Positions 1-64,000 of a DNA stretch of 64,000 bases are shown piece after piece. This stretch comes from a virus. Lineage: Duplodnaviria; Caudoviricetes. Location: positions 10,753-74,752 of the IMG/VR virus record IMGVR_UViG_3300020045_009164; one strand, written 5' to 3'. Made by a program: the position numbers and the translations under genes. The notes below the pieces were generated by a model, which was given only the letters and a program-made list of their open reading frames with translations, did not search any database and was not told the origin of the DNA. The first letter of the stretch is position 1. Each line of letters opens with the position of its first letter.

Positions 1-21
1 CTCAAATTTAAACTATTAGGT

Positions 22-49
22 GCCAGTCCATGTCTGAGTATGGACTGGC
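22..49. other. Perfect 10-bp inverted repeat (hairpin) upstream of first early gene
   Basis: GCCAGTCCAT (22-31) / ATGGACTGGC (40-49), 8-nt loop; no U-tract. Confidence 0.6.
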
Positions 50-85
50 TTGGAAAACGATTCTAGACCTATTGGAGGAGGCAGC

Positions 86-274
86 ATGTTCATAGTGACA
101 GTCATCAACAATGAATATAAATGGTATCTCAAGTCAACAACCTGGACAGGTTTCTTGGACAGAGCTGACAAATTCATGACTGAGCAAGAAGCAAGAGATG
201 CAGCTAAGAGAGCAGAAAAATTTATGCATCCAAGGATCAAGAGAAATTATAAAATTGATGATTTAACAAAGTGA
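86..274 (+). CDS. Hypothetical early protein
   Basis: ORF 50..274; ATG at 86 follows GGAGGAGG RBS. Confidence 0.7.
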   Translation: MFIVTVINNEYKWYLKSTTWTGFLDRADKFMTEQEARDAAKRAEKFMHPRIKRNYKIDDLTK

Positions 275-289
275 GAACGGAGGAGACAA

Positions 290-559
290 ATGCATACTAA
301 AGGGCCTTGGTTGCTTCAGAAGTCAACCATATACGTTATGAAACCAGAATATGAGTGGGTTGCTACCACCAACCGTATAATTGGTGGGATGCCGGAAGAC
401 AGAGAAAAGGAAGAGGCAAACGCCAGACTCATAGCTGCTGCTCCTGATCTTCTTGAGGCTGCTGAGATGGTAGCGATTGATTTGGAAAATGCTGTTGGTA
501 ACAGGGAGACAATGGCTGCTTGTCTTAGAGCCGCAATCAACAAAGCCAAAGGAGAATAG
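290..559 (+). CDS. Conserved phage hypothetical protein (HTxGPW...ANARLIAAAPDLL family)
   Basis: Recognisable widespread phage motif; GGAGACAA RBS. Confidence 0.8.
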   Translation: MHTKGPWLLQKSTIYVMKPEYEWVATTNRIIGGMPEDREKEEANARLIAAAPDLLEAAEMVAIDLENAVGNRETMAACLRAAINKAKGE

Positions 560-561
560 TA

Positions 562-867
562 ATGAATTCAAGAATATGCCAACATTGCGGGGTGGATACC
601 AATAACGAGAATCACGCTTGTGATTGCCCTTTTGTGACAGGAATGTGGCAGGAAAAGATTGATGTTTTGCTTGAGGCTCTAACTTATGCTTTTAAAGGTA
701 TGCCAGAAGTAGTATATCGCCGTCCCTCTGAGTATATTGATGGATATATGGAACGCGATCTGGATTTCATGGAGAATAACAAAGACGCCTGTATATGGTT
801 CCTTGAGAATAGGGATTTCATATTTAATAATGTTAATCGAGCAATTAATAGAGCCAGAGGAGAATGA
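562..867 (+). CDS. Hypothetical protein
   Basis: 101-aa ORF tightly packed in + strand operon. Confidence 0.7.
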   Translation: MNSRICQHCGVDTNNENHACDCPFVTGMWQEKIDVLLEALTYAFKGMPEVVYRRPSEYIDGYMERDLDFMENNKDACIWFLENRDFIFNNVNRAINRARGE

Positions 868-1006
868 TATGATAACTACGGAAGTCGTTATTGCAAAACA
901 TGACCCATCAGAACGGTTGTGCAAGCACTGGAAAAAGATATGGCTGAAGAGGAGGAGAAATACAGAAGATTTGAGTGGGCCTACGCCCTGCTGAAAGTTA
1001 TGGAGG

Positions 1007-1225
1007 ATGATCCAGAAGAGTTGTCAGTCTTATTGTATGGCCATTGATATGATCAAAAATCTACCGAAAGAAATTCAAGAAGCCCTTCAACTTTTATGGG
1101 ATTATTCTGACGACGCCTGTTTGTCAGGACGAACTCAGGAGGAGTGTGAAGAAGAAGGATTTGATTGTCAGGGTGAGAGTGCTCACTATGTAACTTTTGT
1201 TATTTCGAGGAGATCACAATGCTAA
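1007..1225 (+). CDS. Hypothetical protein
   Basis: GGAGG RBS, overlaps next ORF. Confidence 0.65.
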   Translation: MIQKSCQSYCMAIDMIKNLPKEIQEALQLLWDYSDDACLSGRTQEECEEEGFDCQGESAHYVTFVISRRSQC

Positions 1226-1494
1226 CCAAGAATCACTTCCAACAAGCTATAGATGCTCAGTCAGCATGTAATCTTTCAGGCATCGTCCATAGTTTTAGTG
1301 AAACCTTAACTCACATCTGGGAGGATTCAGATGGTAGGGGTACAGATTGGGTGAACAAACATCCCATCTGCCGCCTGTACGCTGAACAGATTTGCTTCTT
1401 GTCAGGAGGTGGGGCTACTATGGATGGAAACTCTTATAGGGTGGCTTATAACCAGGTTGAGGAAATTATAGCTCAGTGGAGGGACTATGATTGA
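1219..1494 (+). CDS. Conserved phage hypothetical protein
   Basis: GAGGAG RBS; AQSACNLSGIVHSF / WVNxHPI motifs seen in phage early proteins. Confidence 0.7.
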   Translation: MLTKNHFQQAIDAQSACNLSGIVHSFSETLTHIWEDSDGRGTDWVNKHPICRLYAEQICFLSGGGATMDGNSYRVAYNQVEEIIAQWRDYD

Positions 1495-1690
1495 CTTCAT
1501 CCTAGCCTCAACAACAGGGGTGATACTTTACAATCTCTTCCCAAAGCTCTATGAAACCCCAGTAAAATTTTTGTTTGTGTTAGTCGTATTGACAATGTTG
1601 GTAATGTATATAAGTGATTTAATCAAGAGGAGATTTACAGATGAAACCAGGAGAAGAAATAGAAAAGGCCAAAATCAGGCTGGCAGATGA
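1487..1690 (+). CDS. Small membrane protein (2 TM)
   Basis: Two hydrophobic segments, basic C-terminus. Confidence 0.6.
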   Translation: MIDFILASTTGVILYNLFPKLYETPVKFLFVLVVLTMLVMYISDLIKRRFTDETRRRNRKGQNQAGR

Positions 1691-1820
1691 CATTTTCTAC
1701 ATGATCAGGGACTTTAACGAGAAACATGGGTGCATGATTTCTAGTATAAATCTCAGATATGCCAGCACTGTGGGTTGTAATGAGGAGTTATTTCAAGTTG
1801 CTTTAACAGTGGAGATTTAA
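1641..1820 (+). CDS. 59-aa hypothetical protein (not in ORF track)
   Basis: AGAGGAG RBS; MKPGEEIEKAKIRLADDIFYM...TVEI fills the gap to 1823. Confidence 0.6.
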   Translation: MKPGEEIEKAKIRLADDIFYMIRDFNEKHGCMISSINLRYASTVGCNEELFQVALTVEI

Positions 1821-1822
1821 CC

Positions 1823-2218
1823 ATGGGAACCAACTATTACTTACACCAAGAACCGTGTCCACACTGTAAACACCAACCAGAACCTCTACACATCGGTAAG
1901 TCATCTGGGGGTTGGTGCTTCTCCCTCCATGTCATACCTGAACTTGGCTTGAATAGCTTGGAGGATTGGAAGGAGTTGTGCCAGGACCAATATACCTATA
2001 CCATTAAAGATGAGTATGGATATATTATCTCTTTACAGAAGCTACTTGGGATTATTACGGAGAGATCACAAAAGAGGGTGCCACAAGACAACTTTGACTT
2101 TGAAAGAAACTATGCTGAACCAGGACCAAATGGTTTAGTAAGGAGCAAGATAGATGGTGAGCGTTGTCTTGGCCATGGTGAAGGAACTTGGGATTACATT
2201 ATAGGAGATTTTTCATGA
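1823..2218 (+). CDS. Conserved phage hypothetical protein (MGTNYY...LHIGKSSxGWxF)
   Basis: Widespread phage family motif; CxxC. Confidence 0.8.
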   Translation: MGTNYYLHQEPCPHCKHQPEPLHIGKSSGGWCFSLHVIPELGLNSLEDWKELCQDQYTYTIKDEYGYIISLQKLLGIITERSQKRVPQDNFDFERNYAEPGPNGLVRSKIDGERCLGHGEGTWDYIIGDFS

Positions 2219-2382
2219 TCTGCTATAGAGACATCACGTTCTGCACCTTCTACGAAACCTGTAAAGAGCCATGCTACAGGGCGCTGACACCTGATGTAAT
2301 TGCCGCTGCTGAATTATGGTGGGGGAGTGAGGATGTACCAATAGCTACTTTTATGGAAAAACCTGAATGTTATAAACCTTAA
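2215..2382 (+). CDS. Small Cys-rich hypothetical protein
   Basis: ATGA coupling to upstream stop; MICYRDITFC...CYRAL. Confidence 0.65.
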   Translation: MICYRDITFCTFYETCKEPCYRALTPDVIAAAELWWGSEDVPIATFMEKPECYKP

Positions 2383-2429
2383 TACTTTCTCCCAAACTAT
2401 CATCCAGTAAAAATTCAAAGGAGACAAAA

Positions 2430-2820
2430 ATGAGAATCAAAAATGGTTTCATAACCAAGTATGAAGACAACACCATTAAATTTCACAACGTAAGACCTAC
2501 ATGTACCCACAGCTTCTGGTACTCAGACAATTATGTCATATTGAGGCCGGAGATGTTTGATGACGTTGACCTGGGAGATCGGGATAAATCTTTGAAGCAG
2601 GTACACGGTGGTAAGTTGATTATGCCTCTGCCTGAGTTGAGGGTGGACGATAAGGTGATGGATAGCAGTGGATTAAGATTCCACTTCTCTCACTTTAACG
2701 AGGAGGGGGGAGATGATGGTCTTTCAAGACGGCGGGACATCATGGACATCAACTATTACTTTTGTACTGAAAAAATGGAAACTTCCCAATGAGGAGAAAC
2801 AAAATGACCAAGAATTCTAA
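2430..2820 (+). pseudogene. Hypothetical protein apparently frameshifted in a G6 run (2705-2710)
   Basis: Removing one G gives ...HFSHFNEEGEMMVFQDGGTSWTS...KWKLP ending at TAA 2820 over the next RBS. Confidence 0.5.
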
Positions 2821-3025
2821 GCAAGCAGTAAGAGAAATGAAGCCAGTGGATATGACTGATCACGGCTTCTCTGATTATCTTTTCAGAGCAGATCCCAATT
2901 GGCAGTATGAATCTGTCACAACTACGCCACCTTACACAAAATACTTCACGAAGAATAAGAAGAAAATTCTGGCTATTGTTATATACGACAACGCTAGATC
3001 AACTCGGAGGATTTACATACCATGA
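2804..3025 (+). CDS. Hypothetical protein
   Basis: GAGGAG RBS; ATGA coupling to RNA ligase. Confidence 0.65.
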   Translation: MTKNSKQAVREMKPVDMTDHGFSDYLFRADPNWQYESVTTTPPYTKYFTKNKKKILAIVIYDNARSTRRIYIP

Positions 3026-4065
3026 GACTAATAAAGTTTCCGTCAATAGAGCAATACAGGAATGTAATAAGGAATGTAAAACACAAAGCTCAATTTGTTG
3101 GTCTTGATGAAAACGGGGAGCCAATTGTAAACACCAGGGCGAAACTACCAACCTTGGATTTTGAAGGAACAGTAAAGCTCCACGGTACCAACGCTGGAGT
3201 TGGTATAGATCCCAGATGTAATATGCGGGTGCAATCAAGAACAAACATAATCACACCTGAAAAAGACAATGCTGGATTTGCTATGTTTGTTCATAACAAT
3301 AAAAATATATTTATAGACATAGTAGGTGAGTCAGTTGACCTTAGAACAGGAACACTTGACAAAGATGTGATTGTATTTGGAGAGTGGTGTGGGGGAAGCA
3401 TTCAGAAAGGGGTTGCTATTTGTCAACTGCCAAAGATGTTTGTTGTATTTAATATATCTCTGGTGGATAGCGAAGGTAATAAGGACTACTTGAGTAGAAA
3501 CGAAATTGAATATGTTACGAGAGGTTGTGATGATGGTTTAGTAAAATCTATCTATAGCTTCCCCACTTGGACTATGAAAATAGACTTTGACAATCCAGCT
3601 TTATACCAGAATGAATTAAACACTATAACTGAGGGGGTAGAAACTGAATGCCCTGTAGGGAAGTCGCTAGGTGTCACAGGTGTGGGAGAAGGTGTTGTAT
3701 GGAGGTGTGTTACTCTAGGGTATGAGGATTCTGGCTTCTGGTTTAAGGTCAAAGGGGAGAAGCACAGTCAGAGTAAGGTCAGAACACTAGCCAAAGTTGA
3801 TGTAGAAAAACTAAATAGTATAAAAGAGTTGGCGGATAAAGTAGCTAATAATGAAAGGCTTGAGCAAGCCCACCAAGTAGTATTCGACACTCTTAATGGC
3901 GGGGAAACTGATATTAAAAAGATGGGAGATTTTATAAAGGCTGTGATGGCTGACATATTCAAGGAGGAGATGGATACTGTCTCTGCTAGTGGGTTTACAG
4001 GGAAGGAGTTGAGCCAACCTGTTTACAAAATATGTCGGGATTTTATCATGAGAAGGTTAAATTAA
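3022..4065 (+). CDS. RNA ligase (Rnl2-like nucleotidyltransferase)
   Basis: Motif I TVKLHGTNA, FGEWCG, GEGVVW, FKVKGEKH. Confidence 0.85.
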   Translation: MRLIKFPSIEQYRNVIRNVKHKAQFVGLDENGEPIVNTRAKLPTLDFEGTVKLHGTNAGVGIDPRCNMRVQSRTNIITPEKDNAGFAMFVHNNKNIFIDIVGESVDLRTGTLDKDVIVFGEWCGGSIQKGVAICQLPKMFVVFNISLVDSEGNKDYLSRNEIEYVTRGCDDGLVKSIYSFPTWTMKIDFDNPALYQNELNTITEGVETECPVGKSLGVTGVGEGVVWRCVTLGYEDSGFWFKVKGEKHSQSKVRTLAKVDVEKLNSIKELADKVANNERLEQAHQVVFDTLNGGETDIKKMGDFIKAVMADIFKEEMDTVSASGFTGKELSQPVYKICRDFIMRRLN

Positions 4066-4081
4066 GGGGGTGTGGTGTGTG

Positions 4082-4336
4082 ATGAGAATTCTTTCGATTG
4101 ACGCTTGGGCTGATGGTGACGGCTGGTCCTGGAACCAGTGGTGGATAGTAGGTGAGATAACCAAAGAGGAATTTGAAGCTATCACTGACTATGCTCAGTG
4201 GTTTGTTGATAACGGCTACATAGAACCTCACGCTGAGTCTTTGGTAGATACTGAAGATGATCAATATAACATTGTGCTGTTTGAGAAAGAGAATGGTATG
4301 CCCATATACGCTATTGAATATGGCCCAGAATACTAA
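4082..4336 (+). CDS. Acidic, aromatic-rich hypothetical protein
   Basis: D/E- and W-rich 84-aa ORF (MRILSIDAW...). Confidence 0.7.
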   Translation: MRILSIDAWADGDGWSWNQWWIVGEITKEEFEAITDYAQWFVDNGYIEPHAESLVDTEDDQYNIVLFEKENGMPIYAIEYGPEY

Positions 4337-4440
4337 ATGAAACTTATAGAACTTAAATGTGGGGCTGTGGGGCGCAGGGGTGTCTATATGTGACGACTGC
4401 GCTTTCTGGGCCGACAACTCAATACACCTTGGGAGAAGAT

Positions 4441-4575
4441 ATGGGCATAGAAGAAACCAACCAACTCTTAGACGAAATCATCAACCAAATCCATGTAGAT
4501 ATAATTTTACCTGGAACTATGACCATTGATGAGGTGGTATCAGCTGTTGAAATAGGACTGAGGACAGACAGATGA
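4441..4575 (+). CDS. Small hypothetical protein
   Basis: GGGAG RBS before ATG 4441; ATGA coupling. Confidence 0.5.
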   Translation: MGIEETNQLLDEIINQIHVDIILPGTMTIDEVVSAVEIGLRTDR

Positions 4576-4835
4576 TCCTAGAACTCAGAGTCCTCCACGA
4601 CGACGCCAAAGTAAGAATGTTGACTACAGTCTGGCCAGCCAGGTCATTTGGACCAAGTGATCTGGCTAGGGCCGGGAAACTTCTTTTAAGTTCTGATAGT
4701 ACAATAATTTCAGTTAGATCTAATTACTTATCTAAAATATTTGACTCAAAACAATGGACTTGGCAGCGATCAGACTTGACTTCAGATCAAGAACGTCTGG
4801 TGGATCTGCTGGAGGAGGAGGAGGTGACATGGTGA
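4572..4835 (+). CDS. Hypothetical protein
   Basis: Operon packing. Confidence 0.6.
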   Translation: MILELRVLHDDAKVRMLTTVWPARSFGPSDLARAGKLLLSSDSTIISVRSNYLSKIFDSKQWTWQRSDLTSDQERLVDLLEEEEVTW

Positions 4836-5020
4836 CAATGAAAGCAAAAGAGCTTGCTGAACAATTGCTCAGACACCCTGATTTTGATGTTGAGTTTGGG
4901 TTTCTAGAGCCTGATGGATCATCTTGGGGGATTAGGCTTCGTAGGTTTGTGGTGATGATTGACGACATAGGTTACAGCAGTAAGAAAGTTATTCTTGGAC
5001 CGAGAGAGGAGATAAAATGA
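4829..5020 (+). CDS. Hypothetical protein
   Basis: Strong GGAGG RBS; MKAKELAEQLLRHPDFDV. Confidence 0.65.
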   Translation: MVTMKAKELAEQLLRHPDFDVEFGFLEPDGSSWGIRLRRFVVMIDDIGYSSKKVILGPREEIK

Positions 5021-5244
5021 AACCGGGAGACTTGGTTGCTATTAGAGGGGATTTACGTCTAAATATGAATGGTCAGTGTAGCTATACTCCAGATCAGCTA
5101 GTAGATGGTAAGTATGTGAAACATACCGGACACGGTGGGATTTGGACTGGTGTTGTGAAGAAGATTAGAGGAGACAGGGTTCTGGTTGGAGGAGGTTGGT
5201 GGTATTATAATTTGTGTGAAGTTATAACTGAAGGAGACAAATAA
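5017..5244 (+). CDS. Hypothetical protein (SH3/KOW-like beta protein)
   Basis: MKPGDLV...GVVKKIRGDRVLV pattern. Confidence 0.6.
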   Translation: MKPGDLVAIRGDLRLNMNGQCSYTPDQLVDGKYVKHTGHGGIWTGVVKKIRGDRVLVGGGWWYYNLCEVITEGDK

Positions 5245-5675
5245 TGAATATAACAATCAAAAAACTTACAGAAAACACCAACATTCCAGCAAAACTTGTA
5301 CGATCAGTAATCACTCAACTCGGAGGGTGGGAATCATTTCAGCAATCAGCACCTGATATCACCAACCATGGAATTGATGGTGGCTTCCATGGCTTCATCT
5401 ACTACACCGACACAGTAGCCTTCTTCAAGAAAAATAGAGCTGCTATTTTGGAGCTGGCCGAAGATGAATGGCGAGACATTGGTTACGAGGGAATGTTCTC
5501 CATGTTTGCCTCGTTCAACTGTATGAAGAGTTTGGAAGTGAGGGAGGATGAAATAGCCAAAGTCATCTACACTTACAAAGGTGAGTGCGCTGACCAGATT
5601 ATGAATTGTCTGGCTTGGTATGCCGGTGAGGAAGTGGCTAGAGCCTACTGTGATTTAGTGGAGGAGTCGAAATGA
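5244..5675 (+). CDS. DUF7222-like phage protein (possible Ocr-like DNA mimic)
   Basis: GFIYYTDTxxFF...I...NCLAWYAGEE motifs; acidic. Confidence 0.6.
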   Translation: MNITIKKLTENTNIPAKLVRSVITQLGGWESFQQSAPDITNHGIDGGFHGFIYYTDTVAFFKKNRAAILELAEDEWRDIGYEGMFSMFASFNCMKSLEVREDEIAKVIYTYKGECADQIMNCLAWYAGEEVARAYCDLVEESK

Positions 5676-5995
5676 AAAAGAAAGTGAGAGCAGAAGTTTT
5701 TGCCGGGGGTATAGGAAATCTAACTGGGGGTCTGGCTGTTGTTACCAAGAAGTTTAATGAGTGGTTGGAGAGTGTGCCGGAGGAATATAGGAGTAGTGTT
5801 GAGTTAGAAATATCTTGTAATGATTGTGGTGAATATGGGTTCTCTACAGTAGAAATATACTACTACAGAGATGAGACTGACGAGGAAGAGGCAGCGAGGG
5901 AGAAGAAAGAGGCTAGAGGAAGGAAGTACGCTGAGGAAGAGGAGAGAAGAAAATACTTAGAACTCAAGAGAAAGTTTGAGGGAGACAACAAATGA
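5672..5995 (+). CDS. Hypothetical protein
   Basis: C-terminal E/R-rich helix YLELKRKFE; operon packing. Confidence 0.7.
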   Translation: MKKKVRAEVFAGGIGNLTGGLAVVTKKFNEWLESVPEEYRSSVELEISCNDCGEYGFSTVEIYYYRDETDEEEAAREKKEARGRKYAEEEERRKYLELKRKFEGDNK

Positions 5996-6336
5996 CCAGA
6001 GACATAACCCCTAACTGTCCTGATTGCGGGGCTGGAATAGGAGAGATTCATTACAACTATTGTGATGTGGAGAGGTGTGCTGAGTGTGGAGGTCAGTATA
6101 TATCATGTGGCTGTCCCGAAAACATCCACCCAAGACTACCTTGGACAGGACACTGGCCAGGAATTTTTGAATGTCAAGAGTTCGGTTGGTATTGTAAGTT
6201 TGTACGTGGCAAGGGGTGGGTTAGTTGCAGTGAGGAAGATACAGAAGCCACGGAGGATTTAAATAAGTTAAGTTTTGAAGCAGTATGGAGTGTTGAAAAG
6301 GGAAGATTCATAAAGTTTGAAGGAGAAGACAAATGA
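5992..6336 (+). CDS. Cys-rich (zinc-binding) phage protein
   Basis: CPDCG...H..CDVERC..CGGQ.ISCGC...WTG.WPG. Confidence 0.75.
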   Translation: MTRDITPNCPDCGAGIGEIHYNYCDVERCAECGGQYISCGCPENIHPRLPWTGHWPGIFECQEFGWYCKFVRGKGWVSCSEEDTEATEDLNKLSFEAVWSVEKGRFIKFEGEDK

Positions 6337-6764
6337 TCCACACACTTGATAGCAGAGACCTACAGAAAGAACTGGAACAACTAGAAGATGATCTCGAATC
6401 AATAACTGCTGAGTGGCAGGATCTCGTTGATGAACTGGCTGAAATGAGAGAGGATGAGGAAGTATCTCTCGGAGAAGAGAGGGAAATGGAAGAGAAAATA
6501 AAAGCCAAGGAGGAGGAAATCGAGGATTGGAAGGGAGACAATCAGGAGAGGTTGGACGATCTAAAGCAACTGTTCACCTCAATCGACGACGACTGTACTT
6601 TGGTCAGAGAGGACAGCTTTGAGGAATACGTACAGGAGTTGACTGAAGATATAGCAGGAGATATACCAAGCTGGTTGGTGATTGACTGGGAGGCTACAGC
6701 TAGAGACGTACAGATGGATTATACAGCTGTGGAATTTGACGGTGAAACTTGGTTGGTGAGGTGA
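6333..6764 (+). CDS. ArdA-like antirestriction (DNA mimic) protein
   Basis: Very acidic; C-terminal IDWEATARDVQMDYTAVEFDG resembles the ArdA C-terminal motif. Confidence 0.65.
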   Translation: MIHTLDSRDLQKELEQLEDDLESITAEWQDLVDELAEMREDEEVSLGEEREMEEKIKAKEEEIEDWKGDNQERLDDLKQLFTSIDDDCTLVREDSFEEYVQELTEDIAGDIPSWLVIDWEATARDVQMDYTAVEFDGETWLVR

Positions 6765-6768
6765 TGGT

Positions 6769-7116
6769 ATGAACTTATTAAAAGAAACACTGGAAGAATT
6801 GGAACGCAACAAAAAGACCATAGACGATGTGGTTTGGATTGGAACCAGAAACATAGAAATATCTAAAGAAAATTTTCTGGTCTTGGCTGATACAGACTAC
6901 GACAACGGCTACGGAGGTCAAGAGGTTGCTATTAACTTGATTATTGTCGGAGAGGGGTGGTGGATGGAGCGGGCTGAGTACGATGGTTCAGAGTGGTGGG
7001 CGTTTAAAATCAGTCCAGAAAGGCCACCTAAGAAGGTTAGTGTTAAGGCACTGACTGTTCACCAAAGTGAAGAGGGTAGCTGGTCCAGCCTGGAGGATTT
7101 GAATAATGTAATCTGA
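6769..7116 (+). CDS. Conserved phage hypothetical protein
   Basis: MNLLKET...YDNGYGGQE...WMERAEYDGSEWW family motif. Confidence 0.8.
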   Translation: MNLLKETLEELERNKKTIDDVVWIGTRNIEISKENFLVLADTDYDNGYGGQEVAINLIIVGEGWWMERAEYDGSEWWAFKISPERPPKKVSVKALTVHQSEEGSWSSLEDLNNVI

Positions 7117-7155
7117 AACAAAAACTGGCCTCCAGAAACAAGCTCTGGAGGCCAG
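7116..7155 (-). terminator. Rho-independent terminator for a - strand transcript
   Basis: 11-bp stem CTGGCCTCCAG/CTGGAGGCCAG, U-tract only on - strand (TTTTTGTTT). Confidence 0.8.
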
Positions 7156-7185
7156 CGGCCTAGGGAGGAGGCGTGAAGGAGACTC
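7116..7185 (-). ncRNA. Candidate ~70-nt anti-Shine-Dalgarno small RNA
   Basis: Own extended -10 promoter (TGgTACTAT, 7198-7190) and intrinsic terminator; 5' GAGUCUCCUUCA and CCUCCUCCC seeds. Confidence 0.55.
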
Positions 7186-7189
7186 TTAA

Positions 7190-7217
7190 ATAGTACCATA
7201 GTTGTATTTTAATACAA
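7190..7217 (-). promoter_or_regulatory. sigma70-type promoter, leftward
   Basis: TTGTAT-16bp-TACTAT with extended -10 TG. Confidence 0.6.
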
Positions 7218-7224
7218 TTAAATA

Positions 7225-7268
7225 TTTACGTCTAAAGTTTATGGTGGTATTATTTTTCCATAAACTTT
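7225..7268 (+). promoter_or_regulatory. sigma70 promoter with operator-like inverted repeat
   Basis: TTTACG-17bp-TATTAT with TG; perfect 11-bp IR AAAGTTTATGG (7234-7244)/CCATAAACTTT (7258-7268). Confidence 0.75.
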
Positions 7269-7276
7269 TATAAAGG

Positions 7277-7552
7277 GTGGAGACAATGGACACAGAAGAA
7301 GAGAAAAAGAAATTGGCCAGAACATCAATGCTGCTCATGAAGGGAATGTTATCAGAGCAGACTCCAGCTGTACAAGCGGCTGTAAAGCTATGTAAAGAAC
7401 AGCTAGGCAAAGTATGTGATGTTTACGACAACATAGGTGGGCCTGTCATAGCCTCAGTAGCTATGGCCCTGCTGACGTTGGAAAGGAGCCTAGGGATTAA
7501 AGATACTAAGCCTGTGGTTAAGGATGAACAACCTAATGTAGTAAAACATTAA
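7277..7552 (+). CDS. Hypothetical protein
   Basis: First ORF after promoter. Confidence 0.65.
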   Translation: METMDTEEEKKKLARTSMLLMKGMLSEQTPAVQAAVKLCKEQLGKVCDVYDNIGGPVIASVAMALLTLERSLGIKDTKPVVKDEQPNVVKH

Positions 7553-7564
7553 AACGGAGACAAC

Positions 7565-8386
7565 ATGAAGAAGATTATGGCTATGGTAGTTGTTGGTTTG
7601 TTGGTGTCGTCAGTGTGTGCTGCTGATGGAATTTCTACTGGAAAATCAACTGGGACTTACTACAAAGTAGGTCACAATATTGCAGCTGGTCTGGGCATGA
7701 GTAAGGACAAAGTACTGGAGTCCAAAGGCTCAGTTGAGAATCTGGACAGGTTGGTTAAAGGAGAGGCTGATATTGCTATGGTACAGATGGACGCCCTAGC
7801 CTTTTACATGACCCAGAATCCTGGAGCTGCTCAAGTTGTGGAGGTGGTCGGCCCACTCTATGAGGAGTGTGTCTACGTGGCTGTCAACAAAGAAGGTAAG
7901 GTCAAATCTGAAGATGACCTCCAGAAGAAAGGAGCGGTAATTGCTATAGGTGAAGAGGGTACTGGCTCTGTAGTGACCTGGGATTACATGAGACAACTGG
8001 AGCCTGGGTACAAAGAATCTGCTGTGTCTTTTACCAGCGGTAACAGAGCACTAGGTAAACTTGCCTCTTCACCAGACTCCGGACTAGATGCTGTGATGTG
8101 GGTGGCTAGACCTGATGCTAAGAACGACCTCCTTCAAACTGTCATGAAGAACAAGAGCTTGAAGATGATCAACATTAACGACAGTAATCTTAATAATGTC
8201 TACAAGCCAACCGGAAAGCCGGTGTATCGTTTTGATAATTTTAAGGTTGAGTCAGGTTTCTTCGCTGACAAAGTAAAGACTATTTATGTTGACGCCGTGG
8301 TTGTAGCAAGATCAGAGGCTGACCCAAAGCTGTTGGAGAAGCTCTCTAACTTGGTCTTAAACTATAAGGAGACATTACTCAAGTGA
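7565..8386 (+). CDS. TAXI-family TRAP transporter solute-binding protein
   Basis: Signal peptide; TGxxxGTYY, SKGSVENL, ADIAMVQMDA, IAIGEEGTGS motifs. Confidence 0.85.
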   Translation: MKKIMAMVVVGLLVSSVCAADGISTGKSTGTYYKVGHNIAAGLGMSKDKVLESKGSVENLDRLVKGEADIAMVQMDALAFYMTQNPGAAQVVEVVGPLYEECVYVAVNKEGKVKSEDDLQKKGAVIAIGEEGTGSVVTWDYMRQLEPGYKESAVSFTSGNRALGKLASSPDSGLDAVMWVARPDAKNDLLQTVMKNKSLKMININDSNLNNVYKPTGKPVYRFDNFKVESGFFADKVKTIYVDAVVVARSEADPKLLEKLSNLVLNYKETLLK

Positions 8387-8475
8387 TCATAGACACTATC
8401 CTATTTATGGCTGGTATTTTCTTGGGTTGGACGGTCAGAAAGTGGAGAAATAAGATCCTCTTCTGGAAGAATTAA
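8383..8475 (+). CDS. 30-aa single-TM peptide (not in ORF track)
   Basis: GTGA coupling to TAXI stop; MIIDTILFMAGIFLGWTVRKWRNKILFWKN. Confidence 0.55.
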   Translation: MIIDTILFMAGIFLGWTVRKWRNKILFWKN

Positions 8476-8526
8476 TATTAAGGAGGCTCCTATTAATTTA
8501 GGAGCCTTAGGAGTAAGGATACAGCG

Positions 8527-9252
8527 ATGATAAACCTTGAGACAAATTTTGTAAAAGCTCCAACCATAGACTCTTTATGGCGGGAAGCAATGTCCCTATG
8601 TGTTCAGAAAGGAGAAGACTTCCTGGTAAAGGGTGGAAGTTATGTAGGCCAGATCAGGAAGCAACTCCCATATTTCACAGGATTCATAACAGACCCAGGA
8701 ACATATCCTTACGCTCCGATAACTCCCCCAGGAATACCACCGCCCACTTCTGAGGAGAAGATTGAGAAATATTTTCAGAGGTATATTGTAGGGAGAGAGA
8801 AGGAGCCAAACGAAGTTTACACATACGGGGAGTTTATACTCCAGCAAGTTGACCAGATAATTGTTCTGTTGAACGACTCCAAAGGTAACACTAATCAGGC
8901 AACTATTTGTATTGGTGATGTGTCAACTACCTTCCTGTCCGACCCACCTTGTCTCAGATCTATTTCATTCAAGGTAGTAAAAGGTAAGCTCCAGATGTGT
9001 GTCTACTTCCGGTCTTGGGATCTCTACGCTGGCCTGCCTGAGAACCTTGGAGGGCTTCAGATGTTGAAGGAGTATGTGTGGTCACATATGGAATTCAATG
9101 TTGATGATGGACCTATTATAGCCTTCAGTGACGGTCTCCACTTGTATGAGCAGTACTTCAGTATTGTTGACTGTTTGAATGTAGACAAGATAAAGGTGAG
9201 TGAAGAGGCATTAGGTGATAAGGAGGAGTTCGTAGGAGTTCACGGGGTGTGA
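8527..9252 (+). CDS. thyA: Thymidylate synthase (archaeal/deltaproteobacterial-type ThyA)
   Basis: YTYG, DPPCLR, YFRSWDLYAGLPEN, LHLY motifs. Confidence 0.85.
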   Translation: MINLETNFVKAPTIDSLWREAMSLCVQKGEDFLVKGGSYVGQIRKQLPYFTGFITDPGTYPYAPITPPGIPPPTSEEKIEKYFQRYIVGREKEPNEVYTYGEFILQQVDQIIVLLNDSKGNTNQATICIGDVSTTFLSDPPCLRSISFKVVKGKLQMCVYFRSWDLYAGLPENLGGLQMLKEYVWSHMEFNVDDGPIIAFSDGLHLYEQYFSIVDCLNVDKIKVSEEALGDKEEFVGVHGV

Positions 9253-9443
9253 GTATGAGAACAGATGAGATAATTCATGAGAGGGTGGGGGGGGATCTGT
9301 TAGGTAAGGAAGTGAGATTCATTCTACCAAGTACCAGAAAGAAGAAAGGCTACATAAGAGCTGTTGCAAAAAAAGAAGCACTCATAACAGGTAGAGATGA
9401 TGTTGATAGATGGATAGCCTGGGAGTACGTCTTCTATGTCTAA
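9249..9443 (+). CDS. Hypothetical protein
   Basis: GTGA coupling. Confidence 0.55.
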   Translation: MSMRTDEIIHERVGGDLLGKEVRFILPSTRKKKGYIRAVAKKEALITGRDDVDRWIAWEYVFYV

Positions 9444-9927
9444 ATCCTACCGCCAGACCATGACCATGATGGGAGTCATAGCTGGTTGTTTCAAGCAGCT
9501 TGACTCCCATAAGTACTTCTCAAGATTGGACATGAGAAGGATGTGCTCAAAGATATACATGGACACGTATAAGGTTTTAGAGGAATGGCCGGAAGAACAT
9601 AACGATGACTTCAAAGAAAGAATGAAATCAATCCTACTCCTAAGGGAGTGGGGAGCTTATCTAGATAAAAATGAGGAAAGGATTAAGGTCCAGACTTTAG
9701 TCTTTATAGCCGGAAGACTAAAGGAAGATTTGAGAATAACTTTTAAACAGGAGAAGAAGAGAAGGCTCCTTGAGTATCTTGACGAGCCGCTAGAGACACT
9801 TCAAAATTTTGTAGACCCGGCTGGTTGGCATCATGAAGCTTGTGATGAAGGCAATGAAATGCTGGACTTTCTGTATAATTTAATTAACTGGGACTGGACA
9901 AAATGCGCGAAAACGAAAGTGAAGTGA
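9436..9927 (+). CDS. Hypothetical protein
   Basis: 163-aa ORF, operon packing. Confidence 0.7.
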   Translation: MSKSYRQTMTMMGVIAGCFKQLDSHKYFSRLDMRRMCSKIYMDTYKVLEEWPEEHNDDFKERMKSILLLREWGAYLDKNEERIKVQTLVFIAGRLKEDLRITFKQEKKRRLLEYLDEPLETLQNFVDPAGWHHEACDEGNEMLDFLYNLINWDWTKCAKTKVK

Positions 9928-10071
9928 CGGTGACTGTGGCGAAGGAAGTATTTGACACCTGGACAAGGGGTAAGTTCTACAAGGATATAGATGGGGATTA
10001 TCTTTGTATTCTTTGTGGTGGAGTGGACGGGTATCACTTTGATTTTTGCGCTCATAAAATAGCTAAAGCTC

Positions 10072-10515
10072 ATGTTTGCTAATCTAGTAGAGAAGATTGG
10101 TGAGATGGAGAAGGAGGCCCTCTCGGTGGAGAGGGCCAGGAGGGAGAAACGTCTGGTGAGTTCTCTGAATAGATCAGAGAGTATCAGGGTACACAGAGTT
10201 TCTTATACCAGTAGGGTTATAATCGAGAAGGAGATAGAAAGACACAAGCTACTAGCCAAACAGCCATTAACATACTGGGTTGGTAAAGTAAATGCCCTGC
10301 CGGTGAGATTTCAGCAGAAGGTACTTCACATAGTTTATTGGGACTATGGTGGGAGAGAGTTGGATAAATTATTGAAACATAGAGTGGAGGATGTAGACCA
10401 GAATGAGCTAGCAGTGGTGTTGTACTCTCTTGGCTACTCTGCTACCAAGGCATTGTTCAGGGCCAAGTACATCGAAGACGGAGGCACAATTCTAGAGGAT
10501 CTTTTAGCTGCTTGA
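10072..10515 (+). CDS. Hypothetical protein
   Basis: 147-aa ORF ending LLAA in the 27-bp repeat. Confidence 0.7.
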   Translation: MFANLVEKIGEMEKEALSVERARREKRLVSSLNRSESIRVHRVSYTSRVIIEKEIERHKLLAKQPLTYWVGKVNALPVRFQQKVLHIVYWDYGGRELDKLLKHRVEDVDQNELAVVLYSLGYSATKALFRAKYIEDGGTILEDLLAA

Positions 10516-10871
10516 TGGGAGGAGGATGTGTTTGATCTATTAGAAGAAAAATATAATAAGCCAGAGTGTAAGGGACAGATCTATCGATGCAATGTAAATA
10601 TGTTTCTCAATAGTTCAGGTAACTACGTAGAGAAGGTGACTATGCGCCACCTAAGAACAAAGTCTTGCCGGGGCTGTGAGTGCTGTGGCTATTTGGAGGA
10701 CGATCTCAGGGAGTTCATTGCTATAGGAGAGGGTGCTAGTATCAGGCCAGCCATAAAACATGGTGAGTTGTATAGGTTACAGATAGTTGATGTTGGAGTT
10801 GATTGGGAGACAGGAGCTGCTGATGAGTGGCACATTGCTTTTGTTCTTTTAGCTGCTTGATGGGAGGAGGA
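10500..10871 (+). repeat. 27-bp perfect direct repeat flanking one gene
   Basis: TCTTTTAGCTGCTTGATGGGAGGAGGA at 10500-10526 and 10845-10871. Confidence 0.9.
10528..10860 (+). CDS. Cys-rich phage hypothetical protein
   Basis: KSCRGCECCG; DWETG..D.W motif. Confidence 0.75.
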   Translation: MFDLLEEKYNKPECKGQIYRCNVNMFLNSSGNYVEKVTMRHLRTKSCRGCECCGYLEDDLREFIAIGEGASIRPAIKHGELYRLQIVDVGVDWETGAADEWHIAFVLLAA

Positions 10872-10872
10872 G

Positions 10873-11124
10873 ATGATCTGTACCATACCTGTGAAAATTG
10901 ACGACAACATGTTACTGGTGGTGACGGAGTTTGAACACGTACCAGAACAGAAACAGACTTTTAATTTTGAATACCTGCCTGAGTATTTTGAGGCGGTTGA
11001 CGGCTATCTGGTTGACATAAATAATAACGAGCTGCCGAGAAGATTGTTTTGGGACTGCCTGGAGGAAAATGAGATGAAGATAGTGAGACTAATTAAGGAA
11101 TGGTTTTTTAAGGGAGATTACTAA
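10873..11124 (+). CDS. Hypothetical protein
   Basis: RBS inside repeat copy 2. Confidence 0.65.
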   Translation: MICTIPVKIDDNMLLVVTEFEHVPEQKQTFNFEYLPEYFEAVDGYLVDINNNELPRRLFWDCLEENEMKIVRLIKEWFFKGDY

Positions 11125-11606
11125 TGATTAACTACGCACCCCACCCTCAGGAGTTTTACTGCCTCAATTTACCATTCAAGAACAAGATGATGAAGGAGCT
11201 GATCCTAGGAATTGGGGACTTAAAACATGTTAATGACCCAGCCCTTTGGAATCTCTTAGTTATTACCTCAAAGCTTCCATATATGTGGGAATCTAGCAGC
11301 GTGAAAAAGGGAGACAGGCCAGCTCAATTCGCTACCCTTGAAGCGGCGAAGAAGGATATCACCAACTACATAGGAAATAATCTGATTGGGAACATGGTCA
11401 GGAATTTAAATCCTCTGGAGTTTCTGGAGGAAGTTAAGAAGAACATCCTCAGCCATTTGGAGCTTTGTAAGTTCTTCAATGGGGACGAAGGCGGTTTGAA
11501 GTTGATAATAGAAGCCAGGGCCAAGACATGGGCTGCTGCCAATGGCTATAAGCTAACCAAGCGTGACCAGACTATCATTGGTATGATCAAGGGAGTTGAG
11601 ATATGA
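11124..11606 (+). CDS. Hypothetical protein
   Basis: 160-aa ORF, TAATG coupling. Confidence 0.7.
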   Translation: MINYAPHPQEFYCLNLPFKNKMMKELILGIGDLKHVNDPALWNLLVITSKLPYMWESSSVKKGDRPAQFATLEAAKKDITNYIGNNLIGNMVRNLNPLEFLEEVKKNILSHLELCKFFNGDEGGLKLIIEARAKTWAAANGYKLTKRDQTIIGMIKGVEI

Positions 11607-11920
11607 TACAGGTTGTGGGAACCATAGAAGGATTTAAATACAAAGAAGAAAGACACCACATCATATCAAGATTCCCCTTGCCTACCAAGTCTGTTCCAGA
11701 GCAAGTCAAGATCAACCCCAACTTCATAGACTATACAGGCTTCGAGGTTGGGTCGTTGAAGGTCTTAGGGATGTCAAGAAGTGTCAAGAAGAGGTGGGTG
11801 GTCAGATGTATCTGTGGAAACTACGAGCTTCGTAAGTCCATGGCTTTGAAGTTTGGTGGTGAGAGGTCGAGATGTTCTGTTTGTGATAAGAGATTAACTG
11901 GAGGCTACGGAGATGACTGA
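11603..11920 (+). CDS. Zn-ribbon protein with a domain like the N-terminal repeat of the phage HNH genes
   Basis: DYTGFEVGSLKVLG...WVVRCICG...CSVC. Confidence 0.65.
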   Translation: MIQVVGTIEGFKYKEERHHIISRFPLPTKSVPEQVKINPNFIDYTGFEVGSLKVLGMSRSVKKRWVVRCICGNYELRKSMALKFGGERSRCSVCDKRLTGGYGDD

Positions 11921-12110
11921 GGCAGAAATAGTGAGGAAGGTTTGTGTCAAGGCATACAATATGGATTTTGACGAGTTCAAGCAACTGCTTTTTCCTGATG
12001 ATGATAAGAATTATGCCTGGGAAAAGTGGCAGTTGATGCAGAAGGATTTCTCTAGATTTTTCTGTAGGCTTGACTCGGAGAAGGCAGAGAAATTTTGTAA
12101 GGAGGTTTGA
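11913..12110 (+). CDS. Hypothetical protein
   Basis: GGAG RBS; YAWEKWQLMQKDF. Confidence 0.65.
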   Translation: MTEAEIVRKVCVKAYNMDFDEFKQLLFPDDDKNYAWEKWQLMQKDFSRFFCRLDSEKAEKFCKEV

Positions 12111-12111
12111 T

Positions 12112-12402
12112 ATGACTATGCTAGTGTTAGGGATAATCATAGGTGTGGGTTCAGCAGGTTACATTTTATCTTTCTACAAAGACCCAATCATGGCTGTGCT
12201 AATAGGCTTGACTATATGTGCTTCAGTTACTGCCACCTATGTACAGGGGGAACAGTATAAAAAGCTCCAGGTACAATTCAAAGTCCAATCAGAACTACTG
12301 GACAAAGCCAACGACAGTAACTTCAAGCTGCTGAGTAAGTTGACTGACAAAACTGTCCAGGAGTTGTGGGATATGGCTGACAAGATGGAGGTAGAAGAAT
12401 GA
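12112..12402 (+). CDS. Membrane protein (2 TM + coiled coil)
   Basis: Hydrophobic N-terminal half; GGAGG RBS. Confidence 0.65.
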   Translation: MTMLVLGIIIGVGSAGYILSFYKDPIMAVLIGLTICASVTATYVQGEQYKKLQVQFKVQSELLDKANDSNFKLLSKLTDKTVQELWDMADKMEVEE

Positions 12403-12638
12403 TCTGGCTTGTTATTCAGCTGGTGTGCAGTGCTGCTATAGGGTATCTGGTGGCGGGTAGAACAAGTGACATTTTGTTAGGTGCCATGATCGCTGTTGCC
12501 ATGGCTATCCCAATATACTTTTCATACAGAAAGGATGGGTTTATAGAGTTCTGGAAGGAAAGATCAGAGTACTGGAAGGAGTCGGCGGATCGTTGGAAGT
12601 CTGCTTACTACATAGGAGTAAAGAGGTATGAGGATTAA
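12399..12638 (+). CDS. Membrane protein (2 TM)
   Basis: Hydrophobic N-terminal half. Confidence 0.65.
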   Translation: MIWLVIQLVCSAAIGYLVAGRTSDILLGAMIAVAMAIPIYFSYRKDGFIEFWKERSEYWKESADRWKSAYYIGVKRYED

Positions 12639-14112
12639 GACACCCGTGGAAATTATTTTAGAAAAAATAAATTTACCATTCAAAGGGAAGTTGCATGACT
12701 ACCAAGTAGCTGACATCAACAGAGCTTGTTCAGAACCAAACTTTGGGTGGTGGCTAGATCTTGGTTTGGGAAAATCAGTTTGTTCAGCAATTACAGGAGC
12801 TTACAAGCTTCTCATAGAGAATTACTACTCCTGTTATGTTCTCACGCCTGCGGCGTTGGTGAATCAATGGTATGAAGTTCTAACCAAGATGGGGTTGAAG
12901 GCAACTATCTATGGAGGTCCACCTAAAACCAGAGCCAAGATAGATAGAGATGTGGATGCTCTTATCATGTCATTCCAGATCTTTCAGAAGGACTATGAAA
13001 TCTTGAAACGAGATGATGTATATTGGATTGTGGATGAGGGCACCATACTCTGCAATCCAAATAACTTACTTTACAAAATGATAAATGGAGGGGTAGTTGA
13101 GAAGGTTAAGAAGGTTCCTGGAAAACTCATGCCGGAAACAACGAAAACAGTTTATCCAAAACTCAACAAAGGAATATCAATCCTTACCGCCACTCCAATT
13201 AACAAACCTGCCGATGCCTACGGCTTGATCAAAACAATTTCCCCAGGTATATATGAAAACTATTCACAATTCTATAGGCTTCACGTAAAATCTGAGGACC
13301 ATTTTGATGCACCAAGTGAGTATAAAAACCTTGACCTTCTAAATGACAACCTATTGTTCAGAGCAACCAGGAGATTGACCACGGATCATTTAGATCTCCC
13401 ACCATTAATATTCAAGACTATAGTCTATGACCTAGATCCGAAACACCAAGCTCTCTACGACAAACTCATAGATGAAAGGTACATAGAGATGGAGGGTGTT
13501 GAATCAATTGACGCGTTAGGCGCCGGAGCCTTGTATAACTGGAGCCAGAAGATAGTCCTGAACCCAGAACACATGGGATATGAAAAAGACCCCGTAGGAG
13601 TGGAGATCCTAGACGGGCTGGTACATGCTGTAAAGAAGTACCTGATCTTTGCCAACTACAGAATGACAAATACCAAGATCATGAACAGATATAAGATAGG
13701 AGGAATCTATGGTGACATAACAGCGAAACAACAACAAGAGTATATCAAGATGTTCAAGGGAGGTCAGTTACATGGGGTCACTGCCAACCCGAAATCTGGA
13801 GGAGTTGGACTAGACTTACCGATGTGTCAGCAAGTCTTCTTCCCAGAGTTGCCAATTACTCCAAGGGATCTGTTACAGTCAGTGGGGAGATGCCACAGAC
13901 AAGGCCAGAAAGAGACTGTCTTTGTGACTCTGACAGTAGCTCGTAAGACTATCCAGGAGTCGCTGTTCAAAAGGATTATCGAGAAGGATGATCTTATGAG
14001 AGCAGTAGTTAGAGCAGCTGGTGCTTTATCTGATGACCTGCTGGCTAACATGGTTATGGATGAGCCTAAGACTCGTGAACAGGTGTTTAAGGAGTTGAGG
14101 GGAGAGATATGA
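12628..14112 (+). CDS. SNF2/SF2 helicase
   Basis: LHDYQ, DLGLGKS (Walker A), IVDEGT, LTATP, QSVGRCHRQGQ. Confidence 0.9.
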   Translation: MRIKTPVEIILEKINLPFKGKLHDYQVADINRACSEPNFGWWLDLGLGKSVCSAITGAYKLLIENYYSCYVLTPAALVNQWYEVLTKMGLKATIYGGPPKTRAKIDRDVDALIMSFQIFQKDYEILKRDDVYWIVDEGTILCNPNNLLYKMINGGVVEKVKKVPGKLMPETTKTVYPKLNKGISILTATPINKPADAYGLIKTISPGIYENYSQFYRLHVKSEDHFDAPSEYKNLDLLNDNLLFRATRRLTTDHLDLPPLIFKTIVYDLDPKHQALYDKLIDERYIEMEGVESIDALGAGALYNWSQKIVLNPEHMGYEKDPVGVEILDGLVHAVKKYLIFANYRMTNTKIMNRYKIGGIYGDITAKQQQEYIKMFKGGQLHGVTANPKSGGVGLDLPMCQQVFFPELPITPRDLLQSVGRCHRQGQKETVFVTLTVARKTIQESLFKRIIEKDDLMRAVVRAAGALSDDLLANMVMDEPKTREQVFKELRGEI

Positions 14113-14164
14113 AAGTAGAAATCACTCCGCACTCGATGAATACAGAAACGACTAAGAGGTTAAT

Positions 14165-14467
14165 ATGCCCTTTAATAATACAGACTATCAATATTGTCCA
14201 TGCCATAACTGCTCTGTCCAGGCTGTCCCGGATGGCGAGCCTTATGATTGCAGTTGTGACATGGCCGGACCACTCTTGGAGTATTGCAGCGAGCTGTGCC
14301 CAAGTGTCGATAAATGTAGGGCAGTTCGGGATGTGAGCACCCACCTTGAAATGCACAAAAATAAATGTCCCAGGTGTAAAAGCGATACTGGTATAAAATG
14401 GCCGCGAGGAGATCAGCCTTACTGTGAGGGTTGCGGATGGCCTCATGAGGATTTTGAAGCTGAATAA
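14165..14467 (+). CDS. Cys-rich hypothetical protein (two Zn-binding modules)
   Basis: CPCHNC, CSC, CPRC, CEGC; AGAGG RBS. Confidence 0.6.
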   Translation: MPFNNTDYQYCPCHNCSVQAVPDGEPYDCSCDMAGPLLEYCSELCPSVDKCRAVRDVSTHLEMHKNKCPRCKSDTGIKWPRGDQPYCEGCGWPHEDFEAE

Positions 14468-14511
14468 TGTCAGGCACCGAGCCGGTATAATGTGGCCTGA
14501 ATCAAACTAAC

Positions 14512-14540
14512 CCGGCAATTTCACGATTGCCGGTGGTTTT
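14512..14540 (+). terminator. Terminator-like hairpin
   Basis: CCGGCAAT/ATTGCCGG stem followed by TGGTTTT. Confidence 0.55.
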
Positions 14541-14584
14541 GTGGCATAGTTGAAAGTAGTATTGGTTTTTGACCGGTACTGAAA

Positions 14585-14728
14585 ATGGAGCGGAATATGG
14601 GCGAAAAAATAATACTTACAGCGAAAGAAATTGAAGACTTGGCAAAGTTTGCGGGATTCGAGGCATCACGAAAAGGAATAGGCAACGACAAGGAGGCTGG
14701 AGACTCATGGATTGAACTTAACAAGTAA
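14585..14728 (+). CDS. Small hypothetical ORF (not in ORF track)
   Basis: MERNMGEKIILTAKEIEDLAKFAGF... Confidence 0.4.
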   Translation: MERNMGEKIILTAKEIEDLAKFAGFEASRKGIGNDKEAGDSWIELNK

Positions 14729-14755
14729 AACTTTAAAAGAGGAAGAAGATAAGGA

Positions 14756-14784
14756 TTGACATACTACCACCACTAGGATATAAA
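14756..14784 (+). promoter_or_regulatory. sigma70 promoter for SSB-like gene
   Basis: TTGACA-17bp-TATAAA. Confidence 0.8.
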
Positions 14785-14835
14785 GATTAATACGCTGTAC
14801 CAACCAATAACCTAAAACTAGAAAGGACACAAACC

Positions 14836-15660
14836 ATGGGACTCAGGACCAATAAGACCACAATGCCAGAAACCGAGACTGAAGAAACAACTGTTAACCA
14901 AGAAACCCAAAAGGAAGAAGAAACCATGACTGAAACCACAACTGAAGTAGCCGTAAGCGCCCCAAAGGAAGTAGCCGTAGTCGGTGAGCGTATCGCCCCG
15001 TCCCTCATGTCGCTTGAGAACAAGCTCAACCCGGAGGAATTTGGCAACCTATTCCCCCGTATCGTCGGCTCCAACGGTGCTGCCTGTGTCTCTGGCGCTG
15101 GTGGAATCATCTTCGGTAAGTACATCGACGTTCAAGTCCTGTCCCTGTCTGATCGCTGGATGGTCACACCTGTGGCTGAACAGAATGATAAGGGTGCCAA
15201 GAAGCTCTGTCGTGCTTCCTACGATGGTAAGAATATCATCGACCGTGAGGGTAACTCAATCACGGTTGAGTCTTATATCGAGTCGATCCAGAAGGCTGTT
15301 GACACCAAAGGTAATCCACTCTTCCTCAACCCCAAGACTGGTAAGGTCTACGAGTTCAACGCCGTGTCCAAGTATCGTGACATCTTCGGTGTGATCTTCA
15401 ATTCTGATGCCAACGCTGACAAAGCCAATGAGCTGGGTATCGTTCAGATCTCTGTCTCACCCACAGCCATGAAGCAGTTGAAAGCCTTCTCCATGCAAGC
15501 CCCTCTCTTTATCATGAGAGGCTTGATGGCTAAGACCCATCAGGATTGTATCCGTCTTGAGGCAGATCCTAAGTCTGGGGATAGCGGCAACTACACTATC
15601 TTCAACTTCAAGACTGTTCCGATGGATGTTATCAACGGTTACAGCCCTGTGTCTATGTAG
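14836..15660 (+). CDS. Putative ssDNA-binding/replication protein (highly expressed)
   Basis: Strong promoter, C-ending codon bias, E/T-rich N-terminus, position in replication module; function is an inference. Confidence 0.5.
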   Translation: MGLRTNKTTMPETETEETTVNQETQKEEETMTETTTEVAVSAPKEVAVVGERIAPSLMSLENKLNPEEFGNLFPRIVGSNGAACVSGAGGIIFGKYIDVQVLSLSDRWMVTPVAEQNDKGAKKLCRASYDGKNIIDREGNSITVESYIESIQKAVDTKGNPLFLNPKTGKVYEFNAVSKYRDIFGVIFNSDANADKANELGIVQISVSPTAMKQLKAFSMQAPLFIMRGLMAKTHQDCIRLEADPKSGDSGNYTIFNFKTVPMDVINGYSPVSM

Positions 15661-15669
15661 TCTGAACCT

Positions 15670-15749
15670 GTGGGCCATACAATATCTTTGATAAGCCAGC
15701 CAGCTAATACAGTGACCGAGGTTTAAACTTGTATGGCCCACTTTCTTTT
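15670..15749 (+). terminator. 13-bp stem with 46-nt insert and U-tract
   Basis: GTGGGCCATACAA/TTGTATGGCCCAC then TTTCTTTT. Confidence 0.55.
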
Positions 15750-15769
15750 AAAAATATGTGGGAGAAGAG

Positions 15770-16054
15770 ATGAAATTTACACAGAGTGAAATTCTAGAGA
15801 TTCTGGAGTTTGTACAAGAGGCTGATCAGTTTCTACCAGTTGCTGAAAAGGTTACTGAGGTTGTAGGGAAGTTCTCACCATTCATTTACGGGCTGATGGA
15901 GAAGATGGTTTTAGGTAGTGTTGATTTGACCACTGCTTGCTACAAGAGATACATGGACAACGGCTTTAGTAGTGAAGAAGCAATGCTTCTGACACTTAAC
16001 TCCAAGGAGAGTCTCAGGCTAGCTGTTGATAAATTAAACGGGGGAGGGAGATAA
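15770..16054 (+). CDS. Hypothetical protein
   Basis: GGGAG RBS; Y..Y...GFSxEEAM.L motif. Confidence 0.7.
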   Translation: MKFTQSEILEILEFVQEADQFLPVAEKVTEVVGKFSPFIYGLMEKMVLGSVDLTTACYKRYMDNGFSSEEAMLLTLNSKESLRLAVDKLNGGGR

Positions 16055-16055
16055 C

Positions 16056-16313
16056 ATGGAAGACTTAAAAGTGTTGACCATCAAAGAAGCTGAGGAAGAG
16101 TTGTTCCTTATTGGTACTGAGAAGGAGGAGTTCCTGGAGGAAATTAAGAAACGAATTGAGGAAGTTGTTGGTCGAATGGATGATAGCACCACGGCTGCTG
16201 AAATAGACGCTGTGAAGAAGTATGCTGAGGCAAGAAGTAAGTTGAAGATGAAAAAATATATCCAAGATCACGATGCTAGGGAGAAGGTGATTGCGGAGCT
16301 GGCAAATGCCTAG
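16056..16313 (+). CDS. Hypothetical protein
   Basis: GGGAG RBS. Confidence 0.65.
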   Translation: MEDLKVLTIKEAEEELFLIGTEKEEFLEEIKKRIEEVVGRMDDSTTAAEIDAVKKYAEARSKLKMKKYIQDHDAREKVIAELANA

Positions 16314-16962
16314 ATATCTGGTTCTCGATACAGAAACAACTGGCCTAGTAGACCCAGGAGTAGCTGAGATTGGTTGGAGCGAGATAGAGGAAGATCTCAA
16401 TGTTGTATCAGAGTTCTCCTCCATTGTGAACCCAATGAAACCTATGGAACCTGGGGCCTCTGCTGTAAATGCCATAACGGATGAGATGTTGGTTGATGCT
16501 CCTAAGATCCATGAGTTGCCTTGGATTGATGGCGAGGTGGTTTTGATTTGCCACAATACTAAGTTCGACAGACCACTGGTTGAGCCTTATATGAATATCG
16601 TGGATGAGATCTGTACTATGAGGTTGGCCAGAAGACTATTACCTAATGCGGAAAGTCACAAGTTGAGTGTACTGAATGCTTATTGTGAGCTACCCCCAAG
16701 TCTAGGACACCGTGCTAATTTGGATGTCCGTATGGTCATAGGTATCTTGGACTACATGATAGAGGGGCTAGCATTATCTGGCCATAACATGACGTTGTTG
16801 GAAATAGTTGAGTGGCTGAAGGTGCCAAGGCGATTTAAAACAATGCCTTATGGAAAATTTCGGGGTACACCAATAGATAAGGTTAGTTGGTCATACCTAA
16901 GGTGGTTAAAGGCACAGTCAGGTCACGACCCAGACATGGAACTGACACTCAGTCACATCTGA
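16306..16962 (+). CDS. DnaQ-like 3'-5' exonuclease (ExoX-like, C-terminal MPYGK domain)
   Basis: LDTETTG, HNTKFD, HRANLD; MPYGKFRG...YLRWL. Confidence 0.9.
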   Translation: MPRYLVLDTETTGLVDPGVAEIGWSEIEEDLNVVSEFSSIVNPMKPMEPGASAVNAITDEMLVDAPKIHELPWIDGEVVLICHNTKFDRPLVEPYMNIVDEICTMRLARRLLPNAESHKLSVLNAYCELPPSLGHRANLDVRMVIGILDYMIEGLALSGHNMTLLEIVEWLKVPRRFKTMPYGKFRGTPIDKVSWSYLRWLKAQSGHDPDMELTLSHI

Positions 16963-16967
16963 GAAAG

Positions 16968-17004
16968 TAGCCTAAAGATATTAATACTTCTTTAGGCTAT
17001 TTTT
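16968..17004 (+). terminator. Rho-independent terminator
   Basis: TAGCCTAAAGA/TCTTTAGGCTA stem + TTTTT. Confidence 0.8.
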
Positions 17005-17012
17005 AAGTTTTT

Positions 17013-17041
17013 TGTTTACAACCTGTAGGTGGTGCTATAAT
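17013..17041 (+). promoter_or_regulatory. Extended -10 promoter for Zn-ribbon/HNH cassette and polA
   Basis: TGcTATAAT (17033-17041). Confidence 0.7.
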
Positions 17042-17060
17042 ATTAACGGAGGTATTAAAG

Positions 17061-17213
17061 ATGAGAACAAGATTAGTAGTAGAGTTAGAGTGCAAAAACT
17101 GCGGCAATCTCTGGGTTCCTATGGTCGATAACCCAAAGAAATGTCCACAATGTCAAAGTAGAAAATGGAATGAGGAGAAAGATGAGCGCGACAAAAAACG
17201 AGGTAGGAAATAG
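17061..17213 (+). CDS. 50-aa Zn-ribbon protein (not in ORF track)
   Basis: GGAGG RBS; CKNCG..W.P.....P..CPQC.S..W. Confidence 0.7.
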   Translation: MRTRLVVELECKNCGNLWVPMVDNPKKCPQCQSRKWNEEKDERDKKRGRK

Positions 17214-18057
17214 GTATGGTAAATTAGTTGTGGTTGAGAGAGTGGAAAGTGATAGTAATTACGCCAAGTGGAGGTGCGAGTGTGACTGTGGTGGGGAGTA
17301 CGTAACTACAGGTAACAGGTTAAGGACTGGAGATAATAATGTTAAATCTTGTTTAATGTGTAAAGCTGAGGATATAACAGGAAAAAGATTTAATAAGCTG
17401 CTGGTTATATGTAAAGTGGCCAGGAGAATGAAAGGTAAGAGCAGACATAGAAAGTGGTTGTGTCTATGTAACTGTGGTGGAACTACTATAACAACAAGGC
17501 AGAATTTACGGGGTGGCCACACCAACTCCTGTGGTTGTTATGCTAAAAAGCGAGCGGCTGAAGCTAAAACATCTCACGGGATGTCAAGATTTTCCTTATT
17601 TCAAGTGTGGAGAAACATGAAATCCAGATGTGAAAATCCAGATAACCCCTGGTATGAGTTGTATTCTGCTAAAGGTCGTGAGGTTTGTGATAAGTGGAAA
17701 CATAACCCTAAGGAATTTATAGATTGGGCCAATGTTAATGGCTGGAGCAGTAATTTGCAATTAGATAGGAGAGATAATTCACAAGGTTACTCCCCAGAAA
17801 ACTGTAGGTTTGTAACACCGCAAGTGAATACACATAATTCAGATAGGCAGAGGAGAAACAAAACAGGGTATACTGGAGTTTGGTATGACAAAAGATATAG
17901 TACTTACATTAGTTACATAACAGGAATAGACGTACCCTTGTCTAGGAAGAGGAAACATCTAGGTAGTTTCTTCACTGCTGAACAAGCAGTTACCACTAGA
18001 AATAACTACATCAAGGAACATAACTTACCTCACCAAATACAGGAGATAAAAGGATGA
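17182..18057 (+). CDS. HNH-type homing endonuclease with N-terminal CxCG repeats and AP2-like C-terminus
   Basis: GxRYGKLVV..W.C.CDCG x2; LDRRDNSQGYSPENCRFV; GYTGVWY. Confidence 0.8.
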   Translation: MSATKNEVGNRYGKLVVVERVESDSNYAKWRCECDCGGEYVTTGNRLRTGDNNVKSCLMCKAEDITGKRFNKLLVICKVARRMKGKSRHRKWLCLCNCGGTTITTRQNLRGGHTNSCGCYAKKRAAEAKTSHGMSRFSLFQVWRNMKSRCENPDNPWYELYSAKGREVCDKWKHNPKEFIDWANVNGWSSNLQLDRRDNSQGYSPENCRFVTPQVNTHNSDRQRRNKTGYTGVWYDKRYSTYISYITGIDVPLSRKRKHLGSFFTAEQAVTTRNNYIKEHNLPHQIQEIKG

Positions 18058-21000
18058 AGAGACTTTTAATTGACAGTTCATCTATTTTAAAGGCTTGTTT
18101 ATACGCCGCCATCAATACTGATAGCGTTAAGCTAGTTCTGTTCGAAGAAAAACAGGTGAAGGTAGGGGATAGTCGGGAAGCCTATTTCATTTTTCTTTCA
18201 TCGTTCGAAAAGACACTAGCTACTTTGGGCCTCACTCCATCGCAAGCTATACTGATAAAAGATGGGAAGAACGCGAAGGCTTTTAGAAGACAGTTCATAC
18301 CTGAATACTCAGTAAGAAAACCAGGGCCACCTGAGTTCATGACTGAGTTTGTAAAGCTCCAAGATACGGTTGAAGAGACACTGCTGAAATACGGGGCCAT
18401 CTCTACATCTAAGGAAGGGGTTGAGGCAGACGATATTATAAATGCATTAAGTAGTTGTATTGATTCAGTAATCTGGAGCACCGACAAAGATTTGTTAGCA
18501 TGTCCAGCAAACTTCTTCCACAACGACGAACTTAATCCCGATAAATTCTTTGGGATAAAGAAGGAACACATTGTTGTATACAAGAGTTTGGTGGGTGATC
18601 CGAGCGATTCTGTGAAGGCGGCAAAAGGTTACGGAAATCAAGCATTTATAGACATGATTGCTAAGTACGGAGACAGCTGCCTTGATGACATTTTAGAGAT
18701 GACCAAGGAAGAGTGTCTTGAAGAATTGGAGCCACATGTAAAGGACTTCAAACCTTTCCAGAAAATAATTGACAGTAAGGATCTTATCTATGCCAGTTAT
18801 AAGGCCGTGAAATTTTACCACCCCGGTTACACAGGCTTACAATACAAAATGCTCTACCCTGAAGGAAATGGAGACCTACCTCAATGGGAACCTAAGCAAG
18901 AGTTAGTAACCAAAGCCAAGCTTACCCCTGAATTCATAGCACAGCTCAGGCGAGAGAACGCTGCTGCCACCTGTACCAGCTTAGATATAGAAACCTCCAT
19001 GACCCCAGAAGGACTAGCTTGGTCACTAGCCAACAAGTCCAAGAACAAAAAGACTGGACCTCTGGATGTATTTGGAGCAGAGCTGGCGGGTTTTTCCATC
19101 AACACAGGATCTAATAACCACAAGACCTATTACTTCCCAGTTGACCACAAGGACACTGACAACATCAGCCTAGATCAGGCTAGAGAAATCCTGAACATGT
19201 TACCGAATGACAAACCTTGTCTGGTACACAACGCTATCTATGAGTTGCCTGTACTCAGAAACCACTTTGAACTGAAGTTTGATCGTGGCTATCTCCCTGA
19301 GTCAACCTACGACACAAGGATCATGGCTGGCTACGTGGATGAGAACTCCCCATATGGTTTAAAGGATCGCTCAAAGTCACTGATGGACTATGACCAAGTG
19401 CGATTTGATGACCTCATGGCCGACGATGAAGTACCCAATAAGCAGATGAGGGAAATGACTGGAGAGGAGGTACTGAGCTACGGATGTGATGACTCCGTCG
19501 TGACTTCTGCACTATATAGACACGCTGAATTAGTCATGAAGTATGAGGGAACTTGGGACTCCTACATCAATGTGGATCAGCCAGTTCAGTTCCTCCACGC
19601 TGAGAGCTTCCTGACTGGTGTGAAGTTTGACTTGGAGATGATCAAAGACCTCCAGGCCAAGAACTCAGTAGTATACGAAGAGACTCTCTGTAACATTGAA
19701 GATTTCCTCCAGGATATGGAGTGGGAGACTTCAGAAGAGATAGTAAGGGAGCAGGTAAAGATCACTGTAGAAAACCTAGCTGCTATGAAAGAGTTAGCTA
19801 AACAAGGTCCAGAGTACACTACCACAAAGCACAGGTGGCCAGGGTGTGTCTTTGAGCCAGCCACTGAGCTAACACCAGCTGAGATTAAGAGACTATTCCA
19901 GATTTATTGTGGCAGGGAATTGAAGACCTCAGTCAGAAAGATTGAGAAGATAGTGGATAAGGTAAGAGAGGAGGGTGAGGTTGAGTTCGCTGACGCTCTT
20001 GAGTTAGGGCTTGATTCGCTCAACACTCTGACCCAATACAGCTTCTCACCAAAACCTGAGTTGAACCTGCGATCCCCAAAGCAGCTGACGTACCTGTTGT
20101 ATGAGGCATTAGGATACCCAATTAGGATCAGAAATAAACTCACTGACAAGCAGAAAGAAGCTGGCCAGACTCAGGGAAATCCAGCCTCAGATGATACAGC
20201 TTTAAAACATGCCATAATGTACGATGCTAGAAGTGAGGAAGAGAAACTCCTGCTCCACAATATCTTAGGAGCTAAGAGTTGCCTGACTGAGGATAGCCTG
20301 TTCTTCACACCATACCAGAACATGCCACACTGGAATGATGGCTTTGTCCACCCACAACCAGGGCAAGCCATGGCAACCTCCGGTAGAGCTACGCCAAGCG
20401 GCCCAAATGTCAGCCAAGTTTCTAAGATCAGTCTCATCCGTAGGGCTTATGTGCCTCTGGAGGATGACCATGTATGGGTGTCGTTTGACTGTTCATCTCA
20501 AGAGCTGGCCCACGCAGCTTGGCACTCTCAAGATGAGAACATGCTCTCTTGTTTTGTTGGTGAGAGACGTGATATCCACTCGATTACCGGAGTAGGTATC
20601 TGGGCAATAGATCATGACCCGCTTGATTACGAAGCCTTCATGAGGATTAGAAAGGATGACAGCCACCCACTTCACAAAGATGTGGTTAAAGTAAGAAATA
20701 AGAAAGCTAAACCAACTAACTTCTTGTCACAGTACGGTGGTACGGCTGCTACCTTGGCTGAGGATCTGCTCATCACTGAGAGTGAGGCTCAGTCAATGCT
20801 GGACGCTAAGGAGCGGATGTTCCCTGGCGTACCCATATGGCAGGGTAAGATGAATGATCAGCACAGGGAGCTTGGTTACGCTGTGGAGCCAATGGGACGT
20901 AGGAAGCATCTGGTGTTGGACGGAAGCTGGAAAGACAACCATGAGTTGAGGTCTGCTCTGAACTTTGCCATCCAGGGTGGTGCTGCTTCACAGATAAAAC

Positions 21001-21284
21001 TCATCCTGGCTAGGATCTGGAAAGAGAAGATCCTTGAGAAGTTCGAGGCTTACTTCCTCTTCCCAGTACATGATGAGATAAACTTCTCAGTGAAGAGGAG
21101 TCAGGTGCTAGACTTTATCAAGGCTGTCCACCCAATAATGACTATGAAGTATGCTGACTTTGGTATTGAGATAGAGTCCTCGATTGAGATTGGCCCCAAC
21201 TTCGGTGAGTTGAAAGAGATAGGCAATCAAGTGGACGAGGGTAAGATTAATGAAGTACTTGAGGCTATGGTGGAGGTAGCGTGA
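18054..21284 (+). CDS. polA: Family A DNA polymerase with fused 5'-3' and 3'-5' exonuclease domains
   Basis: 5'exo LIDS/EADD/TDKD/GDPSD; 3'exo LDIET/HNA/YGCDD; pol motifs DCSSQEL, AKPTNF..QYG, VHDE. Confidence 0.92.
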   Translation: MKRLLIDSSSILKACLYAAINTDSVKLVLFEEKQVKVGDSREAYFIFLSSFEKTLATLGLTPSQAILIKDGKNAKAFRRQFIPEYSVRKPGPPEFMTEFVKLQDTVEETLLKYGAISTSKEGVEADDIINALSSCIDSVIWSTDKDLLACPANFFHNDELNPDKFFGIKKEHIVVYKSLVGDPSDSVKAAKGYGNQAFIDMIAKYGDSCLDDILEMTKEECLEELEPHVKDFKPFQKIIDSKDLIYASYKAVKFYHPGYTGLQYKMLYPEGNGDLPQWEPKQELVTKAKLTPEFIAQLRRENAAATCTSLDIETSMTPEGLAWSLANKSKNKKTGPLDVFGAELAGFSINTGSNNHKTYYFPVDHKDTDNISLDQAREILNMLPNDKPCLVHNAIYELPVLRNHFELKFDRGYLPESTYDTRIMAGYVDENSPYGLKDRSKSLMDYDQVRFDDLMADDEVPNKQMREMTGEEVLSYGCDDSVVTSALYRHAELVMKYEGTWDSYINVDQPVQFLHAESFLTGVKFDLEMIKDLQAKNSVVYEETLCNIEDFLQDMEWETSEEIVREQVKITVENLAAMKELAKQGPEYTTTKHRWPGCVFEPATELTPAEIKRLFQIYCGRELKTSVRKIEKIVDKVREEGEVEFADALELGLDSLNTLTQYSFSPKPELNLRSPKQLTYLLYEALGYPIRIRNKLTDKQKEAGQTQGNPASDDTALKHAIMYDARSEEEKLLLHNILGAKSCLTEDSLFFTPYQNMPHWNDGFVHPQPGQAMATSGRATPSGPNVSQVSKISLIRRAYVPLEDDHVWVSFDCSSQELAHAAWHSQDENMLSCFVGERRDIHSITGVGIWAIDHDPLDYEAFMRIRKDDSHPLHKDVVKVRNKKAKPTNFLSQYGGTAATLAEDLLITESEAQSMLDAKERMFPGVPIWQGKMNDQHRELGYAVEPMGRRKHLVLDGSWKDNHELRSALNFAIQGGAASQIKLILARIWKEKILEKFEAYFLFPVHDEINFSVKRSQVLDFIKAVHPIMTMKYADFGIEIESSIEIGPNFGELKEIGNQVDEGKINEVLEAMVEVA

Positions 21285-21835
21285 AACCTTTGAGACAGTC
21301 AGACTTTGGCTGGTCAGTTTCTCCTGTAGCTATAGAAAGCTACAGGAGGATTACTGGCAGCAAGAAGAGTGAGTTGGTTATAAGCAAAAAATTTGCTCAG
21401 ATACTGATGCACGGTGTGTATGAAGGTAATAAAGATGGGATAGATTTCTACTACTCAACTAGCGGAGATATAGAAATAGCTATGAGTGGTGGTGAGGTTA
21501 TTGATTGCTTTAAGAAGTCAGCGGATTTTATGGGTAAAATGAAACGGCGGGTGCCATCAGATATAAAAATAACAGCCCATGCTGTTGAGAGGTTTAAACA
21601 AAGGAGAGAGAGGAACGACTTAGACGACAGGGTAGTAGAGACGAGTATCCTAAAGATGCTAACCCACGGCACAGAGGTTACTCCAGTTAATAAAGTAGCT
21701 TCACTTCTGTACAACAGACTACATGAGGCTAGGTATTTCCAACACGGTGATCTTATTGCTGTGTTGGTTGACAAGACGGTGGTCACATGTTCTAAAAATT
21801 TAAGTGGTAAATGGAGGGTTAAAGATGGGGATTGA
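21281..21835 (+). CDS. Tandem two-domain protein, DUF4258/RelE-BECR-like
   Basis: ITAHAVERFKQR...G...Y...VLV..TVVT; degenerate copy in N-terminal half. Confidence 0.5.
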   Translation: MKPLRQSDFGWSVSPVAIESYRRITGSKKSELVISKKFAQILMHGVYEGNKDGIDFYYSTSGDIEIAMSGGEVIDCFKKSADFMGKMKRRVPSDIKITAHAVERFKQRRERNDLDDRVVETSILKMLTHGTEVTPVNKVASLLYNRLHEARYFQHGDLIAVLVDKTVVTCSKNLSGKWRVKDGD

Positions 21836-22118
21836 TTACGATGGCGGGATGATAGTTGGTGAGCTAGGACATAAGCTAGAAACTCCTTCAGGATTTAAAG
21901 GGGATTTGAGTGAATGGGTAGAGGAAGTGGAACTAGAGAGAATGTCTAAGTTCTACGATGCTGATATAGAGTACAACGTAATAGGATTCAGGGTGTCTGA
22001 CGTTAAGGTAAGTGACATAGAAGGTGAGTGGCTTATCAAGGTGAAGAAATTGGCTAAGAAGTTTGAAGCTTTGACAGGTGTTCCAGCTAGACTTATTGGA
22101 ACTCAAGATATTTGGTAA
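21825..22118 (+). CDS. Hypothetical protein
   Basis: GGAGG RBS; MGIDYDGGMIVG. Confidence 0.7.
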   Translation: MGIDYDGGMIVGELGHKLETPSGFKGDLSEWVEEVELERMSKFYDADIEYNVIGFRVSDVKVSDIEGEWLIKVKKLAKKFEALTGVPARLIGTQDIW

Positions 22119-22142
22119 GTAGTACAGAAGGAGGTCCTGATC

Positions 22143-22358
22143 ATGACCAAAAGTGTAAGAAGGTACGTCACTAGAGATGATTTAGAATTCAAGACCAAGG
22201 CTGAGGCTGATCAACATGAGAGGTACTTGACCTATGTCGAGTGGTATGAAGAACAAGGCTTCAAAGGTCCATCATTCTGTATCAGCTGGGAGGATTGGCT
22301 GGGGTGGATGAAAGAGCATAAAGAGATGATAATGAAAATTATGGAGGAGTGCGTATGA
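22143..22358 (+). CDS. Hypothetical protein
   Basis: YVTRDDLEFKTKAEADQHE motif. Confidence 0.7.
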   Translation: MTKSVRRYVTRDDLEFKTKAEADQHERYLTYVEWYEEQGFKGPSFCISWEDWLGWMKEHKEMIMKIMEECV

Positions 22359-22768
22359 AGAACAGCGGAAAGTATCTCGAGGAAGCAATTGAGTCTGAGT
22401 TGAAAAAGAATACAGACACAAGTCGTCATTGGAGGCGACTTCATGATGGCAGGGCTGCTAAAAATTACATCCCAGCCCAACCAGCGGACTTCTTCCTATG
22501 TATTGCTGGGGGGGCAGTTTATTTGGAAAGCAAATCTCAGAAGGGTAAGACCAGGAGACTCAACAAGTTTTCCCAGCTCCCTGTGATGCAGAGGTGGAGT
22601 TCAGCTGGTGTAAAAGGGGCAGTGGTTGTCCACTTCCACGAATTGGAGGAGTTGTTTATGGTGGATGTGGATTGGTTTGATCCAAGTAAACCTTCGTGGG
22701 TTTTGAGTGAGGAGTTTATTATTGAGAGCCTTGAGGATGGGTTGGAGAAATTGGGGTGGAGGTCTTAA
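22355..22768 (+). CDS. RecU-like Holliday junction resolvase (PD-(D/E)XK)
   Basis: GKYLEE...PADF...YLESK. Confidence 0.75.
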   Translation: MKNSGKYLEEAIESELKKNTDTSRHWRRLHDGRAAKNYIPAQPADFFLCIAGGAVYLESKSQKGKTRRLNKFSQLPVMQRWSSAGVKGAVVVHFHELEELFMVDVDWFDPSKPSWVLSEEFIIESLEDGLEKLGWRS

Positions 22769-23751
22769 TGAAATACCTTGTTCTGTCAGATTTACATTTT
22801 GCTCCAGATCGTAGAGCTGGCTGTAGTCAGGCCAGTAGGCTCTCCCTTGAAGACTACTTGTTTGATAGACTTAATCACATTCTCCAGACAGTTGAACATG
22901 ACAAGGTTATTATTGCTGGAGATATATTTGATAAATTCTCAGTATCTGAGAAGACGCTTCTGAACACCTACCTAGCCCTTAGGGGTGAGAAGGCTATAAT
23001 ACTGCGAGGGAATCATGACGCCAACTCTGCTGTTAGAGTTGGCGAGATATCTAGCTTAGAACTCCTTGGAGCTTTGCTGCCAGAAACCCACTTGGTATTC
23101 AACGAACCGGAGACAGTCGATGGTATGCACTTCATCCCACACTGCTTTGACCAGACTCAACTTAATCAGTATGTAGATGAAATACCTGACAATGTTGTAT
23201 GTTTCTTACATTGTAATTTTGACAACTCATTCACTGAACACGCCGACCACAGCCTTAACATCACCAGTCAGCAATACCAGAAGCTGAAAGAGAGCAATGT
23301 TTTCTTGATACTTGGACACGAACACCAAGCCAGAGATCTGGAAAACCTATACATCCTGGGGTGTACTTACCCCACCTCCATCAGCGATTGTCTTGGTGGA
23401 TCAAAGCGCTGTCTCCTCTACGACTCAGAGGCCAAAACCTTTGAATCAATAGAAACCTTCAACAAGGAAGCAGAGTACATTGAGCTACATTGGTCAGACA
23501 CCAGACTTACTGATCACAAGTTTGTGAGGGTAGTAGGTGACTGTTCCGTAGTTGAATATCCCCAGATAGTTCGTTCTATTGCTCAGTTGCGGAAGACCAG
23601 TGATGCCTTCATCATAGCGAATGCTGTCAAGGTCCAGACGCCCGAGAGGGAGGAGATTGAAAAGCAGGAAGTCACAGGATTTAACATACTGTCACTTCTA
23701 CTGGAGAATGTGGATGAGGAGTTCAGGGGGGAGGTAAAATTGTGTATATAG
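22768..23751 (+). CDS. sbcD: SbcD/Mre11-like nuclease
   Basis: SDLH, GDIFD, GNHD, GHEH metallophosphoesterase motifs. Confidence 0.88.
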   Translation: MKYLVLSDLHFAPDRRAGCSQASRLSLEDYLFDRLNHILQTVEHDKVIIAGDIFDKFSVSEKTLLNTYLALRGEKAIILRGNHDANSAVRVGEISSLELLGALLPETHLVFNEPETVDGMHFIPHCFDQTQLNQYVDEIPDNVVCFLHCNFDNSFTEHADHSLNITSQQYQKLKESNVFLILGHEHQARDLENLYILGCTYPTSISDCLGGSKRCLLYDSEAKTFESIETFNKEAEYIELHWSDTRLTDHKFVRVVGDCSVVEYPQIVRSIAQLRKTSDAFIIANAVKVQTPEREEIEKQEVTGFNILSLLLENVDEEFRGEVKLCI

Positions 23752-25856
23752 AATCAATAGAGATTTTCAATTTCGGGGCTATCAAATACAAGAAGCTGGA
23801 TTTCGTGGATGGCCTCGTGGTGGTCAGAGGAGCGAATGAACAGGGTAAATCTACTACAGTTATCCAGGCACCTTTGTACGCCTTCTTCGGTTCAAGTACA
23901 TTGGACTCAAGCCTCGACTTCGTAGTCCATCACAACGAGCCAGTCAACAGCCTCAAGGTAATAGTCAAGTACGGACCTTACACAGTTAGTCGTACAAAAT
24001 CAAGTGCCTCAGTTATTGGGCCAGGAGTAGCTATATCTGGTCAGAAAGAGGTGAGTGACTTCTTCTACTCTCTCTTTGGAATATTCAAAGGCACAGAAAC
24101 TATGGTGCTTGTGTCAGAACAAGGAGACACTGCGGGCGTGATCAAGCGCAAAAACGGGGAGATAACTTCATTTATTGAGGATATAGCTGGCTTCGACCAA
24201 ATAGAGATGCTTCTTGACAGAATCAAAGAGACCTACCCAACTGGAAATGACAAGGCTCTTAAAGCCCAGCTGGAAAATCTCGAAGCTGAAAAGACTCGGT
24301 ATCAGCAAGAAGAATTACCGGATATGGCCTTACTCACATTGGAGAAAGAGCTGGCCGCTGATAAGGCTCTCATACATGAGGCCAACGTCAGTGCTAAGAG
24401 AGCAGCCATAAAGATCCTGGAAGAGGAACTCAAGAAGGTTGAGTTGTCCAACCAGAGTATCGAAGCTCTGGCCAAAGCTGTCAGTACCAAGAAGTCAGAG
24501 ATCAAGTATTCAACTGCGGCGTTGGTATTAGCTGAGATGGAGCTAGAGAGGGTCCCCACGTTTGAAATGGGCGAGGTTGAATATGCTAGCAACTTCATAG
24601 ACGACTTCCCTGCCCTGGAAAAAAGATACAAAGCCTACCAATGGGTGAGTAGCCTGAAGCCAGCTGAGGCTGTCTGGGATGAGTCTGAGGAGGCATTGGT
24701 CAAAGTTATAACAGGGTTAAACAAAAACATAGTCAAGGCCAGGGAACTTATTGCCAGTACTGAAGGAGAAATAAAAACCCTAAAGAAGGGTATCCAGGTG
24801 GATACAGTTTGTACCAAGTGTGGTACAGACGTGAAGGATAAGGTTGAGGCAATTAATAAGGAGATTGATGAAGATATAGGTTTCTTGGAGAGTAAGATAA
24901 GAAGTTACAGGCTAGCTCTACAGGGAGATGAGGAGGAGAAGTTGGTCCTTGATCAGATCCTTGCTGCTCACCAAAAGCTGGAAAGAGAGTTTAAACTCCA
25001 TGAAGAGTATGTGTCTGCTGATTGTGAACTCATACCTCACACCTACTCGCTAGACGGTGACATACCAACAGAGCCTAGCTTACAGGAATTGAAAGACTCT
25101 AGGCAGCTTGTGTTTGATCACCAGAAGTCGGTATTCAACTCTGCTACTTGTAAAGCAGTCATCAAGGAGAAGACTTCTGCTATAGACAGACTTAAGGCAG
25201 AGCTAGCAGAAAAAGAACTGGAGCTAAAAGACGCTGGAGAGGTTCAGGACCTGACCGAAAAGCGAAAGGAGATATTTGATGAGGAGATAAAATTAAAGAA
25301 GTTGTCACAAGCCCAGACAGAACTCAACACCCAACTCCTGAACAAAGAGAAAGAGATTGTGGCTGCTGAGGCTAAGATATCCACCAATAAGAAGAATATT
25401 GAACGTGTTGTAGCTTCAATAATTCAAACTGAGTCGGACCTTAGAGTTGAGGATCGTAATGGCAAGATCGTAAAATCGGTCAGAGACGCGAAGCCGAAGG
25501 TATTAAATCAGATATGGGGAAGAGTTCTCGACTACACCCAACAGGCTTTCTCTGAGATGAGGGGAGTTGAGTCAAAGGTTGAAAGGTCTGAGAAAGGATT
25601 TCTAACGGACGGCAGACCTGTGTCCCGTTTGTCTGGAAGCGCCAAGTCTATACTCGGTGTATCTTTGAGAGCAGCAGTCAGAGACATCTTTGCTCCTACA
25701 TGTGGCTTCATGATATATGATGAACCCTTCGGGGACATGGACGAGGAGAGGACTGCTTCAGCACTAGCAGCAATACAAACTATAAGAGGGCAGAAGTTTA
25801 TTGTGACTCATGAGAGTCAGTCGGAGATGGCCGCAGATCAGGTAGTAGAAATCTAG
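23742..25856 (+). CDS. sbcC: SbcC/Rad50-like SMC ATPase
   Basis: Walker A GANEQGKST, Zn-hook CTKC, LSG signature, YDEP Walker B, VTHE. Confidence 0.9.
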   Translation: MYIESIEIFNFGAIKYKKLDFVDGLVVVRGANEQGKSTTVIQAPLYAFFGSSTLDSSLDFVVHHNEPVNSLKVIVKYGPYTVSRTKSSASVIGPGVAISGQKEVSDFFYSLFGIFKGTETMVLVSEQGDTAGVIKRKNGEITSFIEDIAGFDQIEMLLDRIKETYPTGNDKALKAQLENLEAEKTRYQQEELPDMALLTLEKELAADKALIHEANVSAKRAAIKILEEELKKVELSNQSIEALAKAVSTKKSEIKYSTAALVLAEMELERVPTFEMGEVEYASNFIDDFPALEKRYKAYQWVSSLKPAEAVWDESEEALVKVITGLNKNIVKARELIASTEGEIKTLKKGIQVDTVCTKCGTDVKDKVEAINKEIDEDIGFLESKIRSYRLALQGDEEEKLVLDQILAAHQKLEREFKLHEEYVSADCELIPHTYSLDGDIPTEPSLQELKDSRQLVFDHQKSVFNSATCKAVIKEKTSAIDRLKAELAEKELELKDAGEVQDLTEKRKEIFDEEIKLKKLSQAQTELNTQLLNKEKEIVAAEAKISTNKKNIERVVASIIQTESDLRVEDRNGKIVKSVRDAKPKVLNQIWGRVLDYTQQAFSEMRGVESKVERSEKGFLTDGRPVSRLSGSAKSILGVSLRAAVRDIFAPTCGFMIYDEPFGDMDEERTASALAAIQTIRGQKFIVTHESQSEMAADQVVEI

Positions 25857-25868
25857 AGGGAGAAAGAA

Positions 25869-26078
25869 ATGAAAACACAAGAGGACGACTCAAAGGTACT
25901 TGCTTCCCTACGCTACGTACTGGACATGACAGATTGTAGTGATTGGCACCTAATTCATAATACTGCTAGAAAGTATGTGCAAGATGGAATACTCAGTAAA
26001 AGTGGTGAGATAATGTATAGTGAAATTGTGGACAATATGTTGAAGGTCAGGTTTCCTGATCAGACAGCGGAGACTTAA
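25869..26078 (+). CDS. Hypothetical protein
   Basis: GAGGGAG RBS. Confidence 0.6.
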   Translation: MKTQEDDSKVLASLRYVLDMTDCSDWHLIHNTARKYVQDGILSKSGEIMYSEIVDNMLKVRFPDQTAET

Positions 26079-26088
26079 TACAAAAGTA

Positions 26089-26117
26089 TTGACAAAGTAT
26101 TAATCTTAATGTATATG
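26089..26117 (+). promoter_or_regulatory. sigma70 promoter
   Basis: TTGACA-17bp-TATATG. Confidence 0.65.
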
Positions 26118-26124
26118 TTTTCCT

Positions 26125-26210
26125 ATCTCTGTGGCAAAAGACTCTCATCGGGCTGCGGTGTAGTAAGTCCTGCAAACCTGGAGCGGATAGTCCGTTCCAG
26201 GTTTTCTTTT
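26125..26210 (+). ncRNA. Candidate ~85-nt small RNA upstream of RHH-TnpB
   Basis: No ORF; promoter upstream; GGGCT/AGTCC stem; terminator AACCTGGAGCGGA-TAG-TCCGTTCCAGGTT + TTCTTTT. Confidence 0.5.
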
Positions 26211-26270
26211 ATGTAAGAGCAGAGATGGATTAACAAAGTAGTTGTAATAAGAGTGCAATAGGAGTATGAT

Positions 26271-26441
26271 ATGCGCATGAGAAAAAAGAATACTTATTTT
26301 TCAATTATACAGTTGAAGCTACTGGAGGGGTTAGCGGAGGTCACTGGTATCACAGTTGCTGAACACATACGCAGGGCTGTTGACCTGTATTTAAAGGAAC
26401 AGAATGTATCTATCTCACAAAATAGAACTAAGACCTACTAA
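26271..26441 (+). CDS. Ribbon-helix-helix (CopG/Arc-like) protein (not in ORF track)
   Basis: AGGAG RBS; KKNTYFS..QLKLL..LAEVTGITVAEHIRRAVDLYL; overlaps tnpB start. Confidence 0.8.
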   Translation: MRMRKKNTYFSIIQLKLLEGLAEVTGITVAEHIRRAVDLYLKEQNVSISQNRTKTY

Positions 26442-27501
26442 AGAACAAGAAGAATTTTTGAAGAAATCTTGTGGAGTAAAAAGATTTGTTTGGAACGCTT
26501 GCTTGAATGAATGGAATAAAGCCTACAAACTAGGCTTCAAGCCAGATGAAGATTATATCAGGTTCTACTTAAAGGTTTTGCGAGATAAACACCCGTGGAT
26601 AGGTGAAGTTTCAAGCAAAGTTTACTATTCTTGTATAGCAGATCTAAAGGGTGCTTTTGTAAAGATGTTTAAGAAGCAAGCAAAGTACCCAAGGTTTAAG
26701 AAGAAAGGTCAAAGAGATTCTTTTACTATAAGCCAAAAAGAAGTGTTCAATGTTAACGGGAGGAGGCTGAAACTTCCTCGCTTAAATAAGACAATACTTA
26801 TGAGGGAGTGTACACGGTTTAAGGGTGAGGTAAGATCATGTACGGTGGCTAGCATTGGTGGGAAGTGGTTTGTGTCAGTGTTGGTTAAGTTGAGTAGTAA
26901 CCCATTCCTGAATAAATTTCCTGGCGAAAACCAAGTTGGGATTGATTTAGGTATAAAAGAAATGGCCGTCCTGTCAAATGGGGAGGTTTTTAAAGCTAAC
27001 CAACCACTGAAAAATGAGTTAAAAAGACTGGCCAAACTACAGAGGTCTTTGGCTAAGAAAGAGAAAGGGAGTAACAGATGGGAGAGTAATAAGAAAAAGA
27101 TTTCTAAGTTGTATAGGCGAGTGTCTAATAAGAGGTCTGCTGTCATCAATGAATTTACAGACTACGTGACAAAGACCTTCAATAGGATTGTGATTGAGGA
27201 TCTTAATATTGCTGGTATGATTAAGAATCATAATTTGTCCAGAGCATTGAGCGATGTGTCTTTATCAGAAATAAGAAGACAATTTTATTACAAGTCTGTT
27301 GCTAGACATGGTGAGTTGGTAATAGCCAATAGATTTTTTCCAAGCTCTAAAATATGTAGCAAGTGCGGCAGTATTGATAAAGATTTAACTCTAAATGATA
27401 GAGTTTATAAGTGCAGTTGTGGTTTAGTGATGGATCGTGACCTCAACGCTGCTATAAACCTGTTAAACTACAGTCCTGGACAGATTCAAGCCGGACTCTA
27501 A
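26404..27501 (+). CDS. tnpB: RNA-guided endonuclease TnpB (IS200/IS605/IS607 OrfB family)
   Basis: N-term HTH_OrfB (IELRPTKEQ...RFVWN); RuvC GIDLG, IEDL, DRDLNAA; Zn finger CSKC/CSC. Confidence 0.95.
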   Translation: MYLSHKIELRPTKEQEEFLKKSCGVKRFVWNACLNEWNKAYKLGFKPDEDYIRFYLKVLRDKHPWIGEVSSKVYYSCIADLKGAFVKMFKKQAKYPRFKKKGQRDSFTISQKEVFNVNGRRLKLPRLNKTILMRECTRFKGEVRSCTVASIGGKWFVSVLVKLSSNPFLNKFPGENQVGIDLGIKEMAVLSNGEVFKANQPLKNELKRLAKLQRSLAKKEKGSNRWESNKKKISKLYRRVSNKRSAVINEFTDYVTKTFNRIVIEDLNIAGMIKNHNLSRALSDVSLSEIRRQFYYKSVARHGELVIANRFFPSSKICSKCGSIDKDLTLNDRVYKCSCGLVMDRDLNAAINLLNYSPGQIQAGL

Positions 27502-27575
27502 ACTTGCACAGAAGAGTAGACAGGTTGCTGTTTATGTTGACGCTGTGAATAATGACCTAAGTTTAGGAAAATTTA
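27465..27575 (+). ncRNA. Putative TnpB omegaRNA (reRNA) scaffold plus guide
   Basis: Overlaps tnpB 3' end; AGTCC/GGACT stem; CACAG (27507-11)/CTGTG (27543-47) pseudoknot-type pairing; exact ends uncertain. Confidence 0.55.
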
Positions 27576-27668
27576 ATGAATCAGATGAAATCCTGTAAGC
27601 CCACCACCATGCTTATGTAAATAATGGTATTTGATACTAAACAAAATTTTAACTGGAGGAGAAAGAAA

Positions 27669-29006
27669 GTGAAACAAGTCTTGGATAGTATAAACCAGAT
27701 AGCAGCAGTAGGTAGTACCAAAGCCAAGTCAGCGATCATCAAGCAGCACTTGCCAGGAAATGAGTTGTTCCAGAAGGTAGTCAAGTATGCTCTGGATCAG
27801 AACAAGTCTTTCAATGTGACTGAGTTGGTCACAGGCAAACCCATTACACAAGTTTATGTGGGGGAGATATTCAAAAAGTTGGATGACTTAGACTCCAAAA
27901 GAGGAGCCACAGATAAAGACATTCAAGAGTTGTCCAATCTAGCAGCCTCATTTGATGGGGGTTATGAAATAGTCACTAAGATAATACAGAAAGATCTCAA
28001 GTGTGGGTGTGGAGCCAAGGCTTTCAATGACGTAATGCCTGGACTGGTCTTTGAAGTTCCCTACCAGCGGTTCTCCAGCTTTAAGGCAATTGATAAAATA
28101 GATTTTGAGAGTGACACTGTAATTGCTCAGATAAAATATGACGGAACCTTCGCATACCTCATGCCAGATGGTTCATTCTTGTCTCGCAACGGCAGTAGCT
28201 ACTCTCTCAATGGCGCCATAGAAAGATCTGAAGAATGGATCTCCGGCCTTGGTGATTATCTTATCTGGATGGGCGAGCTTCTAGTCCTTGGGCCTGATGG
28301 TAAGTTCCTCCCGAGGAAAACTGGGAATGGAATCATCAACAAGTTCATTTCAGGTGAAGGTGATGGGGCCAACAGAGATAAGGTGAGGTACATCACCTGG
28401 GGGTGTATCACTGTCGAGGATTTCAACAGAGGCTATTCTAGTACCACATATTTGGAGATGTTGGACACAATTCTGCCATTTCATCAGCATATTAAAGGAA
28501 GTAAGATCCAATTCTCCAAATCAGAATTTGTTAAAACTAAGGAAGAAGCCCTTGCCTTCTATAAGCGATGTAGGGAGCGGAAAGAAGAAGGAGCAATGGT
28601 CAAGGTAATCAACAAGCTCAAGTGGAAAGATGAGTCTTCAGGTAGCAAGTTTGGAGTGAAGTTGAAGCCTGTAGCTGAGGCAGAGTTCGTGATTGTTGAT
28701 GCCTACCACGGGGACAAGAAAGGCAAGTATGCTTCAGCCTTAGGTGGGCTGGTTGTTAAGACCCAAGATGACAGGATACTCACCAAGATTGGCGGTGGCT
28801 TCTCAGACGAGGAGCGGTTCCTTGGAGTGGATTGGTGGAAGTCTCAGGTGGGCAGAATCATCACTGCTGAGTTCACTGGAATCACCACTGACAAATCATC
28901 CAGAGAAACCTTCTGCCTGGAACATTCAAGATTCTCAGAACTCAGGCACGATAAAACTGAGGCTGATTCCTATAACTATTGCTTAGAGGCTGTGAACAAT
29001 GCTTAG
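27669..29006 (+). CDS. ATP-dependent DNA ligase
   Basis: QIKYDG adenylation motif, MGEL, EGAMVK, KLK, OB-fold KIGGGFSD; GTG start after GGAGGAG. Confidence 0.9.
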   Translation: MKQVLDSINQIAAVGSTKAKSAIIKQHLPGNELFQKVVKYALDQNKSFNVTELVTGKPITQVYVGEIFKKLDDLDSKRGATDKDIQELSNLAASFDGGYEIVTKIIQKDLKCGCGAKAFNDVMPGLVFEVPYQRFSSFKAIDKIDFESDTVIAQIKYDGTFAYLMPDGSFLSRNGSSYSLNGAIERSEEWISGLGDYLIWMGELLVLGPDGKFLPRKTGNGIINKFISGEGDGANRDKVRYITWGCITVEDFNRGYSSTTYLEMLDTILPFHQHIKGSKIQFSKSEFVKTKEEALAFYKRCRERKEEGAMVKVINKLKWKDESSGSKFGVKLKPVAEAEFVIVDAYHGDKKGKYASALGGLVVKTQDDRILTKIGGGFSDEERFLGVDWWKSQVGRIITAEFTGITTDKSSRETFCLEHSRFSELRHDKTEADSYNYCLEAVNNA

Positions 29007-29184
29007 AGTTGAAATCACAGTTGATATTTTAAAGAGAACGCCCATGGCTATCCTGGTTGATGACGGTGACGTACAGGAATGGATACCTCTCAGCCTTATT
29101 GAAGAGGAGCCTGAGAAAGGTGATGTGTTGGGTGTGGAGATCTCTATTCCTGAATGGCTGGCTATTGATAAGGGGTTTGTATGA
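28999..29184 (+). CDS. Conserved small phage protein
   Basis: T.MAILV..G.VQEWIPLS...IPEWLA..KG. Confidence 0.75.
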   Translation: MLRVEITVDILKRTPMAILVDDGDVQEWIPLSLIEEEPEKGDVLGVEISIPEWLAIDKGFV

Positions 29185-29402
29185 GAATCAATATAGGAGA
29201 GGTGCTGTGTCCTCAATGTACTTTCATGAAGCAAACAGGAGTGACGCCAGAGATGATGGGTAGACCATCAAAGCCTATAATGTACTGCCAAGCTCCTTAT
29301 CCAGTTTACTGTAGACCTGCCATCGGTTTGAGTGAGCATGGCTTCCCCATAATTGGAACTGTAATAGGATCAGGCTGTGACCTGTTTGAGGCAAAGAAAT
29401 GA
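29181..29402 (+). CDS. Cys-rich hypothetical protein
   Basis: ATGA coupling. Confidence 0.6.
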   Translation: MRINIGEVLCPQCTFMKQTGVTPEMMGRPSKPIMYCQAPYPVYCRPAIGLSEHGFPIIGTVIGSGCDLFEAKK

Positions 29403-29566
29403 AAGACTTACTAGCTAAAATAACTGAAGTGAAAGATCTAGCTTCCAACATCGGGAGGACAGCCAAGATACCACCAAAGGACCATGAAAGGATCTTGGAG
29501 GTCTATGGATGTTTAGTGTTGGCCGAGAAGAGATTGAAGAGTTTGATGGAGGTGGAGGTTGACTGA
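29399..29566 (+). CDS. 55-aa hypothetical protein (not in ORF track)
   Basis: ATGA coupling; fills gap. Confidence 0.55.
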   Translation: MKDLLAKITEVKDLASNIGRTAKIPPKDHERILEVYGCLVLAEKRLKSLMEVEVD

Positions 29567-29873
29567 CTCAAAAGATAAGAAGTATGATGAAGGAAAACCA
29601 ATGGTGGGCCTGATGAAGAAGGACTTCTCAAGGGCGTTGTTAGCAGTAGCTGAAGTAACTACCTATGGAGTGAAGAAGTATAACCAACCAGGATCTTGGA
29701 GACTGGTTGAGAACGGCTTGGATAGGTATGAAGATGCTCTTGGAAGGCATGACTTGAATATGTCGTCTGAAGAATATGACCAAGAGTCTGGTCTTCTCCA
29801 TGCTGCACACAGAGCATGGAATGCTCTTGCTACCCTTGAGCTTCTACTAACTCCCTCCTCTTCATCCAAGTAG
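29559..29873 (+). CDS. dATP/dGTP diphosphohydrolase domain protein (DUF5664)
   Basis: KYDEGKP, V.TYG.KKY....W, RY..A..RH, D.ESGLLH.AH.AWN. Confidence 0.88.
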   Translation: MTDSKDKKYDEGKPMVGLMKKDFSRALLAVAEVTTYGVKKYNQPGSWRLVENGLDRYEDALGRHDLNMSSEEYDQESGLLHAAHRAWNALATLELLLTPSSSSK

Positions 29874-31626
29874 ATTGATTAAAAATATCAGGGTATTTCT
29901 CTTTCATAAACTGCCAAAGAGGGATTCCCTGATATTTCCTACAAAGAAAATCTAGGCTCACCTCACTCAACATGTAGTCTCCATCATGGACTTCATGGAG
30001 AAGGAAGATGGCTCTCATCTCACCGTTCGCCTGTGGTCCCCGGTACTCCTCATCATGTAGGTAGCAGCTTGACGCCACTAAACCTCTGATAGTCTTACCA
30101 GTGTTGAGGAACCTACTTCCTACGAGGTAGGTCTGCTGATGCCCTTGTACAAATGTAAAACTCAAATTTTTCAACCTAGTGTCAATTGAATATCCGCTGT
30201 AAGGTCTACCCGAAAGGGGGTTACAAAAGTAGTGGCTGTAGCTAACCCCATCTATAGTAACTATCTCTAGGAAAGGATGGACTTTCCAACCGAAGTCCTC
30301 ATAGCCAAGATCCTTGATAGACATGAAGCCTTCAAGTGACGGATCAGATTCTACAGCTCTAGTTATCCTACAGTTACCAGAAAAAATTGGTTTGTTGTCT
30401 CTTCTGATCATAAGAGTTTCGTTATCAACAACAGCACACCAAACTTTACCAGTGTAATGTATTCTTTTCTTAAGAAATTTTTCAACTCTGCATTTAGTGG
30501 CCTTGGTTATATTCACCCTAAAGTGAGTGGGCCTGTATTCAGATATCGTAGCCCTGTATCCCTTAGTAATGCACAGTGCCTGTAGACTTTCGCATATTTC
30601 CTTCCTACCATAAAATACTCTTGAGTCAGTGGCTCTAGTTGGTATAGACCCATCACAAAATATTAGAGTTTCTAAAAACACTTCAAACTGTTTTTGGTTC
30701 AGATTAAAAGCCCAGGGTGGCATTAGTTTGTTGTTATCTGGACACCAGTTAGGTCTTGTCATGTAGAATTCAAAAGCAACTTTAGCTCTGGCCTTTAGTT
30801 TTTTCCCACAAATATGAGTTATGTTCCTATCTCTTTCCTTTTCGTCAAAATCTACACCAGCTTCTAATATTATATTTCTAATGTGGTTTGCCTTCTCTCC
30901 AGATTGGTAAAAAGTTAGCCTTCTACTTAGTCCGTGGTGGGAGTCAGTCAAAGCTACAGCAGAAAATCTTATCTGTTCAAGGGACAGAGACACCCCATTA
31001 CCAGAGGGAGCGCTAACAAACTGGTCACAAGCTGAAGGGCAGTCTTTGGCCATCCCTTCATGCATTTTAGTCCCTTCATTGTTAGTCCAGATAACTCTGT
31101 GATTAGGAGTCACACACATACTGACTGTTCTTGAGTGATGTATTAGCATCTCTCCATTGTAGTCATTACATATAATCTCTTTTACTGGTTGCCACTCCCC
31201 ACTCTGATTCTTTCTTATGGTGTATACCAATTCCCCTACCTGAAGTTCAGAGAATAGTTTCCATCCAGACTCAGTTAGTATCTCTGTTGCTGTATCATAA
31301 CACTCATGGTTGCCTAACACTAGGCGCATCTCAGGCTTATACAGCTTATGTTTCTGCCCTTCCATCTTGGAGTTGTAATTCTTGAGTGGCCTTAACAGCA
31401 ACTCCATCCCCTCTTTAGCAGCCTCTATATCTTTCTTATACCGCTTTCCTTCGGCTCTGAGCTTTCCTTTGTCGTAGCTAGACAGGCTTTCCATATCAGC
31501 GAAGTCACCCAGATCAACGATAACATCTGGCTTCTTCTCAACTATGTACTGGCCTATCCATGAGAGGTGGTCTTTTGGGGAGGTGGGTGTTACTTGAGTG
31601 TCAGGTATGACTAAATGTTTCCTCAT
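29830..31626 (-). CDS. Metallophosphoesterase interrupted by an intein
   Basis: IPDTQ, LGDFAD, GNHE, SH, GHQQ motifs; 310-aa insert. Confidence 0.85.
   Translation of the reverse strand: MRKHLVIPDTQVTPTSPKDHLSWIGQYIVEKKPDVIVDLGDFADMESLSSYDKGKLRAEGKRYKKDIEAAKEGMELLLRPLKNYNSKMEGQKHKLYKPEMRLVLGNHECYDTATEILTESGWKLFSELQVGELVYTIRKNQSGEWQPVKEIICNDYNGEMLIHHSRTVSMCVTPNHRVIWTNNEGTKMHEGMAKDCPSACDQFVSAPSGNGVSLSLEQIRFSAVALTDSHHGLSRRLTFYQSGEKANHIRNIILEAGVDFDEKERDRNITHICGKKLKARAKVAFEFYMTRPNWCPDNNKLMPPWAFNLNQKQFEVFLETLIFCDGSIPTRATDSRVFYGRKEICESLQALCITKGYRATISEYRPTHFRVNITKATKCRVEKFLKKRIHYTGKVWCAVVDNETLMIRRDNKPIFSGNCRITRAVESDPSLEGFMSIKDLGYEDFGWKVHPFLEIVTIDGVSYSHYFCNPLSGRPYSGYSIDTRLKNLSFTFVQGHQQTYLVGSRFLNTGKTIRGLVASSCYLHDEEYRGPQANGEMRAIFLLHEVHDGDYMLSEVSLDFLCRKYQGIPLWQFMKEKYPDIFNQSTWMKRRELVEAQG
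30373..31302 (-). mobile_element. Intein with LAGLIDADG-type endonuclease (310 aa)
   Basis: C1 (CYDTATEILTESGW), block B TPNH, LIFCDGS, block G VWC...SGN|C+1. Confidence 0.9.
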
Positions 31627-31692
31627 CTAAGCCTCCAGTAGTATTTGTTTGTTAGACTTATACTACTGGATTTACTGTGAGAAATCAATTAA

Positions 31693-32190
31693 TTAGATGT
31701 AATCAAGAAGGTCTGAGGCTCTATTAATCCAGCCAGTTATAAAACCTCGCTGGCTAGGATCTCTAGAGATGAGTTTAGAGTATCTTCTCATACGGTTGGA
31801 AACAATCTTGCCAGCTATGTTGTAAGGGTTACAACTCTCCAGCTTGGCCAGAGTGACTGGACCAATAACCCCGTCAACACCAATGTTGTCTCCCTGGGAG
31901 TTGATAGCCTTCTGGAGCCAGATAGCTCCTGAACCTACGCCGCAGTTGACTGAGGAGTCAAATACAGCGATGGCTATGGGTGTAGGCATGAGGTGGCATT
32001 TATTCTTCAGCCAGTAGTCTCTAATGTAGATTTCATCAGCCTGTTCAAGAGTTAGGTTGGCTATATCCACATCAGGATACTGTTTCTTACATATGCCAAA
32101 ACGGGTGAGACCTCCACGATCATTGACATCGTAACTGGTCCCACCTTCGTGGTCGTACATGAATTTAAATGCTAGGGTTTTTGAGTCCAC
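31693..32190 (-). CDS. Endolysin, glycoside hydrolase family 108 with PG-binding domain
   Basis: HEGG...DRGGLTRFGI, Y...YW, VFDSSVNCG, DGVIGPVT, F..GW.NR. Confidence 0.9.
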   Translation of the reverse strand: MDSKTLAFKFMYDHEGGTSYDVNDRGGLTRFGICKKQYPDVDIANLTLEQADEIYIRDYWLKNKCHLMPTPIAIAVFDSSVNCGVGSGAIWLQKAINSQGDNIGVDGVIGPVTLAKLESCNPYNIAGKIVSNRMRRYSKLISRDPSQRGFITGWINRASDLLDYI

Positions 32191-32486
32191 TACGCCAGAA
32201 CCTCGTAGCCAAGGTAGGCATTAGCAACTGTGACTGGCTTAACAATCCTATAGACTCCAGGGGCTGGCAACTTTACAGTGTTAGGTATAGCTGAGAGTAC
32301 AACAGGGCCGCTCTCATTCATGTAGGCGTGGTAAGAAGTAGAAGGTCCGAGCCTAAAGACCTGGGCCACCTCTCCGACTCCGAAGCCATCTGCTGTGACC
32401 AAGGTGTCCTTAGTAGCCGGGATGTCTGTGGCTGCTGCTATTGCTACAGCCGTTTTTACACCATTAACTATTACTGTTATCGCCAT
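32190..32486 (-). CDS. Hypothetical (possible virion) protein
   Basis: Beta-rich, A/V/T-rich. Confidence 0.6.
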   Translation of the reverse strand: MAITVIVNGVKTAVAIAAATDIPATKDTLVTADGFGVGEVAQVFRLGPSTSYHAYMNESGPVVLSAIPNTVKLPAPGVYRIVKPVTVANAYLGYEVLA

Positions 32487-32748
32487 TGAGAACTCCCTTT
32501 ATCCAGAAAAATATTCCAACTGTAGAGGTACTAAGGTAAGCCCCAACAGCTATTGACTTTAAACCTATATATTTTAGAAGTGAATTGGCTCTGCCAGCTC
32601 TATTCCAGATTCCTGCGGCTAGAGCCAAGTCACTCTTTAATTTCAAAATAAAACTACCAACTCTGTAAGCAGCGTCATGATCATAACAGAGATCACTAAT
32701 ATCAACCCCTAGGGGCTTATCCCAAAACCACGTACAGTAATCAGCCAA
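32464..32748 (-). CDS. Phospholipase A2-like protein
   Basis: DYCT...CYDHDAAY...SD (CxxHDxxY + distal Asp). Confidence 0.55.
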   Translation of the reverse strand: MADYCTWFWDKPLGVDISDLCYDHDAAYRVGSFILKLKSDLALAAGIWNRAGRANSLLKYIGLKSIAVGAYLSTSTVGIFFWIKGVLNGDNSNS

Positions 32749-32956
32749 CTTTGTGCCTCAGATACTTCTTACTTTTCAATGCCCACCAGTCGTATTGCAT
32801 GATAACTAACCCAGCTGTAAAGACCATCATGGCCCCTAAGACTTCGTATTCATTACGATCAAAACAGACACAGGTGGCTAACAGTACCAACAACAGGGCT
32901 GAGTTATAGACTAACCAAGTAGCCAGGAGTTGACAGAGGAGTTCTTTGTTCGGCAT
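32741..32956 (-). CDS. Small membrane protein (2 TM), holin/antiholin candidate
   Basis: Hydrophobicity, basic C-terminus, lysis context. Confidence 0.6.
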   Translation of the reverse strand: MPNKELLCQLLATWLVYNSALLLVLLATCVCFDRNEYEVLGAMMVFTAGLVIMQYDWWALKSKKYLRHKVG

Positions 32957-33271
32957 TTATTCTCTCCCAATGAGGTTTCTAATCATACTGAAGCCCTCAG
33001 CTGAGAGTAGGAACCGTACTATGTTGAGGCTTATAACACCAGCGGTGAAGCTGCCAGCATAAGGAAGAACTTCAGAAGACGATATGGTTGTGACCCAATG
33101 GCCAGCTATTATTCCTATAGGCATGGCAACGAAGAGGATTCTACCTACCTCCCCCCACCAAGAGACTCTAGGATCGTTACTGGTTCCAGTAACGATCCTA
33201 GCTATACCACCACTAGCAGCGAGGAGTCCGAACACTGCTTCAATATCAAGTCCCGGTATTTTATCAAACAT
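32957..33271 (-). CDS. Putative holin (3 TM)
   Basis: Three hydrophobic segments upstream of endolysin. Confidence 0.65.
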   Translation of the reverse strand: MFDKIPGLDIEAVFGLLAASGGIARIVTGTSNDPRVSWWGEVGRILFVAMPIGIIAGHWVTTISSSEVLPYAGSFTAGVISLNIVRFLLSAEGFSMIRNLIGRE

Positions 33272-33316
33272 TATGGCTCCGATAGTAGATTAGTTTATAG
33301 GAGCATTATACCATAA

Positions 33317-33550
33317 CTACTTTTTGAAAACTCCAGATTTGTTCAGAGCAGCAACCACAACACTGATTACTTTTTCAAGCATTGGCCAGATCTCAGAGAC
33401 TCCTTCGTAGGTGGCTGTGAGGATCTCTTTAACAGCCTCCAGCTTCTCCTTTCCCTTACCAGAACCTTCCGGCCAGATCTCATTTTCAACTACCTTGAGT
33501 ACTGCTACCAAGGCTGGGATCAATTGTAAAACTTTCAAGATTTTGTCCAT
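33317..33550 (-). CDS. Holin-like amphipathic phage protein
   Basis: G.GKEKL..V motif; lysis context. Confidence 0.5.
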   Translation of the reverse strand: MDKILKVLQLIPALVAVLKVVENEIWPEGSGKGKEKLEAVKEILTATYEGVSEIWPMLEKVISVVVAALNKSGVFKK

Positions 33551-33604
33551 CTGAATAATCTCCTTATGGCTTTTAATATTTTCTCATCCCATTTAAGCGG
33601 TAGC

Positions 33605-33907
33605 TTAAACGTTACCTTCACCCCTGCTTTCAGCAGTGATTTTTTCGATTCCGTGTCTAATTCCAATTCCTTTTACCCCAGCTGAGATCATGTAGAAGCC
33701 GCCAGTTAAAGCGGCTAGTGACACCTCAACATCAATTTCAGGAGTGAGGCCGAGATCTGGATAGGCGTAACTGATCAGTCCTACAAGGCCAGCTATGAGA
33801 GAGCCTATACCTGTGAGGATCTCTCCTGCTGCTCCCACATAAGCCTTCTTGCCATCAAACCTGTTGGCTAGGTATTTAATTCCTAGACTTACTAAGATCT
33901 TGTTCAT
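33605..33907 (-). CDS. Membrane protein
   Basis: Two hydrophobic Gly/Ala-rich segments. Confidence 0.6.
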   Translation of the reverse strand: MNKILVSLGIKYLANRFDGKKAYVGAAGEILTGIGSLIAGLVGLISYAYPDLGLTPEIDVEVSLAALTGGFYMISAGVKGIGIRHGIEKITAESRGEGNV

Positions 33908-34569
33908 TCAACTACCTCTGGAACTACCTCTGGAGTTACAATTTCTTCAGGAACTTCCTCTTCCAAAACTTCTTCCTCAGGAGGTGGAACATTAGTAGTG
34001 GAGTTGGAATCTACAGGCTCTATGGTCCCGTCACCAGTGCTGACCTGAGTCTGATTGACGTTGGTAGTATTCTTTGTACTGCTGTCGTTTATATCGTTGC
34101 CAGCAGTGCTAACATCCCCACCAGCTGTAGTCTTATTTCCGCTTATCTTATCACCAGCCGCCCCCATGAGAGAGTCAGCCAGCTTAACAGCTCCAGTGGT
34201 GAGTATTCCAACAGTGGCTACGCTCTTAACATCAGATGAGTATTGCCTCTTCGTCTTGCCTTGTTCCTGCGCCCACACAATATAGGCGTCCCATACATTT
34301 GTTCCAGGCTTACAGACATTCTGGTTTTTACCAAAAACATCCTTCACCATGGACATAGTCTCCCGGTGCATCAAGGCATAGGCTTTGTCGTTACTAGCCA
34401 AGCTGTCATACTTTTCAAGCTCTTTCCCTTCTTTGTCCTGCACCCATTTTAGGCAGTCACTGACAGAAGAATCAGCCGTAGCTGGCAAGTCCTTGGCCAT
34501 GTCCACAGGGGATTTAATAGAGCAGCCAGTCACCAACACCAAAATAACAGCCAGTAAAGTTGTTTTCAT
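33904..34569 (-). CDS. Lipoprotein (spanin-like candidate)
   Basis: Lipobox LVTG|C16; acidic P/E tail. Confidence 0.6.
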   Translation of the reverse strand: MKTTLLAVILVLVTGCSIKSPVDMAKDLPATADSSVSDCLKWVQDKEGKELEKYDSLASNDKAYALMHRETMSMVKDVFGKNQNVCKPGTNVWDAYIVWAQEQGKTKRQYSSDVKSVATVGILTTGAVKLADSLMGAAGDKISGNKTTAGGDVSTAGNDINDSSTKNTTNVNQTQVSTGDGTIEPVDSNSTTNVPPPEEEVLEEEVPEEIVTPEVVPEVVE

Positions 34570-34588
34570 TTTGTCTCCTTCCTCCTTG

Positions 34589-35095
34589 TTAAGCCGCTAC
34601 TGCTTTGATGACTGCGAAGTTCAGCGTGATTGCTTCAGCCAAAGCACCGACTGACAGGTTAGCCAAGGTAATATGACAAGAGCCAGTTGCCACACCATCA
34701 ACGGAAATTTGGTAGGAGCTGACAGTAGCCACGCCTTTGATACAGACTACGACAACGTCCGTAGCAGCGATGGTTGAGTTGGTGAGAGTAAAACCAACTT
34801 CAGCACCAGCAGCCAATTCAGCAGCGTGCATAGTGATAGTTCCACAGGTCTTATTCAGAGTTACTGCTGTGGTCTTGTCAGTCCCTTGAGTGACAGTCCC
34901 ACCAGCACCAGTGGCATATCCCAAATTACCAGTGGCTGTGACGTTAGTTCCAGCTACAGAACCAGCCAGAGTAGCCCCTGTAATGGTTGGGGTAGTGATG
35001 GTACAGCCTGATAAGGTACAACCAGTCAAGGTTGAGGTTATCATGGTACATGCTTCGAGTGCTGCTTTAAGACTTCCTGGCCAGTTGAATCTCAT
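34589..35095 (-). CDS. Virion appendage/fibre-like protein
   Basis: T/G/A-rich repeats TLTGxT; GGTVTQ...TLNKTCGTITM family. Confidence 0.6.
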   Translation of the reverse strand: MRFNWPGSLKAALEACTMITSTLTGCTLSGCTITTPTITGATLAGSVAGTNVTATGNLGYATGAGGTVTQGTDKTTAVTLNKTCGTITMHAAELAAGAEVGFTLTNSTIAATDVVVVCIKGVATVSSYQISVDGVATGSCHITLANLSVGALAEAITLNFAVIKAVAA

Positions 35096-35119
35096 TGTTG
35101 ATCACCTTTTGTTTTGATT

Positions 35120-35773
35120 TTATTTAGTGGACTCTGTCCTGCTTCCAAGAGAGTCTCTCTCATAATGCATGTCTATGAAAGTGGCGTTGATGTTACCAGC
35201 CACGGCGTCAGTACGTGTCAGCTTAACTTGAATAACAGAAGACAAAGATAAGCCTGTAGTATCTATAGATCCAAGGTTGGTAATTTGGTTGATAGTTCCA
35301 CTGGTGTAAGGGAAGGCGTTAGTGGTTTCTCCAGAATTAACCACAACATTAGAAGACCAAGCTGTTGCCTTAGCCCCTCCACAACTCTGCTTTCTGTACT
35401 TCCAGGTAAACTGCCTAGCTGTTGAATCTTTTTGCTCCCAATGGATATGGAACTTCAGCATGGAGTCAACCTTCGTAGCGTGTCTCAACTGGTAGACCTG
35501 TGTAACAAGATCTGAGTTGTTGGCTATGTTACCGTTAGGAGCTAGAGTTACACACAACTCACCCCAATCATAGTCTGCTGTACCAGGGGTTGAGAACAGG
35601 TTGTCACCATTTAAGGGTTCAGATATATCCTCCCAGACTGTTGCTGTACCACCAAGGTTTAAGAAGCCATCTTCACCTATAGATAGGTTAGAAGAGGCTG
35701 CTCCAACACTGAATTTCTCCGCTGAGGAATCGTAAAGGATAGCTTTTAACTTTCCTGGCCAAGTAAATATCAT
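35120..35773 (-). CDS. Virion structural protein (tail-associated)
   Basis: TVWED...QL.H..K......HIHW family; shares N-terminal motif with 34589..35095. Confidence 0.6.
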   Translation of the reverse strand: MIFTWPGKLKAILYDSSAEKFSVGAASSNLSIGEDGFLNLGGTATVWEDISEPLNGDNLFSTPGTADYDWGELCVTLAPNGNIANNSDLVTQVYQLRHATKVDSMLKFHIHWEQKDSTARQFTWKYRKQSCGGAKATAWSSNVVVNSGETTNAFPYTSGTINQITNLGSIDTTGLSLSSVIQVKLTRTDAVAGNINATFIDMHYERDSLGSRTESTK

Positions 35774-36174
35774 GGAAACTCCCGCCTCATAATTCTGTCA
35801 TATTCACTCTGAGAGATCAGGCCAATTGCAAGCAGATAACCCATACCCTGCTTCGGCCCGCCAACTGCGTCGTCAAAGTCAATCACATCGGCTGAGTTGA
35901 GTAGGTCCAAGAAATCGAATATTATTGGGTCAGTGCCTGCCGCTGCCCTGATTGCCAGCCGCAACTCTGTGCCTATGAGTCGCTTGAATGCGTAGGGGGA
36001 TAGTTGTGCTGGGCCAACAGGGGCGGGTGGAACGTATTCGGGAAATTCCAAATCTCCTGAATAATCAGCGACGATAAACTCTCCAATTATATCTGTATTT
36101 GCAAATAGCGAAATATCGTCAGGGTAGACGATCAGGCTCTCGTTTTTCACGAGTGGGAAATATATTCTTTTCAT
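35770..36174 (-). CDS. Tail fibre assembly/chaperone-like protein
   Basis: LS..AF..L....E..AI.AAA.TDP.I.DFL.LL..A..ID motif. Confidence 0.55.
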   Translation of the reverse strand: MKRIYFPLVKNESLIVYPDDISLFANTDIIGEFIVADYSGDLEFPEYVPPAPVGPAQLSPYAFKRLIGTELRLAIRAAAGTDPIIFDFLDLLNSADVIDFDDAVGGPKQGMGYLLAIGLISQSEYDRIMRREFP

Positions 36175-36178
36175 CTCA

Positions 36179-37021
36179 TCAGCTCCCTACGTGTTTGAAT
36201 GTTGATGGTAGGCCAAGGCTGACCATGAATTCGTTTATTCCTCGGTAAAAATCTGCTACCGGGAAATAACATAATGTTGACCTGTCTCCGAAATAACCAC
36301 TTGAAAGCTGACTTGCATAAACATAACTTCCGAATCTGACAAAACCTTGGTTGCTACCGTAGTTCGTAGACGCATATGGGTTAAACATTCGGAAAACTAC
36401 ACCGTTAGCCGAAGATAACCCAGACCCGATAAACATATTGTGATGGGTCATATTGTCAGTAGTTGACCTGCTCATCCTGGCCATCAAAAACTCAGATTCG
36501 CCCATATCGGCAAGCGATGAGTAAACTCCTGTTGTGATATCAACAGAGAGTTTTTTGTTGTATCCGTATATTGTGAGAGTGTTGCCGCTTAGAGTTTGCC
36601 ACCCAAAATCTGAAAGATAAAAAACTATATCAGCAGACAATTGCTGTGCTGCTGCTGGCGTAGTCCCAGCGCCCGTAGCTATATTGATGCTGATAAACCT
36701 GATGGTGTCTGGAGTTGTGCTGGTTTCCACTGCCGTGACGTACAGTTTCCCCGCCGCTTTGTCGTAGTAAAACGCCCCTGGAGCCAGATAATCAGAAAGG
36801 GCTAAACCAGTGGTTATGGCATATGTCCACTGCACTACGGCTGCTGAATTATATCTGACAATAGTTGTCGCGTTTATCATTTGGATATACGAGCTGTCCC
36901 CTAATTCCAAATCAAACCCCGAAAAACATGGTTGTGACGGCTCTTTAAACCTGACGTTCTGGAATTGCAGGCATGGTATCCCAGAGTATTTTTTTGTTGG
37001 CGCTGTCGCTATCCTCCCCAT
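36179..37021 (-). CDS. Putative receptor-binding protein
   Basis: Beta-rich, aromatic; tail-tip position; atypical composition. Confidence 0.5.
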   Translation of the reverse strand: MGRIATAPTKKYSGIPCLQFQNVRFKEPSQPCFSGFDLELGDSSYIQMINATTIVRYNSAAVVQWTYAITTGLALSDYLAPGAFYYDKAAGKLYVTAVETSTTPDTIRFISINIATGAGTTPAAAQQLSADIVFYLSDFGWQTLSGNTLTIYGYNKKLSVDITTGVYSSLADMGESEFLMARMSRSTTDNMTHHNMFIGSGLSSANGVVFRMFNPYASTNYGSNQGFVRFGSYVYASQLSSGYFGDRSTLCYFPVADFYRGINEFMVSLGLPSTFKHVGS

Positions 37022-37323
37022 CAGATCACCTCCTCGACACCAGCCAGAGTATAGTCAATATCAACATCAGACTGGACCTTCAGGATAGCGTCAGCGGGCA
37101 GCATCTCTTTTGTCCTGATAAACGGTGCGCCGTAAGTTATGACTAATCCGTGCTCTAAAAATGAGGTCATAGCCCCATTGACCACAGAGATATTTACCGT
37201 TGCTTCACCGGCTGATGTTTTGCACAGGTTTAGATCCACGATAGCATTTTTGCCAGTTGATATAGTCCTGACTGTGGTGAGTACGCCAGCTGCGGCAGTA
37301 CCGTTATTGAAAACAAAGCTCAT
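37021..37323 (-). CDS. Tail-tip associated protein
   Basis: Beta-sandwich-like pattern; tail module. Confidence 0.55.
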   Translation of the reverse strand: MSFVFNNGTAAAGVLTTVRTISTGKNAIVDLNLCKTSAGEATVNISVVNGAMTSFLEHGLVITYGAPFIRTKEMLPADAILKVQSDVDIDYTLAGVEEVI

Positions 37324-37757
37324 TATCTCCCCCCTTGGAAAAACGAATTAAATGACATGAATTTTAATTGTGATGTGAGTTTTACCCAGTTTCCGGTTAT
37401 GGATGTCACTGGGTTATCGTCCAGCACCCCAGTTCCCACGCATCTGTAGGTATTACCGTCAGTGCAGACTACAGCGTCAGGGAAATCATAAGTTGTGGCA
37501 CCGCTATAGACTGCAACATTGGCGGCGGCTATTGCAGCTGTGCTGGCAGAAGCAGCTTCAGCAGCCGCCACCACTGCACCTGTAGCCAGTGACTGCATAG
37601 TCAATAGCGTGGAGTTTATCTGAGATATAACTGTGTTAACTTCACTTTGTAAAACCACCATAGCAGCCAGGAACAAGTCACTCTCTGTTGAGAAAGTACT
37701 TGGCCTAGTCCTGTTAGGGGACGGTGGCATAGTGGTTAGAATTTGTGTGATCGCCAT
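37323..37757 (-). CDS. Tail fibre proximal/adaptor protein
   Basis: PPSP.R..P.TF...D.FL motif, Ala-rich helix, CBM-like C-terminus. Confidence 0.55.
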   Translation of the reverse strand: MAITQILTTMPPSPNRTRPSTFSTESDLFLAAMVVLQSEVNTVISQINSTLLTMQSLATGAVVAAAEAASASTAAIAAANVAVYSGATTYDFPDAVVCTDGNTYRCVGTGVLDDNPVTSITGNWVKLTSQLKFMSFNSFFQGGR

Positions 37758-37787
37758 AAGTGTATTAATCTCCTTATACTAATCGGT

Positions 37788-38693
37788 TTATGTTAACCCT
37801 TCCACTTCAATACTACAAGAACTTTCTTGGGCGTAGGGTATCACCACTGAAAAACTCTTGTAAAACCCATAGATAACTAAAGGAGAGGAGAGGTATTGAG
37901 CGTCGGTTGGTATCCAAATAACAGCTGTATCCGTGTAGCCTATGAGAGTGTTTAAGACGAATTCCATCTGGCTGTTGTCTAGTACTATATCAAAGTCTCC
38001 TCTCTTAGCAAAAGCTCTTGGGAGTATGGTGAAGTTACCAAAATCATCAACTGTTTTAACAGAGTAACTGGTTATTCCAACACTTGCTCCAAACTGAGTA
38101 CAGCCCAAAAAGGCCGTTGTACCGATAACCATCTCGCCGCACTTAGCAGTCTCACCTGTAAAATCCACAGTGACATCAACAGTAGCGCCACTGTACGGGG
38201 GTATGTATGTTATTAGGTTCTTAGTATAAAGAAATGGCTCAAAGAAGTAGGAGAAGGCGTCTACAACATTACTGGTACTGATCAGGTCTATAGTATTGTT
38301 GTAAACCTCCCCATCAGCTGGGTCTGTAACTACTATGGTTACAGAGGCAGCATCTATGTTCATCAAGGACAAGGTCGTAGCCCCGCTGGACAACAGAGAT
38401 ACTTCAATGGTGTCAGCGTTGGAAGTCTGTACCCCAACCACACCATCAAACATTTTGTGAGCATTAGTAGCTCCAATGTCCAACCAGTAAGGAGTAGCTC
38501 CGGTAAGATAATCAGGAGGGTACTTACCAGAGGCGGATATCAAAGCCTCATAGATCCTGTGGGTGGCTACGACAATTACTTTATCACCAATACTGTAAGT
38601 TGTACCGATCACCCAAGCTGCGTGATCGGTTTCAGCCACGTTAGTACTAAGTAAGACGGAGTCTGTTACTACTATAGGTCTAACTATTTTCAT
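37788..38693 (-). CDS. Minor tail (distal tail-like) protein with CBM5/12-like motif
   Basis: Immediately after TMP; AWVIGTTYSIGDKV...IYE...PYWLDIG. Confidence 0.6.
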   Translation of the reverse strand: MKIVRPIVVTDSVLLSTNVAETDHAAWVIGTTYSIGDKVIVVATHRIYEALISASGKYPPDYLTGATPYWLDIGATNAHKMFDGVVGVQTSNADTIEVSLLSSGATTLSLMNIDAASVTIVVTDPADGEVYNNTIDLISTSNVVDAFSYFFEPFLYTKNLITYIPPYSGATVDVTVDFTGETAKCGEMVIGTTAFLGCTQFGASVGITSYSVKTVDDFGNFTILPRAFAKRGDFDIVLDNSQMEFVLNTLIGYTDTAVIWIPTDAQYLSSPLVIYGFYKSFSVVIPYAQESSCSIEVEGLT

Positions 38694-41600
38694 ATGGTCC
38701 TCGTATCAGGCATACCGTTGCCGTCCCAGTCTTTCAGTTTAGTAGCTGTAGCAGCCGTATTTTTGGCTATGGCAAAGGCATTAGCCTTCGCCTCAGCTCT
38801 CATCGCCCGGACCTCTTGAATCAATTCCTTCATACTAAAGCCAACCTCCTCCATAACATCCTTAGTGGATACATTGACCATCTCACCAGCAGTGAGTCTA
38901 AGTCCTGGGAACTCCAGGTTATCATCACCAGCTGGGCCTGAGGCAACGAAATTACCACCTGTGGCAAAGCCGTTTATTACTGGATCTACAGATATTGACG
39001 GCCTGTCTTGCACAGGGTCAGTGACAAGAAGTATTTCAGCACTTTCTTCAGCGGCCCTGGCAGCAGCGGCATTTGCTGCTTGTAAAGCTGTCAGGTATCC
39101 TCTAGTCAAAGCTACTTGCTCAAGCAAGAGATCCCGCTGCTCTTCGAACAAGGTGTTAGCGGCTAGTGCTACTTCCTGCTGTGCCTCGAATTGCTTCTGA
39201 GCTTCTTCAAGTGACAGTTCAGCTACCTCTTCAACTCCTAAGATAGCATTGAGCTGGTCGTCGTAAGCCTCAAGATAGGCTTCGTATCTCTCTTCTTCAG
39301 CTAATACGTCAGCGTCATACTGAGTCTCAGCCTGAGCTATCTGGGCCTCAAGGCTGGCCACCATTTGTTCATCAAGGGTAAGCTGTGTTTCAGCTGCTCC
39401 TTTAAGATCATCCAACATGATTGAAGTCCTAAGGAAAGACCTCTGGTAGTCTACAGCTGTGGCATACTTATCTTTGTTAAAGTCTGTAGCAGATGAGACT
39501 GTCTCATCAAGCCCCTCAGATATGTCACCAGTCTGTGACCTTCTTAGTAAATCAGCTTGAGCATTGGCGAAAGATAGATCAGCCAGTAGCTCATCAGCAA
39601 ACATCTTCTCTATGGCTGATGTCACAGAGGAGAGAGCGTCTTCAGTGTTGGCCAGAGAGTCACTAGCCTCATCTAAAGAGGTATTTAAGGATTCCATTAA
39701 GGAGTCGAAGGCATCCTCAAGGGCCTGGACATTACTTTCGTAATCCAAACTAGCAGCTTCTTTGAGTACATCAAAAGCTCCAGAAAGAGCTGTTTGAGCC
39801 TCGTCAGCTTTCTTCTCCAGCTCATTAATATCGAGTTGCCACAGCTCCAGGGCCGCTTGTGTTCTTAGAGCGCTGAGTTCAGCTTCACTGGCCTCAAGCT
39901 CAATAGCCGCTGCTACACTTTCTTCCAGCGCTTTGTTGACTGCCTGAACACTCTGCTCGTAGTCTGTGAGGTCCATACTATCGATGGTGGCCATCACTGA
40001 TTCAAGCATGTTAGACAGACCGTCCAGCCTATCTAATTCATACTCAGCTCTAAGATCCTTGATCTCCATAACCCTGGCTGCTTCAATGAGAGCTAGGTCT
40101 TCTTCAGTGGCAGAAAGTTCTTTGAGGTTCTCTATAGCTTTGTCATAAGACTCATTGAGGTCTTTCAGAGCTATATCCAAATCGCTCATGTTAGCTGTGT
40201 CGAACATCTCCTTACTGTCTTCCAGTATGGCATCAATGTCTTCTCTATTGGCATCATACAGATCTTGGAGTGCAATTGCTCTAGCGGCCTCCAGAACAGC
40301 TAGGTCAGCCTCAGTAGCTGAGAGTTCAACCAGCTCCTCATTAGTGTCATCAAAGGATTTGTTGAGGTCCCTAAGCGCCATGTCCAGATCACTAACAGTC
40401 TCTGAGTCTATGAGTTCTTTGCTGCTCTCAAGAATGTTGTCAATGTCCTCTCTGTTAGCGTCATACAAGTCTTGGATGGCTATGGCTCTCGCTGCCTCAA
40501 CCACAGCTAAGTCCTCTTGAGAGGCTACTAGATCGTTCATCTCCTCAATAGTTTCGTCGTAGGACTTGTTGAGGTCTTGGAGAGAAAGATCCAAATCACT
40601 AATGGTTTGCTCGTCAACGAGGCGCTGACTGTCTTCTTTTAAGCTATCAATTTCTTCACGATTGGCATCTATGAGTTCTTGTATAGCAAGTTCCTCAGCA
40701 GCGCGAATTATGGCTAGGTCTTCTTCAGCACCTGCCACACCCTTGAGCATAGCAATCTGTTCGGCGTAAGACTCTTTAGTCTCAGTGAGTTCTCTGATGT
40801 AGTCAGAAACTCCACTGAACCTAAGCATATCAGCAGCATCTTCCACAGCCGACAGAGCGTCTTCAATACCTGATGTAGAGACGTAAGCTGCTGACAAACT
40901 GGTTATGGCATCTATCGCTTCTTGGGTGGCTGTTGACCCTCCTCCAGCAAAGTCTTTATTAATCCTCCCCAGCAGAGCCGCGTATTTTTTAGCAGATTTC
41001 TTATTTACGACAAACTCCCCTCCCATCCCGTAATGGTCAGTATTACCAGCAGAGCCAAGATAAACGTCGTCTTCATAACCAGATCCTTGTTTGATCCACC
41101 CACCCTGTGTGTTCTTACCTAACCAACCACCTGCGGCATGACCCCATTTGTCGTTGTAAGTGTCATCCCAAACAAGTGTTGATGGGTCTTTTTCAAACCA
41201 GTTACCGCCCTCATCTGCGTCATAGGCGTCTTCAGACCACCCGTAGGCCCCTGCCATAATTGTGGTTGTGTCGTAGACTATATCTTCAGCAGCAGAAGTA
41301 GCAAAATCAGCGAAGTCAGTAGTACCTGTCTTCATCATCTCAAAGGCTATGGCTACTTCGTCAGCAGCGGATGGGAATCCTGCTAGTTCAGCTGCGTACT
41401 CAGCTGCTGCCTCAGCTGCTGCCCTGGTGGTTGGGTTAAGCTCCTCCATGGTGGCCATCATATCCTCCCAAACTTTACGGGAGTCAACCCAAGCCTTGGT
41501 TGATTGGTCGTATATCTGCATATTCCAATCCATACTATCGACCACTCCAGTGCCACCATTAACTACGGCCTCAGCAGCTATCATAATCCCATCAGCAGTG

Positions 41601-44600
41601 CTCAGTGATATAGCCTCAAAATTTGAAAGTTGGTTGTTTAACGCCTGTAGATTTTCCTCTGCTTGATCAGACAAGTTTGCTGTGTCAACTAAGCCACCAT
41701 CTTGGTTGATACCGGACGCCAGAGAGATGTGACCCATCTTTATGCCACTATCGTTTAGCTGCTTGTATAGTTCCTTTGTTGCTCCTCCAAAAGTATTTCC
41801 CAAGGTCCACAGCATACCTGCGGCAGTTACAGCTGTGCCTAGTCCTTCAACCAGCGTAGCTAGAGCAGACCCAGCCCCGATTTCTATTCCAAGTTCTGCG
41901 GCTACTGGAGTTACAACATTTTCCATTATGTATTCACCTAGTGGCTTGATAATGTTATCTTTCACTAGATCTTTTACAAAACTCTTGGTCAAACCAGCCA
42001 ACAAATCCACAGCTATGTTACTACTTCCATCGCCGCTTCCTGTAGAACCACCAGAGGCGAAGTTCTGTACCCCTCCAGTTCTCATGGCTTCAAGGAGGTC
42101 GTAGTATTTAGCCGTCTGTTCTGGAGGCATGATAAACTCACCACCCATAGCCATTACTCTCTTGCCTTCTACTGTGCCGAGATACAGATCGTCTTTGGTT
42201 CCTGACCCACCTTGGATAAGTCCATAAGCTCCTCGTTTACCTTTGCCTCCGGTAGTCCCACCATCTGCGAAAACATCTGTGTAATCTCCAGTATCGCCCC
42301 AATCAATATCAGTCCAGTCACCAGTGTCCCAGTTCCAGCCGTTGTCGCTATCATCCCACCAGTCATCACTGCTGCTATCTCCACTGTTGAAGAAGCCATC
42401 ATACCAGCTACTTCCACCACTACCGCTACCACTACCACCGACTACATCACCCACCATTCCAGCTATGTTAGCCAACCCCCACTGGACAATCATCTGAGCT
42501 ATCATATCAATGAACTTCTTGAGCATTGCGTCACACAGACTTTCCCAGGCGTCGTCGATCTTATCCCACACTGTTTCTGTCTGGTCAGCGTACTCATTGT
42601 TGAGCTTATCCAGATCATCAAGAGTCTGCTCATACAGCTTGGCGTATTCTTCAGGAGACATTTCCTCTTTGGCTTTATCAAGGTAGGTGTCAAGGTTAGA
42701 CATGTAGTCCTGGAAAGCCTCTTCATTACCAGACATGGCGTCTTTCAGAGTGGAGTCGTATTCATTACGGAGGTACTCCAGCTGCGCCATACCTGATTCA
42801 AGGGCGTCGTATTGGAGTTGGTTTATCTTGTCGTCTATTGAATCCATCTCGTCGTCAAATGGATTTTCAAAATCTCCTTTTACTATGTCAAAGGTTACGT
42901 CTGAGAGGGCATTTGTTAACTCACTCTTGAGAGTTTGGGCCATCTCATAACCTACTTTACCAAAGGTTATCAAGTCCTTAGTAGCAGTTTTGAGTCCAAC
43001 CATGAAGCCGTCAAAGATGTTGTCACCGAGTTTGGCTCTGGCGATTTCAATCATCTCCTCCTTTAAGAGTTTGGCTTTTTCCGTCAATTCCTTTATAACT
43101 TCTGGGCTGTTCTTGCTGTCCCTGATCTTGTCAAAAAGTTTGTCGAATTGATCATTGATGTCAGCTATTTCTTGTTCTAACTCACTCAGCCCACCTATAC
43201 CAGCGTCCCTAGCCATCTCGTCCAGGGCTTCATTGAACTCGTTTACAGCCTCTGTTTTCTTGGCGTCGGCGTCAGTTTTCTTAGCATCTAGATTAAGTAT
43301 CTTCCTCATCATGGCTTCGTAGCTAAGACCAGTCAGAATGTCTGCTTCCAGAGTCTTGCCTAGCTTATTCTCTATCTCAACAATCTCTTTCCTATAGAAA
43401 TCCTTTATCGCAGCAAGTCTAGCATCATAGGTAGCGTCACCAGAATCTTCCAGTTGGTCAAGGAGCCCCTGCTGCTTATTGAGGAAGTAATCGTTTGCTT
43501 CGTCAGTGAGGGTCTGGTTCTTGATGTTGTAGGCTTGAGTACTAGCGGTGAGAGCAGCGTATTTCTCTTCATAAGAACCTTTGGAGTTCTCTATGAACAT
43601 CTTTTCGTCATTGTACTGTTCTAACAAACTCTGCTTCTTATCAGCAGTTGACTTCACCTCAGAATTGGCGATGAAGGTATTGAGTTCATTGGTGAGATTT
43701 ATGAGCTTCTGGTTGCTGTCAGCAGCACTGTCAGCCCGCTTGGTGTAACTGGCACTAACTTTGTCCAACTTAGCAACAAGGCTCTCATCAAGAGACTTCG
43801 ACAGCTTTATAACAGCAGCTTCGTCAAGACCAGCTGCTTTAGCAGCGGCTATCATAGCAGCAGCTTCTATCTCATGTTCTGCTGTGACTTTCTTCAAAGC
43901 CTTCTCATGCTCTGACAGACCTTGTTGCGCAACAAGCAACTGCATTTTATTGTAGTCGGTAAGCTCCTTGCCTTTCAGAGAAGCAGCGTGGTCTTTGACA
44001 GACTTCGTGGCTTTGTCAGCAGCAGTAGCGTAGGCCCCAAAGTTGTCTTTCATTTCGTTGAGTCTGCTATCTTCTATCTCTTTATTCAGTTCAGACAACT
44101 GTTTCTTTATAGCTGTATAGGCAAGTTGGGCGTCTGTTAAAGAGGTGGTGTCCCCGAAATCATCGCTTGGGGCACTTGCCTTTTCCAGGTCAGCTATAGT
44201 GCTAGCCAGTTTAGCAGCCATAGTCTCAAGGGCTTCTGCCTTCTCTTGAACTGTAGCTGCTCTCTTCTCTGACCCTGCAAGACTCAACTCCAGAACCTTT
44301 ACCTCGTCACCCATCGCCTTAGCATATAGCATCTCCCAGCCGTAGCGGGCCTTAATGACCATATCTAGGAAGCCAGCCACCATGTCCATGTTAGCAGCTG
44401 AAATGAGGTCACGCTGGAAAACAGCTAGCATCTCTTCCCACAGTGCTTTAGTCTCGCGGGCTACTTTGGCGGTTACTTCCTGCAAGAAAGTGACACCTTT
44501 GGCAGATTGCTCTACCTTAGCAGTCATATCAGTAAAGCCTGAGCCAAGTTTCTCTATTTCATCTACAAGTACACTGAATCCTTTAATGTTTCTGAGATCA

Positions 44601-45808
44601 GTTAAAGCACCCATAAGCTTGAGCTTGTCTTCTTTACCCAGAGAAGCGAGTATTTGACCAAGCTCAGTCATCTGCTCGTTCATAGACTTTATGGTGCCGT
44701 CAGCTCTAAAGGCGCTGAAAGTGACTCCCAACTCCTTCATGGCATCTCTGGCTGCTTCAGTCGGGCTAGCCAACCTGAGGAAAGTAGTTGTCAGAGCCGT
44801 ACCAGCTTTGCTGCTCTCAATACCTTTGTTGGCTAGAACTGCCAGAGCAGCAGCAACTTCTGAAAGCTCAAATCCTAGTGTTGCCCCCAAAGGCGCGGTG
44901 TAGGACATGGCAGTACCCATTTCATGGATACCAGTAGCAGAGTATGTGGCAGCGTAAGCTATTTTATTGGCTACCTCGGCATATGTTTCACCAAAGGCGT
45001 TAGCCTGGGCTACAACCAACTTGGTTGCTTCTTTCATCTCAATCTCACCAAGTGTAGCAAAGCGAGACATCTCCCCCATGTCTTTCATGGCGGCAGAAGC
45101 AGAAGCACCAGCTTTGACAAACTCCTGCAAGCCAGCTGCTAGCTCTACTGGAGTAGACCTCAAACCTCTTAACTCCAGCAGCTCGTCTCTAATTTCCCCT
45201 GCTGACATTGCTGCTTTACCTTGTTCCTCATCTAGGATCGAGGTCATCTTAGCAGCGTAGCTAAAAGCTGCGCCCTGTTTAACGGCCTCAGCAGCCACCC
45301 CCACAGCAACAAAACCAGCCATCAAGGGGATTATGTTTCCGTAGGTCATCCACAGCTGGCCCATCGCTCCGCTGGCTCCACGAAGGGCGCTGTGGAGATT
45401 CTTGTTAGAGGTAGAGTATGTGTTTGTGGCGGTAGTAGCCTGAGCTGAAGCAGAAGCTTGATTCTTTAGTGCCGTGATTTGAGTATTGAGGGCAGTATTA
45501 GTGCTTACCAGTTGCCCTTGTAAGGATCTGTTAGCGGCAGTGAGGTTGGTAACTTGGCCGGTTAGTGTAGCAAGTTGAGCCTGTGCTGAATTTAAAACAG
45601 TTGTCTGGTGTTGGAGTGCTGAGGTAGTAGTAGCCAGTTGGCCTTGTACAGACTTGTATGCTTTCTCCAGCCCCTGACTTTCAAGATACTGCTTCCCCAA
45701 AGCTTGGGTAAGCGTATCAACTCTGGTGGCCATATTACCAAAAGCTTGCTCCAACTGGGAAATCTTTTGTTGGGAGCTACCTGTGTCAACATTGAGTTCA
45801 ATGGCCAT
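38690..45808 (-). CDS. Tape measure protein (2372 aa)
   Basis: TP901-like TMP core (EVANKIAYAA...LAVLANKGI...AGTAL), Ala/Glu-rich helices, position after TAC. Confidence 0.9.
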   Translation of the reverse strand: MAIELNVDTGSSQQKISQLEQAFGNMATRVDTLTQALGKQYLESQGLEKAYKSVQGQLATTTSALQHQTTVLNSAQAQLATLTGQVTNLTAANRSLQGQLVSTNTALNTQITALKNQASASAQATTATNTYSTSNKNLHSALRGASGAMGQLWMTYGNIIPLMAGFVAVGVAAEAVKQGAAFSYAAKMTSILDEEQGKAAMSAGEIRDELLELRGLRSTPVELAAGLQEFVKAGASASAAMKDMGEMSRFATLGEIEMKEATKLVVAQANAFGETYAEVANKIAYAATYSATGIHEMGTAMSYTAPLGATLGFELSEVAAALAVLANKGIESSKAGTALTTTFLRLASPTEAARDAMKELGVTFSAFRADGTIKSMNEQMTELGQILASLGKEDKLKLMGALTDLRNIKGFSVLVDEIEKLGSGFTDMTAKVEQSAKGVTFLQEVTAKVARETKALWEEMLAVFQRDLISAANMDMVAGFLDMVIKARYGWEMLYAKAMGDEVKVLELSLAGSEKRAATVQEKAEALETMAAKLASTIADLEKASAPSDDFGDTTSLTDAQLAYTAIKKQLSELNKEIEDSRLNEMKDNFGAYATAADKATKSVKDHAASLKGKELTDYNKMQLLVAQQGLSEHEKALKKVTAEHEIEAAAMIAAAKAAGLDEAAVIKLSKSLDESLVAKLDKVSASYTKRADSAADSNQKLINLTNELNTFIANSEVKSTADKKQSLLEQYNDEKMFIENSKGSYEEKYAALTASTQAYNIKNQTLTDEANDYFLNKQQGLLDQLEDSGDATYDARLAAIKDFYRKEIVEIENKLGKTLEADILTGLSYEAMMRKILNLDAKKTDADAKKTEAVNEFNEALDEMARDAGIGGLSELEQEIADINDQFDKLFDKIRDSKNSPEVIKELTEKAKLLKEEMIEIARAKLGDNIFDGFMVGLKTATKDLITFGKVGYEMAQTLKSELTNALSDVTFDIVKGDFENPFDDEMDSIDDKINQLQYDALESGMAQLEYLRNEYDSTLKDAMSGNEEAFQDYMSNLDTYLDKAKEEMSPEEYAKLYEQTLDDLDKLNNEYADQTETVWDKIDDAWESLCDAMLKKFIDMIAQMIVQWGLANIAGMVGDVVGGSGSGSGGSSWYDGFFNSGDSSSDDWWDDSDNGWNWDTGDWTDIDWGDTGDYTDVFADGGTTGGKGKRGAYGLIQGGSGTKDDLYLGTVEGKRVMAMGGEFIMPPEQTAKYYDLLEAMRTGGVQNFASGGSTGSGDGSSNIAVDLLAGLTKSFVKDLVKDNIIKPLGEYIMENVVTPVAAELGIEIGAGSALATLVEGLGTAVTAAGMLWTLGNTFGGATKELYKQLNDSGIKMGHISLASGINQDGGLVDTANLSDQAEENLQALNNQLSNFEAISLSTADGIMIAAEAVVNGGTGVVDSMDWNMQIYDQSTKAWVDSRKVWEDMMATMEELNPTTRAAAEAAAEYAAELAGFPSAADEVAIAFEMMKTGTTDFADFATSAAEDIVYDTTTIMAGAYGWSEDAYDADEGGNWFEKDPSTLVWDDTYNDKWGHAAGGWLGKNTQGGWIKQGSGYEDDVYLGSAGNTDHYGMGGEFVVNKKSAKKYAALLGRINKDFAGGGSTATQEAIDAITSLSAAYVSTSGIEDALSAVEDAADMLRFSGVSDYIRELTETKESYAEQIAMLKGVAGAEEDLAIIRAAEELAIQELIDANREEIDSLKEDSQRLVDEQTISDLDLSLQDLNKSYDETIEEMNDLVASQEDLAVVEAARAIAIQDLYDANREDIDNILESSKELIDSETVSDLDMALRDLNKSFDDTNEELVELSATEADLAVLEAARAIALQDLYDANREDIDAILEDSKEMFDTANMSDLDIALKDLNESYDKAIENLKELSATEEDLALIEAARVMEIKDLRAEYELDRLDGLSNMLESVMATIDSMDLTDYEQSVQAVNKALEESVAAAIELEASEAELSALRTQAALELWQLDINELEKKADEAQTALSGAFDVLKEAASLDYESNVQALEDAFDSLMESLNTSLDEASDSLANTEDALSSVTSAIEKMFADELLADLSFANAQADLLRRSQTGDISEGLDETVSSATDFNKDKYATAVDYQRSFLRTSIMLDDLKGAAETQLTLDEQMVASLEAQIAQAETQYDADVLAEEERYEAYLEAYDDQLNAILGVEEVAELSLEEAQKQFEAQQEVALAANTLFEEQRDLLLEQVALTRGYLTALQAANAAAARAAEESAEILLVTDPVQDRPSISVDPVINGFATGGNFVASGPAGDDNLEFPGLRLTAGEMVNVSTKDVMEEVGFSMKELIQEVRAMRAEAKANAFAIAKNTAATATKLKDWDGNGMPDTRTI

Positions 45809-45811
45809 CTA

Positions 45812-46593
45812 CTACCTCTTCTTATAGGAGTTCTGCAAAAACATATTATCCAAGGTCTGAATAATATCCAGAAAATCAGAATCTTTGAGTACTTTAGCGA
45901 CTCTCTGATTGTAACTTAGTAATGTTCCTAAGTCAATTGGATTAGGGCGGCGGATGGTATATACAGAGCCAGTCTTAGCTGGGACTACTTCAGCGTAATA
46001 GGAGCGGGATCTGGATAGGGCGTAGAAGTGCTGGAGGATTTCACTATAGCAGGGAACTAACACTGGCATGTTCCTCAAACCTTCTGGAGTTTTACCAGTG
46101 TTAGCCTGGAACTGGAGGAGGGTGGGGAGGTTTGCTCCCCACTCGTTCTCCCACTCTAGGAAGGTTATTAGATCTTTTTTACGTCTTCTACGTCAACCTC
46201 ATCTGGGAAGTTTTTACGGTCCCCGCAGAAGTCCAGGCAGTCAGATCGGAAGTCTGGGTATTTGATGAGCATTTCTTTGGCAGCGTCTACCGAGTATGGG
46301 ATTGGCTTGCCTTTGTCGGCTACGCCTTTGCCCCAACCAATGAGGACGGTTTCAGCAATCACTTCGCAGAAAATGCTGGTATCACGGAGGGCGTGAGCTT
46401 TCTCGTCTTGGGCCTTCAGGATCTCCAACATCTTCTTGTTGGCAAGCAGAGTAGCAGAGAGTCTGGTCTTGTAGAGATCATTGGGAATTCTGCGGAGAAG
46501 AACATAGTCCTCAGCTTCGGGACCGACTGCCATCTTCACTCCATCTTCGGCTTTTGTCTTTGAGTATCCATACGATTTGTGCAAATCAAACAT
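45812..46593 (-). CDS. Tail assembly chaperone (gpG 46168..46593) and -1 frameshift extension (gpGT to 45812)
   Basis: A_AAA_AAG slippery site 46180-46174; -1 frame is open (KDLITFLEW...) into ORF 45812..46078. Confidence 0.8.
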
Positions 46594-46694
46594 TGTGTGT
46601 CTCCTTTTAAAAAGTGGTTGTTAAGTGTTACACTCTAGTGTATGGTTGTAACTATAAAGTAGTTCACTAAAAATATCAATAGGAGACTTAAGCC

Positions 46695-46868
46695 ATGAGT
46701 ATTAAAAAGGGCAACCGTATCATCCCGGTAAATTTACCGATCTATCACCAAAAAAAGCTTGAGATGGTGTGTCAGAAGTTGGGAGTCAGCAAGTCAGAAC
46801 TCATCAAGAGATTGATTGAGGGGTATTCACTGTTCCAAGAACCTACGAAGGAGGATAAAAATGGCTAA
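46695..46868 (+). CDS. Ribbon-helix-helix protein (not in ORF track)
   Basis: AGGAG RBS; IPVNLP...KKLE..CQKLGVSKSELIKRLI. Confidence 0.75.
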   Translation: MSIKKGNRIIPVNLPIYHQKKLEMVCQKLGVSKSELIKRLIEGYSLFQEPTKEDKNG

Positions 46869-47130
46869 ATTAAAAGATGTGAGGAAGACGGACTGGTACA
46901 GAAACCTACCAAGAAAGGTAAAAGCCTCAGTAAGGCAGTTTCCACCTGAGGCTGTTGTCATGATAGTTAAAAGTGGAGTCATAGCCCATGTTGAGGCTTA
47001 TGACTGCAAGGGTAGAATACAGTTGTTAATAGACCAAGCTGACAACATGGGTATAGAGGTAGCTCAATTAGAACCTTACCTAGTTAACGGGTATGATCTG
47101 GAAGAACTGGAACTTATCTGTGAGGTGTGA
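46861..47130 (+). CDS. Hypothetical protein coupled to RHH gene
   Basis: AAGGAGG RBS at ATG 46861; antisense to structural operon. Confidence 0.65.
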   Translation: MAKLKDVRKTDWYRNLPRKVKASVRQFPPEAVVMIVKSGVIAHVEAYDCKGRIQLLIDQADNMGIEVAQLEPYLVNGYDLEELELICEV

Positions 47131-47135
47131 AGTAA

Positions 47136-47158
47136 TTGGCTCCCCAAAAGGGAGCCAA
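47136..47158. terminator. Hairpin terminator between convergent genes
   Basis: TTGGCTCCC-CAAAA-GGGAGCCAA. Confidence 0.65.
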
Positions 47159-47162
47159 CTAT

Positions 47163-48035
47163 TTAAAGTTGGAGAAGGCATTGAGCGTGTGACGGATGGC
47201 ATTTTACGCATAGAAGGATGTGGCTGTCAGATGATATAGCTTCCTTACCAAAGATAGAAACAGGCTTTGTATGGTGAAGCTGTAGACTTTTAGATGGTGT
47301 GTCTGAACCACATTTTTCACAAAATGTGTAGTTGAACGCGTCCATCTGTAAAGCTAGCAGAGCTTTTCTTACCTGTCGCTGACACCTTCTGGCTTCTTTG
47401 GTTTCGGAGTCTGGTACATATTGAGAGGAGCGTGGGTCGATTTGTACGTGAGGTTTGAACCCAAAGGTAGGACATAACTCCTTACACTCTTCACTGCAAT
47501 AAAAATTCAACTCCCCTTTAGATTTACCAGTTAGCGCTTGTATCCTCTTATTAACCTGTCTACTTGTAGGGGTGAATCTTTCGTTACAATATTTACAGAC
47601 AACAGTTATTACTCCGTCAACAAACTCAGGCTCGTCTGTAACTGGCAACTCCTTTATATACTTCTCTGATTTAGACGGTTTTCCAGATATGTCCCTCAGT
47701 TTCTCATTTAATATAGCTCTGTTGGCAGCACGGTAGTTCTTTGCATATTCCAGTTTAGGCTCTTTTTTATCTATATACCTAGCCTTGTGGTAAACAGATC
47801 TCTTGTCCTTATTCTTTACATAAGTCTTCTTTGCTATCTCCCTAGCTCTGTCTGGGTTTTCTTTAACCCATTTAGCAGACGCAGCTCTCTGCTTATCGCG
47901 GTTCTTTAACCCCCATTCATATTGGGCTATCTTAGCACACTCTTTACACATAGCCCTCCTTGATTTCTTCTTAGAATTCAACCACCCGAAATCTTCGTCT
48001 TCCTTCTCAGCCCCACACTTAGTACAAATTTTCAT
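47163..48035 (-). CDS. HNH endonuclease with N-terminal Zn fingers
   Basis: CTKC/CKEC, CKYC/YCSEEC; C-terminal CEKC..LQLHH...LLCVKCH. Confidence 0.8.
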   Translation of the reverse strand: MKICTKCGAEKEDEDFGWLNSKKKSRRAMCKECAKIAQYEWGLKNRDKQRAASAKWVKENPDRAREIAKKTYVKNKDKRSVYHKARYIDKKEPKLEYAKNYRAANRAILNEKLRDISGKPSKSEKYIKELPVTDEPEFVDGVITVVCKYCNERFTPTSRQVNKRIQALTGKSKGELNFYCSEECKELCPTFGFKPHVQIDPRSSQYVPDSETKEARRCQRQVRKALLALQMDAFNYTFCEKCGSDTPSKSLQLHHTKPVSIFGKEAISSDSHILLCVKCHPSHAQCLLQL

Positions 48036-48139
48036 AAGATACCTCTTGCTTAAATTTAGTAAGTAATGCTATAGTGATCATGCTAGTAAAAGCATAAGCC
48101 AAAAGTAGCATTAACTCAACTAAAAACTTAGGAGATATT

Positions 48140-48328
48140 ATGAAATTTTTAGAGTTTAAAGAAAAGACTGGGTACTCTTACAGGGAGATATCTGAAGGGA
48201 CAGGCATACCAGGGAGATCTTTACAGAGATTGTTTACAGAGAAGCCAGGAAGTATAAGTCTGAAGACAGCAAAGAAGATAGTGGATTGGAGTAGGGGTGA
48301 AGTTTCTTTCTGCGATCTATGTGAGTAG
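48140..48328 (+). CDS. XRE-type HTH regulator, divergent from HNH gene
   Basis: SYREISEGTGIPGRSLQRL...SLKTAKKI. Confidence 0.8.
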   Translation: MKFLEFKEKTGYSYREISEGTGIPGRSLQRLFTEKPGSISLKTAKKIVDWSRGEVSFCDLCE

Positions 48329-48333
48329 AAACA

Positions 48334-48362
48334 ACTGGCTCCCTAAACAGCAGGGAGCCAGT
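48334..48362 (-). terminator. Terminator after major tail gene
   Basis: ACTGGCTCCCT/AGGGAGCCAGT; TGTTTC on - strand. Confidence 0.7.
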
Positions 48363-48372
48363 ATTCTATATC

Positions 48373-49575
48373 TTACAGAGCACCCATTACGTCGAAGGCA
48401 ATCATAGAGCCTAACGTACTGTCGGAGCTTGTTTCCAGGTTAAAGGCCATAAGTACATCACTGCCCGCCGCACCGCCATCAATACTAGCAGATGTGAGTT
48501 TAGCGCGAGGAATACTAAAGGCCAATCCATTGCCGTCAGCATCGGTAACACACATAGACAAACTAATGGGTAAATCTGTTAATTGCTTGTTATAAAGAGC
48601 AGACGTAGCAGCCGTGCCAAAGAACACGCTACCGCTGCAAGTTATTGAAAAAGCGTCGAAAGCAATCCCAGAAGGAGCAAGACCACTGCCAAGGCACCTA
48701 CGCTCTCTCGCGCCAGCACTTACATCCAGACTCAGGGAGGCAATACACCCCTCACCCAAATCTGTACCATCAACCAGTGCGTGCGTACCAACCACCGTGT
48801 TATAGGTAGTCGAAACTGTAGCAGCAACAGCAGTAGCAATCCCTGGGAAAAGGGATGCCTCACCATGGACTTCGGGTTCTTTACACATAAAGCCGAAACT
48901 ACCAGAAACTCTCTCTGAAGGAGAGTAGGAGAGATTCATTGACGTTACATAGGTATCACGGAAAGTAAAAAATTTGGCTACGTCCGCCAATTCACGCTCC
49001 AGTGTAAAAAATCTAGTTGTATCATTGCCTTGCTTATACCTTGTGCTTGAAATAATGCACTCGGAAGAAGTAGAGTCAGCACTAATATCCTTAACAACTG
49101 TCTCTACTACGATAGCAGTAGCCAGAGGAGCAGTAGTCAAACTGGCTCTATAGATACCGTTGTTGCCTGCTATGTTATCTCCAGCTATGCGAAACCATTG
49201 ACCTTTTTCTAGAACAGGCAAGTTACCACCAGCAGACGAGATAATGTGGGTGGCCTTGGTCATGACTAGATCAGTAACAGTTTTAGTACCCCCCACTGCT
49301 ACAGGGACAGGATCATCAGCCAACAGAGCCGACAAGAATTCCTCATGTGTCCCATGGGACCAGTTAATGTTAATGGAACCAGCAACAGAGCCGGATACCA
49401 AGGTGGAATCACCACGGCCACGATCTGCCCGCAACTCGTTGTCAGGGGAACTTGAGGTGGTCTGGGTGATAGCCCCACCAGTAACACGCCAAGTTTGGGG
49501 ATTACCTGACTCAATGACTCCAGGGTCCTGCTGCTCTAAAAACCGCCAGACTGTACTAGATGAACTTGATGGCAT
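48373..49575 (-). CDS. Major tail tube protein
   Basis: R.TG......S.EL..DR......G.SVAG.I...S.G pattern; position in tail module. Confidence 0.8.
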   Translation of the reverse strand: MPSSSSSTVWRFLEQQDPGVIESGNPQTWRVTGGAITQTTSSSPDNELRADRGRGDSTLVSGSVAGSININWSHGTHEEFLSALLADDPVPVAVGGTKTVTDLVMTKATHIISSAGGNLPVLEKGQWFRIAGDNIAGNNGIYRASLTTAPLATAIVVETVVKDISADSTSSECIISSTRYKQGNDTTRFFTLERELADVAKFFTFRDTYVTSMNLSYSPSERVSGSFGFMCKEPEVHGEASLFPGIATAVAATVSTTYNTVVGTHALVDGTDLGEGCIASLSLDVSAGARERRCLGSGLAPSGIAFDAFSITCSGSVFFGTAATSALYNKQLTDLPISLSMCVTDADGNGLAFSIPRAKLTSASIDGGAAGSDVLMAFNLETSSDSTLGSMIAFDVMGAL

Positions 49576-49594
49576 ACTAAGCTCCTTTTAAATT

Positions 49595-50008
49595 TTATAC
49601 ATTGAAGTAGTCAATATCAAACGCCAAATAGTTCATCACACCATCGAACCCTGGCTTACCTTTGTTGTCGTATGGTAGCACACTGTAGAAATTAATACCA
49701 CTTAAATTCTTGTATCCGAAATAACTATAGAGCATATCTGAGTAATCAGTAAAAAGCTTCTCACCCTTACCAGCCCTAGCGTAGTGATTTAGTATTAATG
49801 CTCCAGCCACTTCCAAATCTGCTCTGGCATGAATACCCATCGTCTGTGATTTCCAGGAAATCTCCACCCCAACAAAAGGATTGACAGAGTGTTCTACATC
49901 AGTCCTCCACGCTTTTGGGTAGTTAACTTCCATGGTTGGGTAGTTAGCATCGTGGAAACTCTTCACAAGAGTCACTAGCTTAACCCTGGTTGATTCATAT
50001 GGATTCAT
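49595..50008 (-). CDS. Tail terminator-like protein
   Basis: Size and position before tail tube. Confidence 0.55.
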   Translation of the reverse strand: MNPYESTRVKLVTLVKSFHDANYPTMEVNYPKAWRTDVEHSVNPFVGVEISWKSQTMGIHARADLEVAGALILNHYARAGKGEKLFTDYSDMLYSYFGYKNLSGINFYSVLPYDNKGKPGFDGVMNYLAFDIDYFNV

Positions 50009-50574
50009 GATTTAGCCCTGAAAGCGTGAAACTCTGGAGAGTCGTAGATTATGGTCTTGTTGGCCAGTGACTGCATCTGAGCAGCAGCTTGCGCCATAGC
50101 GTGAGCGCCCTCTTTATTCCCATCCCGTAGCTCCCCTGCCTCAAGACTCTCAACAATCTCAGAGTCTTCAAACCTGTTGTATATGGTTACCTCCTGTAAC
50201 CACCCTGAGGACTTTTTTATGTGAGCGGTAAGGTTCTTTACGATGTTGGGGTTTTCCTTCCTGGCTATATAGACAGCAGCCATATTACCACGAATAAAGA
50301 CATCTTGAATGTTTTGCTTGTGTGGAAAGTACTCCACTCCACCCTTGTTACCGCCATACGCTCCAGCTCTAACGGCCATATTAGCCACAAAGTTACCAGT
50401 GTACTGAGGAGCGTTCAGGAGCAGATCATCAAAGGCCACAGCGATCATACCAGCCATGCACTCAGCAACTTCTTTTCTGATGTTCATCTGTTTGGAGAGC
50501 ATCTTGGCAGTCTTCCTACCTCCACTCACACCCGAGATGTCAACGCCGTCTATCTTAATGGATATATCCATCAT
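50005..50574 (-). CDS. Neck/tail completion protein (HK97 gp10-like)
   Basis: APQYTGNFVAN motif; synteny. Confidence 0.6.
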   Translation of the reverse strand: MMDISIKIDGVDISGVSGGRKTAKMLSKQMNIRKEVAECMAGMIAVAFDDLLLNAPQYTGNFVANMAVRAGAYGGNKGGVEYFPHKQNIQDVFIRGNMAAVYIARKENPNIVKNLTAHIKKSSGWLQEVTIYNRFEDSEIVESLEAGELRDGNKEGAHAMAQAAAQMQSLANKTIIYDSPEFHAFRAKS

Positions 50575-51410
50575 AATATTTTCCTCCCCTGAACAGTCCA
50601 GAAGGTTCCGTTATCCTCAAAAGACTCTATCCGGTATTTCCCTATGGTATCGCCAACCTTGACTGTGGTCACAACTGATTTTAGAAAGGAGATGGATCTA
50701 TCGCCAGCCTCCAGCTTCACATATCCCAAGGCTTCGTGTTGGAAGTCAAAGACCACGTATTCTACGAAGCAAGCCACTCCAGTAACAGCAGCAGGAGGAG
50801 TATGAGTATCAGTAGCTGGGTCATATGTTGTACCAAGGGCCTGGAAGGTGTAGGACTGGATGGGACTCTGTAGTTCCACAGCCTCAACAGCCCCAAAGCC
50901 TATGTCGTCAATCCTGGAATCCTCTCTTGCTCTGTAATACTTACTCCCGCCATAGATTATGCTGCCTTGGGCAATTGTGTAGTAAGAGCTGAAGGTGATC
51001 TCGTAGCCACCAAGGTAATCCGACTGTTCCTCCAGTACGTTTCTACGAACATAGGAAGGCACCATGTAAGCGTCTGTGGTGCCACCAGTATTTGAAAGCA
51101 CCTGACCGATGTCTCTGATAGTGTACTGAGTTTCTACCGGCAGGATGGCGTATTTGGCCCTGATCTCATCACCCTGGAAGAAGTCTGAGGACTTGTGAGA
51201 GACAACAAACTTCATTCCACTACTGGTGACTGTCCTTTTGGTGGGGATAGTCACAGCAGGGGAAACATCTAGGATTCTTCTGGTTGCAGAAGAAGCTGAT
51301 CTGGTGCTGTCTGCAAAAGGTAGGATCTGACCATAGAAGAAAGCAGTCCCGTAGGAGTCAGTGAATAACTGCTCATTGAAATAACTCGCTGCTTCTTTGA
51401 GGGTCATCAT
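50571..51410 (-). CDS. Head-closure/stopper-like virion protein
   Basis: Synteny. Confidence 0.5.
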   Translation of the reverse strand: MMTLKEAASYFNEQLFTDSYGTAFFYGQILPFADSTRSASSATRRILDVSPAVTIPTKRTVTSSGMKFVVSHKSSDFFQGDEIRAKYAILPVETQYTIRDIGQVLSNTGGTTDAYMVPSYVRRNVLEEQSDYLGGYEITFSSYYTIAQGSIIYGGSKYYRAREDSRIDDIGFGAVEAVELQSPIQSYTFQALGTTYDPATDTHTPPAAVTGVACFVEYVVFDFQHEALGYVKLEAGDRSISFLKSVVTTVKVGDTIGKYRIESFEDNGTFWTVQGRKIL

Positions 51411-51904
51411 ACGCCTGTCACCGGATCAACAGCAGGTTTCACAGTTGTCATAAACGGCATTGCTGTGATAGCTGAGGCATTGATGTTCTCTATGCGATAT
51501 CTAACCTCGTCCAGCTTCTTGGTGATTGCCTCTATGACATCTTGAAAAGTTGCCTCTGGTGAGAATCTGACGAGAGATGCCTTGCCATCTGCAATGGACT
51601 TTGGAGCTTTCATTGACAAACTCGTGGCCACTTCCATGGAAACTGTGTAAGTAGCGAACATCCTTGTCAGATTGTAGAGTTTCTGTTGTAAAGCAGTTCT
51701 CTCTGTCATAGCTTTTATGGCTATGTATCTGGTGTCAAGAGGTCCAGGCCCAGGTTCTTCTGTGGGTATTGTGATCTCAGCCAGAGCAAGCCCAAGGACG
51801 TTGTCGTATATCTCCAGAGCGAGTTCCGTATCCGGGAGTTCCTTTTCAGAGACACCCAATGTAGTGCGCACCTCTGCATAGCTAGTATATGTAGTTATTG
51901 CCAT
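51407..51904 (-). CDS. Head-tail adaptor-like protein
   Basis: YT..AEVR..LGV...ELPD motif; synteny. Confidence 0.6.
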   Translation of the reverse strand: MAITTYTSYAEVRTTLGVSEKELPDTELALEIYDNVLGLALAEITIPTEEPGPGPLDTRYIAIKAMTERTALQQKLYNLTRMFATYTVSMEVATSLSMKAPKSIADGKASLVRFSPEATFQDVIEAITKKLDEVRYRIENINASAITAMPFMTTVKPAVDPVTGV

Positions 51905-52182
51905 AGCTTAACCAGACCTACATTCATTTGAGACTCAAGCCAGCCATCCATGTAGAGTTCAACCGGAGTGGTGGTGTCTACGTGCCTGTATTGGAAGGGA
52001 TGGTACAGGTTGAACTTGGTAGCTATGTAGAGGAGCTTATCAGGATTAATACTTTCTTGTGGGGTTGGTTCTGCTAAAATTTCTGGCTCTTGTGGCATGA
52101 TTAGTTCTTCCGCGCCAAATGCTTCAGAAATTTCTAATTCTACAGGAGTCTTGAGTTCTACCTTCTTCTTGGGCCTTGCCAT
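51895..52182 (-). CDS. Hypothetical head-associated protein
   Basis: AAGGAGACTC RBS; first gene after capsid in structural order. Confidence 0.6.
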   Translation of the reverse strand: MARPKKKVELKTPVELEISEAFGAEELIMPQEPEILAEPTPQESINPDKLLYIATKFNLYHPFQYRHVDTTTPVELYMDGWLESQMNVGLVKLWQ

Positions 52183-52216
52183 TATGAGTCTCCTTTTATA
52201 TTAAAGTGTTGTTGTG

Positions 52217-52245
52217 ATTGTAATGTTTTTTGCTTAGGACCGCAA
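52217..52245 (-). promoter_or_regulatory. sigma70 promoter restarting the late operon
   Basis: TTGCGG-17bp-TACAAT. Confidence 0.65.
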
Positions 52246-52309
52246 TATATTACTTGTAATATGGTATTAGTCGGGGTAAGGTAGTGTAAATACCTAAAGG
52301 AGGAATAGT

Positions 52310-52477
52310 ATGCCTAGAAAGAAAACTGATATGCGCCGTAGGACAATGTTTATCTCAGATGCTATCTGGGAGAGGGTTGAGAAGTTGGCTGTGGTCAAAG
52401 GTTCTGGTGTTTCGGATCTTGTTCGTAGAGCTATTGTGGAGTTATTGGAGAAATTAGAGGTAAAGGAGAGCAGATGA
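52310..52477 (+). CDS. Ribbon-helix-helix protein (not in ORF track)
   Basis: AAGGAGG RBS; RRRTMFISDAIWERVEKLA...GVSDLVRRAIVELL; ATGA-coupled to next gene. Confidence 0.8.
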   Translation: MPRKKTDMRRRTMFISDAIWERVEKLAVVKGSGVSDLVRRAIVELLEKLEVKESR

Positions 52478-53028
52478 AAATATATGAAGGGTACTTAACA
52501 GAAGAGAAACTAGGTGATTTTCTTCAGCTAGTGTTTCCAGAAGGAGAATGGATTTATAACAAAGTCATTCCAGGTTCTGGAAGCAAACTGCGACCAGATT
52601 ACAGAAACGATTATTATATGTTAGTTGTAGAATATGATGGTCCAGGACATTATACAAATGTCAACACTACGCACAGAGATCTAGAAATATACGATGTGTG
52701 CTGCAAAAATGGTTACACATTCATATCCATACCATATTTCCTACAAATAGATGATTGTCTGTTCAGCGCAGTATTCAAGCCAGCTGGAGCTATATGTCCA
52801 GACGGAGTAGAAATGAGTAACTACCCGCAGGGCTTTATACTAGATACCTGTGTTTTCCCCGCTAGCTACTGTCAGAATGGGTTATTACGATTTTCCCTAG
52901 AGATGGACAGGGAGTTTTGGCCATATAAAGATGATATAATGGCCACACTTGACCGACACGCTGAGAGGATTGGAGAGACTAGAGTACACTCTCTGATCAG
53001 ATATGAAAAATTTCTGGAATTACGTTAA
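52474..53028 (+). CDS. Vsr/DUF559-like PD-(D/E)XK endonuclease
   Basis: RPDY...VVEYDGPGHY...RD. Confidence 0.7.
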   Translation: MKIYEGYLTEEKLGDFLQLVFPEGEWIYNKVIPGSGSKLRPDYRNDYYMLVVEYDGPGHYTNVNTTHRDLEIYDVCCKNGYTFISIPYFLQIDDCLFSAVFKPAGAICPDGVEMSNYPQGFILDTCVFPASYCQNGLLRFSLEMDREFWPYKDDIMATLDRHAERIGETRVHSLIRYEKFLELR

Positions 53029-53034
53029 ATAAGA

Positions 53035-53066
53035 AAAGCCCTACCAGATTTCTCTGGTGGGGCTTT
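53035..53066. terminator. Bidirectional terminator between capsid and Vsr-like gene
   Basis: AAAGCCCTACCAGA/TCTGGTGGGGCTTT. Confidence 0.75.
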
Positions 53067-53086
53067 AAGGAACTGCCAGCTATCTC

Positions 53087-54307
53087 TTAGATAGTCATGC
53101 TATAGACATCAAATGCTTCATCATACATACGCCCGACCAATGCTCCTTTATCAAACCTCAACTGGGTAGTTTTGAGCATGATTAAATTTTCCGAAGCCTC
53201 GTAATCAGCACTGGAGCTTGTTACCTTAAACAAAGCATCAGACCTGTCCAGGGACATGATCGTGTTGGCAGGCCAGCCAGAGTCAGAAGGCATAATGACG
53301 AAACTGATATTGTCAGGCATGGCCGGATACGCAATGCGGAACGGAACATCAATTCTGTCGGTAGAATTGTTGTGCATTACCGTGGGTTTATCGAGACGAT
53401 TCTCAATGGACATTAGTGCTGCGTAGTCCATGACCATGTCCGTCTTGGTCATTTTCATTGAGTTATTATAAAAAATCTTATTCCAGGCAAGCTGCGTCAT
53501 AACGCCGTTAGCCACAATGGTAGCATCCAGGGTATTGACTTTGGTCTGAGCAAGCGCAGACTTGGCAGTAGCCATTGGGGTGTTAGTTGCGTCAGCATCC
53601 CCATTAAGTATTTTCAGCAAGATGGCCAGCCACTCTGCGTATCCAGAACGCTTATAAAAGCGAGTAAGGGTACGTGCTACCAAGTCAAGAGAGTTGTTAG
53701 CCAGAGCCTTGTTGGAGATCTGCATCCCAATCGTGTAAGTCGGTATAGTCCGTGCTATGTCACTAGCGGTGATGCCTAACATAACTGGAGGAGGTGCATT
53801 CTGTGCTGCCCTCTGCCATGCTGAATCCTCTGGACCTTTCTTGCCACTGAATGATATCACCGGCTGCTCGAAGCGATCCCCTGCAATAACTTCACGTGAA
53901 CCAACCAAGTTCTCAAAAGCAGCTACAGCAGGATCAGTATCACTATCCAAAGCTGCGTTAACGGCTTCCATGAGCGCCGGGGGGAATAAAATTCTGCTAT
54001 CCGGGATGGCAGGGAAGTTAGTGATAGTGCCACCAGTCTGATTAGTCGCCAACGGATTCAGCATCTGTTGGAGATTCGCTGCTGGGATTCCAAGGTCTTG
54101 GTCTGCACGAAAACGCAATCCAGCAGATGCACACATCTGCGAGAAAGCATCAGGATCTCCAGGAAGAGTTGGGTACTGACGATTAAGGTATTGTCTAACG
54201 GTGAGTTTTTCGTCAGCAGCAGCCCGATGAACATACATAGGATTGCCAAACTGAACAAGGTCCACCTGTTGCCGTGCGCCTGTATTGTCTACAAATGAAA
54301 CTGCCAT
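53087..54307 (-). CDS. Major capsid protein
   Basis: 406 aa after protease/scaffold/decoration genes and followed by terminator. Confidence 0.8.
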   Translation of the reverse strand: MAVSFVDNTGARQQVDLVQFGNPMYVHRAAADEKLTVRQYLNRQYPTLPGDPDAFSQMCASAGLRFRADQDLGIPAANLQQMLNPLATNQTGGTITNFPAIPDSRILFPPALMEAVNAALDSDTDPAVAAFENLVGSREVIAGDRFEQPVISFSGKKGPEDSAWQRAAQNAPPPVMLGITASDIARTIPTYTIGMQISNKALANNSLDLVARTLTRFYKRSGYAEWLAILLKILNGDADATNTPMATAKSALAQTKVNTLDATIVANGVMTQLAWNKIFYNNSMKMTKTDMVMDYAALMSIENRLDKPTVMHNNSTDRIDVPFRIAYPAMPDNISFVIMPSDSGWPANTIMSLDRSDALFKVTSSSADYEASENLIMLKTTQLRFDKGALVGRMYDEAFDVYSMTI

Positions 54308-54318
54308 CTTAATTCTCC

Positions 54319-54738
54319 TTATAATTTTTCAATCAAGACATCGGCAGTATCCAAGCCCGACCCAGAAATAATTTGCCACTGCTTCTGAGTAGCTGCCACC
54401 AGAGTGTGAGTTGAAACCTTACCCCAGTTAGCTCCAAGAGCAGTACCGGCAGCGGTGTTGGCTGCGGCTTCTACCAGTGTACCTACAGCTGAAGCACCAT
54501 CAAGGGTTACGTAAGTACGACCCTCAATCAGGACACCGCAAACTACCTTCCCGTCTTCCGTGCCAACCTCTACCGATTCTATGAACCCGTAGATCTGGTC
54601 GCCGTCTGCACACAAGGCCAAAAGGTCCGTGGCACTTAGCTTAACCGGCTTGTTGACATCGGCGTCCGTAATGGCACCATCAACCTTGAACATTACTACT
54701 CGGTTGGTTCCTACATTCACTTTTTGTGTTGCTGACAT
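54319..54738 (-). CDS. Head decoration/cement protein
   Basis: DVNKPVKL...LCADGDQI.GF..SVE..T.DG...G pattern; synteny. Confidence 0.65.
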   Translation of the reverse strand: MSATQKVNVGTNRVVMFKVDGAITDADVNKPVKLSATDLLALCADGDQIYGFIESVEVGTEDGKVVCGVLIEGRTYVTLDGASAVGTLVEAAANTAAGTALGANWGKVSTHTLVAATQKQWQIISGSGLDTADVLIEKL

Positions 54739-54753
54739 TTCGTATTACTCCTT

Positions 54754-55272
54754 TTAAAATCCAAGCGACTTGTAGGCAGATGCCTCTACACTTGAGTTAA
54801 CAGCTTTTTCTTGTTTGTTCTCCACCTTAGGCTCAGGAACAACAGAACCCACCGGCAGAGCTTTCATGAAGCTCTCAGCAGTATTTTCATACTCAGTTAC
54901 CAGAGCATCAATACTGAATTTACTCATATCAACAGCGGCAAAGCGAAGACCAATCCGCATCTTGGAAACCTGACCGGCAACAATGGTCTTCAGAGCCTCA
55001 GCACCAACTTCAATCTGGCTGGCCTTGGCTTCAGCTTCGGCCAATTTTCCAGCGAGATCAGCATTAGCAGCCTGAGCAGCTTCCAGATCAAGGATGACCT
55101 TAGCTGTTTCTTCTTCGCAGTTGTCTTCTTCTTTGTCGTCTTCGACGGCTTCAGGAGTTACTTCAGTAGTAGCCTCCATCTCAGCCAGTTGTTCGGCTGT
55201 AGGCTGCTCTACCGACTCATCGGTAGCCATCATAGCCTGAAGTGCAGCTTCAGACAGAATCTTCTTTTTCAT
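54754..55272 (-). CDS. Scaffolding protein
   Basis: Acidic A/E-rich coiled coil between protease and capsid. Confidence 0.65.
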   Translation of the reverse strand: MKKKILSEAALQAMMATDESVEQPTAEQLAEMEATTEVTPEAVEDDKEEDNCEEETAKVILDLEAAQAANADLAGKLAEAEAKASQIEVGAEALKTIVAGQVSKMRIGLRFAAVDMSKFSIDALVTEYENTAESFMKALPVGSVVPEPKVENKQEKAVNSSVEASAYKSLGF

Positions 55273-55292
55273 AGTGTTACACTCCAGTTAAA

Positions 55293-56150
55293 TTAATTTC
55301 TTACGTAGCTTAAACCGTTAGGCTTATTTTTGTCAATGTAATTTTTAGCCAACCCATAAGCTTTTAGTATTACCTGGTCAAATGATTTCATCCCATCAAC
55401 GAGGTTGACCTTCAGGGCTTCTTCACCGATGAAAGTTCTACCTGAAGTGATCCCGGTTTTTTCTAGGATTGGCAGTGGGATTCCCCTAGCGTCAGAGACT
55501 ATATTGTAAAACTTGCTGGCATATGTATTTACCTGCTCGGTGATATGAGTTCGCTCCTTATCAGTTAGAGCAAAGTCAGGATCACCGGAGGCTTTAAGAT
55601 CACCAGAGCGGAAACGTTCTGGTTTGATTCCAAGGTCTTTCATGTATTTACTACGCTCTGTTATCTTGATAACTACTCCTACAGACCCTACTTCAGCAAA
55701 AGAATCGGAGTAGACATGCTTGCCTTGACAACCTAAAAAATAACCTGCTGAACACATCATGGAACCTGTAAAAGATATTGTTGGAATCTTCAGGCTGGAT
55801 ATCATGCTGGCACAGTCATGCATGCCTCTAACTGAACCTCCTGGAGTGCTATAATTATAAACTATACAGCCAACACCTTTTTCTACTGCCTGCTGAGTAG
55901 CCTCCTTAATTTCAGGGTAGGAAACTGCTCCAAAATATCTGTTCCAGAAGGAATATCTTTCAGTCAAGACACCTGAGATATCAATCACAGCTACGTTACC
56001 GTTGATGGCCAAGAGGTGGGATTGTTCTTCTTCCTGTTCTGAGGAAAGCATCTCTGGAGTCAAAGACATGATTTTAGTATTAATACTAGCTTGTATATTT
56101 GCGAAAGAATCCTCATGTGAACTGGCTACAGCAAGTATATTATAGTCCAT
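55293..56150 (-). CDS. S49-family prohead protease
   Basis: STPGG, MCSAGYFL, VGSVGV motifs. Confidence 0.88.
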   Translation of the reverse strand: MDYNILAVASSHEDSFANIQASINTKIMSLTPEMLSSEQEEEQSHLLAINGNVAVIDISGVLTERYSFWNRYFGAVSYPEIKEATQQAVEKGVGCIVYNYSTPGGSVRGMHDCASMISSLKIPTISFTGSMMCSAGYFLGCQGKHVYSDSFAEVGSVGVVIKITERSKYMKDLGIKPERFRSGDLKASGDPDFALTDKERTHITEQVNTYASKFYNIVSDARGIPLPILEKTGITSGRTFIGEEALKVNLVDGMKSFDQVILKAYGLAKNYIDKNKPNGLSYVRN

Positions 56151-56151
56151 G

Positions 56152-57621
56152 TTATTTCTCTTGGTCCTTTTGGCTCTGTGTACTATCTGTCTTACCGGAG
56201 GTGGTGTCTACTGAGGTGTTTGAGTAGTCGTTTGAACTTTTGGTGTCGGCGGCTTTTTTGTAGAAGCCGGTGCCACTGAGGGGTTTGTAGTTGGACGGTG
56301 GAAGTGTGCCAGTAAGCTTTATGATTGTTTCCAAGTCACTTGACATACCAAGACTGAGAAGTTCCAGTTCAGTGGCTTGGACGATTGATCTGAAACTGGC
56401 AAGTTCCAGCTCTGGGCGGAGGTTAACGTCTGAGAATTTAAAAACTACATTAACATCGTGTCCCATGAGCCTGAGTGCCAGTGTAAGACCATGACTAAAA
56501 AACAGATTAAATTCGTGTTGTACAGACCCAATCGCCTTGACGAACAATAAAGCCTCCGATGAGGCAGCATTTGAGCTTTCACCTCTACCGATAACTGATG
56601 GGAGGATTTTTGCTCCAGCACTGAGTTTGCCGTTGATCAATCCCTGGAGAACTTCAATTGATCTATCCGAAGAGTTGTTGGAATCAGCAATGGTCTCAGC
56701 AGCCAAGACATCGAAGATAACCAATGTATCTGATGGGTCTAAATTAGCTAACTGGCTCTCTAAGGCAGCAATGGTGCTGTCCATATGTTCTTTGAGCTTA
56801 CCAGAATCAGAAGTCACCTCAAAAGGCAGTGTTTTTAAGTACTTCTCCGAGTCTATTGTTACCTTGAGACGAGCTAGAAGATTCTTCCCAGCTGCTCTCC
56901 TAAGCATATCCGCAAAATCTGCATCCCACAGAGCTGCTTGGATAGCACTCTGTATAGGCGAATCAGCATAGGCAGACTCTTGGTCCTGGGATGATACACT
57001 ATAGAATATGGTTGGGTAATTCAACGGAATGTCCCCAACTACAGGGTCTTTGTAAATGGGGTATGTATCAGGGGTGTTATCAGCGAATGAAAGTAGTCTA
57101 GATGGCAAGGCCCGAAAATAAGCTGGCAATCTAGTACTACCTAGAACAAGCTCCATGGCCATAGAACCATAACGCATACTGTCCATAAGACATGAAGCAG
57201 CAAGAGATCTTATGTCTGAGGTCTTGGTAAATCTTGTATAGTCGTGACTACCGTAATTGAGCCTCATTACAAAGGCTTGAGCCAATCTTGTGGCAGGCTC
57301 ATCTACTACACCCAACTCGTTGTAGGCTATTACGGTAAATTTTTCAGAGATTGTAGCCTTCAGCTTACATTCTAAAGCATAGCTCAAGTCTGAGGAGGCA
57401 AGGCATATCTTCTTGATAGTCTCATTCATAGTAGCTGAAGTTCTACTGAAATCAGACAGAACCAAGCTAGTTATGTTTGTGGCATTATTAGATATTTTGG
57501 AATTTTTTTCTTTCCCTAGGAATGGCAGCGTAACGCCTTTACTCGCTGGTACTTTAGGAGGTAATACATCAGGCAGTGCTGAGGTAGCTGCTTTAGGCTT
57601 AAGCCAATTAAAGAATTTCAT
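56152..57621 (-). CDS. Portal protein
   Basis: 489 aa between TerL and protease. Confidence 0.75.
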   Translation of the reverse strand: MKFFNWLKPKAATSALPDVLPPKVPASKGVTLPFLGKEKNSKISNNATNITSLVLSDFSRTSATMNETIKKICLASSDLSYALECKLKATISEKFTVIAYNELGVVDEPATRLAQAFVMRLNYGSHDYTRFTKTSDIRSLAASCLMDSMRYGSMAMELVLGSTRLPAYFRALPSRLLSFADNTPDTYPIYKDPVVGDIPLNYPTIFYSVSSQDQESAYADSPIQSAIQAALWDADFADMLRRAAGKNLLARLKVTIDSEKYLKTLPFEVTSDSGKLKEHMDSTIAALESQLANLDPSDTLVIFDVLAAETIADSNNSSDRSIEVLQGLINGKLSAGAKILPSVIGRGESSNAASSEALLFVKAIGSVQHEFNLFFSHGLTLALRLMGHDVNVVFKFSDVNLRPELELASFRSIVQATELELLSLGMSSDLETIIKLTGTLPPSNYKPLSGTGFYKKAADTKSSNDYSNTSVDTTSGKTDSTQSQKDQEK

Positions 57622-57627
57622 CCTACT

Positions 57628-57656
57628 ATACTAGATAATAGGATGAAACAAGTCAA
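57628..57656 (-). promoter_or_regulatory. sigma70 promoter, predicted leaderless start at portal ATG
   Basis: TTGACT-17bp-TAGTAT, 6 nt before ATG 57621; no SD. Confidence 0.6.
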
Positions 57657-58532
57657 CTAAATACTTAAGTCTACTTCTTGGATCTTATGAGGGAGGTTGT
57701 GTTCTTTGATGAAAGCATTTCTGGCTTCTACAGCAGAGTGTTTGTCTGGAAAGTGGCCTAGTAGAATCTGCTTCTTACTCATGACCTCATACCCTATGTA
57801 AGAAATCCAGTTCTTTTGCTGTCTATGAAAGCAAACACCTATATATCCAGAAGCATTGTTACTCTGCTTCCTCCTGTTGATAATGTTCAGTGACTTACCA
57901 ACAAATCTGCAATTTTCCGGACAGTAGTTACCATCATTGTCTTCTCTATCTATCTCTAACCCTGGTTTATATTTGTCCTTAGCCCACTCGTAAAAAACCT
58001 CAAAGGAGTCTTTCCACTCATCACATACGCTAATACCTCTTCCACCGTAATGGGGCCAGTTAGGGGAGTTCTCATTCTTACACCTAGCTATTATTTGCTG
58101 GTGTAGATTCCATAACTTAGTGTGAGACTTGCCATGTATGTGGTGAAAAGTGTGGCGCATCTCCGCTGAGTAGCACCCACAAGATTTTGTAATACCTTCA
58201 ACTAGATTAGTGCCTAGTACTATTATCTCTTCTCCACACTCACACTTACATCTCCACTTGGCATGACCTACCTTATCTGTCCCTTCTCTCCGTACAGCTA
58301 CTAACCTCCCAAATTGTTGACCAGTAATATCTCTCAACCTCTCCCTACTTTTTTCTGATTTATAACATCCGCATGATTTTGTGTTTCCACTGTACAGGTT
58401 AGCTCCAGCTACTACCTTTTCTTTACCACAATCACAAAGACACTCCCAGTACTTAACACCCCATTTGTTTCTATGGTGGAATTTAGTAACTGTTAATCTA
58501 TTAAACTTCCTACCAACCAGACTCTTTTCCAT
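57657..58532 (-). CDS. HNH-type homing endonuclease with AP2-like C-terminus (paralog of 17182..18057)
   Basis: CxCG repeats; IDREDNDGNYCPENCRFV; ends RNAFIKEHNLPHKIQE. Confidence 0.82.
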   Translation of the reverse strand: MEKSLVGRKFNRLTVTKFHHRNKWGVKYWECLCDCGKEKVVAGANLYSGNTKSCGCYKSEKSRERLRDITGQQFGRLVAVRREGTDKVGHAKWRCKCECGEEIIVLGTNLVEGITKSCGCYSAEMRHTFHHIHGKSHTKLWNLHQQIIARCKNENSPNWPHYGGRGISVCDEWKDSFEVFYEWAKDKYKPGLEIDREDNDGNYCPENCRFVGKSLNIINRRKQSNNASGYIGVCFHRQQKNWISYIGYEVMSKKQILLGHFPDKHSAVEARNAFIKEHNLPHKIQEVDLSI

Positions 58533-58587
58533 AAATCACCGGATAGTTAAATTTATCTTATAGTAAGTATTAAACACCTCATATAAA

Positions 58588-58616
58588 ATAATACTTTAAC
58601 TATGGCTTCAAGTCAA
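58588..58616 (-). promoter_or_regulatory. sigma70 promoter for HNH gene
   Basis: TTGACT-17bp-TATTAT. Confidence 0.7.
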
Positions 58617-60331
58617 TATCTTTTTCTTAATTTCTCACGAGCTTGGTCAACATTCATCTTACCAATGCACAGCGGAATAGCCCCAAAAGCACTATTAGCT
58701 CCTGAGATGGCCAACTTAGCGGCTGTCATAAGATATATATATGAGTGTGCAAAGTGGTCCTCTCTGCTGGTCTTTACCCAGGCGTAGTTAAGGTCGTCTC
58801 CTCTGGTGTAGTCTCTGACTTTCCTAAGAGACAGAAAGTGCATAAGGATAGTCCCGTCTAATTCAGATGTCTGGAAGCTGACTTGATTTTGTAACATATC
58901 GAAGAAAGTATCAAATCCAAGTGTCTTATTCAACGCAACTTGCCTAATTAACTCGCCAAATCTGTCGTTGATTTTTAATTTGTATAACTCTGGTATTGGC
59001 GTGGCTGGGTTTATATAGATGCAGCTATAGAGTCTTGGGTATTTTCTTACTAGCCTGTAAGACATGTCAGCAAAAGGTTGCTGATCCATTACCCCACAAG
59101 AGAACTGGAAGTCTTTATGTTTTTGAGCTAAGAACTCTTCCAACTCATTTAATAAAACGAGTTTTGACTCAGTTATCCTGACTGTAGTATCATGTTGTAG
59201 TACACCTTGCATCCAGCTACACTGCTTCCCCATATCCAGGCCAAAGACATGTATTCCTTCTGGTTTTGGTCTGCTGTCAAAGGTAAATACAGATCTGTCC
59301 AATGCTGAATCACTTAAAAGAGCTGTCTTTCCAAGGGCTTGCTGTAGGAACTCAGTGTATGAAGTGAATGTTACTGAAGCTCTTATTAGGTCTGGTAGTG
59401 ATATAAAGGAGAAAGCCACCCAAGGATTTAGCCGTACACCTATACTTGTTTTTGGGAAATTACCATTTTCAGTTATATTCCAGATAATTTCTCTGTGTCC
59501 ATTTCTTTTATCTGCTCTGCCTTTACATTCTGGACATCTGAGGTAAGCATCATCAACTCTTAAACCTGATATGTTTGATTTGGTGATGAGCAGTAGTGAT
59601 TCTTTGTAGTCAGGTATAACTATATCTTCGTAGTAGTCGGGTAAGAAAGTGTTCCCACACTTGTCACACTTAACCAACGGCTCGTGGATCACGCCGCACT
59701 CACTTACCTCACGATCAATACCGAAGTTAGCTACCGTAGGCGTTGAGATCATAATGGTGCACCTATCCTTTGGTGCTATGTGAGTCTGTCTTGATCTGTA
59801 TCCAGTGTATACTTTTCGCGATTGCCTATCAACTTCATCGATCACGATACTCATCACACTTCTGTTTAATAACGAGGACTTAGAGTTGTCAGAGCCAGAT
59901 AGACCATAGGCAATACTGCCATTGACAAACATTTTTACAGACGCAGAATCGTTATTTCTATCTATCAAACCTCGTAAAACAGGAGATTCTTGGATAACTG
60001 AAGCAAGACGTACCTTGAAAATTTCCTGCGAAAACTGCAAAGAGGGCATCGATAATACTACAGAACTTCCTGGCATAACGGCCATCTTCGTTACTATTAT
60101 CCTGTAAACCCACTCACTCATACCTATCTGGGATGGTTTGGTAATAGCAAAAGTACATCCTGGGTTGTTTTGAACTAAGTCCGTGCAGTAGCGTTGAAAA
60201 TCGTGACCTTCAAATGAAAATGGTTTACCGTTTATGAAGGTCTCCTCAGTCATAAACTTGGCGTAATTGAGGCTGTCGGCTGAGATCTGCGCCTTCAAAG
60301 AGATCAGAAAGCTTTCATATAATTGTCGCAT
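58613..60331 (-). CDS. terL: Terminase large subunit (GpA-like)
   Basis: KPSQIGMSE Walker A, VIDEVD Walker B, CxxC pairs, FGLDMG nuclease. Confidence 0.88.
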   Translation of the reverse strand: MRQLYESFLISLKAQISADSLNYAKFMTEETFINGKPFSFEGHDFQRYCTDLVQNNPGCTFAITKPSQIGMSEWVYRIIVTKMAVMPGSSVVLSMPSLQFSQEIFKVRLASVIQESPVLRGLIDRNNDSASVKMFVNGSIAYGLSGSDNSKSSLLNRSVMSIVIDEVDRQSRKVYTGYRSRQTHIAPKDRCTIMISTPTVANFGIDREVSECGVIHEPLVKCDKCGNTFLPDYYEDIVIPDYKESLLLITKSNISGLRVDDAYLRCPECKGRADKRNGHREIIWNITENGNFPKTSIGVRLNPWVAFSFISLPDLIRASVTFTSYTEFLQQALGKTALLSDSALDRSVFTFDSRPKPEGIHVFGLDMGKQCSWMQGVLQHDTTVRITESKLVLLNELEEFLAQKHKDFQFSCGVMDQQPFADMSYRLVRKYPRLYSCIYINPATPIPELYKLKINDRFGELIRQVALNKTLGFDTFFDMLQNQVSFQTSELDGTILMHFLSLRKVRDYTRGDDLNYAWVKTSREDHFAHSYIYLMTAAKLAISGANSAFGAIPLCIGKMNVDQAREKLRKRY

Positions 60332-60620
60332 ATCGTCTCTCTAAGGCTTTCACCACTTTATCGGCCACTTCCTGATCACACTCCTTCAAAACATTCACAA
60401 TCACCTGCTGCAACACCGCAAACTTCTCAGAATTGTACAATTCTTGCTGAATCTTAGACAATTCTTTGATGATTGACGTTGTAGCATTGAGAATTCCGAT
60501 GAGATCCTTGTTTTCCGAGCCAGAATCCTCTAGAATAGAGTCTCTTTTCTCAATGATCTTGTCGTAATGCTCTTTCAACTCCCTTGAGACTGAGATCCTG
60601 GTGTCTATTAGTTCTTCCAT
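60315..60620 (-). CDS. Putative terminase small subunit
   Basis: Helical 101 aa overlapping terL start. Confidence 0.55.
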   Translation of the reverse strand: MEELIDTRISVSRELKEHYDKIIEKRDSILEDSGSENKDLIGILNATTSIIKELSKIQQELYNSEKFAVLQQVIVNVLKECDQEVADKVVKALERRYATII

Positions 60621-60799
60621 ACAGCCTCAATCTCTCTAGCCAGGTCTGGATAATGTTCTTCCAAAGCTTTCTTAGCCAGCCCCATAGGTTTAGCACGCTT
60701 GCCCAGCCAGTTTGAGACTGTTGGCTGGCTGACACCAAGCTTTTCAGCAATGTCCTGCTGCTTGTACTTGGTTTTTATTAATGTTGCTGTTTTTTTCAT
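60608..60799 (-). CDS. XRE/Cro-type HTH regulator
   Basis: QQDIAEKLGVSQPTVSNWL. Confidence 0.85.
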   Translation of the reverse strand: MKKTATLIKTKYKQQDIAEKLGVSQPTVSNWLGKRAKPMGLAKKALEEHYPDLAREIEAVWKN

Positions 60800-60975
60800 T
60801 TACCTCTCCTGAATTTTCCGTCTAAACCAATGTTGTTTGGTCTTGGGTTTCTTTTCTTTTTCTTCTTTGGTGGATAATATTCTGGTGCTATGTACACTAT
60901 GCTTGAATACCTGTCAGGCGGCTTATAGGTATCTTCGTAATAGTCTGTAGCATCGTAATAGGTAGTTGTCATCAT
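60796..60975 (-). CDS. 59-aa Tyr/Pro-rich, basic-tailed protein (not in ORF track)
   Basis: ATGA coupling with HTH gene; MMTTTYYDATDYY...PKKKKKR. Confidence 0.5.
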   Translation of the reverse strand: MMTTTYYDATDYYEDTYKPPDRYSSIVYIAPEYYPPKKKKKRNPRPNNIGLDGKFRRGK

Positions 60976-61034
60976 ATGGTTACTTTACTGTCCATAATGG
61001 GTGTTTATGTACATTATATTGGTCATTGTGATTT

Positions 61035-61121
61035 TGGAGGAAGGAGGGAGAGTCGAACTCCCACAGGTTTAACCCCGGCACAGTTTTCAAGACTGCTCGC
61101 CTACCATTAGCGCATCCTTCC
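61035..61121 (-). tRNA. trnS: tRNA-Ser(UGA) with encoded CCA
   Basis: Acceptor GGAAGGA/TCCTTCC, anticodon arm GCAGT-CT TGA AA-ACTGT, long variable arm, T-loop GTTCGACTC. Confidence 0.92.
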
Positions 61122-61122
61122 A

Positions 61123-61251
61123 TCATTTAGTATAACGCCAGCGAGGCCAATTATAAGTCTTCACAGGCTTCAGCCTCCTACCCCTTGGGCAGATCTTATC
61201 GCAGTCTTCTTTGGCCAAGTTGCAGAGACAGATGACTCTAGATGGTTTCAT
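61123..61251 (-). CDS. 42-aa Cys-containing peptide (not in ORF track)
   Basis: TAAATG coupling; MKPSRVICLCNLAKEDCDKICPRG... Confidence 0.5.
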   Translation of the reverse strand: MKPSRVICLCNLAKEDCDKICPRGRRLKPVKTYNWPRWRYTK

Positions 61252-61449
61252 TTATTTCTCCCAGGCTCCACAAACACATTCACTCTCACTCCAGGCTGAA
61301 CAGAAGCATAGCCCATTCAGCCTGTCATTTGCCTCAGCCGCTGCCTCTTCAATGAGCGTGAAGTCTTTAGTCACAAGACCTTCAGCGAATTTCTCAATGA
61401 TCTGACGGTCTATGAAGTATGCTGAATTGACTTTGACGTATTTACTCAT
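61252..61449 (-). CDS. Hypothetical protein
   Basis: CFCSAWSESECVCGAW motif. Confidence 0.65.
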   Translation of the reverse strand: MSKYVKVNSAYFIDRQIIEKFAEGLVTKDFTLIEEAAAEANDRLNGLCFCSAWSESECVCGAWEK

Positions 61450-61472
61450 TTGCTAATTTTCCTTACTAAATA

Positions 61473-61673
61473 TTAGTCTATGTGTTCATTCTGGCCTTTC
61501 CACTCCAGATAGTCATCTATAGCTTTATCACTTCGTCTGGCCTCCAGTAACTGACCTTCCATAAAGGCAGTCAATATACAGGCTGTCTTGTCTATAGCCA
61601 CTGGAAGATTAATACTTCTGTCCAGAATATCAAAGGCAAAACTTTCAAGTACTTCCGTGATGTATTTATTCAT
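61473..61673 (-). CDS. Hypothetical protein
   Basis: Operon packing. Confidence 0.55.
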   Translation of the reverse strand: MNKYITEVLESFAFDILDRSINLPVAIDKTACILTAFMEGQLLEARRSDKAIDDYLEWKGQNEHID

Positions 61674-62201
61674 CCAGTTTGCTCCTTAAGATTTGCTCTA
61701 TGAGACACATGAAGGCTAAGTTGAGTAATATGATTGCTTCAGTCTTGTGTACTGTGGTTAAGCCATAGCCGCCCAAAAGAATTCCTATAAATGCAGCTGC
61801 AAGTAGCATATGAGCTTCCTCCAGAGGTATTCTATTGGGTGTGGTAGTAGGACTGCTACGATGATAATGAGGCCGAGGATCTCTATAAGGCTCACCAGAA
61901 CCCTCCATTCAAAATAGTCACAGTTGCTCTAATCTCTTCCGCACACTCCATACAAACCAGAGGCTCAGTAAAAGAGACGTTGAAGTCCCTGGCTATGCCC
62001 ATGCTCATTGGCTGGTGGCAGATTATGCAGTACATGAGCACCGGCTCCTCATCCTCTTCCATTCACTTCCTCCAAAAATTCTTTGGCGTCCTCTTCTATG
62101 AGTTTTATGAATTGCCTTGCCTTACAGGATTTACAGAGGCATTCATTTTTACAGGTACACTCTTGTGTTGCTAACTCTTTAATCTCTTCCATTTAATTCC
62201 T

Positions 62202-62834
62202 CTATGATAAACTTCTTATTATGTGGTTTATACTTGTCTTAGATCTGTTAAATTTTTTACAGAGAAAATCTTTTCTACTACCTTTTAAGTAAAGATTGTA
62301 CACTTCCTCCCATTCTTCTTTTGTTAAGTTCTTCCTATTTCTTTTATATTCTAAACCAGTTACTTCTCTCCATATTAAACCTGAGCAAATTCTACTTGCT
62401 GTTTGTATGTTTACAGGAAATCTTTTCACTATGTCTTTGAACTGCATTCCTCCTTCACGCAACTTTACAATTTCTACAGCGTCTTTTTCTGTTATTTTAG
62501 ATGTGTGGCAATCCTCTCCAGATATTAGTGTTCCGTGGTCTATTTTGAATGCTTCGTTACATAACTGGCTCATTGCTCTAAGGTTTGAGAAGTGGTTGTT
62601 TATTCTATTTCCATCAAGGTGTCCTACTTGTTGACCTTCTTTGATTGGCCCATGAAATGCTGAAAACACAAGCCTATTTATTTGAAATCTTTTATGTTTT
62701 CCTCCCACCCTGAGAACTATTGATTTATATCCTTTTATTATTTGTGGCTTTAAAAATTTTTTGGATATTATACTATATACCTCTCCTGACTCAGTTATTT
62801 CATATCTACCGCCTAACTCAGGTATTGTTTTCAT
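62202..62834 (-). CDS. NUMOD4-like/HNH homing endonuclease
   Basis: YEITESGEVYS...LKP; RLVFSAF...HLDGNRINNHFSNL; C-terminal HTH repeats. Confidence 0.82.
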   Translation of the reverse strand: MKTIPELGGRYEITESGEVYSIISKKFLKPQIIKGYKSIVLRVGGKHKRFQINRLVFSAFHGPIKEGQQVGHLDGNRINNHFSNLRAMSQLCNEAFKIDHGTLISGEDCHTSKITEKDAVEIVKLREGGMQFKDIVKRFPVNIQTASRICSGLIWREVTGLEYKRNRKNLTKEEWEEVYNLYLKGSRKDFLCKKFNRSKTSINHIIRSLS

Positions 62835-63042
62835 TTTTCTCCTGCGCCTCTATTAGTATTTCTGTAATAGCATCACAAATGCTGTCAACAACTCTTCTTG
62901 TTTTTTCATTTTCACTTCGATTTTCATGGGAAATGGTTGCCGTAACAAACCTCTTTCCCATTGTGATGTAGAAGTTCTCTCCGTCAATTACAATTCTTTT
63001 CCTTACAGCATCTTCATGATTCATAGCATCTTCGTGGCTCAT
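62818..63042 (-). CDS. Hypothetical protein (TSCPD-like?)
   Basis: KRIVIDGENFYIT pattern; weak. Confidence 0.5.
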   Translation of the reverse strand: MSHEDAMNHEDAVRKRIVIDGENFYITMGKRFVTATISHENRSENEKTRRVVDSICDAITEILIEAQEKNENNT

Positions 63043-63245
63043 TGATTCTCCAGTATAACTGCCAGTACCTGGTCAGCATAAGGTTCATCCTGGTTACAAA
63101 CATAGTATTTAGCGTCAGGGTCCTTGCCAGTTGTCAATCTGTGGTAGGCGTACCTGCTGAGTACGTATTCAAGGTTCCTGGCGATCATTGGGTCTTTGGC
63201 GCACATGGCTTTGAGATCTGAGTTCTTGAGTACTGTGTGGGTCAT
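63039..63245 (-). CDS. Conserved phage hypothetical protein
   Basis: YYVCNQDEPYA..V..VI motif. Confidence 0.7.
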   Translation of the reverse strand: MTHTVLKNSDLKAMCAKDPMIARNLEYVLSRYAYHRLTTGKDPDAKYYVCNQDEPYADQVLAVILENQ

Positions 63246-63433
63246 TTGCTTGCCTCACTCACAAAGTGCATGATCAGACAGAATCCGACAATAAAAATTC
63301 CTAGGCACAGCGATATCAATGTTGGAGACAACACCCACCACCAGCTCCAGGTTATATATCCTGTGAGTTTTAATCCTATGAACAGAAGTGTGAGTAATCC
63401 TCCAAATCCTATTGAGCTACTTTCTACTTTCAT
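63242..63433 (-). CDS. Small membrane protein (phage 'transmembrane Fragile-X-F'-like)
   Basis: LLTLLFIGLKLTG.I.WSWWWVLSP. Confidence 0.75.
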   Translation of the reverse strand: MKVESSSIGFGGLLTLLFIGLKLTGYITWSWWWVLSPTLISLCLGIFIVGFCLIMHFVSEASK

Positions 63434-63571
63434 CTTGTCTCCTCCAGAGTTTTGCTTCTGACCTAAGTGCTTCTTCTGCACAACCTCTATGAAATAGTCT
63501 TTTAAAATTCTTGTCGAAGTTGCTGACTAGAGTTATGGGGTGTTTAACCGGCTTATTGCATCTGTAACAGA

Positions 63572-63781
63572 TCATCTATCCACCAGGCATATGATGAGTG
63601 TCACCAGGAATATTGTTGTTATAGCAAACGCCCACAGAGTTATAGCGGCTACCGGCAAGATCCAGAGTGGTGATAATACCCACAACCAGCTGAGGCTTAA
63701 GACGTTAGCTATCTTCAGTCCTGCTAAGATGGCTGTCAGTAACGATATTAGTAATGTGCAATCTATTGTTGTATCAATCAT
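63572..63781 (-). CDS. Small membrane protein, paralog of 63242..63433
   Basis: LLTAILAGLKIANV..LSWLWVLSPLWI. Confidence 0.72.
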   Translation of the reverse strand: MIDTTIDCTLLISLLTAILAGLKIANVLSLSWLWVLSPLWILPVAAITLWAFAITTIFLVTLIICLVDR

Positions 63782-63860
63782 GGTTTAATACTGTACTAGG
63801 AGTTTTGTGTTGTTTCAAGTATAAACTTTAATACTTTTCTAGAAAAATGTTCTCCGTTTC

Positions 63861-63942
63861 GATAGGGGATCTAGTAGGCCCGCTTTACGTTAACGTCAAC
63901 CCATCGGTATACGCCTATCTTTACGTTAACGTCAGCCCTATC
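63861..63942. repeat. Two 16-bp palindromic direct repeats (36-bp period) inside an inverted-repeat frame
   Basis: CTTTACGTTAACGTCA at 63883-63898 and 63919-63934; GATAGGG (63861)/CCCTATC (63936-63942). Confidence 0.75.
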
Positions 63943-64000
63943 AACCAACTATAGTAACATACCTATCACATACTATCACCATACCTTACCCCTTAAAACG

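Follow-up and report, generated by a model that had tools for sequence, protein, structure and literature searches.

What, if anything, is encoded in the 169-nt spacer (7117-7285) between two + strand early genes of an uncultivated groundwater phage? The first-pass annotation of this locus had proposed a leftward small-RNA gene without an open reading frame, whose product would carry two anti-Shine-Dalgarno (anti-SD) seeds. The window, i.e. the whole stretch of 64,000 nt analyzed here, corresponds to bases 10753-74752 of a 74.7-kb IMG/VR virus record (CheckV completeness 58%), and all its genes between positions 1 and 29000 lie on the + strand. The block around the spacer contains an ArdA-like gene, a DUF7222 gene, a TAXI-type lipoprotein gene and a thymidylate-synthase-like gene, and the predicted RNA gene reads leftward, antisense to all neighbouring genes. 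The sequence features described by the annotation (promoter, terminator, coordinates and quoted ribosome-binding site (RBS) matches) were all confirmed in place. The features of the locus are as follows:

6333-6764, + strand: ArdA-like gene (weak assignment), in the same gene block
6769-7116, + strand: upstream gene of 115 aa, phrog_3972, the 5′ neighbour of the spacer
7116-7184, - strand: predicted small RNA of about 65-69 nt, from a predicted start near 7183-7184 to the predicted end of the U-tract
7116-7124, - strand: U-tract UUUUUGUUU, its last base overlapping the stop codon (7114-7116) of the upstream + strand gene
7125-7155, - strand: terminator hairpin with a GC-rich 12-bp core stem (7125-7136 paired with 7144-7155) and a 7-nt loop
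7158-7172, - strand: predicted mini-hairpin GCCU/AGGC, whose loop CCUCCCU carries CCUCCUCCC, the complement of 7163-7171
7174-7183, - strand: 5′ seed GUCUCCUUCA, unpaired in the predicted fold, with the core GUCUCCU
7190-7198, - strand: extended -10 box TGGTACTAT, 6 nt before the GUCUCC at 7183
7202-7217: palindrome TTGTATTTTAATACAA, containing the -35-like hexamer
7212-7217, - strand: -35-like hexamer TTGTAT, 13 nt before the extended -10 box
7225-7253, + strand: divergent promoter-like site TTTACG-17-TATTAT with TG, serving the downstream operon (7286 onward) and not part of the RNA
7286-7552, + strand: downstream orphan gene of 88 aa, the 3′ neighbour of the spacer

A 71-nt - strand RNA from this locus has a predicted folding energy of -30.2 kcal/mol (z = -4.35) and leaves the first 14 nt unpaired. 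Along the - strand, the 5′ seed is followed by CG, then by CCUCCUCCC (7171-7163) and then by the terminator stem. The mini-hairpin of the window (4 bp, 15 nt, 7-nt loop) is a weak predicted structure, and the terminator loop, GCUUGUU, has no anti-SD motif. The terminator ranks first among terminator-like sites of the first 20 kb. Strong intrinsic terminators are rare here, with three over the full 74.7-kb record (G000) and five in G001, and that of the unit opposes the genes in both. Read on the + strand, the stem leads into CGGCCTAGG, which has no T-tract, and there is no + strand terminator after the gene at 6769-7116. A covariance-model search found the unit in single copy in the genome.

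The argument for a gene comes from the comparison of four variants of the unit: that of the window (7108-7220, - strand), L024 (7760-7872, + strand), L295 (1607-1718, - strand) and L388 (1201-1314, - strand). All four are antisense to the genes that flank them and follow the ArdA-like gene at a distance of 0-2 genes. L024 (IMGVR_UViG_3300024999_000075) is the closest related phage (lipoprotein 87%, thymidylate-synthase-like protein 90% identical); its unit is syntenic, between the ArdA-like gene and the lipoprotein cluster, and the directly adjacent genes differ. This copy was found by motif pattern only, because it is too diverged for BLAST: a BLAST search of the spacer against three related virus records gave chance-level words only, and megablast of 6300-8400 against GenBank phages gave no match. 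The purine-block motif pattern had 18 matches in IMG/VR, one of them in L024, and among 131 other purine-block places listed from viral and metagenome contigs, a hairpin with an A-tract adjoins the blocks in the related phage only. The ArdA-like protein, used as query in an exhaustive HMMER search, led to L295 and L388 (64% and 49% identity, respectively); the unit follows two small genes in L295 and comes directly after the stop codon in L388. Two more contigs, whose DNA is not in the comparison, have spacers of 163-164 nt at the same place.

It should be noted that the comparison holds only four distinct sequences, all from related phages, and that common descent makes the conservation look greater than it is. 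Patterns requiring the purine blocks had led to two of the four; L295 and L388, found via the neighbouring protein, are free of that bias. Six copies of the relative from different samples have an identical element and add no information.

Wider searches covered several databases and patterns. The exact terminator pattern had no match in viral contigs, nor did a metagenome pattern including GGCCTA. A second metagenome pattern gave at least 120 matches; among those listed, all were GC-rich coding or unrelated sequences and none had the architecture of the unit. Two CCTCCTCCC motifs 8-38 nt apart occur at 181 sites in viral contigs, two of them with a terminator, neither resembling the unit. The promoter plus seed pattern matched viral contigs 43 times, with the unit in L024 only, and the seed plus loop-motif pattern had 47 matches in genome_contigs, all unrelated; L298, the one extra viral match to the latter pattern, proved to be GC-rich coding sequence. 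Among the neighbouring proteins, the 88-aa downstream product had no relative within HMMER's word-indexed reach, and the thymidylate-synthase-like protein found nothing when used as a locus probe. Homologues of the 115-aa gene in other phages (≤60% identity) are followed directly by the next gene, with no spacer, and the unit thus does not travel with this gene. The genes directly beside the unit differ between phages, which makes the locus a mosaic junction.

GUCUCCU does not vary among the four variants and stays unpaired at the 5′ end of every predicted fold, amid diverged flanking sequence. The 5′ arm of the terminator stem is identical between variants at only 4-8 of its 12 positions; in the correct register, however, all 48 of the 48 stem cells are Watson-Crick, with 10 of the 12 pairs changed on both sides, so that the covariation called for by the annotation was indeed found in the related phages. 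A tool count on the covariance-model alignment gave 85% paired and 9/12 double changes, with none of 500 shuffles as high. This count understates the pairing: MAFFT sets the 5′ stem arm of the window one column off, since the window loop has 7 nt vs. 8 nt, and the seven unpaired cells are all in the window row. In every variant, the T-rich tail is confined to the RNA strand. When a covariance model was built on these four sequences, it gave the unit of the window 96.7 bits and found one copy per genome; it had no match in two more distant phages.

The second seed is less constant. CCUCCUCCC is degenerate in L295 and absent from the linker in L388, and the mini-hairpin has a comparable 3-bp counterpart in L024, the corresponding stretch being unpaired in L295 and L388 (MFE folding). 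L024 and L295 share the terminator loop UCCUCCUC, which spells CCUCCUCCC together with the 3′ arm, and L388 has AUCUCCCG; a third C/U-rich stretch thus occurs in the terminator loop of three of the four variants, i.e. the relatives and not the window. Of the two C-rich seeds that the annotation expected to find in relatives, the first was borne out by the invariance of GUCUCCU, whereas CCUCCUCCC is not fixed and sits in the terminator loop instead in two variants.

The promoter would belong to the sigma-70-type extended -10 class, an assignment that reflects the match to consensus and assumes recognition by the phage's host. In each variant, exactly 6 nt separate TGnTAnnnT from the GUCUCC that follows it, and the -35 position reads TTGTTA in L024, TTGTGT in L295 and TTGACA in L388. 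The L388 promoter is near consensus (TTGACA-17-TACTAT with TG); the -10 hexamer of L024 is weak (TAAGCT). The arrangement TTG-N16-TGnTAnnnT is rare, with six occurrences in 128 kb (both strands of the window) and one in 21 kb of L024, the sole match there being the one inside the unit. The strand was fixed as - because both the U-tract and the promoter are conserved there in 4/4 variants; the hairpin alone fits either strand.

At the level of sequence comparison, these data demonstrate the anatomy of the predicted gene and selection on its promoter, its seed and its terminator. That the spacer holds a conserved small-RNA gene on the - strand is well supported and, in our estimation, quite probable; the four-variant comparison strongly backs the view of the unit as an independent, leftward gene with anti-SD sequences and no open reading frame. 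From this anatomy we infer transcription of the RNA, its action in trans and its targets.

What might such an RNA do? Transcription would start from the extended -10 promoter at or next to GUCUCCUUCA and would be ended about 68 nt later by the strong Rho-independent terminator. The RNA would then expose C/U-rich unpaired stretches, the invariant 5′ GUCUCCU and a second in the linker (CCUCCUCCC in the window), that are complementary to SD sites of the GGAGA/GGAGG type, and could pair with the RBSs of phage and/or host mRNAs, blocking 30S binding as bacterial CU-rich sRNAs do. Small RNAs of this kind that block RBSs are an established bacterial device. We consider RBS pairing the most likely mode of action of the predicted RNA, and the joint proposition that the gene exists and acts by anti-SD pairing to be plausible, with the balance somewhat in its favour.

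The complementarity itself was measured in the phage's own RBSs. Besides its place in the unit at 7175, GAAGGAGAC occurs at 5230 and at 34573 (- strand), and GGGAGGAGG, besides 7163, at 10517, 10862 and 26758; AAGGAGACTC lies upstream of the gene at 51895-52182 (- strand) and TGAAGGAGA upstream of that at 6333. The 30-nt 5′ region of the RNA forms duplexes with the 118 phage RBS windows at a mean of -16.5 kcal/mol, vs. -11.8 kcal/mol for internal coding windows. With the complement of every fourth of the 118 RBS windows as controls, the mean was -12.1 and the best -15.8 kcal/mol, all weaker than the 5′ region of the RNA, which also has more matches of at least 9 nt than 110 of 118 RBS-complement controls. 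Anti-SD sequence is therefore packed more densely in this region than in the complement of an ordinary RBS. Most of the complementarity is nonetheless generic, because any SD complement matches many RBSs, and GGAGAC is present in just 12 of the 118 phage RBSs (about 10%). The supposed match to the phage's own RBS style therefore stands as regards binding above the sampled controls, and is otherwise mostly a general property of anti-SD sequence. The phage's own genes are strongly SD-led, and indiscriminate blocking would harm the phage too.

A search for RBSs that co-vary with the seed found no target conserved across the four variants, and the short contigs L295 and L388 had no clear target partner. 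The RBS of the ArdA-like gene, one of the targets named by the annotation, differs in every relative, and the named targets are thus not kept. The RNA could act broadly, because UCUCC pairs with GGAGA and, through G-U, with GGAGG. It might conceivably serve as a translational timer of anti-defence genes, or in host shut-off, as the annotation suggested.

Several known families offer points of comparison. The cuckoo family (CcsR1-4/RSs0680 and ar14/NfeR1; RF02791, RF02344) is found in Alphaproteobacteria (PMC4615179, PMC8034643, PMC10746234). Its members have 2-4 adjacent hairpins of 24-50 nt, with CCUCCUCCC in each loop of 9-27 nt; this unpaired anti-SD motif is the only conserved sequence of the family, the stems varying by compensatory change (PMC4615179). 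CcsR is co-transcribed with a DUF1127 gene. The link drawn by the annotation between CCUCCUCCC and cuckoo/CcsR is therefore correct as to the motif (PMC4615179), and the phage RNA resembles these RNAs in holding its anti-SD motif in unpaired positions while its stem varies by compensatory change. In L024 and L295, CCUCCUCCC moreover spans the terminator-hairpin loop and 3′ arm, with the U-tail behind it, as in ar14. The differences are considerable, however. The phage RNA is virus-borne, with no DUF1127 gene near the unit and no alphaproteobacterial context, its surroundings being a virus record and phage early genes; it has one real hairpin and a mini-hairpin of 3-4 bp, and its invariant element is the 5′ single-stranded GUCUCCU rather than CCUCCUCCC. 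The cuckoo arrangement of hairpins is not seen: CCUCCUCCC occurs once in the window, is placed in the 32-nt terminator hairpin (8-nt loop) of L024 and L295, and is missing from L388.

Searches with the Rfam models agree with this picture. The window had no match at the gathering thresholds and none to the cuckoo-type or betaproteobacterial toxic sRNA models even at E≤10. At permissive settings, L024 scored 17.7 bits with CcsR1, 19.3 with ar14 and 14.0 with the betaproteobacterial toxic sRNA (RF02278), and L295 scored 27.7 bits with ar14 (E 0.0017) and 15.8 with the toxic sRNA; all of these scores are far below gathering (65.3 bits for CcsR1, 58.8 for ar14 and 50 for RF02278). The permissive matches are all on the strand of the predicted RNA, and the toxic-sRNA matches span the full length of the model; weak as they are, the matches point toward families of CU-rich sRNAs. 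Infernal aligned the L295 terminator hairpin, with its CCUCCUCCC loop, to the last ar14 hairpin with high posterior probability, suggesting that the terminator hairpin of the relatives is a near copy of the terminal module of ar14, a likeness that is partial. By Rfam models, the unit is outside the cuckoo/CcsR/ar14 and RF02278 families.

In size and likely breadth of action, the closest RNAs are the double-hairpin 'toxic small RNAs' of Betaproteobacteria (RF02278; ncS03, ncS05, ncS27 and ncS62 of Burkholderia cenocepacia), which are 57-67 nt long with two CU-rich stretches, slow growth upon overexpression and are toxic when cloned in E. coli (PMC5688073). Their toxicity indicates that an RNA of this kind can affect translation on a broad scale. 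Cited beside them are the NmsR small RNAs of Neisseria (PMC5688073). The betaproteobacterial RNAs are, however, encoded by chromosomal multi-copy host genes, whereas the phage RNA has a 5′ single-stranded seed before its hairpins. In Firmicutes, C-rich unpaired motifs of RsaE/RoxS and the UCCC loops of RNAIII pair with the SD and block initiation (PMC4615179); the likeness to the phage RNA lies in the unpaired C-rich motif, with no sequence or structural homology. An EHEC prophage sRNA (PMC13502914) and phiKZ transcripts (PMC8244752) are likewise phage-borne and short, with their own promoter and terminator. The characterized phage and prophage sRNAs use specific seeds on specific host mRNAs, unlike the repeated anti-SD design seen here, and we found no description in the open-access literature of a phage RNA built on repeated anti-SD motifs.

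A bolder version of the anti-SD reading is one that we hold tentatively, as a minority possibility: the RNA, made by a lytic-type phage from a promoter that the host recognizes, would mimic the 3′ end of 16S rRNA (5′ UCUCCUUCA plus CCUCCUCCC) and soak up SD sites throughout the cell, or else represent a captured module of the cuckoo/ar14 type. If it were a 16S mimic, this would amount to host shut-off by RNA only, or to a re-weighting of translation toward messages that escape; if it were a captured module, the phage would drive a host sRNA regulon, and the module would also point to the host.

Returning to the anti-SD RNA gene, its best-surviving competitor, which we judge unlikely, accepts the - strand transcript and denies it a role in trans: it would be the by-product of a divergent promoter pair, truncated at an insulating terminator that shields the early operon from antisense transcription, or a cis-antisense RNA that pairs with read-through + strand RNA only and triggers its processing. 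The geometry of the window lends this some credit. The promoter of the RNA lies back to back with the similar TGGTATTAT promoter of the downstream operon, TGGTAYTAT boxes being common to both; the palindrome at 7202-7217 covers the -35, an 11-bp inverted repeat (7234-7244 with 7258-7268) brackets the + strand -10, and any read-through RNA would be complementary to the small RNA throughout. In L388, however, the RNA unit takes up the whole of the 106-nt spacer and leaves no room for a partner promoter, and the conserved entity would therefore be the RNA gene rather than the promoter pair. Nor is a by-product required to keep GUCUCCU and CU-rich loops amid divergence, or to have a C/U content denser than that of any sampled control RBS-window complement.

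It is less probable still, in our view an outside chance, that the conserved element acts on the + strand, in cis, at the 3′ end of the early transcript, where a hairpin with purine-rich SD-like blocks behind it would serve either as a 30S-binding stabilizer of the downstream RNA or as a GGA-rich decoy for a protein of the CsrA/RsmA type. STAB-SD and the polypurine stabilizer of phage SP82 are models for 30S-binding stabilizing elements. The element would be carried on read-through RNA, since the gene at 6769-7116 has no + strand terminator after it; AGGAGAC is kept in 4/4 variants, and the loop of the + strand hairpin is GAGGAGGA in two relatives and CGGGAGAU in the third. This explanation, however, does not account for the conserved A-tract ahead of the stem, for the conserved geometry of a promoter on the opposite strand or for the fixed 6-nt distance between the -10 and the block. 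Furthermore, GGGAGGAGG is not kept in L295 or L388, and stems of 12 bp are short for an RNase III site.

The annotation had itself named a + strand mini-ORF or relic RBS as the reading that would undo the RNA: GGGAGGAGG would be the SD of GTG-AAG-GAG-ACT-CTT-AAA-TAG and the seeds mere complement. Each of the four variants does have an NTG codon ahead of its A(A)GGAGAC block (GTG, ATG, ATG and ATG), the window and L024 both encode M-K-E-T with a synonymous ACT/ACA difference, and gene callers drew a 34-aa ORF through the element in relatives of L024. The frame is not maintained, however: a 1-nt deletion inside the conserved block shifts L295 to M-R-R-Q... over 22 codons, the ATG of L388 stands directly before TAG, and an in-frame TAG closes the 34-aa ORF in the window. 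The products would thus have 6, 7, 22 and 0 residues, similarity ends after codon 4, the spacing between SD and start in the window is just 1-4 nt, and the - strand U-tract and promoter are left unexplained. Short frames on the - strand have differing starts and frames across the variants and none has an RBS. The mini-ORF appears largely refuted by the lack of a conserved reading frame on either strand, and we regard it as very improbable; the conservation is at the level of nucleotides and not of peptide, because no frame is kept across variants. Least credible of all is a non-functional origin, in which a chance hairpin and promoter-like words would have come together in an AT-rich recombination junction between gene modules: adjacent genes that differ between phages, and homologues of the upstream 115-aa gene that occur elsewhere with no spacer after them, fit such a mosaic junction, but four-fold conservation, compensatory stem changes, fixed geometry and a single syntenic copy per genome do not.

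The interpretation that we favour, a small-RNA gene whose product would pair with SD sites, concerns an RNA gene kept next to early anti-restriction-like genes in a family of uncultivated groundwater phages. The whole unit is just 113 bp, and can be synthesized and tested in the absence of phage or host. Its partial likeness to ar14 raises the question of whether the motif was borrowed from hosts or arose independently. To our knowledge, descriptions of CU-rich, RBS-blocking RNAs from virulent-type phages are very few, and nearly all of the take-over tools known from such phages are proteins. If it works as proposed, the RNA would add a layer to the phage's control of translation, whether of its own early genes, of host genes, or of both.

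Only four copies of the extended -10 box TG-N-TA(C/T)TAT are present in the window. One of the four sites is the promoter of the small-RNA unit (the predicted ~68-nt RNA gene on the - strand), and another belongs to the divergent + strand promoter, which faces the operon from 7286 onward. A further copy lies close to the window's right-hand end. The presence of the box at these three places hints at one shared promoter class. The positions of these and other features are as follows.

Features of the window
7202-7217: palindrome TTGTATTTTAATACAA, overlapping the -35 of the small-RNA promoter
7234-7244 with 7258-7268: 11-bp inverted repeat AAAGTTTATGG / CCATAAACTTT, with its arms on either side of the divergent promoter's -10 (+ strand)
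7245-7253, + strand: TG-N-TA(C/T)TAT box of the divergent + strand promoter
7565-8386: phage-encoded TAXI/NMT1-like solute-binding lipoprotein gene (phrog_6856)
26174-26204, + strand: strong intrinsic terminator with a 14-bp stem and the loop TAG
61035-61121, - strand: single tRNA-Ser gene (anticodon UGA)
63951-63959, - strand: TG-N-TA(C/T)TAT box upstream of a leftward gene block

The palindrome and the 11-bp inverted repeat may be operator sites or form a 5′-leader hairpin. A shorter AAGGTT/AACCTT repeat is found at the matching place in L024, a contig of a closely related phage with a diverged small-RNA unit.

At least 24 contigs, from groundwater and other metagenomes, carry a copy of the lipoprotein that is 87% identical. 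Its nearest cellular homologues (~50% identity) bear the annotation TRAP-transporter TAXI receptor. In the spacer between the lipoprotein gene and the thymidylate-synthase-like gene lies a second hairpin, AGGCTCCTA...TAGGAGCCT (8484-8507), with GGAG/CTCC within its arms and no good T-tract on either strand. Strong intrinsic terminators are otherwise very scarce in the genome, and the one at 26174-26204 is among them; it is matched nearly base for base in a related phage (G001 46991-47021, - strand), and the RHH-TnpB unit follows directly downstream of it.

In public gene calls, a 34-aa ORF is drawn through the small-RNA unit of a related phage (L034 1752-1856, also L035-L037 and L039). Nothing in the window corresponds to this ORF, which is probably an annotation error. 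In the gene tables of the contigs encoding two ArdA-like homologues, P0181 (ENA ERZ27256991, 3018 nt) and P0183 (Logan SRR14699982, 12.6 kb), a spacer of 163 or 164 nt, respectively, is free of ORFs; it lies one or two genes past the ArdA-like gene, a position matching that of the small-RNA unit.

More widely, two CCTCCTCCC motifs 8-38 nt apart are present in >120 viral contigs (IMG/VR loci L175-L294), in most of which they look like coding repeats. A terminator follows the pair in two contigs, L268 (2563, + strand) and L275 (3760, + strand), and the former (64% GC) could be a cuckoo-type RNA, of the alphaproteobacterial anti-Shine-Dalgarno kind, on a prophage.
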